47,553 nucleotides of DNA from a virus (Duplodnaviria > Caudoviricetes): positions 1 through 47,553 of IMG/VR virus record IMGVR_UViG_3300048865_000014. One strand, given 5' to 3'. The translations under genes were made by a program, and so were the position numbers. Below, one piece after another: positions 1 to 47,553 of the stretch (position 1 is its first letter; the number at the start of each line of letters is the position of its first letter). The notes beneath the pieces were generated by a model. It saw only the letters and a list, made by a program, of their open reading frames with translations, searched no databases and was not told where the DNA came from.

Positions 1-1047
1 GCCGTGCTGAACCTGCCTTCGGACGCCGCTGCACGCGGTGCGCTGGACCAGCTGTCGGGCGAGATCCACGCGTCGGTGCAGACCGCATCGCTGCAGGACA
101 GCCACTTCGTGCGGGATGCGGCCACCGGCCGGCTGCGCGAGACGTTCTGCGCGGTGGGCTCGCAGAGCGACAAGCGTGACGCAACGTCGATGCAAGGTGA
201 AGGCTGCGGCCCCGAGTCACGCCGTCCAAGCGGCTGGGTGCGCGTGTTCGGCGGCTGGCAGCACACCGAGAGCAATGGCAATGCGGGCGCGATGAGCGAT
301 TCCACCGGGGGGCTGTTTGTCGGCGCCGACGCGTCGGTGTCCGAGCACTGGCGCGTGGGCGTGATGACCGGCTACAGCCACACCGACATCGACGTGGATT
401 CCCGCGACAGCTCGGCGTCGACCGACAACTACCACTTGGGCGTCTACGGAGGTGCACAATGGGGCGCCCTGGGCTTGCGCACGGGCGCGGCCTACACCTG
501 GCAGGATGTCAGCACGGGTCGCTCGGTGAATTTCGCCGGCTTCGGCGATGGCCCCTCGGCCAGCTACAACGCCGGCACCGCGCAGATCTTTGGCGACTTG
601 GGCTACCGCATCGACGCGGGACGTTACGCTTTCGAGCCCTTCGTCAATGTGGCGTATGTCAGGCAGCGCACCGACAGTTTCACCGAAGACGGCGGGGCGG
701 CCGCGCTGCACAGCCCCGGCGATCGCAGCGACGTGACCTTCAGCACGCTGGGCACCCGCGTTTCGACGACGATCAAGCTGGGCAGCATGGAGGGCAGGCT
801 GCGCGGCTCGCTGGGTTGGCGCCACGCCTTTGGCGACGACGCGCCGGTGTCGAGCCTGACCTTCCAGGGTGGCGGCAGCGAGTTCGGCGTCGCCGGCGTG
901 CCGCTGGCACGGGACGCGGCGGTAGTAGAGGCGGGCCTGGATATGAGCCTGAGCAAGAGCGCCGTGCTGGGCGTGAACTATTCCGGCCAATTCGCCGGCA
1001 GCTCCAACGCGCAGTCGGTACAGGCGACGTTGAAGGTGATGTTCTGA
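1..1047 (+). CDS. Autotransporter C-terminal beta-barrel domain (partial, host gene; 5' end probably outside window)
   Basis: ALDQLSGEIHAS linker, amphipathic beta strands (FEPFVNVAY, LGWRHAFGD), C-terminal Phe; high GC. Confidence 0.93.
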   Translation, partial: AVLNLPSDAAARGALDQLSGEIHASVQTASLQDSHFVRDAATGRLRETFCAVGSQSDKRDATSMQGEGCGPESRRPSGWVRVFGGWQHTESNGNAGAMSDSTGGLFVGADASVSEHWRVGVMTGYSHTDIDVDSRDSSASTDNYHLGVYGGAQWGALGLRTGAAYTWQDVSTGRSVNFAGFGDGPSASYNAGTAQIFGDLGYRIDAGRYAFEPFVNVAYVRQRTDSFTEDGGAAALHSPGDRSDVTFSTLGTRVSTTIKLGSMEGRLRGSLGWRHAFGDDAPVSSLTFQGGGSEFGVAGVPLARDAAVVEAGLDMSLSKSAVLGVNYSGQFAGSSNAQSVQATLKVMF

Positions 1048-1081
1048 TCGCTGCGGGGGATGGAAGCTGCCGCAAACCGCA

Positions 1082-1143
1082 GGTGGTGCCCGAGACCGGA
1101 ATCGAACCGGTACGGCCGATTAAAGCCGGAGGATTTTAAGTCC
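1082..1143. repeat. att core, integrase-proximal copy (duplicated 3' part of tRNA-Leu)
   Basis: GGTGGTGCCCGAGACC...GGATTTTAAGTCC identical to 46618-46679; spans anticodon arm to CCA end of the tRNA. Confidence 0.96.
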
Positions 1144-1183
1144 GCTCCAAATTGCTAGGAAATACGCGGGTCTCCGGCCGCTT

Positions 1184-1239
1184 CGTTCCGCATTTTTGCC
1201 GTAGGACTTGTCTGAGTAAATCGGCAAATGCGGAACGCC
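1184..1239. promoter_or_regulatory. Putative integrase arm-type binding sites
   Basis: CAAATGCGGAACGCC at 1225-1239 (identical to 46540-46554) and inverted CGTTCCGCATTT at 1184-1195. Confidence 0.7.
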
Positions 1240-1240
1240 G

Positions 1241-2275
1241 TCAGCGGACTGGTTTGATCTTCGGCACCTTGTTCCGATAGTGCTTTCTGGTGAGCCCAAC
1301 CGAACTGTGCTGTAGGAGCTTCGAGGCCTCTTCGTCCGTCTCCGCAAGGTTGCTGGCTCGTTTGCGCATATCTCGGAGATACATGGCCCGAATCTCTGCT
1401 GCTAACTCTGGAAACCCAGCATGCTGGGCGTTGTCGGCAGCCAGTTCACGGGCGGATTCGTATCTGGCCCTGAGCATCTCATAGCTGACAGGGCGTCCAG
1501 TTGGCGTAGATAGGAGCATCAAATGGTCGGCCTTCAATGCCCTGCGCCTTCTGACAAGCTCAGGCAGCACCGAAGATATAGACAGATCGAAGTCTGCCGC
1601 CTTCCCCGTCTTTGATGCCTTCAGACGCAGGATGTCGCTGGGCGGCAGGACGACAGTTCGGACATCGGTCAACCGCATGCCGGTTGCGGTGGACAAGTCC
1701 ATAGCGTCTTGCAAGACCTGATCGCCAGCGTAATACACCGCCTCGAAGAGGTCGTCAGTGACCTCGAATTCCCGTGCCTTCTCTTTATTCTTCCACTTGG
1801 ACTTCTCCATACCAGCAGCCGGCCATGGTAAGTCAGTCAGCCCGCATCGGCGCGCATAGTTCCAGACGACAGAGAAGGTAGCCATTTCCCGGTTCGCCTG
1901 GGTCTTCGCGGTCCGCTTCTTTAGATATGCGGTCAGGTGGCTAAGCTTGACTGCATCCCATGAGGCCGCAGCGAAGACAGGGCGCAGGAACCTAAGCGCC
2001 TTCGCGTACATGCGGCGCGTATCACGGTTGGCATATGACGGCAGTCCTTCTGTCTCATCCGTCTCCCAGGCCCGGAATCCTTCTTCGATGGTCCCGGATA
2101 CCCTGGGGGCGTCTTCGTGGATTTCTTTCCACTTCGCTAGGGCCTTGTCGTAATCCGTCCCTAGGGCGATGTCAGGCTCGCCCGTGCCGCGACGGTCATA
2201 GAAATAGTAGGTCGTCACCTTGCCGTTCTTGCGGCGGCGCGTATGCGACCTAAGCTTGGGATACTCGTTGGTCAT
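1241..2275 (-). CDS. int: Tyrosine recombinase (phage integrase)
   Basis: TGMRLTD (catalytic R), KTG, YLRDMRK, LLQHSS...HY motifs; adjacent to att. Confidence 0.95.
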   Translation of the reverse strand: MTNEYPKLRSHTRRRKNGKVTTYYFYDRRGTGEPDIALGTDYDKALAKWKEIHEDAPRVSGTIEEGFRAWETDETEGLPSYANRDTRRMYAKALRFLRPVFAAASWDAVKLSHLTAYLKKRTAKTQANREMATFSVVWNYARRCGLTDLPWPAAGMEKSKWKNKEKAREFEVTDDLFEAVYYAGDQVLQDAMDLSTATGMRLTDVRTVVLPPSDILRLKASKTGKAADFDLSISSVLPELVRRRRALKADHLMLLSTPTGRPVSYEMLRARYESARELAADNAQHAGFPELAAEIRAMYLRDMRKRASNLAETDEEASKLLQHSSVGLTRKHYRNKVPKIKPVR

Positions 2276-2475
2276 TTGACGGCGGAAAGGTCAGGCTCTG
2301 CGTACTTGGATATCTTCTTCCCCAGCACCCAAGCCTCTACGTGCTGTTCCATAACGATAGTCTCGTTACCCCGCGCTTGGAACGGGATTCCCTTCTCACG
2401 CAGCACCTGGCGCTGACAACTGGCCCGTTTAAAGCCTGTCAGCCGGTACAAGTCAGTGTCAGATAGGATGCTCAT
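2272..2475 (-). CDS. Excisionase-like small DNA-binding protein (DUF4224-like)
   Basis: 67 aa MSILSDTDLYRLTGFKRASCQRQVLREKGIPF; overlaps int start by ATGA. Confidence 0.75.
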   Translation of the reverse strand: MSILSDTDLYRLTGFKRASCQRQVLREKGIPFQARGNETIVMEQHVEAWVLGKKISKYAEPDLSAVK

Positions 2476-2527
2476 TACAATCCCCAATATTCCCGGGTTG
2501 TCTCTAGGATGCGCTGGAGTGCTTCGG

Positions 2528-2749
2528 TCAAACAGCCCGCTCCATGAATATCTCCTGCGCCATTCGCTCTGGCGGCGTGGCGGGAATGACAAGATCGCCG
2601 TGTTCATCTTCCAGGTCGAGGCGCTTGTCGATGGCCCAGTCAATAGCGGTGTCGTCGTCGCGGTGATACTGGTCGACAAGGGCCTTTTCGACTGCATTCC
2701 AATAGCGGTCGTAGGCGTGGTGGAACTTGGTCAGCTTACTTTGCATCAC
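2528..2749 (-). CDS. Hypothetical phage early protein
   Basis: Tightly packed in leftward operon, RBS present. Confidence 0.6.
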   Translation of the reverse strand: MMQSKLTKFHHAYDRYWNAVEKALVDQYHRDDDTAIDWAIDKRLDLEDEHGDLVIPATPPERMAQEIFMERAV

Positions 2750-2993
2750 GCTCTCCTGCGATGGCTTCGTCTATGGCGGCGTCTAGATCGTCGCCCTCCA
2801 GGATTCGCCGCGATCCCCACCCGGGTGCGCATGAGAAAACGGTTGGGGTGTCGGCTGCCGCGCAGGCCGATTCATCCCTCAGCCACGCATACCGCCGCGC
2901 CATCTTCACCAGCTTGCGAACCTCTTCAGGCCATAGCTTGACGTGTTTATCTACTTCGCTTTCTATCCGGTCCAAGTCTTCATTTGTCAGCAT
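2736..2993 (-). CDS. Hypothetical phage protein (Ead/Ea22-like ARRYAWLR...DLDAAID motif)
   Basis: Motif common in lambdoid early-left proteins; operon packing. Confidence 0.65.
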   Translation of the reverse strand: MLTNEDLDRIESEVDKHVKLWPEEVRKLVKMARRYAWLRDESACAAADTPTVFSCAPGWGSRRILEGDDLDAAIDEAIAGERDAK

Positions 2994-3369
2994 CGTCTAG
3001 CTCCGGTTTGATGTTCTCTCCCAGCGCAGCGGCAGCGCGGACCCCTAGCAGATCCCCGATGGCCTTGAATGAGGCGTCGTGTTCCTCCAGCGCTGCTATG
3101 TCGTCTGCCGGCTCGCAGTCGAACGGCATTTCGTACAGTCGCTTGTCCGCTTCATAGTGACAGCGAAGCGCCGCCTCCAGTTCCGCGATGCGGGCCTCCA
3201 GTCGCTCAATCTCGTCGTGGTCATCCTTCGCGTTATCGTGCAGCCGGTCGATGTAGTCCTGAGGCTGGCAGTACCGGCAGCCGTCGCCAGTCAGACGGAT
3301 GCGCAACGAGCATTGACACTCCGCCTTCGCCGCTCTCCTGAGCAGTTCCTTGTCCGTAGCGTCAGTCAT
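2980..3369 (-). CDS. Hypothetical phage protein with Cys motif and coiled coil
   Basis: CQC...GDGCRYCQP, EIERLEARIAELEAAL; start reassigned to ATG 3369. Confidence 0.65.
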   Translation of the reverse strand: MTDATDKELLRRAAKAECQCSLRIRLTGDGCRYCQPQDYIDRLHDNAKDDHDEIERLEARIAELEAALRCHYEADKRLYEMPFDCEPADDIAALEEHDASFKAIGDLLGVRAAAALGENIKPELDDADK

Positions 3370-3568
3370 TGAATCCTCGCGTAGCCTGTTTGTGGGCTTC
3401 CATCGCCTTGTCGTGCAGGGCCTGGACGGCATCGAGGATGGCACGCCACTCAGTGCCACCGCCTACCGCGTATGCGGCCTCGTTGATCCGGGTCAGAACA
3501 GGCATGATGGTGCATAGCTGCCTGTCGATCAGGTGCGCGGCTTCGTGCCTATTCATCGTTCGCCACAT
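3362..3568 (-). CDS. Hypothetical phage protein
   Basis: Overlaps both neighbours in leftward operon. Confidence 0.5.
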   Translation of the reverse strand: MWRTMNRHEAAHLIDRQLCTIMPVLTRINEAAYAVGGGTEWRAILDAVQALHDKAMEAHKQATRGFND

Positions 3569-3836
3569 GTGCAGCGGCGCGCGCCTCGGCCAACTGCTTG
3601 CGCAACTTCGTGATGACGCCCTTGGATGCGCGCAGTTGCAGCCGGGTCATGTTGTGGCTGGCGCATTCGCTCCGGAAATACCGCTCGTAGTTATCGCGGT
3701 CGCGGATCAGCTCCGTGTGCCGCTGCGCCATTTTCTCGGCGGCATCGGCGATGCGCTGCAGGCTGCCGGCATTGATGTGTTCCACGCTGTTGGACGAGGT
3801 CCAGTTAGTGCGGCTGGCTTGTCGAAAATCACTCAT
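3549..3836 (-). CDS. Hypothetical phage protein
   Basis: MSDFRQAS start with AGGGG RBS; coiled-coil C-terminus. Confidence 0.65.
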   Translation of the reverse strand: MSDFRQASRTNWTSSNSVEHINAGSLQRIADAAEKMAQRHTELIRDRDNYERYFRSECASHNMTRLQLRASKGVITKLRKQLAEARAAAHVANDE

Positions 3837-5181
3837 GGCTATCCCCCTCTGCGGCACGCTGGGCGCGGGCGGCGTCGAAGTCGTGCAACAGTATCCACAG
3901 GCCGTCTTTGCCCCACCGATCCACCGGGCAGCCGTGATAGAACTTGGTCGATTCGATTACGTGCCCGTTCAGCACGCCACCTGGGCTATGGTCGCTCGGA
4001 CGGCGGTCGACCAGCACTAGGGCGCTATGCGTACCTGCGGTCCACACGTACACCCCGGGCTTCGTCGGCGTCGCATCCCCCGCGCTGGGCTGGCGAGACA
4101 GGGCGGCGCGGGCTTTCGCTGTCAGTTCGCGCACCAAGTCGGCGGCGATGGTTCCGTATCCGTGGTCGTCGCTGTCGTTGGAATACTCGACGAGCTTGTC
4201 CAGATCGCGAAGCGCTAACGCCCGCTCGTCGCCCTGCGCATAGATGCCCGTATTGCAGAACGCGCAGCCCATGTGCTCGCGTTCGGCGCGTTCGATCTCA
4301 TTGACCGGCGGCGGGCAGTTCGGGTGCGCGTCGCCCTGCGCAGCCGGTGCGGGCTCACCCATGAACGTCGGCCCGTTGATGCTCGCTGCGAACTTGCGGT
4401 TCAGCTCTTCGGCTTCCAGTGCACGCCGCTTCCAGATTTCGAGGTCTTCGCGCGCCCCCACGTAGGCATCGCGCATATCTTGCTGCGCGGGCGCATCCGA
4501 TGGCGCTCGGTTTGCAACGGAGCGGAGGATCGCGGCCTGTTCCTCGACTTCGGGAATGTAGTGCCAGCGCTCCAGGTCATTGGCCAAGGCGTATTCCTTG
4601 ATGCACGACACATAGCTTTCCAACATGCCGGCGATATGCTGGAAGTCCACCGCCCCGGCATCTACAGGTGCGGGTGGGGCGTCGTAGACGATGCGCGAAC
4701 GAATGTCGCGCCGAACCGATATGTCGTCGTATTCGGCCTTATCCATGTCCATCCACAACTTGGCGCTGGTCGGGTTATCGTCATCGTCGTTCGTCATGCA
4801 CTGATAGATCGGCACCGCCCCGGCCTCTACAGGTGCGGGCCGGTCGTAGAGAGGCAAGTATTTTTCGCCCCAAATGTCTGATGGGTCGTTGCTCCCGCGA
4901 CAGAACAAGGGCGCTTTCCCCATGTTGTGTTCGAGCATCCACGCCACCGGCACCGCCCCGGCGTCGCTGGCTTTTGCCGCTTCCCATCCGTCCGCACGGC
5001 CTCGCGTGTATTCGGCTGCCTTCTCGGCCTCGCTTGCGGCAGGCAGGCGGGCGCGAAGATCAGACGTATCCAGCATCCCCCAATTGCATTCAGGGCGTGG
5101 GTTGTCATCTGTGAGAATGCTTCTCGCGCGGTCCATTCGGTCTAAGGCTTCGCTCAGCACCGTCTGTTCATTGGTCTTCAT
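3829..5181 (-). CDS. Mosaic multi-module early phage protein (450 aa)
   Basis: Long ORF, RBS AAGGAAGG, repeated linkers (PAPVE/DAGAV). Confidence 0.75.
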   Translation of the reverse strand: MKTNEQTVLSEALDRMDRARSILTDDNPRPECNWGMLDTSDLRARLPAASEAEKAAEYTRGRADGWEAAKASDAGAVPVAWMLEHNMGKAPLFCRGSNDPSDIWGEKYLPLYDRPAPVEAGAVPIYQCMTNDDDDNPTSAKLWMDMDKAEYDDISVRRDIRSRIVYDAPPAPVDAGAVDFQHIAGMLESYVSCIKEYALANDLERWHYIPEVEEQAAILRSVANRAPSDAPAQQDMRDAYVGAREDLEIWKRRALEAEELNRKFAASINGPTFMGEPAPAAQGDAHPNCPPPVNEIERAEREHMGCAFCNTGIYAQGDERALALRDLDKLVEYSNDSDDHGYGTIAADLVRELTAKARAALSRQPSAGDATPTKPGVYVWTAGTHSALVLVDRRPSDHSPGGVLNGHVIESTKFYHGCPVDRWGKDGLWILLHDFDAARAQRAAEGDSHE

Positions 5182-5476
5182 GGCCTTCCTTGGTAGATGG
5201 GATGATGGCGAGGGGCTTCAGATGCGTGTCGCGCGGTTCCGGGAATACCACCGCATGAAAACCCTTCGACAACAGTTTGATGGCTGCTGCATCGGCCCAC
5301 GCCACCACCTTCAACTCCGCCTCCCACTCCGCGCGGGCCTGGGCGATGATGGCGCGGCCGTATTCCTCGATGTCCGCGACGCACCGCGCACGGTTGCTGC
5401 TGCCGGGTATCTGGGAAAGCCAGTCGTCATCAGGAGAGTTGAAGCCAGCCGGAAGGCGAGGTAGGGTCGTTTTCAT
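5168..5476 (-). CDS. Hypothetical phage protein
   Basis: MKTTLPRLP start with AAGGAG RBS. Confidence 0.65.
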   Translation of the reverse strand: MKTTLPRLPAGFNSPDDDWLSQIPGSSNRARCVADIEEYGRAIIAQARAEWEAELKVVAWADAAAIKLLSKGFHAVVFPEPRDTHLKPLAIIPSTKEGHEDQ

Positions 5477-6051
5477 GTTGTCGGCTCCTTGCGGTCGATG
5501 GACCATCTTGTTGGTACGGCAGGATGTTCCCTCCAGGCATCTCCACGAGCAGCACGCTCTATCGTCACTCGATCCACTTCGAACGCAGCGGCCAAGTCGT
5601 CAGGGCGCCAGATCCCGCGATCCTTCATGGAGTACAGCTTGCGCAGAGTCGAAACATCCCACTCGGTAAGCTTGTGGGCGCCGTGCCGTTCGCCTACCTG
5701 ATGCGTCCCATGCCGTCGCTTATCCGCATAATTCTCAGCGGCGGTCCCCCAACGTAGGTTGCTCAGGCAGTTGTTCGTTGGATCTCCGTCGTAGTGACAT
5801 GCCTGCCTATCTGGAGGACGCGGGCCAACAAACGCAGTAAGTACTAGGGCGTGTACGGCGCGCTGCACCCGTATGCACTTGGGTACATACAAGCAGACAC
5901 GCAGATAACCTTTACGCCCAACGCGAGGGACGAGAATCCTGTCCCCTCGGCGCACCCGGCCGAGGTTCGAAACCTCGTAAGTCGGATAACCCGGAACGTC
6001 CTTCCAAATCTCTTCCGGCAACTCCGGCCGGGCAGGGGTGGGGTTAGGCAT
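5473..6051 (-). CDS. NUMOD4-HNH endonuclease
   Basis: EEIWKDVPGYPTYEVSNLGRVR (NUMOD4), VHALVLTAFVG...ACHYDGDPTNNCLSNLRWGT (HNH_3). Confidence 0.9.
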   Translation of the reverse strand: MPNPTPARPELPEEIWKDVPGYPTYEVSNLGRVRRGDRILVPRVGRKGYLRVCLYVPKCIRVQRAVHALVLTAFVGPRPPDRQACHYDGDPTNNCLSNLRWGTAAENYADKRRHGTHQVGERHGAHKLTEWDVSTLRKLYSMKDRGIWRPDDLAAAFEVDRVTIERAARGDAWREHPAVPTRWSIDRKEPTT

Positions 6052-6671
6052 TATTGAATCCTCGGGGATGGTGACCATGGTTTGCAGCGCCGAACTCTGT
6101 AGAGCGCCTTCCGGTAGTCGATCCCGGAGAGTTCGCAGGCCTGGGAGAGCGGCATCTTGACCCCCATGAACTCTACAAGTCGGTGTTTCCTCTTGTTCCG
6201 GCTTTGCTCCTTCGGCGTAGCCCACCGGCAATTTGATGGCTCGTAGTTGCCGTTCACATCGATACGGTCAATCGAATGCTTGGCGCTCGGCCTTGGTCCC
6301 ATGTCAGCCAAGAAGGCCTCAAAGTCCGACTCCCAGGCAGCGCAAACTCGGATGCCTCTGCCGCCATAATCGGGGTACTTTGCGTCATTGGGATTGGCGC
6401 ATCGCGACTTCATCTTGATCCAGATGTTGTACTCGGCGGTCTTAGTTTTTCCATGAGTGCGACGGTTAGCGCATATGGAGGCAACTACTTCCCTTTGATA
6501 GCAACCACAGCTTTTCAAGACCCCGATCAATAGTGACCTTGGGTCAAATGCCTTTCGTGCCCCGCACGTGCAGACGCAGATTACGGTCCTGCGTCCACCC
6601 TTCCGTGGGCCATCAGCTTCGACGGTTAAGCGCCCGAAGGTACGACCGAGCACATCAATCCTGTTCGGCAT
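6051..6671 (-). CDS. HNH homing-endonuclease-like protein
   Basis: GRTFGRLTV..C.C.CG..SCGC zinc motif, YGGRGIRVC..W, SIDRIDVNGNYEPSNCRWAT. Confidence 0.88.
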   Translation of the reverse strand: MPNRIDVLGRTFGRLTVEADGPRKGGRRTVICVCTCGARKAFDPRSLLIGVLKSCGCYQREVVASICANRRTHGKTKTAEYNIWIKMKSRCANPNDAKYPDYGGRGIRVCAAWESDFEAFLADMGPRPSAKHSIDRIDVNGNYEPSNCRWATPKEQSRNKRKHRLVEFMGVKMPLSQACELSGIDYRKALYRVRRCKPWSPSPRIQ

Positions 6672-7008
6672 CGGCGCCTCCTGTCTTCGCAATGTCTCGC
6701 CACCCGGAGGGCTGCTGGGCAGCAGTCTCAATCCGAGTCATCAGTTGATTAAACGCATTCTTCCCCGGCTGCTTAGGGTCGTAGCGAAGCACAACCTCAT
6801 CCGCTGTGATTTCGTGAGGGCAGCTCACTACGGCTCGCGTCAGGTCTGATCGGGGCTGCTGGGGGTGGGCGAGTACCGTAATAGCCTTATCGATCAACTT
6901 GCGAACAAGATCGGTACTTAGCGTTCCGTATTGGGCTCCGTCGCTGTCGTCGGCATAGTCGAGCAGCGTGTGGAGGTTGTCCAGAGCTTCGGTATGGTCG
7001 TTGCTCAT
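6655..7008 (-). CDS. Hypothetical phage protein
   Basis: Shares a ~35-aa module with the 3829-5181 protein. Confidence 0.65.
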   Translation of the reverse strand: MSNDHTEALDNLHTLLDYADDSDGAQYGTLSTDLVRKLIDKAITVLAHPQQPRSDLTRAVVSCPHEITADEVVLRYDPKQPGKNAFNQLMTRIETAAQQPSGWRDIAKTGGADAEQD

Positions 7009-7017
7009 CTCCACCCC

Positions 7018-7167
7018 TTACGCAGCGATGAACTTGCGGATGCGGGTCGGCCAGTGAGTCCGCTTCGCGGAATCGCGCGCCCAACTACGACTGCGGTGCA
7101 TGCTCATGATCAACCATTTCTTGGTTGGCGGGTGTTGCCCATAAACTACCCATACGTGTTCTTGCAT
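7018..7167 (-). CDS. Small hypothetical protein (49 aa; below ORF-track cutoff)
   Basis: Hand-translated MQEHVWVVYGQHPPTKKWLIMSMHRSRSWARDSAKRTHWPTRIRKFIAA*, AAGGAG RBS, fills the operon gap exactly. Confidence 0.6.
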   Translation of the reverse strand: MQEHVWVVYGQHPPTKKWLIMSMHRSRSWARDSAKRTHWPTRIRKFIAA

Positions 7168-7177
7168 GGCTGGCTCC

Positions 7178-7435
7178 TTAGAAGGGTGCGGAATCGTCGT
7201 CGCCGTAGACCGGCTTGCGGGCAGCGGGCTTCTCTTGCTGCGGTGCGGATTCCTTCTCTTCCTTCGGCGTGACAGCGAGGCTCATGAACTTCCCCTTGTT
7301 GCCTTCTTTGATCCAGGCCGAGAGCCAGCATTCGATCCCCAGGACGTTGATGCTGCCCCGGTAGTCCGGGTGGGTATCCTTCTCCTTCTTGTCGTTTTTG
7401 AAGAGGACGCCAGAATTGGTGTTGTCGTAAGCCAT
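7178..7435 (-). CDS. Small putative ssDNA-binding protein (DUF736-like)
   Basis: GVLFKN..K...HPDYRG..W...W.K...KFMSL; acidic tail DDDSAPF like SSB C-termini; follows exonuclease. Confidence 0.6.
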
Positions 7436-7443
7436 GGTTGCTC

Positions 7444-8052
7444 CTATGCGGCAATGCGGTTGAGTGTTTCGACTTCGGCGGCTACTTCATCAAGGAAGGC
7501 TTTGACCTCCTTGGCGAGCACATCGATGTAGTCAGCATCCCGGCTGACTCGGGTGATGAACAGTTGCAGGCGGTCAGGCATGCGGGGGTCGTAGCTGACG
7601 AAATCGCACCAGTCTCGGCCGGTAATCCAAAGCTGCCCTTGCACTTGCGCGTAGTGCTCGGTGGGGCATGTCTCCGCCTTCAGGGTTTCGATATGCGTTG
7701 CCGAGACAGGGCACTTGATTTCGATAAGGCCGTGCTCACCGATATAGCCATCAGGGGACGCGCCCGCCATCAGTTCGGGGTGTTCAATGAAACCAACTTC
7801 CTCGACCTCGTTGCCGGTCTGTGCCATGTACGCGATCCGAGCGAACGGCTCTTGCTCCGTACCCCACTGCATGGCGGCATTGGAATACGAGTCTTGCTGC
7901 TGGCCGGTTAGCCGCTCAATTACTAACTGGGCGCGATAGTTCCTGCGGTCCGCGGCCTCTCCGGTTTTTACCTTCGCGAGAATCTTGCGGAAGTTGCTGG
8001 CCGTCGCTTTACCGAGACGGGCCTTGAACCATTCATCAGTCCGCTGATCCAT
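7444..8052 (-). CDS. YqaJ/lambda-type exonuclease
   Basis: [47 protein letters not shown] motifs. Confidence 0.95.
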
Positions 8053-8830
8053 TGCCGCCTCCTTGCAGTTCCTTCATGCGGACCTGGAAGTACGGCAGGT
8101 ACTTCTTGCGCTCATCCGCCTTCAGGGTGTTCATGATCTTCGCCAAGTCTTGAACGGTCTTGGCTTCCTTCATGGCGGGATGCTCAACCGGCGACCCGGC
8201 GGGAAGCGGGTTCCCGTCGCTGTCAGTGGCAGCCCCGCGCAGCTCTTCCGGCATATCTTCAATGTCCTGAGTGAAGATGTCAGAAGCGCCCAGCGCCGTA
8301 AGCGTGAAGTCGATCTGCGCCCGCTTCTTAGCCATCTTCAGGACGGTATTGGCCAGGTCGGCCGGTTCGGTCCGCACCTGCTTGACTTGGAGAATGTCGT
8401 AGCCGCGCATGGCCTTGTTCCACGTCCTGGCGAACTTGATGCGGCGGCGGGACTCGGGATAGAACTCCCATTCCTCGTCGCAGACAGCCGTGCGCCACTT
8501 GTACTTTTCTTCCCCGGTGGAGCACTCGCCAATGCCTTCCCCCACAACCGTCGTGGTCGGCTGGTGGAACCCGACGGCCTTGACCCGGTAGCGGATTTCG
8601 TCCCCAGTTGACAGGTCGTCAATCTCCAGGCGCAGGCCCATGTGGAAGGTGGTCAGCAGAACTTCGGAGCCGGCCTTGTACAGCGTCGGCTTCTGCGTGC
8701 CAGGAATCTTCCCGTAGTGTGTGTCTTCCTTCATGACTGCCTGCATGACCTTCTGCACAGCGTTGATACGCTCGCGCATCTGGTCTGCTGACATAATCGC
8801 CCCTTGGGGCACTTCTACTATGGCGTTCAT
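8036..8830 (-). CDS. Probable single-strand annealing/recombination protein
   Basis: Directly upstream of exonuclease; KPTLYKAGSE, GIGECS, NTVLKMAKKRA..D, SDIFTQDIED motifs typical of phage proteins at the SSAP position. Confidence 0.6.
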   Translation of the reverse strand: MNAIVEVPQGAIMSADQMRERINAVQKVMQAVMKEDTHYGKIPGTQKPTLYKAGSEVLLTTFHMGLRLEIDDLSTGDEIRYRVKAVGFHQPTTTVVGEGIGECSTGEEKYKWRTAVCDEEWEFYPESRRRIKFARTWNKAMRGYDILQVKQVRTEPADLANTVLKMAKKRAQIDFTLTALGASDIFTQDIEDMPEELRGAATDSDGNPLPAGSPVEHPAMKEAKTVQDLAKIMNTLKADERKKYLPYFQVRMKELQGGGNGSAD

Positions 8831-8960
8831 CGCATCCTCGTTTATCTATTCGCCACCCGCGCCCAGTTCTCCCGGGCCTGAATTCGTTGCGAGTCCTCGT
8901 AGTCCCAGTGCCGCGCAAGGAACAGCGCTACGAAGGCCCCTGCGATCATGAGAAGCAGCC

Positions 8961-9260
8961 TCACGCCGCCACCCTCCGAAGCGCTGCCGACCGGGCTTTA
9001 GCCGCTTCCTTTTCTGCCGGATCAATGTTTGCCCACACTTCATGCATGATGTGTGGAGGCATAACTGTCGTCGGCCATTTATCCTCCGGGAGCCCCTTGA
9101 GCGGGATGATCCTGACGCAGTAATTCGGGCCAAAGACAGAGCCGTTTGCCCATATGCGGTAGATGACCTCAACGTCATCGCTTATGCGCTTCGCTTCGTT
9201 CATCTGGGCGTCGGTGAGGATGTAGCAATCCTCGATAACCACGTCGTCATCGTTGTCCAT
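8961..9260 (-). CDS. Hypothetical phage protein
   Basis: ATG 9260 with GGAG RBS. Confidence 0.55.
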   Translation of the reverse strand: MDNDDDVVIEDCYILTDAQMNEAKRISDDVEVIYRIWANGSVFGPNYCVRIIPLKGLPEDKWPTTVMPPHIMHEVWANIDPAEKEAAKARSAALRRVAA

Positions 9261-9507
9261 GGCTTTCTCCGTCGTCAGCCTCAGCGGCCTCAACGATCTG
9301 CCGGGCCGTAAGGGTCAGGGTCGGCTCGTCGCCGTCTTCCGCGTCATCAAGCAAGCATTGCGCGGCGATGACCCAGTCGTCAGGGATCAATCCTTTAGTC
9401 ATGCGTCTCTCCAATCAGCGGGTCGCTATCCCGATGCCACTTCGCCAGTCGATCCAGCAGCGGCGCTATCACTACAGCCAGTGCCAGGCCGGATATCAGG
9501 TAGCCAG

Positions 9508-9780
9508 TCACGTCGCTATCTCCCGCTCCACAGCGCCCAGCAGCCTGTTCCGCAAGTCCTTGCTCCAGTGCGTCGTATCCTTCGCGATCAGGTGCAGGAG
9601 GATTGCCTTGTCGATGCCGTCCAGGTTGTCGAAGAACATCTGGTCGTCAACTCTGGCGGTCCACCAGGTAGAACCATGCTGGTCAGAGTCCCAGCCGGAG
9701 ATGGTGGCGAATACGTCCATGACCTCATCCGGGGTGGCGCTGATTACCTCGGGCTCTTTGGGGGCGGGGAGGGCGCTCAT
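9508..9780 (-). CDS. Hypothetical phage protein
   Basis: ATGA overlap with upstream gene. Confidence 0.55.
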   Translation of the reverse strand: MSALPAPKEPEVISATPDEVMDVFATISGWDSDQHGSTWWTARVDDQMFFDNLDGIDKAILLHLIAKDTTHWSKDLRNRLLGAVEREIAT

Positions 9781-10076
9781 TTCTCCATCCCCGGCACGCA
9801 CCGCACGTGCTCGTCTATCGGCGTCTCGCCAGTACGCGCAGCAGCGTCTAGGGCGAGTTCGTGGGCGTAGTGGGCTTGAGCCGATAGGGCGCTGGGGGCT
9901 TCAGCTTTGGCAAGCGCGGCCTCTACTTCCGCTAGCGTCTCTTGCACATCGCGGACGGGCTTCCTGGATAGGAGCGCGCGATAGCTATGAGCGATCCTTT
10001 CCAGCGCCTCATACAGCTCCACCGCAATCTGCGGGTTCTCCTGCACTCGGCGGGTGAAGTCGGGGGGGATAGACAT
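9777..10076 (-). CDS. Hypothetical phage protein
   Basis: MSIPPDF start with AAGGAG RBS. Confidence 0.6.
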   Translation of the reverse strand: MSIPPDFTRRVQENPQIAVELYEALERIAHSYRALLSRKPVRDVQETLAEVEAALAKAEAPSALSAQAHYAHELALDAAARTGETPIDEHVRCVPGMEK

Positions 10077-10086
10077 GGAGGGCTCC

Positions 10087-10359
10087 TTAGTCGTTCGCGT
10101 TCTGTGCCAGCCAATCGTCAATGCCGTCGTAGTCGGCGCTGTACCACTCGCTCCATTCGCCATCCTCGTAGACCTCCAAGCCGGCCGCGTTGCAGAAATC
10201 CGGCTTGATGTTGTGCTCCAGTTGGAACAGGTCGTAGCGAGCCAGCGCATTCAACACAGCGCCGGCTTCTTCGAGCGATTTCACCGGCACATGGAACGGC
10301 GCCATCGGTACTTGCGGGATATGCCACACGCGCAGATCGCCTTCTTTCGGGGGATTCAT
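10087..10359 (-). CDS. P22 gp17-like protein (annotated superinfection exclusion / anti-exclusion family)
   Basis: LRVWHIPQVPM.PF.V.V.S.EE...L.ALA.YD.FQ...NIKPD.CNA.GLE matches the P22 gp17 sequence as I recall it. Confidence 0.75.
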   Translation of the reverse strand: MNPPKEGDLRVWHIPQVPMAPFHVPVKSLEEAGAVLNALARYDLFQLEHNIKPDFCNAAGLEVYEDGEWSEWYSADYDGIDDWLAQNAND

Positions 10360-10389
10360 CGTTCTTCCTTCTCTCTGCTGCGTTGGGGG

Positions 10390-10797
10390 TTAGGCGACTA
10401 CCGTTTGGTGCGCCAATAGCTGATCGACAAGCGACCGCGCATCGTTTTGAATGCGCATCGGAATGCCGTCCTTCGGGTCGCACTGCTCTGCCCAGTCGTC
10501 GTAAAGGTGCATGTAGTCACTGCCAACCTTCAAGACGCGTTGCGCCTTCTGGAAGTCATACTTAATGCCCTGCGACGGCTCGTAGGTGATGTACTTGTCG
10601 TAGGTCGCCCCGCCGTGGAAGTCGAGTCGCATCGCGGCTTCGGGGTCGTTGTGCAGGGGATGGCAATCGAAGATGTTCGCGTAGACATTCCATCCGAACT
10701 TGTCCTCCCTTTGCCACGCACGAACAGTCACGGAGAAGTGCTTGCTCATGAAAACGGTCCATTCGTAGCTCGGCTGGTCGATCTTCAACTCGTACAT
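10390..10797 (-). CDS. Hypothetical phage protein
   Basis: 135-aa ORF with FHGGATY motif, GGAG RBS. Confidence 0.7.
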   Translation of the reverse strand: MYELKIDQPSYEWTVFMSKHFSVTVRAWQREDKFGWNVYANIFDCHPLHNDPEAAMRLDFHGGATYDKYITYEPSQGIKYDFQKAQRVLKVGSDYMHLYDDWAEQCDPKDGIPMRIQNDARSLVDQLLAHQTVVA

Positions 10798-10971
10798 TTC
10801 TTCTTCTCCACTTCGTTAGGTAGGTACAGAGATTCAGGGGAGGGCGGCAGGTGCTGATCTCCTGCTTGGCCCAGTTCGAGATACGTCCGCTCGACCACGT
10901 GCCCGGGCTCACTATCACGTGCGCATCAGCCTGCGCGTACTGCTCGCCCTCTCCTGAATCTCCGATTGGGG

Positions 10972-11211
10972 TTAGGCAGATTTCTTTGCCTGTTTCTGAT
11001 AGAAAATCGCCCACGACAGCGAGTCGATTTGCTTGCGTGCCTTCTTCGTTAACAGGTAGATGCTGCTGCCGGCCGCATGCTGCGGGTTGGCGTTTTGCGG
11101 ATTGCCTGAAATTTGCGTGATGGCCGTCGCTAATTCCTTGGCCTCGTACTCGTCAGCGAGACGGCAAGCGTCCCAGCCAAAAAACCCTTTGTGGAGCGCA
11201 GGAATCTTCAT
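10972..11211 (-). CDS. Hypothetical phage protein
   Basis: MKIPALHK start with AAGGA RBS. Confidence 0.55.
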   Translation of the reverse strand: MKIPALHKGFFGWDACRLADEYEAKELATAITQISGNPQNANPQHAAGSSIYLLTKKARKQIDSLSWAIFYQKQAKKSA

Positions 11212-11317
11212 CTCTCTTTCCTTTACCGCTACCAGCCAATCACCACCCAGCCGCCGACAAACAGCACGGCAAGCGGGATCGCCCAGTAGCGAAGGTTCGT
11301 CATCAAGTCGCGCATGG

Positions 11318-11518
11318 CTATCCAATAGACCGCGCAGCGACAGGGACAACTGCCTGACGACCGCCGACGCGCTCATAGACTTCAACGTTGTCAGTCGCTG
11401 GATAGCAGCGCATCCAATCCATCGCTTCCTTCCAGTTCCGGGCGTAGTGCTTCGCCGTCTTGCCGTCGAACTGCGCGATGACAACGAAGCGGGCAAATAG
11501 GCGGGTGAGGATTTGCAT
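11318..11518 (-). CDS. Hypothetical phage protein
   Basis: AAGGA RBS, operon position. Confidence 0.55.
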   Translation of the reverse strand: MQILTRLFARFVVIAQFDGKTAKHYARNWKEAMDWMRCYPATDNVEVYERVGGRQAVVPVAARSIG

Positions 11519-11527
11519 GGCGAGTCC

Positions 11528-11725
11528 TTAGGCGTTGACGTTGGCGACGAAGCCTTGCCAGTGAGCCTCCAGACGCTCGGGGCTGGTATTGACGGCCAGG
11601 TCATGACGATGCGGCCCAAGAAGGTTGCGGGCCTCGCGCATGTGATAGCCAGACGCATCCAGCCTGAGGACGCAGCCGCTGTCGCGGATTTCGCCGTATT
11701 CCTTGAGTTCTTCGATCAGGCTCAT
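11528..11725 (-). CDS. First gene of PL operon, hypothetical
   Basis: GGAGAG RBS, ~30 nt downstream of predicted PL. Confidence 0.6.
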   Translation of the reverse strand: MSLIEELKEYGEIRDSGCVLRLDASGYHMREARNLLGPHRHDLAVNTSPERLEAHWQGFVANVNA

Positions 11726-11757
11726 CTGCTCTCTCCGTTCGGGGTGTCGATGGAGAG

Positions 11758-11797
11758 ATTATGAGTCGGACTGATGGGTAGGTCAACAGTCGGACTG
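11758..11797 (-). promoter_or_regulatory. PL promoter with two CI operators (OL)
   Basis: Minus strand TTGACC-17bp-CATAAT; palindromic (C/G)AGTCGGACTG at 11763-11773 and 11787-11797, same motif as at OR. Confidence 0.88.
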
Positions 11798-11819
11798 ATA
11801 TTCAATTGTAACGGTGCAG

Positions 11820-11844
11820 AAAAAAGCCCCGCTAATGCAGGGCT
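11820..11844 (-). terminator. Intrinsic terminator downstream of lipoprotein gene
   Basis: AGCCC...GGGCT stem next to an A-run (U-tract on minus strand). Confidence 0.6.
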
Positions 11845-11880
11845 GGTCGGAGCGGTCTAGCTTTCTAGCGGCCCACGTAG

Positions 11881-12510
11881 CTATTGAATGAGCTTCAAGA
11901 GATCTTGTTCGAGAGCCCCAGTACTACGGCAATACACGCCTCCCGCGTCAGGGAACGCGGCACCGCTGTTGGATGTGAAAGAAGTCGAGTTCACCACTTG
12001 CCCGTTCTGTCCCATGCTGTTAGACAGGTTGACGGTCTTGGTCACAACATACTTTGTGTTCGCTGTAACGCGCGTCTTGCCCGCTTCAATGGCTTCGAAT
12101 ACCAAGTTGACGCGGCCCTCGAGTGCAATGCGGCGCTGTATGAAGTAGAGTTCCCCACCCTCCATGGATTCATATTGTTGGAAGCCTGCGGCGGCGGGGA
12201 AGACGTAGTCGCGTGTTCCTCTAAGATTCTGCACGTGAGAAGAAATCCAACCACAGTCTATGTACCGATCCGGGGTGCCGCTATAGCTGAGGTTTATAAG
12301 CCCAGAGGCTTTGTCCATGTTGTTGATCACGAAGAACTGCTTGCTGAGCGCAGGAACGGCCTTCTGCCAGGCGGCGTCGATTGACTCGTTAACTGTGATC
12401 TCGTTTTCGAGCACTGTGGTCGGAGACGGCGGTGTGTAGGTGACCTTGCCGGCGCAAGCTCCGAGTGCGCTGCAACATGCTGCAATGAGCAGTGTCCTAG
12501 TTCGTTGCAT
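11881..12510 (-). CDS. Lipoprotein (moron)
   Basis: MQRTRTLLIAACCSALGA-C lipobox; lower GC. Confidence 0.75.
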   Translation of the reverse strand: MQRTRTLLIAACCSALGACAGKVTYTPPSPTTVLENEITVNESIDAAWQKAVPALSKQFFVINNMDKASGLINLSYSGTPDRYIDCGWISSHVQNLRGTRDYVFPAAAGFQQYESMEGGELYFIQRRIALEGRVNLVFEAIEAGKTRVTANTKYVVTKTVNLSNSMGQNGQVVNSTSFTSNSGAAFPDAGGVYCRSTGALEQDLLKLIQ

Positions 12511-12665
12511 TTTATCCCTCGATGTAACGTCATGCATCTTAGTTCGGATTGCGCAACTATTCCAGCGCAAAAGATTTCACCCGCCAAGATGTATCCGTTT
12601 GGTTGATAGGGCTGGTCTATTCATACTCTGTATCCGGACAACAGAATCCGGAGGAGAAAGAAAAA

Positions 12666-12920
12666 ATGCGTACCGAGCAGCTCGTCGCTGTCCTAGAAGA
12701 CATAGATGCCCGGGCCATCCGTCCTGCTCGGAGCGGCGACCTCCTGCAGCTCGGAATACGAGGAGATTGCGTCACTGCCAAGCTGGCCGATACCGGGCGA
12801 AGACTTGGCGAGATCCGCTCGGCCCAACTAGTCAGTCACATTCGAAGAGGCGGTAGGGTTCGCGGGATGTTGGAGAAGTCCTTGAGCGGCGCCATGGTGG
12901 TTTGCACCCTCATCAAGTAG
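12666..12920 (+). CDS. Hypothetical protein
   Basis: ATG 12666 preceded by GGAGGAG; 84 aa. Confidence 0.5.
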   Translation: MRTEQLVAVLEDIDARAIRPARSGDLLQLGIRGDCVTAKLADTGRRLGEIRSAQLVSHIRRGGRVRGMLEKSLSGAMVVCTLIK

Positions 12921-13363
12921 GCTCGCTGATCTTCCAGTTCCCGCATCACTGCAGGCCATTTGAGTTCAAGCGTTTCCGCGTCCATCGCGCGCGGGTCGAT
13001 GTGTATACCGCACTCCGCCTCACCATCCAACGATGCGAATATGGCCAATCCGGCAATGAGATACGGGCGCCCGCTGACCACCGCTGCTTGCTGTCGGGTC
13101 AACGCCGCCGCGACCAGTGCCAGCGCGCCGGCGCACTCCGAAGCCGCCACTGTGGCGGGGAAGGTGACCGTCACCAGGAATGGCCACGACTCCATACAGG
13201 AAACGCTGACACCTGCTTGGGCAGCTCGCTCCTGCGCTCTTTGCATGCTCATCAGTGTGCGCACTGGGTCTCCTATGTCCGCTGCTTCGAGAGCAGGGCA
13301 CAGGTCCATTACAGCACTGTGATGGTACGGGGAAAGCGGCGAATAACGGCTGAATACCATCAC
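12836..13363 (-). CDS. Hypothetical protein
   Basis: 175-aa ORF divergent from Arc gene; start uncertain. Confidence 0.45.
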   Translation of the reverse strand: MMVFSRYSPLSPYHHSAVMDLCPALEAADIGDPVRTLMSMQRAQERAAQAGVSVSCMESWPFLVTVTFPATVAASECAGALALVAAALTRQQAAVVSGRPYLIAGLAIFASLDGEAECGIHIDPRAMDAETLELKWPAVMRELEDQRAYLMRVQTTMAPLKDFSNIPRTLPPLRM

Positions 13364-13407
13364 AGTGCGAGTATTTTATCCAGCACTGTGCGGGCACACT
13401 GCGCCGC

Positions 13408-13650
13408 ATGGGACGAACGAGAAACAGCGGCGTGAGGGGCTGGGATCAGGTGACTGTGCGCCTGCCGCCGGGCATGCGCGACAAGATCAATGAGATAGCG
13501 GCTCAGAACGGGCGGTCGGCCAATGCGGAGATCGTCGCTAGGCTGGAGCGGTCCCTTGTGCTCGGACTCGAACTCGACATCCACGCCGTGCGAGCAGCAG
13601 TGCGCGAAGAACTCCGCGCGGCCTTGACCGATTTGCTGTCGATGAAATGA
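13408..13650 (+). CDS. Arc-family ribbon-helix-helix DNA-binding protein
   Basis: QVTVRLPPGMRDKINEIAAQNGRSANAEIVARLERS. Confidence 0.9.
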   Translation: MGRTRNSGVRGWDQVTVRLPPGMRDKINEIAAQNGRSANAEIVARLERSLVLGLELDIHAVRAAVREELRAALTDLLSMK

Positions 13651-13738
13651 AGAATCGGCGTTGGGCAACGCCTTCGTTCGATTCCCTGCCCGAAACTCTA
13701 TTTTGGCGGCCGCCCATTCCCTACCTGGGTTGCATCGT

Positions 13739-15667
13739 CTAGCCCGCGTTGTTATCTGGCGTAATGTATGCCTGCTGGGGGTGGCTAGGCACCGGGTACC
13801 GTCTCGCCAGTCTCCCTTGCTCGACCAGTGGATTGAGATAATGCTTACGCAGTGAAGACTCGGATCGATCCAGGGCAACGGCGAGATCCTTTAGTGTTAC
13901 AAATCGACCGCGGCAAAGGTCAACGATCAGAGCTTCTATTCTGGACGGCTGCGCTCGCTTTGGGAGCGGGCAGCCATTGGTGAGGTGCTTTAGCGCTTCC
14001 TTCAGCTCGGCGCTTATGCCCCTGGGCTCAGTGTTATGTCCATAGCTTGAGGCGCTATGTCCACAGGTCTCAGCGTTATGTCCAGAGGACTGTGAATCAT
14101 CGGGCCTTTGCTGGTCTGCTAAACCTTGGATCGCTGGCGTAGCGAACGGCTCGCCGGACTCGTTATTGTATCCGGGTAAAAAATAAATCATTCCGCGGCG
14201 GACCCCATCAGACTGCAGTAAGCCCGATCTGACCAAAGACGTCAGAGCCCGAGAGATATCTACTGGATGCTCTGTGCAGAGCTCTTTGACGCGCGCATGG
14301 TTAATCATGCCTTCGGCCGCCGCGGTGACTAGCACAAGTCGTTCAAGTTCAGGGAGCTCAATGAAACGGTCCCCGAATCGACCTTCTAGTCCTCGGATTG
14401 CCTCTTCGGGGAACATGTTCTCCATACGAAGCTCCATCAATGTCTGCTCCGGCTCGTCCATTTCGTACAGCGAGGGCCGGCGCCATTGTTGACTCTGCCA
14501 GTTGCTATAGATTTTGGGGATGCCTGAGCCGGCATTGTCCCCATAGCCGACTAAGGAGAACATTGTCTGGAGGCGGCGGTTCCGGCAATCGCTGTTTCCG
14601 CCGAGTAATGCTAGTTCTAACGGTATTCTCATGCGCCCGGGATTTCGGAACCCGTACATATCCGGTCGTTTCACAACAAGCACCGACACACGGCCAGTAA
14701 AGTCGGCATGGATAAGCGTGTTAACCAGTGCTTCGCGCAATGCCTCCGTCTGAGCGCTGTCCTCGACGCGCTGGCCATTCACTAGGCGGAAAGGCACTTT
14801 CAGGCCATCGGTCAGCTTTTGATAGGTCCGTCTGAAAAAATCGTAGACGTTTCCAGACCATGACCCGTCCGGAACAAGTCGATCAACCCATCGCTTTTCG
14901 GCTTTAGCTTCTGGACGCTCTTGGTAATCAACCATGTAGTTCGGAAGCACTTCACGGATCGCGCCCGATGTGCCGAACATCAGGAGCCCAGCAAGCCTGA
15001 GCCCCGTCGCGCCAGTCTGGCGGTCGCGTCCAACTGCTCCTATTTTTTCAAGGAATTCGTTCATTCCTAGATCCACATATATGTGGCCTGGCCGTACCGC
15101 AGAGAAGCGGTTGCGGTAGGCGACGACACTGTCCATGTCTAGGTCTGTTACGTCAAAATGCTCAAGAATACGGGCGTCCCGCGCGTCCTCCACTCTTTCC
15201 GCCATCATGCGGCGTACCTGTTCTTCTGTGGCGTGAAAATCGCCTTCATTACGCCGCAGATAAGTCCCGCTCATCGGGTTTCTGCCGACATAGACGGGCC
15301 GCTCTTCACGACGCGCCTGTCGAACTCTCACGCACACGATCTTCCGCCCGTTTACATCAGCGACCTCCACATCGCCCGGCCCAAGCAAGTTAGTACTAAT
15401 CTTGTCTTGATTGTGGGCTGCGTTCCAGAGGTCCTGCACAATCTTCTGTGGATCGGCGATCCCATGGACGATAAAACTGCCGTCTGCTTCCTCTACACCA
15501 AGAAGGATATCGCCGCCGTGGGTGTTGGCCATGGCGCTATACGACTCCCAGAACGATTTTGGTACCTCGCCAGCTCCGTTACGGCCCACTGCGAGCTTGC
15601 ACTCTAGTTCCGTCGTCTCTGCGAGGCTACCGATATCGAACTTGGTCGTATAAAGCGTAGTGGCCAT
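13739..15667 (-). CDS. Schlafen/AlbA_2 domain + HATPase_c_4 ('RecG C-terminal') + wHTH protein
   Basis: ETTELECK...SYSAMANTHGGDILLGVEE (AlbA_2); ALREALVNTLIHADF, NPG, RNRRLQTMF..GSGIPKI; C-terminal HTHs. Confidence 0.88.
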   Translation of the reverse strand: MATTLYTTKFDIGSLAETTELECKLAVGRNGAGEVPKSFWESYSAMANTHGGDILLGVEEADGSFIVHGIADPQKIVQDLWNAAHNQDKISTNLLGPGDVEVADVNGRKIVCVRVRQARREERPVYVGRNPMSGTYLRRNEGDFHATEEQVRRMMAERVEDARDARILEHFDVTDLDMDSVVAYRNRFSAVRPGHIYVDLGMNEFLEKIGAVGRDRQTGATGLRLAGLLMFGTSGAIREVLPNYMVDYQERPEAKAEKRWVDRLVPDGSWSGNVYDFFRRTYQKLTDGLKVPFRLVNGQRVEDSAQTEALREALVNTLIHADFTGRVSVLVVKRPDMYGFRNPGRMRIPLELALLGGNSDCRNRRLQTMFSLVGYGDNAGSGIPKIYSNWQSQQWRRPSLYEMDEPEQTLMELRMENMFPEEAIRGLEGRFGDRFIELPELERLVLVTAAAEGMINHARVKELCTEHPVDISRALTSLVRSGLLQSDGVRRGMIYFLPGYNNESGEPFATPAIQGLADQQRPDDSQSSGHNAETCGHSASSYGHNTEPRGISAELKEALKHLTNGCPLPKRAQPSRIEALIVDLCRGRFVTLKDLAVALDRSESSLRKHYLNPLVEQGRLARRYPVPSHPQQAYITPDNNAG

Positions 15668-15714
15668 GCTGAATGTGGCTTGAGGTGAAGTGTCGCTCTT
15701 CGGGTCAGCTGGAT

Positions 15715-16464
15715 TTACAACTCTCGATGTAGATGCACCACCCGCCCGAGCAAATACGTGCCATCGCCGCACGGTACAGGCGGGTATGACCTCTGGTCCA
15801 CGTTGTCCGAGGTCAGCCACCAGCGCCGGTGCTCATATTTCAGCCGCTTCACCGTCAGCTCGCCCTCATGATTAACAGCCACAATGGCGTCTTTTTCCCG
15901 GCTTGTATTCGCGGTGTCCACCACGATAACGTCGCCGCTCCGGATGCCAGGCGCCATGCTGTTGCCATTGACGCGCGTGGCGTAGAGCCTGGATGGGTCT
16001 AGGTCACGCCGCTCCAGCCATGTTCGAGGCAGGAATAACGGCTCGCCATCATCCTCGTCGGTGAATTCCACAGAGAAGCCGGCGATTCCAGCGGAAATCT
16101 TGAAGACCACCTGACGGACCGGAACGAACCCGCCATGAGTCTCGGCGTCGATCTCTTGCGCTTGCCGGGTCTCCGGCACCGCGGTCGCGATCCGCTCGAT
16201 CTCCGCGGCAAGGTCTGGGCTGATTGCCTCAGGCGATACCTCCAGAAGTCCAGCGAACTTCACCAAAGCGTTGATGTTCAGCGGAATCTTGCCGTTTACA
16301 TACTGGCTGACCGAACTTTGGCTGTTGAAACCGAGTACAGCCGCCACCGCCTCCTGCGAAGCCGGCTCCTTGTTGGCGCGTCGGCGGTCCTTCCATTCTT
16401 CGTAGAGAGAACGGAGTCGGGCAGCATCGGCTAACTGGGCTGGGGTCAGGGGCTGGGCTGGCAT
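15715..16464 (-). CDS. cI: CI-like repressor (HTH + S24 autopeptidase)
   Basis: SQEAVAAVLGFNSQSSVSQYVNGKIPLN HTH; SAG cleavage site, GNSMAP and VKRL catalytic motifs. Confidence 0.95.
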   Translation of the reverse strand: MPAQPLTPAQLADAARLRSLYEEWKDRRRANKEPASQEAVAAVLGFNSQSSVSQYVNGKIPLNINALVKFAGLLEVSPEAISPDLAAEIERIATAVPETRQAQEIDAETHGGFVPVRQVVFKISAGIAGFSVEFTDEDDGEPLFLPRTWLERRDLDPSRLYATRVNGNSMAPGIRSGDVIVVDTANTSREKDAIVAVNHEGELTVKRLKYEHRRWWLTSDNVDQRSYPPVPCGDGTYLLGRVVHLHREL

Positions 16465-16471
16465 GCGCGCA

Positions 16472-16541
16472 ACGATATGAGTAGGGCTAATAGTTTGCAA
16501 TTAGTCAGACTGTTGACTTAATGAGCAGTCCGACTGATAAT
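16472..16541. promoter_or_regulatory. OR switch: PRM and PR promoters with operators
   Basis: PR TTGACT(16513)-17-GATAAT(16536); PRM minus strand TTGCAA(16500)-17-TATCGT(16477); operators TAGTCAGACTG 16502-16512, CAGTCCGACTG 16526-16536, degenerate GAGTAGGGCTA 16479-16489. Confidence 0.88.
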
Positions 16542-16548
16542 CAAAGGC

Positions 16549-16773
16549 ATGAACTCGATCCGTCGCATCCGATCTCGAATGGGTTTCACCCAACAAGCGC
16601 TGGCCGAAGGGCTGGGTGTCAGCCAGGGGAACGTCTCGTTCTATGAGAGGGGGCAGACAGTGCCGCCCCATGTCGCCGAACGTCTCATCACGCTAGCCAA
16701 GTTGGTCGGCGTGGAGATCACATTCAACGACATATACGCCGCCTCCCGCGTTCCAGCAGAAGAGTCGGCTTGA
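16549..16773 (+). CDS. cro: Cro-like HTH_3 regulator
   Basis: TQQALAEGLGVSQGNVSFYERG; divergent from cI. Confidence 0.9.
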   Translation: MNSIRRIRSRMGFTQQALAEGLGVSQGNVSFYERGQTVPPHVAERLITLAKLVGVEITFNDIYAASRVPAEESA

Positions 16774-16879
16774 TCCTTCGTTGATGCGTGGTTGCTGTTC
16801 ATTCTTGTTCTATCCCGTCGTTGTTGCATCGCATCGTAGTTGACAAGCTCATCAGTAAATACGTTCGGAGACATATCCC

Positions 16880-17323
16880 ATGAACATCGCAGATGCCGCA
16901 TACGCCACCGTCCACGATTACCCGGGTGGTAGCGAATCCCTCGGCCCCCGCGTTGGCACCTCGGCCGCGGTGCTTCGGAACAAGGTCAACCCGAACAACG
17001 ACACGCACCACCTTACGGTCGCTGAAGCAGATCGCATAGTCGGCGTGACGGGCGACTTCCGAATGCTGAAAGCCTGGGCGAACGCGCACGGCTTTCTCCT
17101 CATCAAGGCGCCCGACGCACAGCGCGGGGAATCGGACATGTCGGTACTGGAGAAGGTCGTTGAGCTGGGCGTGGCAAATGGTCAGTTCATGCAGGCCATA
17201 AACGCTGCTTTGGCTGACGGTCGCATAGACCAAAGGGAGATCCAAGCCATCCGGGAAGCCGAGCGCGTCTTGCAGACCGTCGCCGCTGATGTGACGCAGC
17301 GCATGGAAGGGATGGCCGACTGA
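16880..17323 (+). CDS. Phage regulatory CII-family protein
   Basis: YPGGSESLGPRVG.SAAVLRNKVNPNNDTHHLT, ALADGRID..E; position after cro. Confidence 0.85.
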   Translation: MNIADAAYATVHDYPGGSESLGPRVGTSAAVLRNKVNPNNDTHHLTVAEADRIVGVTGDFRMLKAWANAHGFLLIKAPDAQRGESDMSVLEKVVELGVANGQFMQAINAALADGRIDQREIQAIREAERVLQTVAADVTQRMEGMAD

Positions 17324-17736
17324 TGGACCGCCAAGTCTTCATCCTTTCCCATCCTCTGGCGCGCAGGAACGCGGCCAGGGCGTGCGCTGAGGCGCCGGAA
17401 GGGTATCGGGTGGAGATCAAGCCGAAGACCCGCACGCTGGCGCAGAACGACATGCTGTGGTCGATCCTGACCGAAATATCACGCCAGGTCGAATTCATCG
17501 TGAACGGGCACGCCACAAAGGTGTCGCCCGAGGAAGTCAAGGACATCCTTACCGCGGGGCTAAAGCGGGAAATGCGGATGGCCCTCGGTGTGGACGGATC
17601 CATGGTCTTGCTGGGCCAGCGTACGAGCCGAATGACCGCCCGAGAAATGAGCCAGCTGATCGAACTGGCCTATGCCTTCGGGGCTGAGCGCTCTGTCGAG
17701 TGGTCGCCCACGTCCCTCGGGAGGGACCACCAATGA
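17323..17736 (+). CDS. ninB: NinB-family recombination protein
   Basis: RTLAQNDMLWSILTEISRQV, GQRTSRMT.REMSQLIE..YAFGAE. Confidence 0.9.
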   Translation: MDRQVFILSHPLARRNAARACAEAPEGYRVEIKPKTRTLAQNDMLWSILTEISRQVEFIVNGHATKVSPEEVKDILTAGLKREMRMALGVDGSMVLLGQRTSRMTAREMSQLIELAYAFGAERSVEWSPTSLGRDHQ

Positions 17737-18089
17737 AAGGCCGCGCACCGTCCGCCGAACAGAAGCGGTTCCACGATCTTCTGGCTGCCGAGATTGGCTG
17801 CGTGGCATGCCGCATCGAAGGCATGTTCACAAGCTACGTTTCCATTCACCACTGCGACGGGCGAACCAAGCCATGCGCGCATTGGTTCGTGCTGCCTTTG
17901 TGTGGCCCGCATCATCAAGACCAGGGCATCCATGGCGTGATAGCCATCCACCCCTACAAAGCTCGCTTTGAGGCCCGGTATGGCAGCCAGCGAGCGCTAT
18001 TGGCTTGGTGCATCGAGATTCTTCAGGGGCGCGGTTTCTCGATCCCGGATGGGGCGCTGTCTGCCGCCGGAATGCTGGAGGCAGCATGA
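17733..18089 (+). CDS. Ref-family (recombination enhancement) HNH-like nuclease
   Basis: GCVAC..IHH..GRT...H..VLPLC..HH..IHP.K..FE..YG. Confidence 0.8.
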   Translation: MKGRAPSAEQKRFHDLLAAEIGCVACRIEGMFTSYVSIHHCDGRTKPCAHWFVLPLCGPHHQDQGIHGVIAIHPYKARFEARYGSQRALLAWCIEILQGRGFSIPDGALSAAGMLEAA

Positions 18090-18805
18090 ACTTCTACAAG
18101 CACTATATCGGTGACTTCCAGAGGGATACCGGCCACCTCTCGTTGACGGAGCGCGGAGCCTATCTAGCCCTGATTCATCACTACTACGCCACTGAACTAC
18201 CTCTTCCTAATGACTACGCGGCGTTATGCCGAATAGCGGGGGCTATCACCCCGACTGAGCAACGGGCTGTCAAGGTAGCCATGAAGTTCTTTACCGCAGT
18301 TGAGTCCGGTCTTATGCACAACCGGATCGAGGCCGAACTTGAAAAGGCAGGTAAGCAGGCAGACACGAACCGTCGTATCGCCATAGAACGAGAAGAGAGA
18401 CGAAGGGTTGCACGAGAACGGCACGAATCGTGCACGAATCGTGGTACGGATCGTGGAACGAAAGGTTTAACGAACGATCAACCTAACCAGACACCAGACA
18501 CCAATAAAGAAAAACATACGTCGGCTGACGCCTCCTTGCCTTCCCGTTTCCGAGAATTCTGGGAAACCTGGCCATCAACGGATCGCAAGGTGGCGAAGGC
18601 AAAGTGCGAGCAACGCTGGAAGGCGAGGAAGCTGGACACCGTTGCAGACCAAATCCTGGCTCACGTAGGAGCAATGAAGGGCTCCAAGGCATGGAAGGAA
18701 GGGTACGAACCTGCACCACTGACGTACCTGAACCAATCCCGCTGGGAGGACGGAGTTCATGCCGACCGAATTGAGGCTGACACCCCTTGGGCGGGGGCGA
18801 TATGA
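18086..18805 (+). CDS. Replication initiator (YdaU/DUF1376 family)
   Basis: NFYKHYIGDFQRDTGHLSLTERGAY..L; FREFWETWP..K; PLTYLNQSRWED. Confidence 0.88.
   Translation: MNFYKHYIGDFQRDTGHLSLTERGAYLALIHHYYATELPLPNDYAALCRIAGAITPTEQRAVKVAMKFFTAVESGLMHNRIEAELEKAGKQADTNRRIAIEREERRRVARERHESCTNRGTDRGTKGLTNDQPNQTPDTNKEKHTSADASLPSRFREFWETWPSTDRKVAKAKCEQRWKARKLDTVADQILAHVGAMKGSKAWKEGYEPAPLTYLNQSRWEDGVHADRIEADTPWAGAI
18411..18479. repeat. Iteron-like repeats, putative phage replication origin
   Basis: CACGAATCGTG x2 (18422, 18433) plus variants at 11-12 bp period inside the initiator gene. Confidence 0.65.
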
Positions 18806-19128
18806 ACGGCCAGAACGCGATCATCAGCCTTCGCCTGCGGGGTTACGCGCCTAGCGACGTATGGGTCATGGCTTTGGATGCCGAGCCACAGTACTTCGAA
18901 GCCACGCACCCTGAGAACCTGCTTGCAAACGGGTTCCTGGCCGAGATTGACGTACTGCCGACCGACAACCCAGCCACGCTCGATTTCCGCTGCCTGCGGG
19001 GGCTGACTGCCCACGTGGTAGGCGAGAACCCGCGGCGCGTCCGGGCGCTTTTCAATCGAATACAGCAGTTTGAGCCGGCTCAGGTACTGGCCGTGACGGA
19101 CGAGCTATTGCACTGGAAACCCGAATGA
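18802..19128 (+). CDS. Hypothetical phage protein
   Basis: ATGA overlaps on both sides. Confidence 0.7.
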   Translation: MNGQNAIISLRLRGYAPSDVWVMALDAEPQYFEATHPENLLANGFLAEIDVLPTDNPATLDFRCLRGLTAHVVGENPRRVRALFNRIQQFEPAQVLAVTDELLHWKPE

Positions 19129-20078
19129 GCAACGTACAAAAACTCATCATCCCCAACAGCTTCAACTTCCAGGAGTACATGGTTGACGCTGAACCCCAGG
19201 CCAAGGTTCTCTCCCCTGAAGCTTGGCGTGAGGAACTTGTGGAATCGACCCGAGGCGGCAGCAAAGTCTACGGTGCCGAGCTGCCCTGGGCAAAGACCCA
19301 TGACCACCTGCGTTTTCGCGGGGGGGAAGTAACGCTGTGGCAGGGCATCAACGGACACGGGAAGAGCCAGTTGCTGGGTCAGGCGACCCTTGGCTTCGCC
19401 CGGCAAGGGGAGGGCGTGTGCAACGCCAGCTTCGAAATGAAGCCCGTATCCACCCTCAAGCGGATGCTGCGGCAGGCTGCACGCAATGCTACCCCCAGCG
19501 AGTTGATGGCAAACCGCCTGATCGACTGGCTGGAGGGCAAGTACTGGCTCTACGACCAGCAAGGGCAAGTCAAGCCGGAAATGATGTACGCCGTCATTCG
19601 GTACTGCGCGCAGAAGCTGAAGATCAAGCACATCGTAATCGACAGCTTGATGAAGTGTGTTCGCGGGGAAGATGACTACAACGGTCAGAAAGACTTCGTG
19701 GACATGCTGACCACCTTGGCCCGGGACTACCAAGTCCACATTCACCTTGTCCACCACGTCCGGAAGGGCGAGAACGAGGACAAGGCCCCGGGGAAATTCG
19801 ACGCGAAGGGATCGGGCGCCATATCCGACCAGGTGGACCAAGTTCTCACCGTCTGGCGGAACAAGAAGAAAGAGCGCTTGGTGGAAAAGATTCTCCGCAC
19901 CCCGGGTGCCGTCATTGACGAGGAAACCCAATCGATGCCAGACGCCATGCTGATCTGCGACAAGAATCGGCATGGCGAATGGGAGGGCGGGGTCCAGCTT
20001 TGGTACGACCCGAAATCGCTGCAATACACCCCCGACAAACGCTGCATACCCTTGGATATGCTGGGAGAAGATCGATGA
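19125..20078 (+). CDS. DnaB-like (SF4) replicative helicase
   Basis: Walker A GINGHGKS, SFEM, IVIDSL, HLVHHVRK, KGSGAISD, KNRHG. Confidence 0.92.
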   Translation: MSNVQKLIIPNSFNFQEYMVDAEPQAKVLSPEAWREELVESTRGGSKVYGAELPWAKTHDHLRFRGGEVTLWQGINGHGKSQLLGQATLGFARQGEGVCNASFEMKPVSTLKRMLRQAARNATPSELMANRLIDWLEGKYWLYDQQGQVKPEMMYAVIRYCAQKLKIKHIVIDSLMKCVRGEDDYNGQKDFVDMLTTLARDYQVHIHLVHHVRKGENEDKAPGKFDAKGSGAISDQVDQVLTVWRNKKKERLVEKILRTPGAVIDEETQSMPDAMLICDKNRHGEWEGGVQLWYDPKSLQYTPDKRCIPLDMLGEDR

Positions 20079-20434
20079 CAACTAAACACGCTCATAGCGC
20101 TCGGACGGTCATTCTGGACCTGCTTGCGGACGGCCGAGGGCTGACAACGCAGCAAATCACGGAGGCGACCAAACTTAAGGCTACGACCGTATCGGGCACG
20201 CTCAAGGTCATGCGACGCGAGAAGGAGGTCTACGTGGACCACTGGGAGCAAACCGGGAGCGGTCGCAAGGACCGTGCGGTGTGGATGAGCGGGGACCTGG
20301 ACGATGCAGAACTTGAACGGCCGATCGCCCCTGCCGATATGTCGGCCATAGCCAAGTTGCGCGAGTTCTCTCAGCGGTTGGCCGTTGGCCCCTTCGCTAC
20401 AGCCATGTGGAACGTGGCGCAGGGGGCGCGGTGA
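20075..20434 (+). CDS. Winged-HTH protein
   Basis: ILDLL..GLTTQQITEATKLKATTVSGTLKVM. Confidence 0.65.
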   Translation: MTTKHAHSARTVILDLLADGRGLTTQQITEATKLKATTVSGTLKVMRREKEVYVDHWEQTGSGRKDRAVWMSGDLDDAELERPIAPADMSAIAKLREFSQRLAVGPFATAMWNVAQGAR

Positions 20435-20892
20435 AGCAAATGGGCGTCGATATGGATCCTATGGCGTCCCGCGGTCGGAGCGCCCGGCGAAAGGGGCACC
20501 AGTTTGAGCGTGACGTGGCGAACATGCTGACCGAGGCAACCGGCGCACTTTGGAAGCGCAAGGTTCGCCAGCATGGGAACGACAGCGACGTGGTTACCGA
20601 CTCGTTGGCATTTCAGCACGTCAGCATCGAATGTAAGCATGCTGATCGGCTGTGCCTACCTGCGTGGTGGAAGCAGGCGCAGACCCAGGCCGGCGAGAAA
20701 ATTCCCATGCTGGTCTACCGGCAGACTGGATGCCCATTGGCTGTGATCGTGGACGGGCACCACGTCAGCTCGACAACCTGGCCGGTTCGGGGTCGTAGCA
20801 AGCTGACCTTGGACTGGGAATCAGCAATGCAATGGCTACGGGAGTCTGCCAGGCGTACTCAATACGGCGATTGTGCCGTGCTAGGAGAGTGA
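20431..20892 (+). CDS. PD-(D/E)xK Holliday junction resolvase-like nuclease
   Basis: ARRKGHQFERDVA, SD, IECK, WWKQA. Confidence 0.8.
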   Translation: MKQMGVDMDPMASRGRSARRKGHQFERDVANMLTEATGALWKRKVRQHGNDSDVVTDSLAFQHVSIECKHADRLCLPAWWKQAQTQAGEKIPMLVYRQTGCPLAVIVDGHHVSSTTWPVRGRSKLTLDWESAMQWLRESARRTQYGDCAVLGE

Positions 20893-21099
20893 AATGTGGT
20901 GGCTTCTGATCAGCGCAGTCGTAGCGGTGGGGATCCTTGGCTACCTCATCGTGCGGGGATCGAAGCCATGACATGGCGAGAGCGCTGGCAAATGGGGGAT
21001 CCTGCCAAGGTCTACGAGCAGGTAGAGGCAGGCAGGCTGAGGCGGCAGCGCCGAGAGTTGAGGACAGACCCCTTCGGGGCGATTTGGAGAAAAGGGGAA

Positions 21100-21489
21100 A
21101 TGGTCATGACGCGGGACGAGAGCGAACAGATCGAGGAATTGCTATTGACCTGGTACTACTGGGCGCAGGCGCATCGGGAGCAACTAGGCTATAGCCGTGT
21201 ATCTCCTGGCTTCCAGAACGCCGAAAGCGGGGATGTATACGAGGACGAGGAAGAACGAGACGCCCGCCTCAACCGCTACGTCGCGGAGCAGGTCGATGTG
21301 TGCCTCGCGGTGCTGTCAACTGACCTGAAGGCCGCGGTTGGCCTGCATGTGGCGAATAAGGCCGCCGGCAACGACGTGTACCGCAATCCGCGCTGCACGC
21401 CGGAGGAACAACATCGACGCTACCAGGACGCTAAGCTGCAACTCATGCCGTCGTTGCGTCGTCGCAACCTAGTCAAAATCGCCGCGTAA
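21100..21489 (+). CDS. Probable Q-like late antiterminator/activator (alternative start 20968)
   Basis: IEELLLTWYYWA..LGY; last gene before terminator and late region. Confidence 0.55.
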   Translation: MVMTRDESEQIEELLLTWYYWAQAHREQLGYSRVSPGFQNAESGDVYEDEEERDARLNRYVAEQVDVCLAVLSTDLKAAVGLHVANKAAGNDVYRNPRCTPEEQHRRYQDAKLQLMPSLRRRNLVKIAA

Positions 21490-21561
21490 CCCATTGCGCT
21501 CGGGGACGGAATGGCCCATAATCGCACGCAAGGCGACTTCGCTCGCCCTAAAGAAACGTAG

Positions 21562-21592
21562 CCCGCCAATCGAAAGGTTGAGCGGGTTTTTT
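21562..21592 (+). terminator. Intrinsic terminator
   Basis: CCCGC...GCGGG followed by TTTTTT. Confidence 0.7.
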
Positions 21593-21683
21593 CATCTGTT
21601 GAGTTTGGTAGTGCCGGCAGGGAATTGCCAGTTGGCTTTCTCGATTGGTCGATTACACTTGTGCCACTTTTTAGGGGCCGCAA

Positions 21684-22121
21684 GTGACTATACGCATCGC
21701 TTTATTAGTGCTCGCCTTGACCTTGAGCGGGTGTTCGACGCGGCTGGCGTATTCGCCAAATAGTCTCAGTTCGAAGGCGGAAGCCGAGAAAACGCTGGAG
21801 CGCGTGCTGAGAGAGCAAACCGGTTCGGGATCAGCGCTGAGCGTGGAAGTAACTGCCCAATATTTCTCGACTACAGATCGGTTCGTTTATTCGAGTAAGG
21901 ACGAAAGCGGAAGCGGAGCAAGCGTGCAACCCGGGCGCTTTATCTACTTCGATAACATTGGGAAGATTGACTTCATCGAAAGGAAACGGTTCCTGTCGAG
22001 TAGAAGTACCTATATCGTTCGCGTTTATGACGTGGTCGGGTACCCGATCTTTACGTATGCTCACCACAACAAATCTAAGGCGGAGTTGTTCCTAGATTCG
22101 GTAGAGACGTTGCGGCGATAA
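21684..22121 (+). CDS. Lipoprotein (moron)
   Basis: IALLVLALTLSG-C lipobox; bracketed by terminators; lower GC. Confidence 0.75.
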   Translation: MTIRIALLVLALTLSGCSTRLAYSPNSLSSKAEAEKTLERVLREQTGSGSALSVEVTAQYFSTTDRFVYSSKDESGSGASVQPGRFIYFDNIGKIDFIERKRFLSSRSTYIVRVYDVVGYPIFTYAHHNKSKAELFLDSVETLRR

Positions 22122-22133
22122 GACGCGTTGTTC

Positions 22134-22170
22134 AAAGCCCCGACATGGAGAGATCCGGTCGGGGCTTTTT
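22134..22170 (+). terminator. Intrinsic terminator
   Basis: AAAGCCCCGAC...GTCGGGGCTTTTT. Confidence 0.75.
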
Positions 22171-22183
22171 CATTGGAGTGGCT

Positions 22184-22348
22184 ATGGCTGGAAGCTCTGC
22201 GCCGATGAAAGACAGGCTTGACCGCATCGAAGCCAAGCTAGACGCACTGCTCGCGGCTCTGGCCGAAGAGGACGAACAAGAAGCGCCAGCGCAGTCTCTG
22301 GATGGCGAATACGCTGGGCAAGAGCGGGACCAGAACCAACCGCTATGA
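22184..22348 (+). CDS. Small hypothetical protein upstream of HNH
   Basis: GGAG RBS, ATGA overlap with HNH gene. Confidence 0.5.
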   Translation: MAGSSAPMKDRLDRIEAKLDALLAALAEEDEQEAPAQSLDGEYAGQERDQNQPL

Positions 22349-22623
22349 GCTACGGCGAGGGAAGAGGCGGTAGACCGTGGCGCCGCCTGCGTGACCAGAT
22401 CATGGCGCGCGATGGCTACATGTGCCAGTGCGATAGATGCAAGGGCGTCAAACTGGTAGCCCACGAGGTAGACCACATCCTCCCGGTAGCAAAGGGCGGG
22501 ACGGATGATCCGAGCAACCTAAGGGCGATGCATCGAGACTGCCACGCCGAGAAGACGAAGCGTGAAGCAACGCCCGGGTACAGGCCCAGGGGTGCGGTAG
22601 GGGCGGATGGTTGGCCCGTCTGA
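22345..22623 (+). CDS. Packaging-associated HNH endonuclease (HK97 gp74-like)
   Basis: WRRLR..IMARD.Y.CQC, EVDHILP...GGTDD.SNLR.MHRDCH..KT; upstream of terS. Confidence 0.9.
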   Translation: MSYGEGRGGRPWRRLRDQIMARDGYMCQCDRCKGVKLVAHEVDHILPVAKGGTDDPSNLRAMHRDCHAEKTKREATPGYRPRGAVGADGWPV

Positions 22624-22844
22624 GCGCCTTGCACGGTGTAAGCCTTATACGGTGTAAGCGCCCAAAGAGCGCGCAACCATGGCTGAAAAAATGCCGATAC
22701 GAGAAGTCTTGGTGGAAAAAAATATTGGGATACGGCAAGGGAGGGGTGGGCAAAAAGTTCGGAGCTTCCACCCTGGACACCCGCCGCTCCCCTCTTTTTT
22801 CATAAACGTCCAGAAAAAAAAATCGGGACACAGTAAGGATTGAA
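22624..22844. other. Probable cos packaging region
   Basis: Non-coding gap between HNH and terS with several A-tracts and a GGGAGGGG...CCGCCGC...CCCCTC arrangement; position typical of HK97-like cos phages; cut site not determinable. Confidence 0.5.
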
Positions 22845-23291
22845 ATGGGCACTCGTGGCCGGAAATCGACAGCAGAAATGACTGTCGCGGCCCAAGTTGC
22901 GTCTATTTCCAGCGCTGACCGGCTCCAAGCCCCGGTACATATGACGGACGCCGAGCGCAGCGTCTGGCTGGAAGTCGTGAATGACCAGCCAGCAAGCGCA
23001 TTCACTCCAGTCCATGGCCCGCTGCTGGAGCAGTACTGCCGGCACATCGTCCAAGCCAGGCTGCTCGCCGACGAGATCATGAGTTTCGACCGAGCGTGGC
23101 TTGCCGACGACGACGGCCTGAAGCGCTACGACCGGTTGCTTGCGATGCAGGAGCGGGAAGGCCGCGCTGCGTCCTCGCTGGCTACTCGGCTGCGGATCAC
23201 ACGGCAGGCGACTGCGGACCCTAAGACTGTGGGCCGGGCAAATAGCCGCCAAAGTAAGGCAAGGAAGCCGTGGGAACTGGTCGAAGACTGA
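22845..23291 (+). CDS. terS: Terminase small subunit
   Basis: MGTRGRKS, P.HMT..E...W, LLEQYC, LATRLRIT; upstream of terL. Confidence 0.85.
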   Translation: MGTRGRKSTAEMTVAAQVASISSADRLQAPVHMTDAERSVWLEVVNDQPASAFTPVHGPLLEQYCRHIVQARLLADEIMSFDRAWLADDDGLKRYDRLLAMQEREGRAASSLATRLRITRQATADPKTVGRANSRQSKARKPWELVED

Positions 23292-24793
23292 CCCGCGGCG
23301 AGCGCAATATTGCGTGGATCGAGCAGACCTGCAGAATCCCAGAAGGCAAGTTCGTCGGCAAACAGGTCAAGCTGACGAAGGCACAGAAGGGGTGGATAAA
23401 GGCGATCTACGACACGCCGACGCGGATGTTCATCCTGTCGATGGCGCGGAAGAACGCCAAAACGGCGACTGCGGCGTTCCTACTGCTGCTGCACACCTGC
23501 GGCCCGGAAGCTCGGCCAAACAGTCAGCTATACAGCGCTGCGCAGTCGAGGGAGCAGGCCGCAATTCTGTTCGCTCTGGCCGCCAAGGTGGTGCGAATGT
23601 CGCCGGACCTGAGCGAATATGTGGTGATTCGGGACACTGCAAAGCAGTTGTTCTGCCCTGAACTGGGCACGCTGTACCGGGCGCTGTCAGCCGAGGCGAG
23701 TACGGCCTACGGGCTCTCCCCGGTCTTCACAGTGCATGACGAGTTGGGTCAGGTCAAAGGGCCTCGTTCCGAGCTGTACGAGGCGCTGGAAACCGCCTCA
23801 GCGGCCCAGGAGGCCCCGCTGTCGATCATTATCAGCACGCAGGCCCCTACCGATGCGGACCTGTTGAGCCTGCTGATTGACGATGCCCGAACGGGGGCGG
23901 ATCCCCGAAACAAGGTGGTGCTTCACACGGCCCCCTTGGATGCGGACCCGTTCAGCGAGGAAACGATCCGGCTGGCGAATCCGCACTACGACGAGTTCAT
24001 GAACAAGGATGAGGTAAAGCGCCAGGCGTCAGATGCCAAGCGCATGCCAAGCCGAGAGGCGGCATACCGGAACCTGATCTTGAACCAGCGGGTAGAGGCC
24101 AGCAACCCGTTCATATCCCGCTCGGTGTGGGAGGAAAACGGCGCGCAGCCGGACAGCCTGGAAGGCAAGACGGTCTACGGCGGTCTGGACTTGTCCAGCG
24201 TATCGGACTTGACCGCCCTGGTCCTCGTCTCGGAAGACGGTGACGTTCACCCCACGTTTTGGTTGCCCGGCGAAGGCTTGGCCGAGAAGGCCAGGAATGA
24301 TCGAGTCCCATACGACGTATGGGCCGACGAGGAATTGTTGCTGACCACGCCAGGCCGGGCCATTGAGTACGAGTACATCGCCTATCACCTGCGGGAAGTG
24401 TTCGACAGCTATCACGTCCGGGCACTGGCTTTCGACCGATACAACATGCGCTTCCTGAAGCCCTGGCTTGAGCGGGTGGGATTCACCGAGGAAGAACTAG
24501 AGCGGTTTATTGAGTTCGGCCAGGGGTTTGTCTCGATGAGCCCGGCGATTCGAGAGTTGGAAAGCCGCCTGCTGGCGAAGAAGCTGAAGCACGGCAAACA
24601 CCCCGTACTGACGATGTGCGCGGCAAATGCCGTGGCGGTTTCCGATCCGGCGGGTAACCGGAAATTCACGAAATCAAAGGTGTCTGGCCGGATTGACGGC
24701 ATGGTTGCCCTTGCCATGGCACTGGGCGTTATGCCGAGCGCGGAAGCCGCCGAAGACATATCAGCCTTCCTGGCTGATCCAATTTTCATCTGA
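23270..24793 (+). CDS. terL: Terminase large subunit
   Basis: MARKNAKT Walker A variant, VHDELG Walker B, GGLDLSSVSDLTA, RIDGMVAL. Confidence 0.96.
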   Translation: MGTGRRLTRGERNIAWIEQTCRIPEGKFVGKQVKLTKAQKGWIKAIYDTPTRMFILSMARKNAKTATAAFLLLLHTCGPEARPNSQLYSAAQSREQAAILFALAAKVVRMSPDLSEYVVIRDTAKQLFCPELGTLYRALSAEASTAYGLSPVFTVHDELGQVKGPRSELYEALETASAAQEAPLSIIISTQAPTDADLLSLLIDDARTGADPRNKVVLHTAPLDADPFSEETIRLANPHYDEFMNKDEVKRQASDAKRMPSREAAYRNLILNQRVEASNPFISRSVWEENGAQPDSLEGKTVYGGLDLSSVSDLTALVLVSEDGDVHPTFWLPGEGLAEKARNDRVPYDVWADEELLLTTPGRAIEYEYIAYHLREVFDSYHVRALAFDRYNMRFLKPWLERVGFTEEELERFIEFGQGFVSMSPAIRELESRLLAKKLKHGKHPVLTMCAANAVAVSDPAGNRKFTKSKVSGRIDGMVALAMALGVMPSAEAAEDISAFLADPIFI

Positions 24794-24798
24794 GGACC

Positions 24799-26088
24799 AT
24801 GAGCGAAACCAAAACCAAACCACCTGGGCGCTTCAAATCGAGCGTCTTGAAGTGGCTCGGCGTGCCGATTTCGCTCACCGATGGCTCATTCTGGCAGAGC
24901 TTCTACGGGACGGACTCTTATGCAGGGAAGGCCGTCACGGTTAACTCGGCCTTGCAGTTGTCTACCGTGTGGGCGTGCGTGAACCTGCTGTCGCGCACGG
25001 TGTCCACGCTGCCATTGAATGTCTATCGACGCCTAGAAGACGGCGGGCGGGAGGTGGCGCGGGAGCATGCCTTGTATGGGCTGCTACACAACCAGCCGAA
25101 CGCCGACATGACCGCCGCTGTCTTTCGGCTTGTGATTCTGGCTCACTTGCTGCTCTGGGGAAATGCGTACGTAGAGAAGGCGTTTTCAGCGGGTCGGCTA
25201 GTTGCCTTGACGCCCCTCCTGCCAGGTTGCGTTGAGAAGAAGCGGCGCGACAACGGCGCCTTCTTCTACGTCTACACAGACCAGAAGCAAGGAAAGCGGC
25301 GGGAGATTGACGAGCGGCACATGATGCATATTCCGGCATTCACGATGGACGGGTTGATTGGTCTGTCGGTGATTGGCTGCGCCAGGCAGATATTCGGCAA
25401 CGCCATGGCGGCCGAGGAAGCGGCAGGAAAGACGTTCGCCAACGGCATGAAATCGTCCGGGCTCGTGACGATGGATACGTTGCTGAAGCCGGACCAGCGC
25501 GAGGACGTACGCCAACACGTGAAGAAAGTCTCCGCTGACGGCGGCGTGATGGTGTTGGAGAAGGGTTCGGACTTCAAACAGTTGTCCATGAACCCACAGG
25601 ACGCCGAGCTCCTGGCTACCCGAGAATTCGGAGTAGAGGAAATCTGCCGCTGGTACGGGGTTCCGCCCCATATGGTGGGCCACACCGGGAACTCCACAAG
25701 CTGGGGATCCGGCTTGGAGCAACAGGTACTGGGCTTCCTGACCTTCTCGCTCCAGCCCTGGCTCACGCTGATAGAGCAGCAGATGAACAAGGATCTGCTG
25801 CTGCCCCAGGAGCGCTCGGATTACTACGTCGAGCATGTAGTGGAAGGCCTGATGCGCGCCGATTCGGCCGGTCGGGCCGCTTATTACAGCCAAATGGCGC
25901 AAAACGGTGTCATGACCCGCGAAGAGATCCGAAACAAGGAGAACCTGCCGCGTATGGACGGCACCAACGTTCTGACTGTGCAGTCGAACCTTACGCCGCT
26001 GGACAAATTAGGACAGACGCCGGCCGCAGCGAAAGCGCGGGATGCGATCAAGGAATGGCTCAACGAGGGCAAAACAGATGAAGCGTAA
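24799..26088 (+). CDS. Portal protein (HK97 family)
   Basis: ALQLSTVWACV, LLLWGNAY, DAELLATR, ICRWYGVPP, TREEIR..ENLP. Confidence 0.96.
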   Translation: MSETKTKPPGRFKSSVLKWLGVPISLTDGSFWQSFYGTDSYAGKAVTVNSALQLSTVWACVNLLSRTVSTLPLNVYRRLEDGGREVAREHALYGLLHNQPNADMTAAVFRLVILAHLLLWGNAYVEKAFSAGRLVALTPLLPGCVEKKRRDNGAFFYVYTDQKQGKRREIDERHMMHIPAFTMDGLIGLSVIGCARQIFGNAMAAEEAAGKTFANGMKSSGLVTMDTLLKPDQREDVRQHVKKVSADGGVMVLEKGSDFKQLSMNPQDAELLATREFGVEEICRWYGVPPHMVGHTGNSTSWGSGLEQQVLGFLTFSLQPWLTLIEQQMNKDLLLPQERSDYYVEHVVEGLMRADSAGRAAYYSQMAQNGVMTREEIRNKENLPRMDGTNVLTVQSNLTPLDKLGQTPAAAKARDAIKEWLNEGKTDEA

Positions 26089-26764
26089 ATCCGCCACGAT
26101 GCAGGTTCGCTCGTTCGACTACGAGATCAAGGCCGTCAAAGATGACGGCCTTTTTTCTGGCTACGGCTCGGTGTTCGGGAATGTCGATTCGTACCGGGAA
26201 ACCGTAGCGGCTGGCGCCTTTGCAGAATCCCTGGCCGAGACGCGGGCGAAGGGACGGACGTTCCCGGTCCTGTGGCAGCACCGCAGCGGTGAGCCTATTG
26301 GGAACTGGGACATCGAGTCTCTGAAAGAGGACGACCACGGGCTATTCGGGGAAGGCGAGTTATGGCTGGGTGACGCTCCGTACGCGAAGGTGGCGCACCG
26401 GGGCATGAAGTCCAAAGCGATTACCGGGCTGTCCATTGGCTACTACGTCCGTGAGGACTCGTTCGATGAGAAAACCCGGATCCGCACGCTGAAGAAGGTG
26501 GATCTGGTCGAAATCTCCATTGTGACGAACCCCGCCAACGATGATGCCCGGATCGATGCGGTGAAGGCCATGATTGCCAGTGGAAACCTTCCCACCATCA
26601 AAGAATTTGAGCAGATCCTGCGCGAGGCAGGGTTTTCCAAATCTCACGCTGCGGTGATCGCTAACCGCGGCCTGAGTCATTTGCTTCGGAGTGAGTCCGA
26701 GGAAAAAGCGAGCACCGAGGCGTTGATTCAACAGATCGCGTCCTTCTCACTTCCGAAACTTTGA
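26078..26764 (+). CDS. Prohead maturation protease (HK97 family)
   Basis: FSGYGSVFGNVDS, LWQH, GLSIGY, EISIVTNPAN. Confidence 0.95.
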   Translation: MKRKSATMQVRSFDYEIKAVKDDGLFSGYGSVFGNVDSYRETVAAGAFAESLAETRAKGRTFPVLWQHRSGEPIGNWDIESLKEDDHGLFGEGELWLGDAPYAKVAHRGMKSKAITGLSIGYYVREDSFDEKTRIRTLKKVDLVEISIVTNPANDDARIDAVKAMIASGNLPTIKEFEQILREAGFSKSHAAVIANRGLSHLLRSESEEKASTEALIQQIASFSLPKL

Positions 26765-26775
26765 GGAAAACTCAG

Positions 26776-28017
26776 ATGAATACCGTATTTGACCGCGCCA
26801 TGCAGCGCAAGAGCGGCGCCGAACGTGTAGGCGACCAGATGGAACTGAAGGCCATCATGGAGGCCTTGGCCCAACGGGACGCCGAGATCAAGGCGTTCTG
26901 CGAAAAGGCGAGTACCGAAATTGCGTCTACCGGAAAGATCGCCAATGACACCAAGGCCGCCATTGAGCTCTTGACCAAATCCGGCAGCGATTTGACCGCC
27001 CGCCTGGCGGAGGTAGAGCAGAAACTGGCCCGCGGCACCTACGGCGGCGACCAAGAGGTGAAGTCCTACGGCGAAATGCTCACCGACTCCGATGACTTCA
27101 AGGCGCTGGCCTCCAAGGGGCGCGGAACCGCCCGCTTGAACGTCAAGGCCGTGACCAACATCACGAGTTCCACTACTGGCACCGGCGGCGTGGGCGTAGC
27201 CATCCAGCCGACGCGCGTCCCCGGGATCATCAACGGCCCGGATCGCCCGTTTACCATCCGCGACCTCATCATGCCCGGCCGCACCAACTCCAACGCCGTG
27301 GAGTTCGTCCAGGAGTCTGGGTTCCAGAACATGGCGGCGATGGTCGCGGAAGGCGCGGCGAAGCCGCAGTCCGACCTGTCTTTCGAGCTGAAAACCACGG
27401 CGGTTCGTACGCTGGCTCACTGGTTCCGGGCCTCGAAACAGGTCCTGGCGGACATTCCGCTGCTCCAAAGCTACATCAACGGTCGTGCCATCTACGGCTT
27501 GAAGTATGTGGAAGAGGCGCAGATCCTGGCCGGCGATGGGACGGGTCAGAACCTGCTCGGCATCATCCCGCAGGCGACGGCTTTCGATGACGGTCTGCGC
27601 CAGGCTGGCGACACTCCTATCGACACGTTGCGCCGAGCCATCCTGCAAGTTCGCATCGCGGAGTACCGCGCGACCGGCATCGTCCTGAACCCGACCGACT
27701 GGGCGGATCTGGAGCTCCAGAAGGACTCCACCGGACAGTACATCTGGGTCAACGTGCAGGAGGGCGGAGTTCAGCGCATGTGGCGCCTGCCCGTAATCGA
27801 CACCAACGCCATGCCGGCCGGCGAGTTCCTGGTGGGCGCATTCGACATGGCGGCTCAGGTGTTCGACCGTGAAGACGCCGGCGTCGAGGTCTCGACCGAA
27901 GACGCAGACAACTTCACCAAGAACATGGTGACCATTCGTGCTGAGGAACGCCTAGCCCTGGCGGTTTACCGGCCGGAGTCGTTCGTTCACGGCGAGTTCG
28001 CAGCGCCGACGCCCTAA
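26776..28017 (+). CDS. Major capsid protein (HK97 fold with delta domain)
   Basis: Coiled-coil N-terminus, VAEGAAKP, GDGTGQNL.GI, FTKNMVTIRAEERL. Confidence 0.96.
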   Translation: MNTVFDRAMQRKSGAERVGDQMELKAIMEALAQRDAEIKAFCEKASTEIASTGKIANDTKAAIELLTKSGSDLTARLAEVEQKLARGTYGGDQEVKSYGEMLTDSDDFKALASKGRGTARLNVKAVTNITSSTTGTGGVGVAIQPTRVPGIINGPDRPFTIRDLIMPGRTNSNAVEFVQESGFQNMAAMVAEGAAKPQSDLSFELKTTAVRTLAHWFRASKQVLADIPLLQSYINGRAIYGLKYVEEAQILAGDGTGQNLLGIIPQATAFDDGLRQAGDTPIDTLRRAILQVRIAEYRATGIVLNPTDWADLELQKDSTGQYIWVNVQEGGVQRMWRLPVIDTNAMPAGEFLVGAFDMAAQVFDREDAGVEVSTEDADNFTKNMVTIRAEERLALAVYRPESFVHGEFAAPTP

Positions 28018-28068
28018 GCAGGCAGGGGCCGCTGGTTCGCTAGCGGCCCCATCGTCAGGAGATACCAG

Positions 28069-28275
28069 ATGGAAAACGTAAAAGTGACCGCAGTGAAAGG
28101 GTTCTTGAACGGAAACGAGTACGTGCCGCGGCGCCGATCCATATCGGTGGGCGAGCTTCGTGCGCGTGAGTTGGAGGCGGGCGGCTTGGTGGTACGCGAG
28201 AAGAAGGCGCCAGAGCCGAAGAACAAGATGGATGGCGAGCCGCAGAACAAGGCTAGCCGGAAGGCCAAAGAGTGA
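28069..28275 (+). CDS. Small head-associated hypothetical protein
   Basis: AGGAG RBS; position after MCP; PKNKM motif. Confidence 0.7.
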   Translation: MENVKVTAVKGFLNGNEYVPRRRSISVGELRARELEAGGLVVREKKAPEPKNKMDGEPQNKASRKAKE

Positions 28276-28610
28276 GCCTGATCGACTTGGCCGACGCCAA
28301 GGCTTTCCTTGACGTTATCAACTCAGCCGACGACACAAAGCTTCAAATGTTGCTCGATGGGGCGGAGGACGAGGCGCTTCGGTTCATGAACCGTACTCAA
28401 TTCGGTGTGCTGTGCCCGCATTGGGTAGAGACTTCGGATGGCTGGGAGTTGAGCGAGCCTGTAGAGGAAGAGGTTATGCCGGCTAGCGTCAAGGTTGGCG
28501 TCCTTCTATTGCTTCAGGCCGCGTACCAGGCAACGCCCGACGATGCCGAAAAGCTACGACGCGCTGCCGAGGTAAAGATGACCCCTTACCGATGTAGCTT
28601 GGGGGTCTGA
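28272..28610 (+). CDS. Head-tail connector (gp6-like)
   Basis: IDLADAKAFL.V..DD..L, P.SVK.GVLLL. Confidence 0.85.
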   Translation: MSLIDLADAKAFLDVINSADDTKLQMLLDGAEDEALRFMNRTQFGVLCPHWVETSDGWELSEPVEEEVMPASVKVGVLLLLQAAYQATPDDAEKLRRAAEVKMTPYRCSLGV

Positions 28611-28966
28611 TGCTCGCCCATCGTCTACGCCACCGTGTCGCCTTCCAGCGTCAGGTGATTGTTCAGGATCCGGACACTGGCGCCCAGCGTACCGATTGGG
28701 TCGCCGCTACGACGGCAGCAGGCGATCCGCTTTATTCGGTACCGGCTGAAGTGCTGACCGGTCCGGGGCGCGAATTTGAAGGTTCGGCTACTAAGAACGC
28801 GGAGACCGCCGCTCGAATCAACCTTCGCTGGTTCCCCGGCTTGCAATACGGTTGGCGAGTCCTCTGGGACGGGCGGATGTTCGACATTCAGTCCATCGAG
28901 ACTGACGCCAGCGCCCGCCAGGAGTACCGGTTGCGGTGCGTCGACGGGCCAAGCGAGGGCGTATGA
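28610..28966 (+). CDS. Head closure / head-tail adaptor
   Basis: RLRHRV.FQ...QDPDTG, RVLWDGRMFDI. Confidence 0.85.
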   Translation: MLAHRLRHRVAFQRQVIVQDPDTGAQRTDWVAATTAAGDPLYSVPAEVLTGPGREFEGSATKNAETAARINLRWFPGLQYGWRVLWDGRMFDIQSIETDASARQEYRLRCVDGPSEGV

Positions 28967-29448
28967 AAGTGGATTTGCAGTTGTTTGGTGTGGATGACGT
29001 GCTTGCCACGCTTCAGTCGCTGCCAGCGGAGATCGTATCCAAGCGCGGCGGTCCAGTGAAACTGGCGTTGGCGAAGGGGGCTCGCTTCCTGCGAGACAGG
29101 GCCAAGGAGAACCTAAGGGCCGCTATCGCGATGAACGGCGACGAGTCCACTGGTCTGCTGGAAAAGAACGTGATTGCGAGCCGGGGCAAGCCTCCCAGCG
29201 ACGGGAAGGGTGAGCGGTATCTCGTGCGAGTGAAGCGGAAGACCTACCCGGGCAAGGGTGGTGGCAAGCCAGTGACTACTCGGGCCACGGCGAGCTACCT
29301 GGAGTACGGCACGGAGACACAGCCCGCCACCCCCTGGTTGCGTCCAGCGGTCGTGCAGAATGGCCAGCAGACTATCAACGTGGTGACGGAAGACTTGAAG
29401 AAGCGGATCGATAAGGCAGTGGCGGCGCTAGCGAAGGGGCCGAAATGA
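28963..29448 (+). CDS. HK97 gp10-like tail component
   Basis: LEYGTETQPATPWLRPA. Confidence 0.88.
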   Translation: MKVDLQLFGVDDVLATLQSLPAEIVSKRGGPVKLALAKGARFLRDRAKENLRAAIAMNGDESTGLLEKNVIASRGKPPSDGKGERYLVRVKRKTYPGKGGGKPVTTRATASYLEYGTETQPATPWLRPAVVQNGQQTINVVTEDLKKRIDKAVAALAKGPK

Positions 29449-29825
29449 TCCTTCCCCAGGTCTTCAAGGTCCTCAATGTCCCCGCCGTCCGCGCAACCGG
29501 GATAGGCGCAGGAACAGAGCAGGACCCGACCAGAATCTACCGTCATGGCTACGCGCCGCAGGGCGTGGTGAAACCCTACATTACATGGTTCGTGGTGGCC
29601 GGCCAGCCATACGACCAGATCAGCGGTGCCCCCGATGCAGATTTCGACACGGTACAGATCGATTGCTGGTCGCCCGACGATACCCAGGTAGGGGCCATAG
29701 CCACCGCCGTGCGGGACGCGCTGGACGCCGCGGGGCTCACCAACCGCTTGGTAGTTGACCGGCGAGAATCCGAGACTGGACTGAACCGCATCGGTATCGA
29801 GTCCGATTTCATCCGCAGCAGATAA
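29445..29825 (+). CDS. Tail terminator (DUF3168-like)
   Basis: APQGVVKPYITW, VQIDCWS, AVRDALD. Confidence 0.82.
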   Translation: MILPQVFKVLNVPAVRATGIGAGTEQDPTRIYRHGYAPQGVVKPYITWFVVAGQPYDQISGAPDADFDTVQIDCWSPDDTQVGAIATAVRDALDAAGLTNRLVVDRRESETGLNRIGIESDFIRSR

Positions 29826-29840
29826 CCCCGCGATTACCGC

Positions 29841-29868
29841 AGCCCGCCTTGAGCGGGCTCTTTTCTTT
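29841..29868 (+). terminator. Intrinsic terminator-like hairpin
   Basis: AGCCCGC...GCGGGCT followed by T-rich run. Confidence 0.55.
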
Positions 29869-29880
29869 GGAGCATGAAAA

Positions 29881-30348
29881 ATGTCCATCAAAACCCAGGG
29901 CACTCACCTGTTCTTCGTCTCGCCCGGCGGGGCGCCGACTATTGTCAAGCTACATTGCCCGACTGGGATAACCGGCCTTGGTGGGGCCGCCGACCAGATC
30001 GATACGACTTGCCTGGACGAGACCGACGACAAAACCTATACCCGGGGACTGGGCAATCCGGGCCAAGTCTCTGTGCCGGTCAACTTCGATCCCCAGGAAG
30101 TCAGCCATCAGGATATCTTCGATCTGAAAGCTTCCGGCGAAACTCTTCAGTGGATCGTAGGCTTGTCCGATGGCGTGGCTCCGCCGACCATCAGCGGCAG
30201 CACCGTGACGCTTCCGGCGGACCGTACGAGCATCCAATTTGAGGCCTACATCTCCGACTTCGCGCTCGACATCGGCGGTAACGATATCGTGAAGGGCACG
30301 CTGACGCTCCAACGCTCTGGTGCCGTGACCCTGACTCCGAAGGCCTAA
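29881..30348 (+). CDS. Major tail (tube) protein
   Basis: TQGT.LF, ADQIDTTCLD, GLGNPG, LQRSG. Confidence 0.9.
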   Translation: MSIKTQGTHLFFVSPGGAPTIVKLHCPTGITGLGGAADQIDTTCLDETDDKTYTRGLGNPGQVSVPVNFDPQEVSHQDIFDLKASGETLQWIVGLSDGVAPPTISGSTVTLPADRTSIQFEAYISDFALDIGGNDIVKGTLTLQRSGAVTLTPKA

Positions 30349-30351
30349 GCG

Positions 30352-30675
30352 ATGCTTGATTCGTCTCTGTTTATCAGCGAAGAAGTCCACGAGCGCGAAG
30401 TTGAGTTGCCGGACGGCAAGAAGCACACCCTGTACTTCAAGGAGGTGCCGGCCTCTGTATTCCGGAAGTACGGCATGGCCGAACGGTCGGACGACGAGGA
30501 AGCGCGGGCCGGGAGCCTTTCGATCTTGATCGCGGCCAGTCTCTGCGACAAAGATGGCAAGCCTGCATTGTCGTACGAGCGTGCATTGCAACTCAAGCCC
30601 GCCGCAGCGACGAAGCTGTTTGAAGCGGTCCTTGACGTTAATAGGGCGAAGAAGGAAGACGAGGGAAACGCCTAG
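30352..30675 (+). CDS. Tail assembly chaperone (gpG-like)
   Basis: Between tail tube and tape measure; ends in slippery site. Confidence 0.85.
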   Translation: MLDSSLFISEEVHEREVELPDGKKHTLYFKEVPASVFRKYGMAERSDDEEARAGSLSILIAASLCDKDGKPALSYERALQLKPAAATKLFEAVLDVNRAKKEDEGNA

Positions 30676-30977
30676 CCGCCAGGGACGAGGACTATTTCTG
30701 GCATGTCTTAGCCCTCGCTCTTGGCGGCCGAACCGTAGCGGAGTGGCAGGACGCCATGTCGGAGGCGGAGTTTAGGGACTGGATTGCCTTCTACGAGTTG
30801 AGCCCGTTCGATGATTTCCACCGCTTCCACCGGCCGGCAGCGCTCGTGGCGCAACGGTTCGCGGGTGGGGAAATCAAGCCTCTCCTTGATTGGCTACAAC
30901 CACCGGTGAATTTGACGAAGTACTCCAACGCTGACCTGAATACCTTGGCCGCATTCGGCTTCAAACCTGAGAAATAG
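30663..30977 (+). CDS. Frameshift extension of tail chaperone (gpGT-like; -1 frameshift at GGGAAAC 30663-30669)
   Basis: G GGA AAC in X XXY YYZ phase; -1 frame open from 30663 to TAG 30977. Confidence 0.85.
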   Translation, partial: GKRLAARDEDYFWHVLALALGGRTVAEWQDAMSEAEFRDWIAFYELSPFDDFHRFHRPAALVAQRFAGGEIKPLLDWLQPPVNLTKYSNADLNTLAAFGFKPEK

Positions 30978-30980
30978 CCC

Positions 30981-33227
30981 ATGGCAACAGCCGGATCCAT
31001 CGTTATCGATCTGCTCATGAAGACGGGCAGCTTCGAGACCGACACCAAGCGTGCCGCGAAGAACCTTCAGGATCTGAACAAGCAGGCTCAAATTGCTGGT
31101 GCCGCCATTGGTACGGCCTTTGTGGCTGGGACCGCGGCTATCGCGTTCTTCGTGAAGCAGTCCATCGATACGATGGACGCCATGAGCAAGCTGGCGCAGC
31201 AGACCGGCACTACGGTGGAGTCAATCTCCGCACTCTCGTACGCGGCCTCTCTGTCGGATGTAAGCCAGGACCAACTCGGCGATGCAATCAGCCGCCTGAC
31301 AAAGAACATGAGCGACGCCGCCCGCGGGACCGGGGAGGCGCGAGCCGGATTCGCTGCTCTGGGACTTAGTGTCACCGACGCCAACGGCAACCTGAAGTCC
31401 AGCGACACAGTTCTATCAGAAATCGCGGACAAGTTCGCCGGATACCGGGACGGCGCAGAAAAGACGGCGTTAGCGGTCAACATCTTCGGGCGGGCCGGCG
31501 CCCAATTGATTCCTCTCCTGAACTCTGGGGCGGACGGTATCGCGGAACTTGAAGCAGAGGCAAAGCGGCTCGGGATCACACTTGATACCCAAACGGCCCA
31601 GGCAGCCGAGGCCTTCAACGACAGCCTCACCAAGCTGAACGCGACGTGGGAGGGGTTCAGGAACCGAGTGGCGGCCGCCGCGCTCCCCGCCCTGAATGGG
31701 TTCACTCAGGCGCTTATCGAAGCCACTACAGAGAGCGACGGCCTGGGAGAATCCACTGGGAAAATCGTCAACGAAAGCGGCTTGAAGAGTTGGGTCGATG
31801 CGGTAGCTGTTGGTCTGGCGCGGGTGGCTGATGTTGCCGTTGCGACCGCCAAGACAGTGGACGCCGTTGGGGGAAGCTTCAGGTCTGTAGCCGCCGACGT
31901 GCAGGCTTTTCTGGCCCTCGTCGGGAAGGACAACAGCGGTCTAGCCGCAATGGTCGATCCGGCTGCAGCCAAGAAGAACGCCGACGAGTATGCCGCCGTG
32001 CTGGCTTACCGGAACAAGACCGTCGAGGACGCAAACAAGGCCTATGTCGATCTGTGGACGGGGCAGGGGAACCGCTTCGAGCAGGCAGTTCTGAACGGAA
32101 TCAACGCTCCAGCTACGGACGCGGGTACCTTGCCGGCCGTCAAGACCTCCGCTCCCGCGATTGCGCCTACGTCGAAGGGCAAACAGCAGATCGATGAAGG
32201 CCAAAAGCTCATCGATCAACTGCAGAAGCAGGTCGACCTTACCGGCGAGCTGACTGAACGTCAGAAGCTTCAGATCCAAATTCAGCAAGGCTACGTTAAG
32301 TTCCAGACACAGGATCAGCAGGACAGCGCGTTGGCGTTGGCGGATACGCTGGATCTGATTCGGCAGCAGGGGCAGGAGTACGAGGCGGCGCAAAAGCGGG
32401 CCGCAGATCTTGCCAAACTTTTGGATGATCTTTACCCAGACAAATCCGTTTCCGCCGATTATCTTAAGGACCTCACTCAGCTAACCGAGGCATTACAGGC
32501 CGGCGCGATTTCAGCCAGCGACTATTACGACGCTGTTGATAGGCTGGATCAGAAGTTCGCTGATTCGAGCGACAGCATGTCGGAGTTCGCTGTTCAAGCG
32601 GCTCATAACATCGAGGATTCTCTCGGTGATGGGCTTTTCGATCTTCTTAGCGGCAACTTTGACGATATCGGAAAGAGCTGGGCCAACATGATCCTGCGGA
32701 TGATCGCCAACGCCGAGGCCGCCCAACTTGGGAAGGCATTGTTTGGTGAAGAGTTCGACAAGAGCGGAAATATTGGCGGCTTGATCGGTAAGGGGATCGC
32801 AGCAATCTTCGGCGGCGGAGGTTCCGGCCCTACTGCTGATCAATTGGCGGCCTCTACACAAGGGGTCAACGCGGCCCTTCCCCTGGCTTTCGCGGACGGC
32901 GGATACACCGGCCCGGGTGGCAAATTTGAACCAGCTGGGGTGGTCCACGCGGGCGAGTATGTCATCAACGCCACTGCCACGCGAAAGCTTGGGCTGGGCT
33001 TTTTAAACCGCCTTAACGGATACGCGGACGGCGGCTATGTCGGTAATCCGCCCGCGGCCACTGGCGGACCAAATGTGCAGGTCAACGTCGTTAACCAGAG
33101 CAGCAGCAATGTCGAGGCAACGCAAAGTGATGCCCGCTTTGACGGTGAGCGGTACATCATCAATGTGTTGCTCAAAGACAAGCAGAAGAACGGGCCTGTA
33201 TCTCGTGCATTTTCGGGGGGGCGGTGA
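30981..33227 (+). CDS. Tape measure protein
   Basis: 748 aa, Ala-rich helical; FADGGYTGPGGKFEPAGVVHAGEYV. Confidence 0.93.
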   Translation: MATAGSIVIDLLMKTGSFETDTKRAAKNLQDLNKQAQIAGAAIGTAFVAGTAAIAFFVKQSIDTMDAMSKLAQQTGTTVESISALSYAASLSDVSQDQLGDAISRLTKNMSDAARGTGEARAGFAALGLSVTDANGNLKSSDTVLSEIADKFAGYRDGAEKTALAVNIFGRAGAQLIPLLNSGADGIAELEAEAKRLGITLDTQTAQAAEAFNDSLTKLNATWEGFRNRVAAAALPALNGFTQALIEATTESDGLGESTGKIVNESGLKSWVDAVAVGLARVADVAVATAKTVDAVGGSFRSVAADVQAFLALVGKDNSGLAAMVDPAAAKKNADEYAAVLAYRNKTVEDANKAYVDLWTGQGNRFEQAVLNGINAPATDAGTLPAVKTSAPAIAPTSKGKQQIDEGQKLIDQLQKQVDLTGELTERQKLQIQIQQGYVKFQTQDQQDSALALADTLDLIRQQGQEYEAAQKRAADLAKLLDDLYPDKSVSADYLKDLTQLTEALQAGAISASDYYDAVDRLDQKFADSSDSMSEFAVQAAHNIEDSLGDGLFDLLSGNFDDIGKSWANMILRMIANAEAAQLGKALFGEEFDKSGNIGGLIGKGIAAIFGGGGSGPTADQLAASTQGVNAALPLAFADGGYTGPGGKFEPAGVVHAGEYVINATATRKLGLGFLNRLNGYADGGYVGNPPAATGGPNVQVNVVNQSSSNVEATQSDARFDGERYIINVLLKDKQKNGPVSRAFSGGR

Positions 33228-33577
33228 TGGCGATACCGGACTTCCCAGCATTCGCGCGCATTCAGGTCGATTCGTATAGCGAGACGGCCGATTACGGAGT
33301 AATTCGTACGGATATGTACGGCCTGCCGAAGCAAAGGCCCAGGTGGTCGAAACCTATCGTGACTCGCACTGTGAAGGTGTTTGTCGGCAGCGCGTCCAAC
33401 AAGGTGGCGTTTGACACCTTTGTGCGTACAGACCTATCCGGCGGAGCAGGCTGGTTTAACTTTGTGGATCCGGTAGACGGCGTGACGAAGCAGGGTAGGC
33501 TGGTGTCCGGCAAGGTGGAGTGGGTCACTCCGGGTCGAGTCTGGTTCTTCAATTCCCAGATTGAGAGTATCGGATGA
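33227..33577 (+). CDS. Distal tail (gpM-like) protein
   Basis: Follows TMP; IRTDM..G..KQR, GAGWFNF.DP. Confidence 0.75.
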   Translation: MAIPDFPAFARIQVDSYSETADYGVIRTDMYGLPKQRPRWSKPIVTRTVKVFVGSASNKVAFDTFVRTDLSGGAGWFNFVDPVDGVTKQGRLVSGKVEWVTPGRVWFFNSQIESIG

Positions 33578-34050
33578 GCCGCAACTTTTCAGCGAATGGC
33601 CGGCGTAATGTCTTGGCGACGAGCGCCGAAGAGAACCTGCTTGCTTTGCTGGAGATAACTCATCCAGATCTTGCGATTCCGATACGTGTAGTGAATGACA
33701 CGCAGGACCTTGTGTTCCGGGGTGACACATTTACCGCGTGCGCTTTTCAGCTTCAGTTGCCAGACGACGTAGAGGCGCAGGTTCCGCAGGCCACGATTGC
33801 TGTTGACAATGTATCGCGCGACCTGATCTCCTGGCTAGAGTTCTCGCGTGGCGGGCAGGGTGCAAAATGCCGGATCATCCTGGCTTTCCGTTCGGACCCT
33901 GATGTGGCGGAACTTGATATGCAGTTGGATCTGACGGGAATTTCGGCCGACAACATGAAGATCAGCGGAAGTCTCGGCTACGTGAATACGTTAGCGCAGA
34001 CCAGCGTTGTCAAGACATTCACCCCGGCAACTGCCCCAGGCTTGTGGTGA
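33574..34050 (+). CDS. DUF1833-family minor tail protein
   Basis: LLEITHPDL..PIRVVNDTQD, FTP..APGLW. Confidence 0.85.
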   Translation: MSRNFSANGRRNVLATSAEENLLALLEITHPDLAIPIRVVNDTQDLVFRGDTFTACAFQLQLPDDVEAQVPQATIAVDNVSRDLISWLEFSRGGQGAKCRIILAFRSDPDVAELDMQLDLTGISADNMKISGSLGYVNTLAQTSVVKTFTPATAPGLW

Positions 34051-34127
34051 GTTCGTTGATGTGCCGTCTGAACGTAGCGGAGTCCCACGCGTTATGGTAA
34101 ATAAACCTCTCTTCAAGAGGAGGCGCT

Positions 34128-34544
34128 ATGTTTAACAAACTGGCGATGTTGGTCAGCGTGGTTGTCTTATCGGGCTGTTCTTCTGTCGCTACGAACCCCG
34201 AGACCGGGGCACTTGTGCCCGTGGCGAACGTTGTGGACCAAGAGCTTCTCACTAGCGGCCCTGATAAGGGTGAAGTGATAGTGGCGAGAGACAAGGCCTT
34301 CATGGCCAGCGCCGTAGATACGCGCGTGTTTGTGGACGGGAAGCGTGTAGCGAATATTCCTAACGCAACCGTGCTGAAGTTTTATCTGCCGGCAGGTGAG
34401 CACAAGATCGGGGTGCAGTTGTACGGCTTCAACGAATCCGAGGTTCCAGTGCGATATGAGAAGCTGCACGTTGCGCCAGCGGGAACCTATAGATATCGAC
34501 TCGTGTTTAACAGCTGGACATGGGAACTGATGAGTTTGGACTGA
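34128..34544 (+). CDS. Lipoprotein (moron)
   Basis: LVSVVVLSG-C lipobox, GAGGAGG RBS, VFVDGKRVA...YLPAGEH; own terminator. Confidence 0.8.
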   Translation: MFNKLAMLVSVVVLSGCSSVATNPETGALVPVANVVDQELLTSGPDKGEVIVARDKAFMASAVDTRVFVDGKRVANIPNATVLKFYLPAGEHKIGVQLYGFNESEVPVRYEKLHVAPAGTYRYRLVFNSWTWELMSLD

Positions 34545-34551
34545 TGCCCTA

Positions 34552-34857
34552 CTAGCCGCCTTCGGGCGGTTTTTTATTGGCCCGCTTCTTAGCGTTAGCT
34601 TTGTTGAGAGCCAGGTCCAGCAGTTCGTTCACCCGTTCTATCTTGGCTTGGATGTTGTCAAGTTGAGTCTGGGCGGCCTCATCGACATGTACTTTATCTG
34701 TGGCAAGTGACAGCTGTAGGCGTGTGATGATCTCCGCATTCATGGAGCGGCCGTTAGCCTTTGCTGCTGAAGCTATCTGTTCACGCATCGCCTCGTCGGG
34801 GAAGCGGACGACGAACTGCGGGGCGATGCGACTTGGGGGAGGAAGGTGCTTGGCCAT
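34552..34857 (-). CDS. Arc/Mnt-family repressor with C-terminal coiled coil (Mnt-like position)
   Basis: [38 protein letters not shown]. Confidence 0.9.
34555..34575 (+). terminator. Intrinsic terminator
   Basis: GCCGCC TTCG GGCGGT TTTTT. Confidence 0.8.
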
Positions 34858-34895
34858 GGGGTGTAGCGTAATAGCAACTACATATATTTTCCACG

Positions 34896-34932
34896 ATATG
34901 TACTTGCGATGATCGCAAATACATATTACAGT
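34896..34932 (+). promoter_or_regulatory. Promoter overlapped by 31-bp palindromic operator
   Basis: ATATGTA-C-TTGCGAT-G-ATCGCAA-A-TACATAT (34896-34926); TTGCGA(34904)-17-TACAGT(34927). Confidence 0.75.
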
Positions 34933-34960
34933 GAAGTCTCTTAATCGACAGGAGATAGAA

Positions 34961-35134
34961 GTGAGCACCCAAAAGGACTTCATCAAGACAGCGCTTCGAG
35001 TGCCGCCTGACTTGCACAAGGAAATTCACGCGGCAAGCAAGGAAAGTGAGCGGACGTTCAACGCCGAAATTGTCTACCGGCTTCGCATGTCGCTCCGCCC
35101 TACGGAACAGCGGCCACACGGAGCGCAACGATGA
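34961..35134 (+). CDS. Arc-family repressor
   Basis: [36 protein letters not shown]; GTG start with AGGAG RBS. Confidence 0.88.
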
Positions 35135-35218
35135 GCGCAAAAGGAAACGCCCCGGGAGGTGAGAGCCCCGAGGCGTTGGATTCGCAGTAACCCAACCGTC
35201 AAGTAAGGAAACCACGAA

Positions 35219-35647
35219 ATGGAAAGTACCACGACTGCCGCAAAGCGGCAAGGTTTTCGTTCCGCCCGCCATCCTCGTATGCGGCGGGATCTCCAGAAGC
35301 TCGTCATCACCAGCCCTGAGTTCGCGAGGTTCTTCTTTCTCCCGCACGACAAAGTGCTTAAGGAGTGGGACGGAGTGATAGCCAGCAGTGACCGCGAGTT
35401 CCGCCGCCGCAACTACATCCCTGGCAGGGAGTGGATCCAGTTGAGAGGCGAGCTCAAGCATCACCGAGAGGTCAACATCACGAAAGAAATGGCTGTGGAG
35501 TTGTGCCGGAGGCTGAACGGCCGGAAAGTGCGCTCGGTGCAGGCTTACTACGACGCCCCGGACGTTGCGTATGTTGATGACTGGGACAAGGCTCGCGGCT
35601 GGGACGCCGCGAACGACTGGACCGTGGCGCAAGGGGTGGCCGCATGA
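35219..35647 (+). CDS. Divergent Rha-like phage regulatory protein
   Basis: ITSPEFARFF..PHDKVLK...EF.RRNY...ITKE...L...LNGRK resembles the Rha pattern TS.EIA..F.K.H..VL...F...NF...T.D.....FTG.K. Confidence 0.6.
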   Translation: MESTTTAAKRQGFRSARHPRMRRDLQKLVITSPEFARFFFLPHDKVLKEWDGVIASSDREFRRRNYIPGREWIQLRGELKHHREVNITKEMAVELCRRLNGRKVRSVQAYYDAPDVAYVDDWDKARGWDAANDWTVAQGVAA

Positions 35648-35985
35648 ATGTGACGAATCAAACTCATGCCGGGAGGCTGCGCTGCAAAGTCGGTGACCGA
35701 GTGATGGTGATACGTGGGAAGAATACGTACTGGCTCGGCCGTACTGGCGTAGTGGTGTCGAGCGGATCCGCGGCGGTGGAGTGGTGCCGGCGTGACGAGG
35801 TACCTGAGGTTGCGCGCCGAGATTGGGTCGTGATGCTGTCTGAGCCGATTGCAGCCATCAGGGACGGGAGAGCCTTCGAAACGTTACATCTTGCCTGCGC
35901 TGACGTGCAGTTGATGCCGATTTCCCACTTCGATGCTGAGGCCTCGGTGGAGTCGGCCGGCACCATTGAGACGGAGGTGGCGTGA
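35644..35985 (+). CDS. Hypothetical protein with KOW/SH3-like N-terminus
   Basis: CKVGDRVMVIRG...GRTGVVV; translationally coupled on both sides. Confidence 0.65.
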   Translation: MNVTNQTHAGRLRCKVGDRVMVIRGKNTYWLGRTGVVVSSGSAAVEWCRRDEVPEVARRDWVVMLSEPIAAIRDGRAFETLHLACADVQLMPISHFDAEASVESAGTIETEVA

Positions 35986-36554
35986 TGGATATCCTGAATA
36001 TCAAGATAGTTGGCACGTCGCCGCTGATGATGCACGCGGATAAGTTGGCCAATCCGCTGTTGCCGGAGTCGAAGGCCCACAAGGAGCTGACCTCTAAGCG
36101 GAAGAAGACGGACGAGGATCATTTGGCTATCGCCCGATCCGAGTTCATCGCTGGGGCGTACTTCGACCCGACGGTGGGCTTTTTCGTGCCCGGCCAGAAT
36201 CTGGACGCCACCTTCTGGGCCGGCGCCAAATTGCAGAAGCTTGGGGTGCATTGGCGACGTGCAGCGGTAGTGATGACGGACAAAGCCAAGCTTCTTTTTG
36301 ACGGCCCGTCTACGCCTGACGCGTTGTGGGAAGACCCGTCATTTGTTGATTGCCGAGGCGTCAAGGTAGGCACGGCCAAGCTGATGCGGTATCGACCAAT
36401 CTTCCGTGAGTGGACCACGGAGGTCGAGGTTGCGATCAATACGGAGATTCTGAACATCAATGAAGTCAAGAAAGCCATTGACGATGCTGGAGCGCTTATC
36501 GGGACTTGCGAGTTCCGCCCTCGGTTTGGACGCTTCGAGGTGCGCTATGACTGA
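35982..36554 (+). CDS. Minimal RAMP/Cas7-like RNA-binding protein (candidate Vipr-type effector)
   Basis: N-terminal strand IKIVGTSPLMMH, central FFVPGQNLDATF (cf. RAMP iPGSslKG), C-terminal Gly loop GALIGTCEFRPRFGRFEV; GGAGG RBS; upstream of GGY-NN arrays. Confidence 0.75.
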   Translation: MMDILNIKIVGTSPLMMHADKLANPLLPESKAHKELTSKRKKTDEDHLAIARSEFIAGAYFDPTVGFFVPGQNLDATFWAGAKLQKLGVHWRRAAVVMTDKAKLLFDGPSTPDALWEDPSFVDCRGVKVGTAKLMRYRPIFREWTTEVEVAINTEILNINEVKKAIDDAGALIGTCEFRPRFGRFEVRYD

Positions 36555-37017
36555 ACAATCCGTCGAGTTGGCGCGGTTCCCCGCTTGGCGCCAGGCGGTG
36601 CAGGACTTTTTGACGGAGTTCAGGTACGGCGATGTGATCAGTCATGCATGGCTAGCCGAACATTTCGGGATGCCGTCGATCAAAGAAAGCCGCCGCCTGA
36701 CCGCAGCGGAGTTCCAAGAGCGCCAGTTTGAATGGCTGGCAAACATCGAAGCGTTCAAGGGCGAACTGTTGCGTGAGCATCAAGTGTGCTTGCAGTCGGT
36801 TCGCGGGGAGGGCTACCGGTGGGTTCCCCCGCAGGAGCAGACCGGATACGCGACGCGGGAGTTCGTCAAGGACGTGCGCAGGATCTTCCGTGGCACAGGT
36901 CAGAAGTTGCGAAACCTGAGGGTGTCGGAACTGACCGACGATCAGAGGAAGGAAAACGCGGATGCCGCCGCCAAGCTGACGGCATTGCGCGGGATGACAC
37001 GGAAGGCTTTGGAATAG
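36547..37017 (+). CDS. Putative winged-helix accessory protein of the RAMP-like module
   Basis: YGDVISHAWLAEHF...LQSVRGEGYRWV (OmpR-like wing), helical C-terminus; overlaps RAMP-like gene by 8 nt. Confidence 0.7.
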   Translation: MTEQSVELARFPAWRQAVQDFLTEFRYGDVISHAWLAEHFGMPSIKESRRLTAAEFQERQFEWLANIEAFKGELLREHQVCLQSVRGEGYRWVPPQEQTGYATREFVKDVRRIFRGTGQKLRNLRVSELTDDQRKENADAAAKLTALRGMTRKALE

Positions 37018-37021
37018 TTTT

Positions 37022-37135
37022 GGTGAGGTGGGCTGGGCCAAGGTAAGGCGTGATCTGGCCGGGTACGGCGTGGTGCGCTTTGGTAGGGCAAGGGCTGACA
37101 ACAGCGGGTAGCGTCTTCGAGAGAGGGCGCTATCC
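37022..37135 (+). ncRNA. GGY-NN pentamer tract 1 + hairpins (candidate guide RNA)
   Basis: 14 in-phase pentamers 37022-37091, all G-N-Y-N-N (10 of 14 GGY), then GCTG-ACAA-CAGC and a 13-bp stem with GAGA loop (37106-37135). Confidence 0.75.
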
Positions 37136-37150
37136 GATGCAGTTAGCTTT

Positions 37151-37279
37151 GGCAGAGCATGCTGAGGTATGGCATGGCGGGGTGTGGTCAGGCAAGGTGA
37201 GCCGCGGTTAGGCGAGCTGAGGTACGGCCAGGCAAGGCGAGGCAGGGGCAGTAAATCGGGGCGCTCTTCGGAGCGCCCC
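37151..37279 (+). ncRNA. GGY-NN pentamer tract 2 + hairpin (candidate guide RNA)
   Basis: 19 in-phase pentamers 37151-37245 (15 of 19 GGY), then GGGGCGCTC-TTCG-GAGCGCCCC (37258-37279) followed by TTCTTATT (terminator-like). Confidence 0.75.
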
Positions 37280-37298
37280 TTCTTATTGGAGAACTGGA

Positions 37299-37682
37299 TT
37301 GCATTGGAGCGACAAGTACGTCGGGCAGCCTTACGTGGCAGAAGTTGGCGATTGCGCTGGTCTGGCCGCCAAGGTTGCGCGAGACGTTCTCGGCATCGAC
37401 TGCGGTTTGCCATCGTCCCATGCGACCGGGTTGCGTGAGCAGTCCGCCCAGGTTATGGCGAACAAAGACGCGCTGGCCGTCCGTGTGGATAAGCCAGCCG
37501 ATGCGCAGCCAGCGCTATTCCTGGCGCGTGGCCGTCTCGCCCATATCGGGGTGGTCTGCTTAATCGGCAGCGAAGTGTGGATCCTTCATGCCGATCAATC
37601 CGCTGGCGCCGTCGTCCGAGAGCGCCTGACTCGTATGACCGAATTCCGCTACACCCTTGAGGGATTCTACAAATGGCTGTAG
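37299..37682 (+). CDS. NlpC/P60-like tail tip assembly protein (gpK-like)
   Basis: HWSDKYVGQPY...DCAGL, HIGV, ILHA, EGFYKW; TTG start. Confidence 0.85.
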   Translation: MHWSDKYVGQPYVAEVGDCAGLAAKVARDVLGIDCGLPSSHATGLREQSAQVMANKDALAVRVDKPADAQPALFLARGRLAHIGVVCLIGSEVWILHADQSAGAVVRERLTRMTEFRYTLEGFYKWL

Positions 37683-40600
37683 CAAAGCTGCCCGCTGTTG
37701 TTTCCTGGCCGCATGCTTTCACGGACGAAGGGCGACAGTATTCCTATGCTGCCTTCCTTCCGGGAGAAACGCTTGGCAGGTATGTCGAGCGCGTGGAGAT
37801 GGACGTGGCGCAGGGCCGAGTGCGAGTTCTTCACAATGGCCGAGACGTGCCTGTCGATCTATGGCGAAACCTGATACCGCGACAGGGCGACCAGATCATC
37901 ATCCGATCCTGGCCGGAGGGTGGCGGGGACGGAAGCAAGATTCTCAGAACCGTCGCGCTGGTCGTTGTCGCGATTGTCTCGTACGGTGTGGGAGTAGCCG
38001 TCGGTGGTGCATATGGCGCGGCTGCTGCTGCTGCAATATCCATCGGCGGCAGCCTCCTAGTCAACGCCCTGATTCCGCTGCCCAAACCAAATCTCGCCAG
38101 CAGCGCGAACAGTACCGATAACGCCCCAAGCTTTCAGATTCAGGCCTCGCGCAACACTGCACGCCCGTGGGAGCCCATGCTGCTCGTGATGGGAGGACCC
38201 GTTAAGGTCGTTCCGGATCTGGCCAGCAACCCGTCGACCAGTTATGTAGGTGACGACCAGTACCTATCCCAAGCGTTCCACTTTGGCTTGCAACCGGACC
38301 TGCTGGTCTACAACTACAAGATTGGCGACAGCCCGCTTGAGAATTTCCAGGGTGTGCAGACACAGCGTTCTGGCTGGGACGGAAAGTTGTCGATTGTTTG
38401 GGACAACATCGACACCATCCAGGGATTCGATCTGAACCAGGTCGACGGCTGGAACTACAGAACGACCCCGCCGGATACGGTGTACTTCAATATTGAGCTC
38501 GCCGCGGTCCTGTATAGCTTGGACACCCTGACGGGAAAGTTCAATCCCCGTACTGTAACTGTACAGATTCACTACCGGGACGTGACCGGTGGCGACTGGG
38601 TTCCACTGGGATCCTATACGGATCCGGTTTATGCGACTCATTACTGGGCGCTGGGGGTTTATCAGGGACTCGCCAATGGTGAAAGCGCGACTTCAGGGTC
38701 AGAGTGGATTCAGGTTAACTATGGTTCGCTAGACCCTGATGACCACGTGAACGGCGAGCAGTACCAGGTATGCCAGACGTGGGGTGGTGGTGACGCCGGC
38801 GACAACTATTCCTGCCAGACTTACGAGTGGCGCTGGCTGCCACACCCTTTCCAGTTGGGAAGGCCGTGGCAGGGGACGGCGCCTGATCCGCTAATCGGAT
38901 ACACGACCTCCGATGGATATCGGATGACGGGCGATTCCAACAAGGCCATACGGCAGACCATAGGCGCCTCTGTGCCTCGCGGGCAGTACGAGATTGCCAT
39001 TCGCAAGCTGACGGAAGACCTGAGCAGCAACACAGACTCCACCGTCACATCGATTCCTCAGATCCGAGCCTACCAAGACACTCCTACGGATTACAGTCAT
39101 CAGTTGCGAGTGGGAATATGCATCAAGGCTACGTCCCAACTGAACGGACCCATCGATGAACTATCCGCGACATGCCAAGCTCAGTGCAATGTATGGAATG
39201 GATCCTCGTGGGTATACACCACGACGCGCAATCCCGCATGGTGGTTCCTCTGGTTCGCCCTGGGGCGACGAGACGAGAGCGGCAACAAAGAGTACGGGGC
39301 CTGTATCCCTGACACACAGATCGACATTGAAGGTATAAAAGCCTGGGGCGCGTACTGCGATGCTAAGGGCTGGACATTCGACTATGTACTGGCACAGAAG
39401 ATGTCTGTGCACGATGTGCTGACGATGATTGCGCGTGCGGGCCAAGCCTCCTACACCTGGCAGTCTGGGAAGTTGGGCGTTATTTGGGATGCTGCTGATC
39501 AGCCCACGGTCGCATTGATCGGGCCGTACAACATCCGTGCTGGCACTTTCGAAGTCAGCTATGTTGATGGAACCGTTGACGAGATCATTGGCAACTTCGT
39601 CAACAAGGACCGAGATTGGCAGGCGGATCAAGTACGTGTCCGAGTGCCGAACGCTCCGCTTCTCAACAATCCCCAGACTTTCGACCTTGAGGGTATTGTC
39701 GACGCGGCTGTGGCCGGCAGGGTTGTGAACCTTCTGGCTGCAAGTCAAAACTTCCACCGCCGCCGAATCTCATGGGAAATGGACATCGAGGGGTATATCG
39801 CTACCCGCGGCGATGTAGTACGCCTGACGCATGACTTGACGGTTTGGGGCTATTCGGGCCGGCTCGTCGGAGCTACGCGACAGGTCGATGGGAGTGGAAG
39901 CGGTACGTCGGTGATCCTGCGTCTTTCAACCACGGTGCCGATATCGTCAAGTGGCTGGATGATATTGCGAGGGCCAGAGAACCAAGCCGTCGTATTTCGG
40001 GTTGTGGGCACGGGTAATGTCGATGAGGTGAGCCTGCTTAACCCGGCCGACCTTGATGGGTTCCCGCTGCCCGGAGATGCAAGTTATGCGGACGTTTCGT
40101 CTTTGGATTGGGCGTGGCAGTTCGATCCCCTGGCAATTCCAGGCCGCCGTCTGAAGATTGTTAGTGCTTCACCAACGAACGATGATGGCGTTCGATTCGA
40201 AGCCGTTGATGACGACCCGAACTATTACGCAACCGAAGCTAACCCATTCGTATATTCGCCGCCTCGAGATGGGTCCCTGCTTCGCGGGATAGTGATGGCG
40301 GTCTTCTTCGAGGAATCTATCGTCAGTGCGCCTATGGATGATATCCAAGTCAGAGTTGACTGGGTGATCTCCGCGGCCATGAGGGTGAATATTGACTACC
40401 GAATCAATGGTGTAGCCAAGCCTACGGTGACCACCAATGATCGCTTCTTCACGATTCAGGCCCACACCGGCGATGTGTTGAGTGTCACTGTCACCCCTGT
40501 TTCTCCTACTGGGTTGGGTGTGGCCAAGTCAGCATCCATGACAGTGGCCGGTCTTACTGCGCCTCTGCCCGCAGTCACTGGGCTGACAAGCGTCTTCCGA

Positions 40601-41578
40601 GATGGGCTCACGTGGCTTTCGTGGACCAGGGTGGAGGACAGACGAAATCCGTCCTATGAGATTCGTATCGGTCCTACGCCGACGAATGCCAGAACAGTCG
40701 CGGTGACCGACGCGCTGGAATCTCTAGCGGTTGGCAACGGGCTCTACTGGGTGTTCCCCCGGTTCGCCATATCAAACGGGATCATCATCTACGGGCCGCC
40801 GGATAGCATACTGATTGATGGAGCGACGCTGGTACGTAACGTGCTCGTCGTGCAGGACGAAGCGCCGGAGTGGGGAGGAACGCTGTCAGGCGGCGCCTAT
40901 GTGCATGATGGGATGCTCACGCTGGCCCCTCAGGGAGATATCCTTAGTCTCGCCGATGTTCTGTCAGAACAAGACGTATTGTGGTTCGGCGGCCCTGCTG
41001 CCAATGGGTCCTACACCAACGCTGTATCCGACCAGGTGGATATCGGGTTCGTTACTCCTGTGCGCGTGGACTTCAGTATCGAAGTGGCGGCGAGGAACGT
41101 CACCGCAGATGTGTTCACTATCCCCGACATACTTGCAGTCGAGGATGTGTTGAATGGCTCTGACTTGGTCAAGGTCTCCGTAATCCCTCAAATTCGAACG
41201 GCAATCGCTGAAGGGGAGTGGAGCGACTGGCGTAACTATGTTCCTGGGCTTATCAACGCGCGATACTTCGATGTTCGCCTGCTGATAGCCACTGCCGATC
41301 CTCTGATCATCCCTTTCGTCAGCAAGTTCGAATGGACCATTGATGTTCCCGATATGCTTCAACGCGGGGAAAGCGTGCTGGTTGCATCGTCCGGTCAACG
41401 CATCACCTACGCAAAGCAGTTCCACCACAATCCAAATGTCCAGATCACTATCCTGGATGCCGTTGCGGGAGATTGGTATTCGCTCACGGGCGATGATGAG
41501 ACTGGTTTCAATATACGTCTCTTCAACAACTCAACCGCGGTTCAGCGGCAAATAAACTGGATAAGCCAAGGATACTGA
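37673..41578 (+). CDS. Tail tip / host specificity protein (gpI-like N-terminus fused to gpJ-like)
   Basis: 1301 aa; GGGDGSKILRTVAL + hydrophobic stretch, RNTARPWEPM, TRNPAW, RGDVV.LTHD, FN3-like segments. Confidence 0.9.
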   Translation: MAVAKLPAVVSWPHAFTDEGRQYSYAAFLPGETLGRYVERVEMDVAQGRVRVLHNGRDVPVDLWRNLIPRQGDQIIIRSWPEGGGDGSKILRTVALVVVAIVSYGVGVAVGGAYGAAAAAAISIGGSLLVNALIPLPKPNLASSANSTDNAPSFQIQASRNTARPWEPMLLVMGGPVKVVPDLASNPSTSYVGDDQYLSQAFHFGLQPDLLVYNYKIGDSPLENFQGVQTQRSGWDGKLSIVWDNIDTIQGFDLNQVDGWNYRTTPPDTVYFNIELAAVLYSLDTLTGKFNPRTVTVQIHYRDVTGGDWVPLGSYTDPVYATHYWALGVYQGLANGESATSGSEWIQVNYGSLDPDDHVNGEQYQVCQTWGGGDAGDNYSCQTYEWRWLPHPFQLGRPWQGTAPDPLIGYTTSDGYRMTGDSNKAIRQTIGASVPRGQYEIAIRKLTEDLSSNTDSTVTSIPQIRAYQDTPTDYSHQLRVGICIKATSQLNGPIDELSATCQAQCNVWNGSSWVYTTTRNPAWWFLWFALGRRDESGNKEYGACIPDTQIDIEGIKAWGAYCDAKGWTFDYVLAQKMSVHDVLTMIARAGQASYTWQSGKLGVIWDAADQPTVALIGPYNIRAGTFEVSYVDGTVDEIIGNFVNKDRDWQADQVRVRVPNAPLLNNPQTFDLEGIVDAAVAGRVVNLLAASQNFHRRRISWEMDIEGYIATRGDVVRLTHDLTVWGYSGRLVGATRQVDGSGSGTSVILRLSTTVPISSSGWMILRGPENQAVVFRVVGTGNVDEVSLLNPADLDGFPLPGDASYADVSSLDWAWQFDPLAIPGRRLKIVSASPTNDDGVRFEAVDDDPNYYATEANPFVYSPPRDGSLLRGIVMAVFFEESIVSAPMDDIQVRVDWVISAAMRVNIDYRINGVAKPTVTTNDRFFTIQAHTGDVLSVTVTPVSPTGLGVAKSASMTVAGLTAPLPAVTGLTSVFRDGLTWLSWTRVEDRRNPSYEIRIGPTPTNARTVAVTDALESLAVGNGLYWVFPRFAISNGIIIYGPPDSILIDGATLVRNVLVVQDEAPEWGGTLSGGAYVHDGMLTLAPQGDILSLADVLSEQDVLWFGGPAANGSYTNAVSDQVDIGFVTPVRVDFSIEVAARNVTADVFTIPDILAVEDVLNGSDLVKVSVIPQIRTAIAEGEWSDWRNYVPGLINARYFDVRLLIATADPLIIPFVSKFEWTIDVPDMLQRGESVLVASSGQRITYAKQFHHNPNVQITILDAVAGDWYSLTGDDETGFNIRLFNNSTAVQRQINWISQGY

Positions 41579-41592
41579 CGGGTACGCAATCT

Positions 41593-41620
41593 GCCGCTCT
41601 CAACGGGCGGCTTTTTTCTT
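41593..41620 (+). terminator. Intrinsic terminator
   Basis: GCCGC...GCGGC followed by TTTTTT. Confidence 0.65.
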
Positions 41621-41631
41621 GGACGATATAA

Positions 41632-42159
41632 ATGACTCAGACATCGATACAGATCACAACCACTCCGCCATTGTCGGGGCCCCAGTTGGTGAACGACATA
41701 AACAGTGCTCTGGAGACGGTTGCGACAGGGTTTGCTGGCCCCACGGATCCGGCTGCATTTGCGACGCCATACTGCATCTGGAACGACACTGGCACGGGTC
41801 TTATCAAGCAGAGAAATGCCGCGAATACGACGTGGGTTCCAATTGCTCCTTTGCTTTCGGCGATGGCTGCTCAAAGCCAACTCATCGGGGTAGGGCAGAG
41901 CTGGCAGAACATGATTGCAAGCCGCGCCTTGAACACTGTTTATACGAATTCCACCGGCAAACCCATATTCGTGTCCGTGACGCTTAGCGCGACAAGTTCG
42001 GCGACTTTCGACTTGTATGTGAGTGGGCTTGAGATTGCTAAGCCACGGCTAGTGGCGACTGATGGTCGGGCCTCGGCATTCGCCATTGTTCCGGACGGGT
42101 CTAACTATTCAGTGTCTTTCCCAACTGGCACGCTAACCGCATGGGTGGAGTTCCGATAA
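41632..42159 (+). CDS. Short tail fibre / receptor-binding-like protein
   Basis: INSALET.AT.FAG..DP N-terminus; IGVGQSWQN..SRALNTVYTNSTGKPI.V C-terminal domain seen in tail fibres. Confidence 0.7.
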   Translation: MTQTSIQITTTPPLSGPQLVNDINSALETVATGFAGPTDPAAFATPYCIWNDTGTGLIKQRNAANTTWVPIAPLLSAMAAQSQLIGVGQSWQNMIASRALNTVYTNSTGKPIFVSVTLSATSSATFDLYVSGLEIAKPRLVATDGRASAFAIVPDGSNYSVSFPTGTLTAWVEFR

Positions 42160-42689
42160 TGCAGACTTTCAAAGATTCGCTTACTGGGCAGTACTACCAG
42201 TTCGATGACGATGTGATCGTGAGTCAGACGGCGAACGGGTACACGTTCACTGCTCCGAATGGCAGCAGGCTAAATGTTCCCGCGACGCTAGAGCCGAGTG
42301 ATCCGCCTAGTCCCCCTGGGACAACGCTGGAAGGCTTGCGCTTCGCGAAGTCAGCCCAGATCACTAGCAACTGTTTGGCCGCCATCGATAGCGGCTTTGA
42401 GCACGAGGGCCACCGCTACGACTCCGACCTGGTCAGCCGGACGAACATCATCGGAACCGCAACTGGAGTTCAGGCCGGCATCGCGTTGCCACAAGGCTTC
42501 ACCTGGCGCACCTCGGATAACGAGAATGTGCCAATGGATGGGCCGGGCGTCATAGCGTTGGGTGCGGCGCTGCTTCAGCACGTTAATACCCAGTACGCCA
42601 CCTCCTGGGCACTAAAGGCACAGATCGATGCAGCGACAACGCCAGAGGAAGTGGCGGCCATAAGTTGGCCAACACAGCCCTCACCCTGA
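42159..42689 (+). CDS. DUF4376-like tail fibre assembly protein
   Basis: YDSD..SR.NI, WRTSDNENV, LKAQIDAATT.EEV.AISW. Confidence 0.8.
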   Translation: MQTFKDSLTGQYYQFDDDVIVSQTANGYTFTAPNGSRLNVPATLEPSDPPSPPGTTLEGLRFAKSAQITSNCLAAIDSGFEHEGHRYDSDLVSRTNIIGTATGVQAGIALPQGFTWRTSDNENVPMDGPGVIALGAALLQHVNTQYATSWALKAQIDAATTPEEVAAISWPTQPSP

Positions 42690-42690
42690 C

Positions 42691-42714
42691 AACCCGCTAC
42701 GGCGGGTTTTTTTA
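42691..42714 (+). terminator. Intrinsic terminator
   Basis: AACCCGC-TACG-GCGGGTT followed by T-run. Confidence 0.75.
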
Positions 42715-42728
42715 CGCCTGGAGAAAAC

Positions 42729-43259
42729 ATGCTGAAGGAAGACTTCGCCGCGGCAGCGATGCTGTCAGTTTCCCTGGCGGACAAGTGGTATGACCCGGTA
42801 GAGAGGGCGATGATGGAGTTCGCCATCGTGTCTCCCATGAGGGCGGCGGCATTCATCGCGCAAATCGGCCACGAGAGCGGGGGCTTCCAGCACACACGCG
42901 AGATATGGGGGCCCACGCCCGCGCAAGAGCGGTATGAGGGCCGCCAGGACCTTGGCAACGTGAGCCCGGGGGACGGGAAGAAGTACATGGGGCGTGGGCT
43001 CATCCAGATCACGGGGCGGGCCAATTATGCCGCCGTCGCCCTGGGCCTGGGCATCGATGTCTTGAGCAATCCGGGCCTGTTGGAGCAACCCATTCTCGCG
43101 GCGCGGTCGGCCGGCTGGTGGTGGTCCAGGAACGGTTGCAACGAGATTGCCGACTCTGGCGACTTCGAGGCCCTTACCCGGCGAATCAATGGCGGCCTGA
43201 ACGGCTATGCAGACCGCCTACACCGCTACAACATCGCCCGTGCGGTCCTGGGGGCGTGA
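42729..43259 (+). CDS. Endolysin, glycoside hydrolase family 19
   Basis: AAFIAQIGHESG, YMGRGLIQITGRANY, TRRINGGLNG..DR. Confidence 0.93.
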   Translation: MLKEDFAAAAMLSVSLADKWYDPVERAMMEFAIVSPMRAAAFIAQIGHESGGFQHTREIWGPTPAQERYEGRQDLGNVSPGDGKKYMGRGLIQITGRANYAAVALGLGIDVLSNPGLLEQPILAARSAGWWWSRNGCNEIADSGDFEALTRRINGGLNGYADRLHRYNIARAVLGA

Positions 43260-43597
43260 TGGATTGGACCACGATACAGAACGGCGCTTACGGTACGGCT
43301 GTAATCGGCATCGCGATATGGCTCGGAAAGACCTGGCTCTTGCCGCTCCTAACGCGAACGTTCGACAACAGTGTTGCCAACGCGACGGCATCCGGGAATC
43401 TGCTCACCACAATCACGGCGGAGCGGGACCAATGGAAGGCCCGCGCCGAAAAGCTCGACAAAGACCTAGAGGAAATGCGCAAAGAATGGGCGCAGATGAA
43501 GGGCGACATTGCCCTGTTGCAATACCAACTGAAAGAGGCGCGAGACGAGATTGCCGGCCTCACTGGCAAGCCTCTTTCTTCGGAGGCTTCCAAATGA
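43259..43597 (+). CDS. Single-TM coiled-coil membrane protein (holin/antiholin candidate)
   Basis: N-terminal hydrophobic helix then long heptad region; coupled to endolysin. Confidence 0.55.
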   Translation: MDWTTIQNGAYGTAVIGIAIWLGKTWLLPLLTRTFDNSVANATASGNLLTTITAERDQWKARAEKLDKDLEEMRKEWAQMKGDIALLQYQLKEARDEIAGLTGKPLSSEASK

Positions 43598-44094
43598 GCA
43601 AACTGTTGGAACGTTGGCTGCACTATGACGCGGAGCGGGCATGGCGCCTGGAGCGGGAAATCAAGGTGTGGTGCGCCTACTTCGGCATGCTCTGCTTGGG
43701 CGGAGTCTTGTTCAGCGCGCCCATGCTCGTTTGGGGGGATCGGTACATTACCGCGATGCGTGGTCAGTATCAGGCAGAGGTACAGCGGCTGCAGGACACG
43801 AATAGCCAACTGATCGTTGTCATCCAAGACCGATTGCCCGCTATCACCAAGACCGCAGCGTCAGCGGCGGAGACTGCTAAGACCGCTGCCGAGACAGCCA
43901 AGAGCGCAGCGCAGACCGCCAAGGCGGCCTCTACTGGGGCGGGGAAGGCTGCAAAGGTGGCGACGGGGGCGGCGGTTGAAGCCAAGAGCGCAGCGACGAC
44001 GGTTAAGGGGGCCGCCGAAGATTTGACCCAGGCGCTTACTCCGCCGACTCCCGCGCCACCGGCTGAAGTTCCGGACTGGTTGAACACGCCATGA
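43594..44094 (+). CDS. Single-TM protein with Ala/Thr/Lys heptad repeats (lysis module)
   Basis: One TM segment; AAETAKT/AAETAKS/AAQTAKA repeats; ATGA overlaps. Confidence 0.6.
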   Translation: MSKLLERWLHYDAERAWRLEREIKVWCAYFGMLCLGGVLFSAPMLVWGDRYITAMRGQYQAEVQRLQDTNSQLIVVIQDRLPAITKTAASAAETAKTAAETAKSAAQTAKAASTGAGKAAKVATGAAVEAKSAATTVKGAAEDLTQALTPPTPAPPAEVPDWLNTP

Positions 44095-44513
44095 GCATCC
44101 TGGACACGGTCAAGATTGCAACGGCTGGCACGTCAGGATTATGGGCGGCGGCTGGCGGAGCTGCGCTGGTGGGTGGCCTTGCCATTGGCGGGTGGTGGCT
44201 GCACCACTCCGGGTACGAGTCAGGCAAAGCCGACTCTGAGGCCGCGCACACGCTGGCGGACCTTCAGCAGTTCAAGGCCGAAACGGGACGGCTGTCGGAT
44301 ATCTCGACGCAGTTGGCCGTGCAAATAGACTCCCTAGCCAGTACCGCACCAACTGTCATCAAGGAATACCATGAAACCGTGGTCAAGACTCCTTTGCCTG
44401 CTGGCTGCGTCATTGACCCTGGCCGGCTGCGCAGCATCCAAGACGCAATCTCCAAGGCCGCCGCTGCCGGTCAACGTGGCTCAGCCGTGTCCTCCGGTGC
44501 CGAGGTTCAATAG
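44091..44513 (+). CDS. i-spanin (Rz-like)
   Basis: N-terminal TM, periplasmic helix, PLPAGCVID; overlapped by lipoprotein ORF. Confidence 0.75.
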   Translation: MSILDTVKIATAGTSGLWAAAGGAALVGGLAIGGWWLHHSGYESGKADSEAAHTLADLQQFKAETGRLSDISTQLAVQIDSLASTAPTVIKEYHETVVKTPLPAGCVIDPGRLRSIQDAISKAAAAGQRGSAVSSGAEVQ

Positions 44514-44628
44514 TCAAGATTGGGATGTGCTCGCAGAGGCATACATTGCGCTAGTTTTCCAGTACAAGGCTTGCTCTGACAAGCAGACCGCAGCGGTACG
44601 CGCCTATGTCGATTCGTCGGAACCATAA
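44371..44628 (+). CDS. o-spanin lipoprotein (Rz1-like)
   Basis: LTLAG-C lipobox, Pro-rich, two further Cys; starts inside Rz in +1 frame with AAGGA RBS. Confidence 0.8.
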   Translation: MKPWSRLLCLLAASLTLAGCAASKTQSPRPPLPVNVAQPCPPVPRFNSQDWDVLAEAYIALVFQYKACSDKQTAAVRAYVDSSEP

Positions 44629-44768
44629 CGGCTACCGGCGCACCCATAGGAGCCGGGGCCAAAGCGTGCGGTTGGAAGCCGAGGAAGTGATTCTTGCGGC
44701 ATAGCCGATGCAGACCCCGGCTGTCTAATTCGCTAGAACATTCACCCGAATGTCCATTTTGTTGGACA

Positions 44769-45074
44769 CTACGACCAGGTAATCCACCAGCCCTGATAGA
44801 AGCGGCGTCCGTCGATTTCTTCGTACCCTCGCACCATCATGCCTCGGTCGGAGACGAACGTCAGAAGTTGGGGTTCCAGCAGGTCTGGGATGCGCGGCGG
44901 GCGCGACGCCCCGAACTGCTCGAAGGACGCCACGGTAAAGATTGGTACTGCCCGCTTCAAGCCTTCGTGGTGGACGGTCTGCATGCGCACCGTACCTTTG
45001 ATGGGCCTGTCGTAGTCCTTGGCCTGCAAGGGCTCGCCCATCCGGTGCGTTCGGACAATGTTGCACGTGAGCAT
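44769..45074 (-). CDS. Hypothetical protein, probably SOS-regulated
   Basis: 101-aa ORF 16 nt downstream of an SOS box. Confidence 0.7.
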   Translation of the reverse strand: MLTCNIVRTHRMGEPLQAKDYDRPIKGTVRMQTVHHEGLKRAVPIFTVASFEQFGASRPPRIPDLLEPQLLTFVSDRGMMVRGYEEIDGRRFYQGWWITWS

Positions 45075-45090
45075 GGTAGAGCATGACTAA

Positions 45091-45110
45091 TACTGTATGG
45101 ATAAACAGTA
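45091..45110. promoter_or_regulatory. LexA (SOS) box
   Basis: TACTGTATGGATAAACAGTA matches CTGT-N8-ACAG with palindromic flanks. Confidence 0.88.
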
Positions 45111-45117
45111 TATCGCT

Positions 45118-45339
45118 CTATCCAAGTCCGAATGCAGCCCTGATTTCATCGCCTGCTGAACCGTCCTCATCCGTATACCGGTCCCCCAGGGCGGCGCAGT
45201 GGCCCACGATTGTCCGGGTGTATTCCAGCAGCTCCGGAGTCATCTCGCCGTCCGGGGGTAGGACGCCAGCGGCGATGGCAATGGTGTGGAGGTCGTCCTC
45301 GCACAGCGCGCAAGATTCGACTTCTAGGTCCATGGTCAT
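45118..45339 (-). CDS. Small acidic hypothetical protein
   Basis: ATGA overlap with SRAP stop, GAGGA RBS. Confidence 0.6.
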   Translation of the reverse strand: MTMDLEVESCALCEDDLHTIAIAAGVLPPDGEMTPELLEYTRTIVGHCAALGDRYTDEDGSAGDEIRAAFGLG

Positions 45340-46022
45340 TCCTCGTCTGTAGCCACTGCCGTCTTGATGACCGGCTCCGCCACCAACTGCTCGGCAGGGT
45401 AGGGATTCAGGAAGTCCATGGTATCCGCAGCGCTCGCCGTCAGCCAGTCGCCATACGCGCCGTCTGGCAGGATCACGACCATGCGCTTTTCGTCGCCGGG
45501 CCGGTGGTAGTCCTTGAACAGCGGGTGGTGGTCGGCGTTGATCGTCAGCATCGTGTAGCTTTCGATCCATTCGCCAGTGGGCGCGCGCCACTTGTCCCAC
45601 AGGCCGGCGATGCCCAGTGGAGCACCATCGGCCCGGGTGAACCGGGTGGCCACGGCCTTTCCGGATCGCCAGTCAGGTTCAAAGACGGCATCGGCCGGGA
45701 TGATGCAGTGCTGAGCCCGGCGCCAGGCATTGCCGAACGTGAACGACTTGGCCGCGCTTTCGGATCTGGCGTTGAAGGTGGACAGCTTCTGCGCCTTCTC
45801 CGCGCCCTCAGCCTTCGTCATGGCCGATATCAGGCCCCAGCGCCCGACAACCGCCTCCCGCTCCGGTACTGCCTCGTCGCCCGACTCCCATTCGGACGGC
45901 CGGCGCACGAACACGCCAGGGTACCGAGGCCACATGTCGGACTTCGGGATCGGGATGCCGCGGGCGCGAAAGTAGCGCTCCATCTGCTCGGCTTTCTTCA
46001 GGGCGGTGTAGTGGGAGCACAT
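45336..46022 (-). CDS. SOS response-associated peptidase (SRAP/YedK, abasic-site processing)
   Basis: N-terminal MC, RWGLI, FNARSE, IIPAD..FE, IAGLW, MLTINAD.HP, RMVVIL. Confidence 0.93.
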   Translation of the reverse strand: MCSHYTALKKAEQMERYFRARGIPIPKSDMWPRYPGVFVRRPSEWESGDEAVPEREAVVGRWGLISAMTKAEGAEKAQKLSTFNARSESAAKSFTFGNAWRRAQHCIIPADAVFEPDWRSGKAVATRFTRADGAPLGIAGLWDKWRAPTGEWIESYTMLTINADHHPLFKDYHRPGDEKRMVVILPDGAYGDWLTASAADTMDFLNPYPAEQLVAEPVIKTAVATDEE

Positions 46023-46024
46023 GG

Positions 46025-46477
46025 CTAAATATTGTTCAGTCGTTCCACGTCGCGGGCGTCCTTCGCTATGTTCGTTGCCCGCTTTGACTCTATCAGGTCA
46101 TCGAGCGCAATGACAGGCAGCAAAATCCCTGCAAGCATCCGTGAGGCTCTCTTGTCATACGCGCGTGAGAACGTGAGTGGGTCGATCTTTCGCAACAGAT
46201 CGATCTTCCAGTCTGCATGAATCCGTGCGGCAGCCCTGGGACTTTGAATGCCATGGAGAACGTCGGCCGCGTCGCTGAAGTTCATGCCGCAGAGCAGCAG
46301 GCATGCGTAAACCTGTTCCAATGATTGCTGGTCTCCCGGGATCCATACGTCCAAGTCTTCGGTTGGCCGAATGGCCCCGTGTAGGTTGACCGCCCAGCCT
46401 CCCACAATCAGGAACCTAGGGGACCTCTCGGCCAAGAGTTTCAGGAATCTCGCTTGATGACTGTTCAGCGCATTCAT
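46025..46477 (-). CDS. Nucleotidyltransferase (DUF6036/AbiEii-like fold)
   Basis: IVGGWAV.LHG..RPTEDLDVW, IDL, LIESKRA...KD..DV..L. Confidence 0.8.
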   Translation of the reverse strand: MNALNSHQARFLKLLAERSPRFLIVGGWAVNLHGAIRPTEDLDVWIPGDQQSLEQVYACLLLCGMNFSDAADVLHGIQSPRAAARIHADWKIDLLRKIDPLTFSRAYDKRASRMLAGILLPVIALDDLIESKRATNIAKDARDVERLNNI

Positions 46478-46507
46478 GAGCCGAGTGTACGTCGGTCTGT
46501 TACGCCC

Positions 46508-46531
46508 AAAAAGAACCGCCCCGAAGGGCGG
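46508..46531 (-). terminator. Phage-supplied terminator for the reconstituted tRNA-Leu
   Basis: Minus strand CCGCCC-TTCG-GGGCGG-TTCTTTTT, ~90 nt downstream of the tRNA 3' end. Confidence 0.75.
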
Positions 46532-46539
46532 CAAGCTGT

Positions 46540-46577
46540 CAAATGCGGAACGCCTCGCGGAACATTTGCGGAACGCC
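46540..46577. promoter_or_regulatory. Putative integrase arm-type sites (three tandem GCGGAAC)
   Basis: CAAATGCGGAACGCC, GCGGAAC, TTTGCGGAACGCC; same motif at the other prophage end. Confidence 0.7.
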
Positions 46578-46617
46578 TTGTGTTTTGCGAGTAGGTACTA
46601 CGCTGCAAACCCGCATG

Positions 46618-46679
46618 GGTGGTGCCCGAGACCGGAATCGAACCGGTACGGCCGATTAAAGCCGGAGGATTTTAAGTCC
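46618..46679. repeat. att core, copy within intact tRNA-Leu
   Basis: Identical to 1082-1143. Confidence 0.96.
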
Positions 46680-46708
46680 TCTGTGTCTACCAATTTCACC
46701 ACTCGGGC
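46620..46708 (-). tRNA. tRNA-Leu(UAA)
   Basis: GCCCGAG acceptor, GAGGA-CTTAAAA-TCCTC anticodon arm, long variable arm, GGTTCGATTCC, encoded CCA. Confidence 0.96.
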
Positions 46709-46919
46709 GTGCTGGGCGGCGCCGTGCGCCGCACGGGGGGTTTGTCGCGCATTGAGTGCCCAGCGGGGACGGGCATTGTACCGCTTGGCGACGCCTGCCC
46801 GGCTCGGGGCGGATCGTGCAGAACATGCCAGGCCCGGCGCCGCGGCGCGTCGCGAAGTGGTTGAAAACGCGGACGGACGTACTCGGGGCGCGCACGAAAT
46901 CCGATACAATCCCGCCCGT

Positions 46920-47253
46920 GGAAGGTTGGCAGAGTGGTTGAATGCACCGGTCTTGTTCAATCGAGCGCCGCGGGGGAAACCCGGCGGATGTAAGGAGTCA
47001 AATTCGGTGAAGCCCCTGGACCCGCTTCCGAGGTAACGCCGAGCGAAGATCGATGCCGCCCACCGGCGACGCATCGATAACGTGTAGAGACTTGACGGCT
47101 CCCACCTAACGTCCCTTGCTCATCGGGACCATGGTGAAGGCAAAGTCCAGACCCGCAAACAGGCCGCAGCGCCTGGTGGCGAAAGCCATAGGGGTACGGA
47201 AAACCGGCGGGGCTTCACGGCCCTCGTGAGTTCGAATCTCACACCTTCCGCCA
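46920..47253 (+). tRNA. tRNA-Ser(UGA), intron-containing (exons 46920-46954 and 47199-47253)
   Basis: GGAAGGT/ACCTTCC-G-CCA acceptor; spliced anticodon arm CCGGT-CTT^GAAA-ACCGG; long variable arm; GTTCGAATC; TACAAT -10 at 46905-46910. Confidence 0.9.
46955..47198 (+). ncRNA. Group I self-splicing intron (IC3, Azoarcus-like), 244 nt, no ORF
   Basis: 5' exon ends in U, intron ends in G; IGS GAG (46963-46965) pairs with exon CUU; P3 GGAGUC/GGCUCC; P7 GACUU/AAGUC; conserved UCAAAUUCGG, AACGCCGAGC, GUGUAGAGAC, AUGGUGAAGGC. Confidence 0.92.
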
Positions 47254-47333
47254 CTTCAATCAAGAGGCGCCGTTCCAGGCCCGTGGATGCCGCGGTTCCC
47301 CGGCTGGCAATCCGCGGCATGGCAGCGATATGG

Positions 47334-47553
47334 CTACGCCACTTCGCCCTCGGGCTGCATCAGGAATATCGCCACGGCCATCACCGTCATGTAGAAATGA
47401 AAGGCGCTGTCCTGGCCGTTCCACTGCGTGGACTGCCACATCGAGAACCACTCGCCGCCGATCACCATGAAGCCGATGAACCAGATGGCGAAACCCAGGC
47501 CGGCGCCCACGATCCCCAGCGATTTGGCCCGTTGAAATACCGCAGCCGGCGCG
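47334..47553 (-). CDS. DUF2165-like small integral membrane protein (3' part, host gene)
   Basis: Hand-translated ...GFAIWFIGFMVIGGEWFSMWQSTQWNGQDSAFHFY...EVA*. Confidence 0.8.
   Translation of the reverse strand, partial: APAAVFQRAKSLGIVGAGLGFAIWFIGFMVIGGEWFSMWQSTQWNGQDSAFHFYMTVMAVAIFLMQPEGEVA

Follow-up and report, generated by a model that had tools for sequence, protein, structure and literature searches.

A VIPR cassette in a temperate phage genome carries a guide RNA that matches codon positions 1 and 2 of the tail-tip gene tipJ of related phages better than those of the carrier's own tipJ, and on sequence grounds we think it likely that the Vipr-RNA complex represses tail genes of kin and probably spares the carrier itself. 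The initial annotation of this DNA had named the homologous tail-tip gene of other phages as the true target of the first guide, and this is now supported by the comparison of sites, which are matched at 20-24 of 26 guide bases in kin versus 18 of 26 in the carrier. As a whole, the locus seems to hold one well-supported natural target and a second, probable one, and its signal of self-escape is suggestive.

The window, i.e. the whole 47.5-kb virus record that was analysed, contains integrase, terminase, portal, major head, tape-measure, tipJ and endolysin genes, and judged from this gene content the carrier is therefore a temperate long-tailed phage. The closest named homologues of its TipJ and tape-measure proteins come from Bordetella bronchialis and from Bordetella genomospecies 9 and 11, and these protein neighbours suggest a host of the Bordetella/Achromobacter-type group. 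L111 is labelled Pseudomonas sp., yet it came up within the family of an Achromobacter genome. The features discussed in the following are collected in Table 1.

Table 1. Features of the VIPR cassette and of the tail genes in the window, with the basis of each assignment.
Feature	Position	Strand	Basis
Arc-like repressor gene, divergent from the cassette operon	34552..35019	-	Pfam Arc, 1.5e-15; real start probably further in
Small ribbon-helix-helix-like gene, operon gene 1	34931..35134	+	ORF; HicB-family match 5.5e-4, just under the cut-off
142-aa gene, common to the window and the Vipr-less relative L102	35219..35647	+	71% identity
113-aa gene directly 5' of vipr, within the stretch replacing the L102 ORF6N gene	35644..35985	+	weak KOW/SH3 matches only
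vipr, RAMP-like guide-binding protein, 189 aa	35985..36554	+	PDB 36pp (SUSP1 Vipr); phrog_4652
Accessory gene, vap1-like by position and homology	36547..37017	+	phrog_5926
vrRNA1 repeat tract, 14 GGY/NN units	37022..37091	+	units 2-11 fit kin tipJ; unit 14 scaffold
vrRNA1 structured 3' tail	37092..37150	+	fold z -8.3; covariation
vrRNA2 repeat tract, up to 19 units	37151..37245	+	units 8-17 fit kin tape-measure gene
Terminator-like hairpin	37258..37289	+	similar terminator also ends the L102 version
Tape-measure gene	30981..33227	+	PHROG tape-measure families
Own copy of the guide 2 site, tape-measure codons 458-473, 20/32 (14/20 over units 8-17)	32352..32399	+	gapped match
tipJ, central tail fibre gene	37673..41578	+	phrog_31, 9e-104; Pfam PF24801 and PF13550
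Own copy of the guide 1 site, tipJ codons 85-97, 18/26	37925..37963	+	gapped match

By homology and gene order, the cassette is a representative of the published VIPR system (bioRxiv 10.64898/2026.04.26.720920), and likely of its type II. The RAMP-like protein aligns over its full length with Vipr of SUSP1 (PDB 36pp; phmmer E 1.1e-45, residues 1-187). In this alignment, with residues counted manually, H17, K33, R39, K82, R138 and R179 are kept, and D177 is replaced by E, W178 by F and K88 by V. A homologue of the accessory gene adjoins vipr in most of 80 vipr loci, and the gene shares 25% identity with the vipr-adjacent gene of Felixounavirus-type phages. No Pfam or PHROG family was found for the 142-aa gene, and no homologue of the 113-aa gene in L102-L110 or in the 80 vipr loci. 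In the closest relative, L102, in whose record no Vipr was found, an ORF6N gene takes the slot of the cassette behind a divergent Arc-like pair (34552-37289 of the window compared with L102:3830-5620), and the gene in the place of the small ribbon-helix-helix-like gene belongs to Pfam Arc. A Vipr query, run with no positive control and on some incomplete records, found no match in ten target records (5 + 5) or 14 genomes. One RNA run, available as contigs of low depth, covers parts of vipr and tipJ and not the guides, and it is neutral on expression.

Repeated and inverted motifs with 15-nt arms at 34896-34926 are present at 34875-34930, between the divergent Arc-like genes, and they are possibly operators. 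Among the 80 vipr loci, nine have an Arc homologue near vipr, which in eight of these lies upstream on the opposite strand. The layout of the cassette behind a divergent Arc-like pair resembles the immI antirepressor operon of P22 and suggests, by analogy, a regulated expression of the cassette upon infection or induction.

As far as the published VIPR texts go (10.64898/2026.04.26.720920, 10.64898/2026.04.26.720927), one Vipr subunit occupies each pentamer of the vrRNA, with the GGY held by the protein and the NN paired to DNA. The pairing leaves out every third base of the target, and transcription is repressed from either strand and with no PAM. The same texts give about 9-16 GGY/NN units for a vrRNA and a cut-off of at least 80% NN match for natural targets. 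The dinucleotides of guide 1 that the initial annotation had read from the repeat tract were confirmed from the pentamers at 37022-37091, and the series is GA GG GG AA AA GT CT CG AC GT GC TT AG AA. Ten of the 14 units have a canonical scaffold and four have degenerate triplets (GCT, GCC, GAT, GCT). Since these coincide with the type of change, GGY substitutions, that the legend of fig. S12 names among the constructs testing loss of silencing (10.64898/2026.04.26.720920), guide 1 may be weak. Guide 2, with up to 19 units, exceeds the published range. In the stem of the vrRNA tail, 12 of 17 consensus pairs are changed on both sides among 15 tails.

The units close to this tail seem to be constrained. 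Of 119 distinct related guides (L022-L101), 97 have AA or AT as their final NN and 23 have AA as the penultimate NN, versus about 10% in inner units. Because of the near-constant final NN, unit 14 of guide 1 is taken as scaffold, a detail that differs from the initial annotation, and counting it as a targeting unit was rejected. This leaves 13 units, i.e. 26 bases, as the fair denominator for guide 1. In both guides the matched core comprises ten units and stops short of the tail by two or three units; from these two guides only, this hints that tail-proximal units read little.

A perfect target of guide 1 was not found: units 1-12 gave no exact match in IMG/VR, and the best site reaches 24 of 26 bases. 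A 16-base gapped core (units 4-11) retrieved 21 loci from IMG/VR, 15 of which are situated in tipJ homologues at the homologous motif. All of these 15 also match units 2-3, which were absent from the query, and they score 22-23 of 24, as compared with 18-19 of 24 for the remaining six. When the same dinucleotides were searched with a 2-nt skip, 12 loci at 17-19 of 24 and none above 19 were obtained, and these have no common sequence beyond two duplicate pairs. With a 20-base core, tipJ was hit in all five metagenome loci and in two of three GTDB loci. Units 2-13 with at most three mismatches gave six matches in 401 genomes of the G001 family, all six in tipJ, versus none for a reversed pattern in the same genomes. 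Two of the six, G001 and G002, were previously known and two more are the same sites as IMG/VR prophages; the tipJ matches are overlapping views of one gene family across collections and not independent events. With this understanding, the database search proposed in the initial annotation, with its skip and shuffle controls, did find tipJ enriched over skip, shuffle and reversed-pattern controls.

The enrichment is also seen in whole genomes. In eight related prophages, five of which were picked by protein similarity and three by pattern, the best site at a 1-nt skip is always in tipJ (20-24 of 26), and guide 1 at skips of 0, 2 and 3 attains at best 16-18 of 26. G004 and G005, which were found by protein, score 22, a value that none of 1000 shuffles reaches. 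Likewise, nine tipJ loci found by protein and not by pattern score 20-22 of 26, versus 18 in self. Among 23 distinct kin DNA sites, one scores 20, two 21, nine 22, ten 23 and one 24 of 26, which places 22 of them above the 80% cut-off (21-24 of 26), and at all 23 the guide fits kin better than self. The ten-unit core is matched at 20 of 20 bases at 18 of these sites, and unit 13 is never fully matched at any. The target motif in kin reads GGGNKVLRTVA(L/M). Units 2-3 of the guide coincide with a glycine run. As had been claimed from the carrier's own gene, the skipped base falls on the wobble position, the tipJ sites being in codon phase on the sense strand. Conservation across the 23 kin sites is 98-100% for the first two codon positions and 67% for position 3, figures that are partly circular as most sites were found by pattern.

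One might object that guide 1 matches tipJ by coincidence, through a conserved motif rich in glycine, and that the real target is an unsampled element, for example a satellite. The lack of a perfect match would agree with this, and 16-base patterns can converge on gene families by chance, but the units outside the query match in 15 of 15 tipJ loci, the controls are flat, and guide 2 points independently to a second tail gene in this group of phages. Even a satellite, if it had a tipJ-like gene, would be the same kind of target, and we consider a mere coincidence to be extremely improbable.

In the carrier's own tipJ, the codons at 37925-37960 read GGG GAC GGA AGC AAG ATT CTC AGA ACC GTC GCG CTG. 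The match of 18 of 24 bases in codon phase that the initial annotation described here was confirmed, and the next-best site in the window scores 15 over the same 12 units. The value of 18 of 24 is obtained only with the last two units dropped, and it is reached by 107 of 2000 shuffles of the NN order and by 63 of 2000 base shuffles. Over 13 units, 221 of 1000 shuffles reach the self score, and over 14 units (18 of 28) 1404 of 2000 order shuffles do. The count and the codon phase hold, but the self match alone is hardly above chance (107 of 2000 shuffles); lying inside or at the edge of the shuffle null, it was rejected as stand-alone evidence. The own sites of guide 1 and guide 2 are matched at 69% and 63%, both below the 80% cut-off for natural targets, and would bind poorly. 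The six self mismatches by which self was thought to be spared are all present, but only four of them separate self from kin, as kin sites are mismatched too in unit 1 (all 23) and in unit 12 (22 of the 23). The self-specific mismatches are G to D in unit 2, N to S in unit 4, V to I in unit 6 and a silent change of Arg CGN to AGA in unit 8. AGA accounts for 8 of the 265 Arg codons that 13 late genes contain.

These partial matches could also be understood as functional, such that the guides act on the carrier's own tail genes and tune late transcription, for instance in the lysogen, with the fit to kin reflecting ancestral sequence. The own tipJ is indeed the best guide 1 site in the window and the own tape-measure site at 32352 ties for the best guide 2 site, and a mismatch tolerance of VIPR was not found stated in the texts consulted of the VIPR papers. 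However, the self scores lie inside the shuffle null and under 80%, and the P. fulva clade and types III and V have no self match of at least 80% (10.64898/2026.04.26.720920). A self-directed guide would further be expected to fit self best, whereas guide 1 favours kin at 23 of 23 sites. We therefore regard such self-regulation as very unlikely.

Guide 2 has a probable target in the tape-measure gene of kin. Its units 3-18 match 25 of 32 bases in the tape-measure gene of G405 and 24 of 32 in that of G005, both from the same eight prophages, which were not selected for guide 2, and 25 of 32 is reached by none of 1000 shuffles. As in tipJ, these sites lie on the sense strand and in codon phase, and the best kin site corresponds to 78% at the DNA level, just below the 80% cut-off. 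Over units 8-17, a span chosen after the match had been seen, the kin site is matched at 19 of 20 bases. Over the same units, 12 full homologues permit 14-20 of 20, ten of them at least 17, versus 14 in self, where the homologue figures are protein-level maxima. A 19-base pattern of guide 2 found three IMG/VR loci, two of which are tape-measure homologues, and one prophage, G016, carries both a guide 1 and a guide 2 site, 4.3 kb apart. Guide 2 is nevertheless less secure than guide 1, since its search in 151 genomes gave one match, the site in G016, and one control match. Units 6-16 with at most three mismatches gave no match in 14 genomes of one genus.

Two 16-base cores of guide 2 were tried and rejected, as they retrieved 38 and 39 loci from unrelated families with poor flanks (at most 25 of 32). 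Of these 77 loci, a single one has a weak tblastx match to the window, and this lies outside the tape-measure gene. The 16-base scans converged by chance on unrelated families, and convergence alone therefore proves little.

If the guides work as in other VIPR systems, Vipr and vrRNA1 would bind kin tipJ about 250 nt into the gene and block its transcription, and the complex with vrRNA2 would place a roadblock inside the kin tape-measure gene. A co-resident or incoming relative would in this way be starved of tail parts, and perhaps of the products of downstream late genes. A guide reading that is limited to codon positions 1-2 would leave the rival few silent escapes, and four core mismatches for guide 1 and six for guide 2, each within a ten-unit core, would keep self binding low.

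The self-tolerance could also have been there before the cassette. According to such an explanation, the cassette was imported with relic guides once aimed at this phage family, which are tolerated by pre-existing divergence and are perhaps decaying. The cassette occupies the slot of the ORF6N gene in L102, and L102, which is closest to the carrier in the guide-site region and has no Vipr found in its record, already carries the S and I variants. Both are common natural variants, with S88 present in 18 and I90 in 43 of 119 TipJ homologues (D in 7 of 119), and the degenerate scaffold triplets and the lack of a perfect target would fit a relic as well. In contrast, vipr and vap are intact, the tail fold is kept, and the ten-unit core matches present-day kin at 20 of 20 bases at 18 of 23 sites. 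A pre-existing divergence would be compatible with repression of kin tail genes, for which it would explain the origin of self-tolerance; only an inactive cassette would be a true rival, and this appears unlikely to us. S, I and D motif variants recur in other TipJ branches (P0011, P0016, P0023-P0030), and one of these reads GDGSKIL.

Whether the own copies diverged in order to escape was addressed in both tail genes. The own TipJ motif state looks derived: in a tree computed without the guide site, from 30 of the 120 homologues listed and L102, six of the eight rows in the sister group of the own TipJ have NKV, as do most of the branches that follow. At the protein level there is no excess: of the 22 deviations in 130 conserved columns, one falls inside the site. 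Compared with L102, three of the first 107 tipJ codons differ at positions 1-2, two of them within the 13-codon footprint, an excess with p 0.04 for a boundary picked afterwards and p 0.23 over 140 codons. Over residues 1-140 (L102:6001-6420), L102 TipJ is 93% identical to that of the window but groups with P0004 beyond, and this suggests a recombination of tipJ near the guide site in L102.

In the own tape-measure protein, residues R461, G464, Q465, E466 and A469 are found in none of 13 homologues, and in its count of unique residues per 10 residues the footprint is equalled by one other region of the protein and exceeded by none. Relative to the closest homologue, 10 of 32 bases at codon positions 1-2 differ in the footprint, versus 7 of 100 in flanks of 25 codons. 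Tests on conserved columns gave p 0.03-0.06, and pairwise tests of the site versus seven homologues, against the wider region, gave p 0.08-0.58, none being significant. A selection for self-divergence at the guide sites is suggestive on these figures (p 0.03-0.2). The more far-reaching view, that VIPR drives kin discrimination, with both guides aimed at shared tail motifs and own tail-tip and tape-measure residues pushed to new states inside the footprints, is tentative, and we would rate it as somewhat more doubtful than probable. If true, an RNA weapon would shape the sequence of its carrier's own virion.

VIPR has no known PAM, and the locus bears on how self is avoided against close relatives. 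For both guides it naturally pairs a kin site with a self site, with four core mismatches in one case and six in the other, and these sets could be used directly to measure the mismatch tolerance, the role of the tail-adjacent units and the effect of degenerate GGY. Going by the published texts, tail genes of relatives would be an addition to the natural target classes of VIPR. As both the system and its code have already been published, the surprise is limited.

Class 1 CRISPR-Cas complexes, as described in the VIPR papers, are alike in that a filament with the RAMP fold assembles on a guide RNA and recognises DNA; unlike in those complexes, the pairing is gapped and not contiguous, and neither a CRISPR array nor a cas gene was noticed at the cassette locus. 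With type II VIPR, as known from SUSP1 and from Pseudomonas fulva prophage clades, the cassette shares vipr, one accessory gene and a GGY/NN guide array with a structured 3' tail, as well as a 1-nt skip at the wobble position, other phages as targets and a self match below 80%. The literature thus already has skipping of the wobble base, targeting of phages by phages and lower scores on self. Natural type II targets, as far as the published texts list them, are a satellite for SUSP1 and mainly prophage lysis-lysogeny regulators for P. fulva (10.64898/2026.04.26.720920, 10.64898/2026.04.26.720927). Unlike these, both guides described here fit virion tail genes with homologues in the carrier, one of them about 830 bp downstream, and the host group, probably of Bordetella/Achromobacter type as judged from protein neighbours, differs as well. 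In the VIPR texts consulted, no guides directed at tail genes of the carrier's own kind were found; the full target list (data S3) may hold some. A further parallel appears in the solo and cross-targeting vrRNAs, for which the available text reports wobble-aligned footprints on conserved codons and self scores below those of rival phages, interpreted as avoidance of autoimmunity (10.64898/2026.10.15.759431). In that work, self and non-self are contrasted for guides directed against vrRNAs, and vipr, satellites and REP elements are the other targets reported, whereas in the present locus the contrast falls on essential structural genes and involves amino-acid changes in the carrier's own copy.
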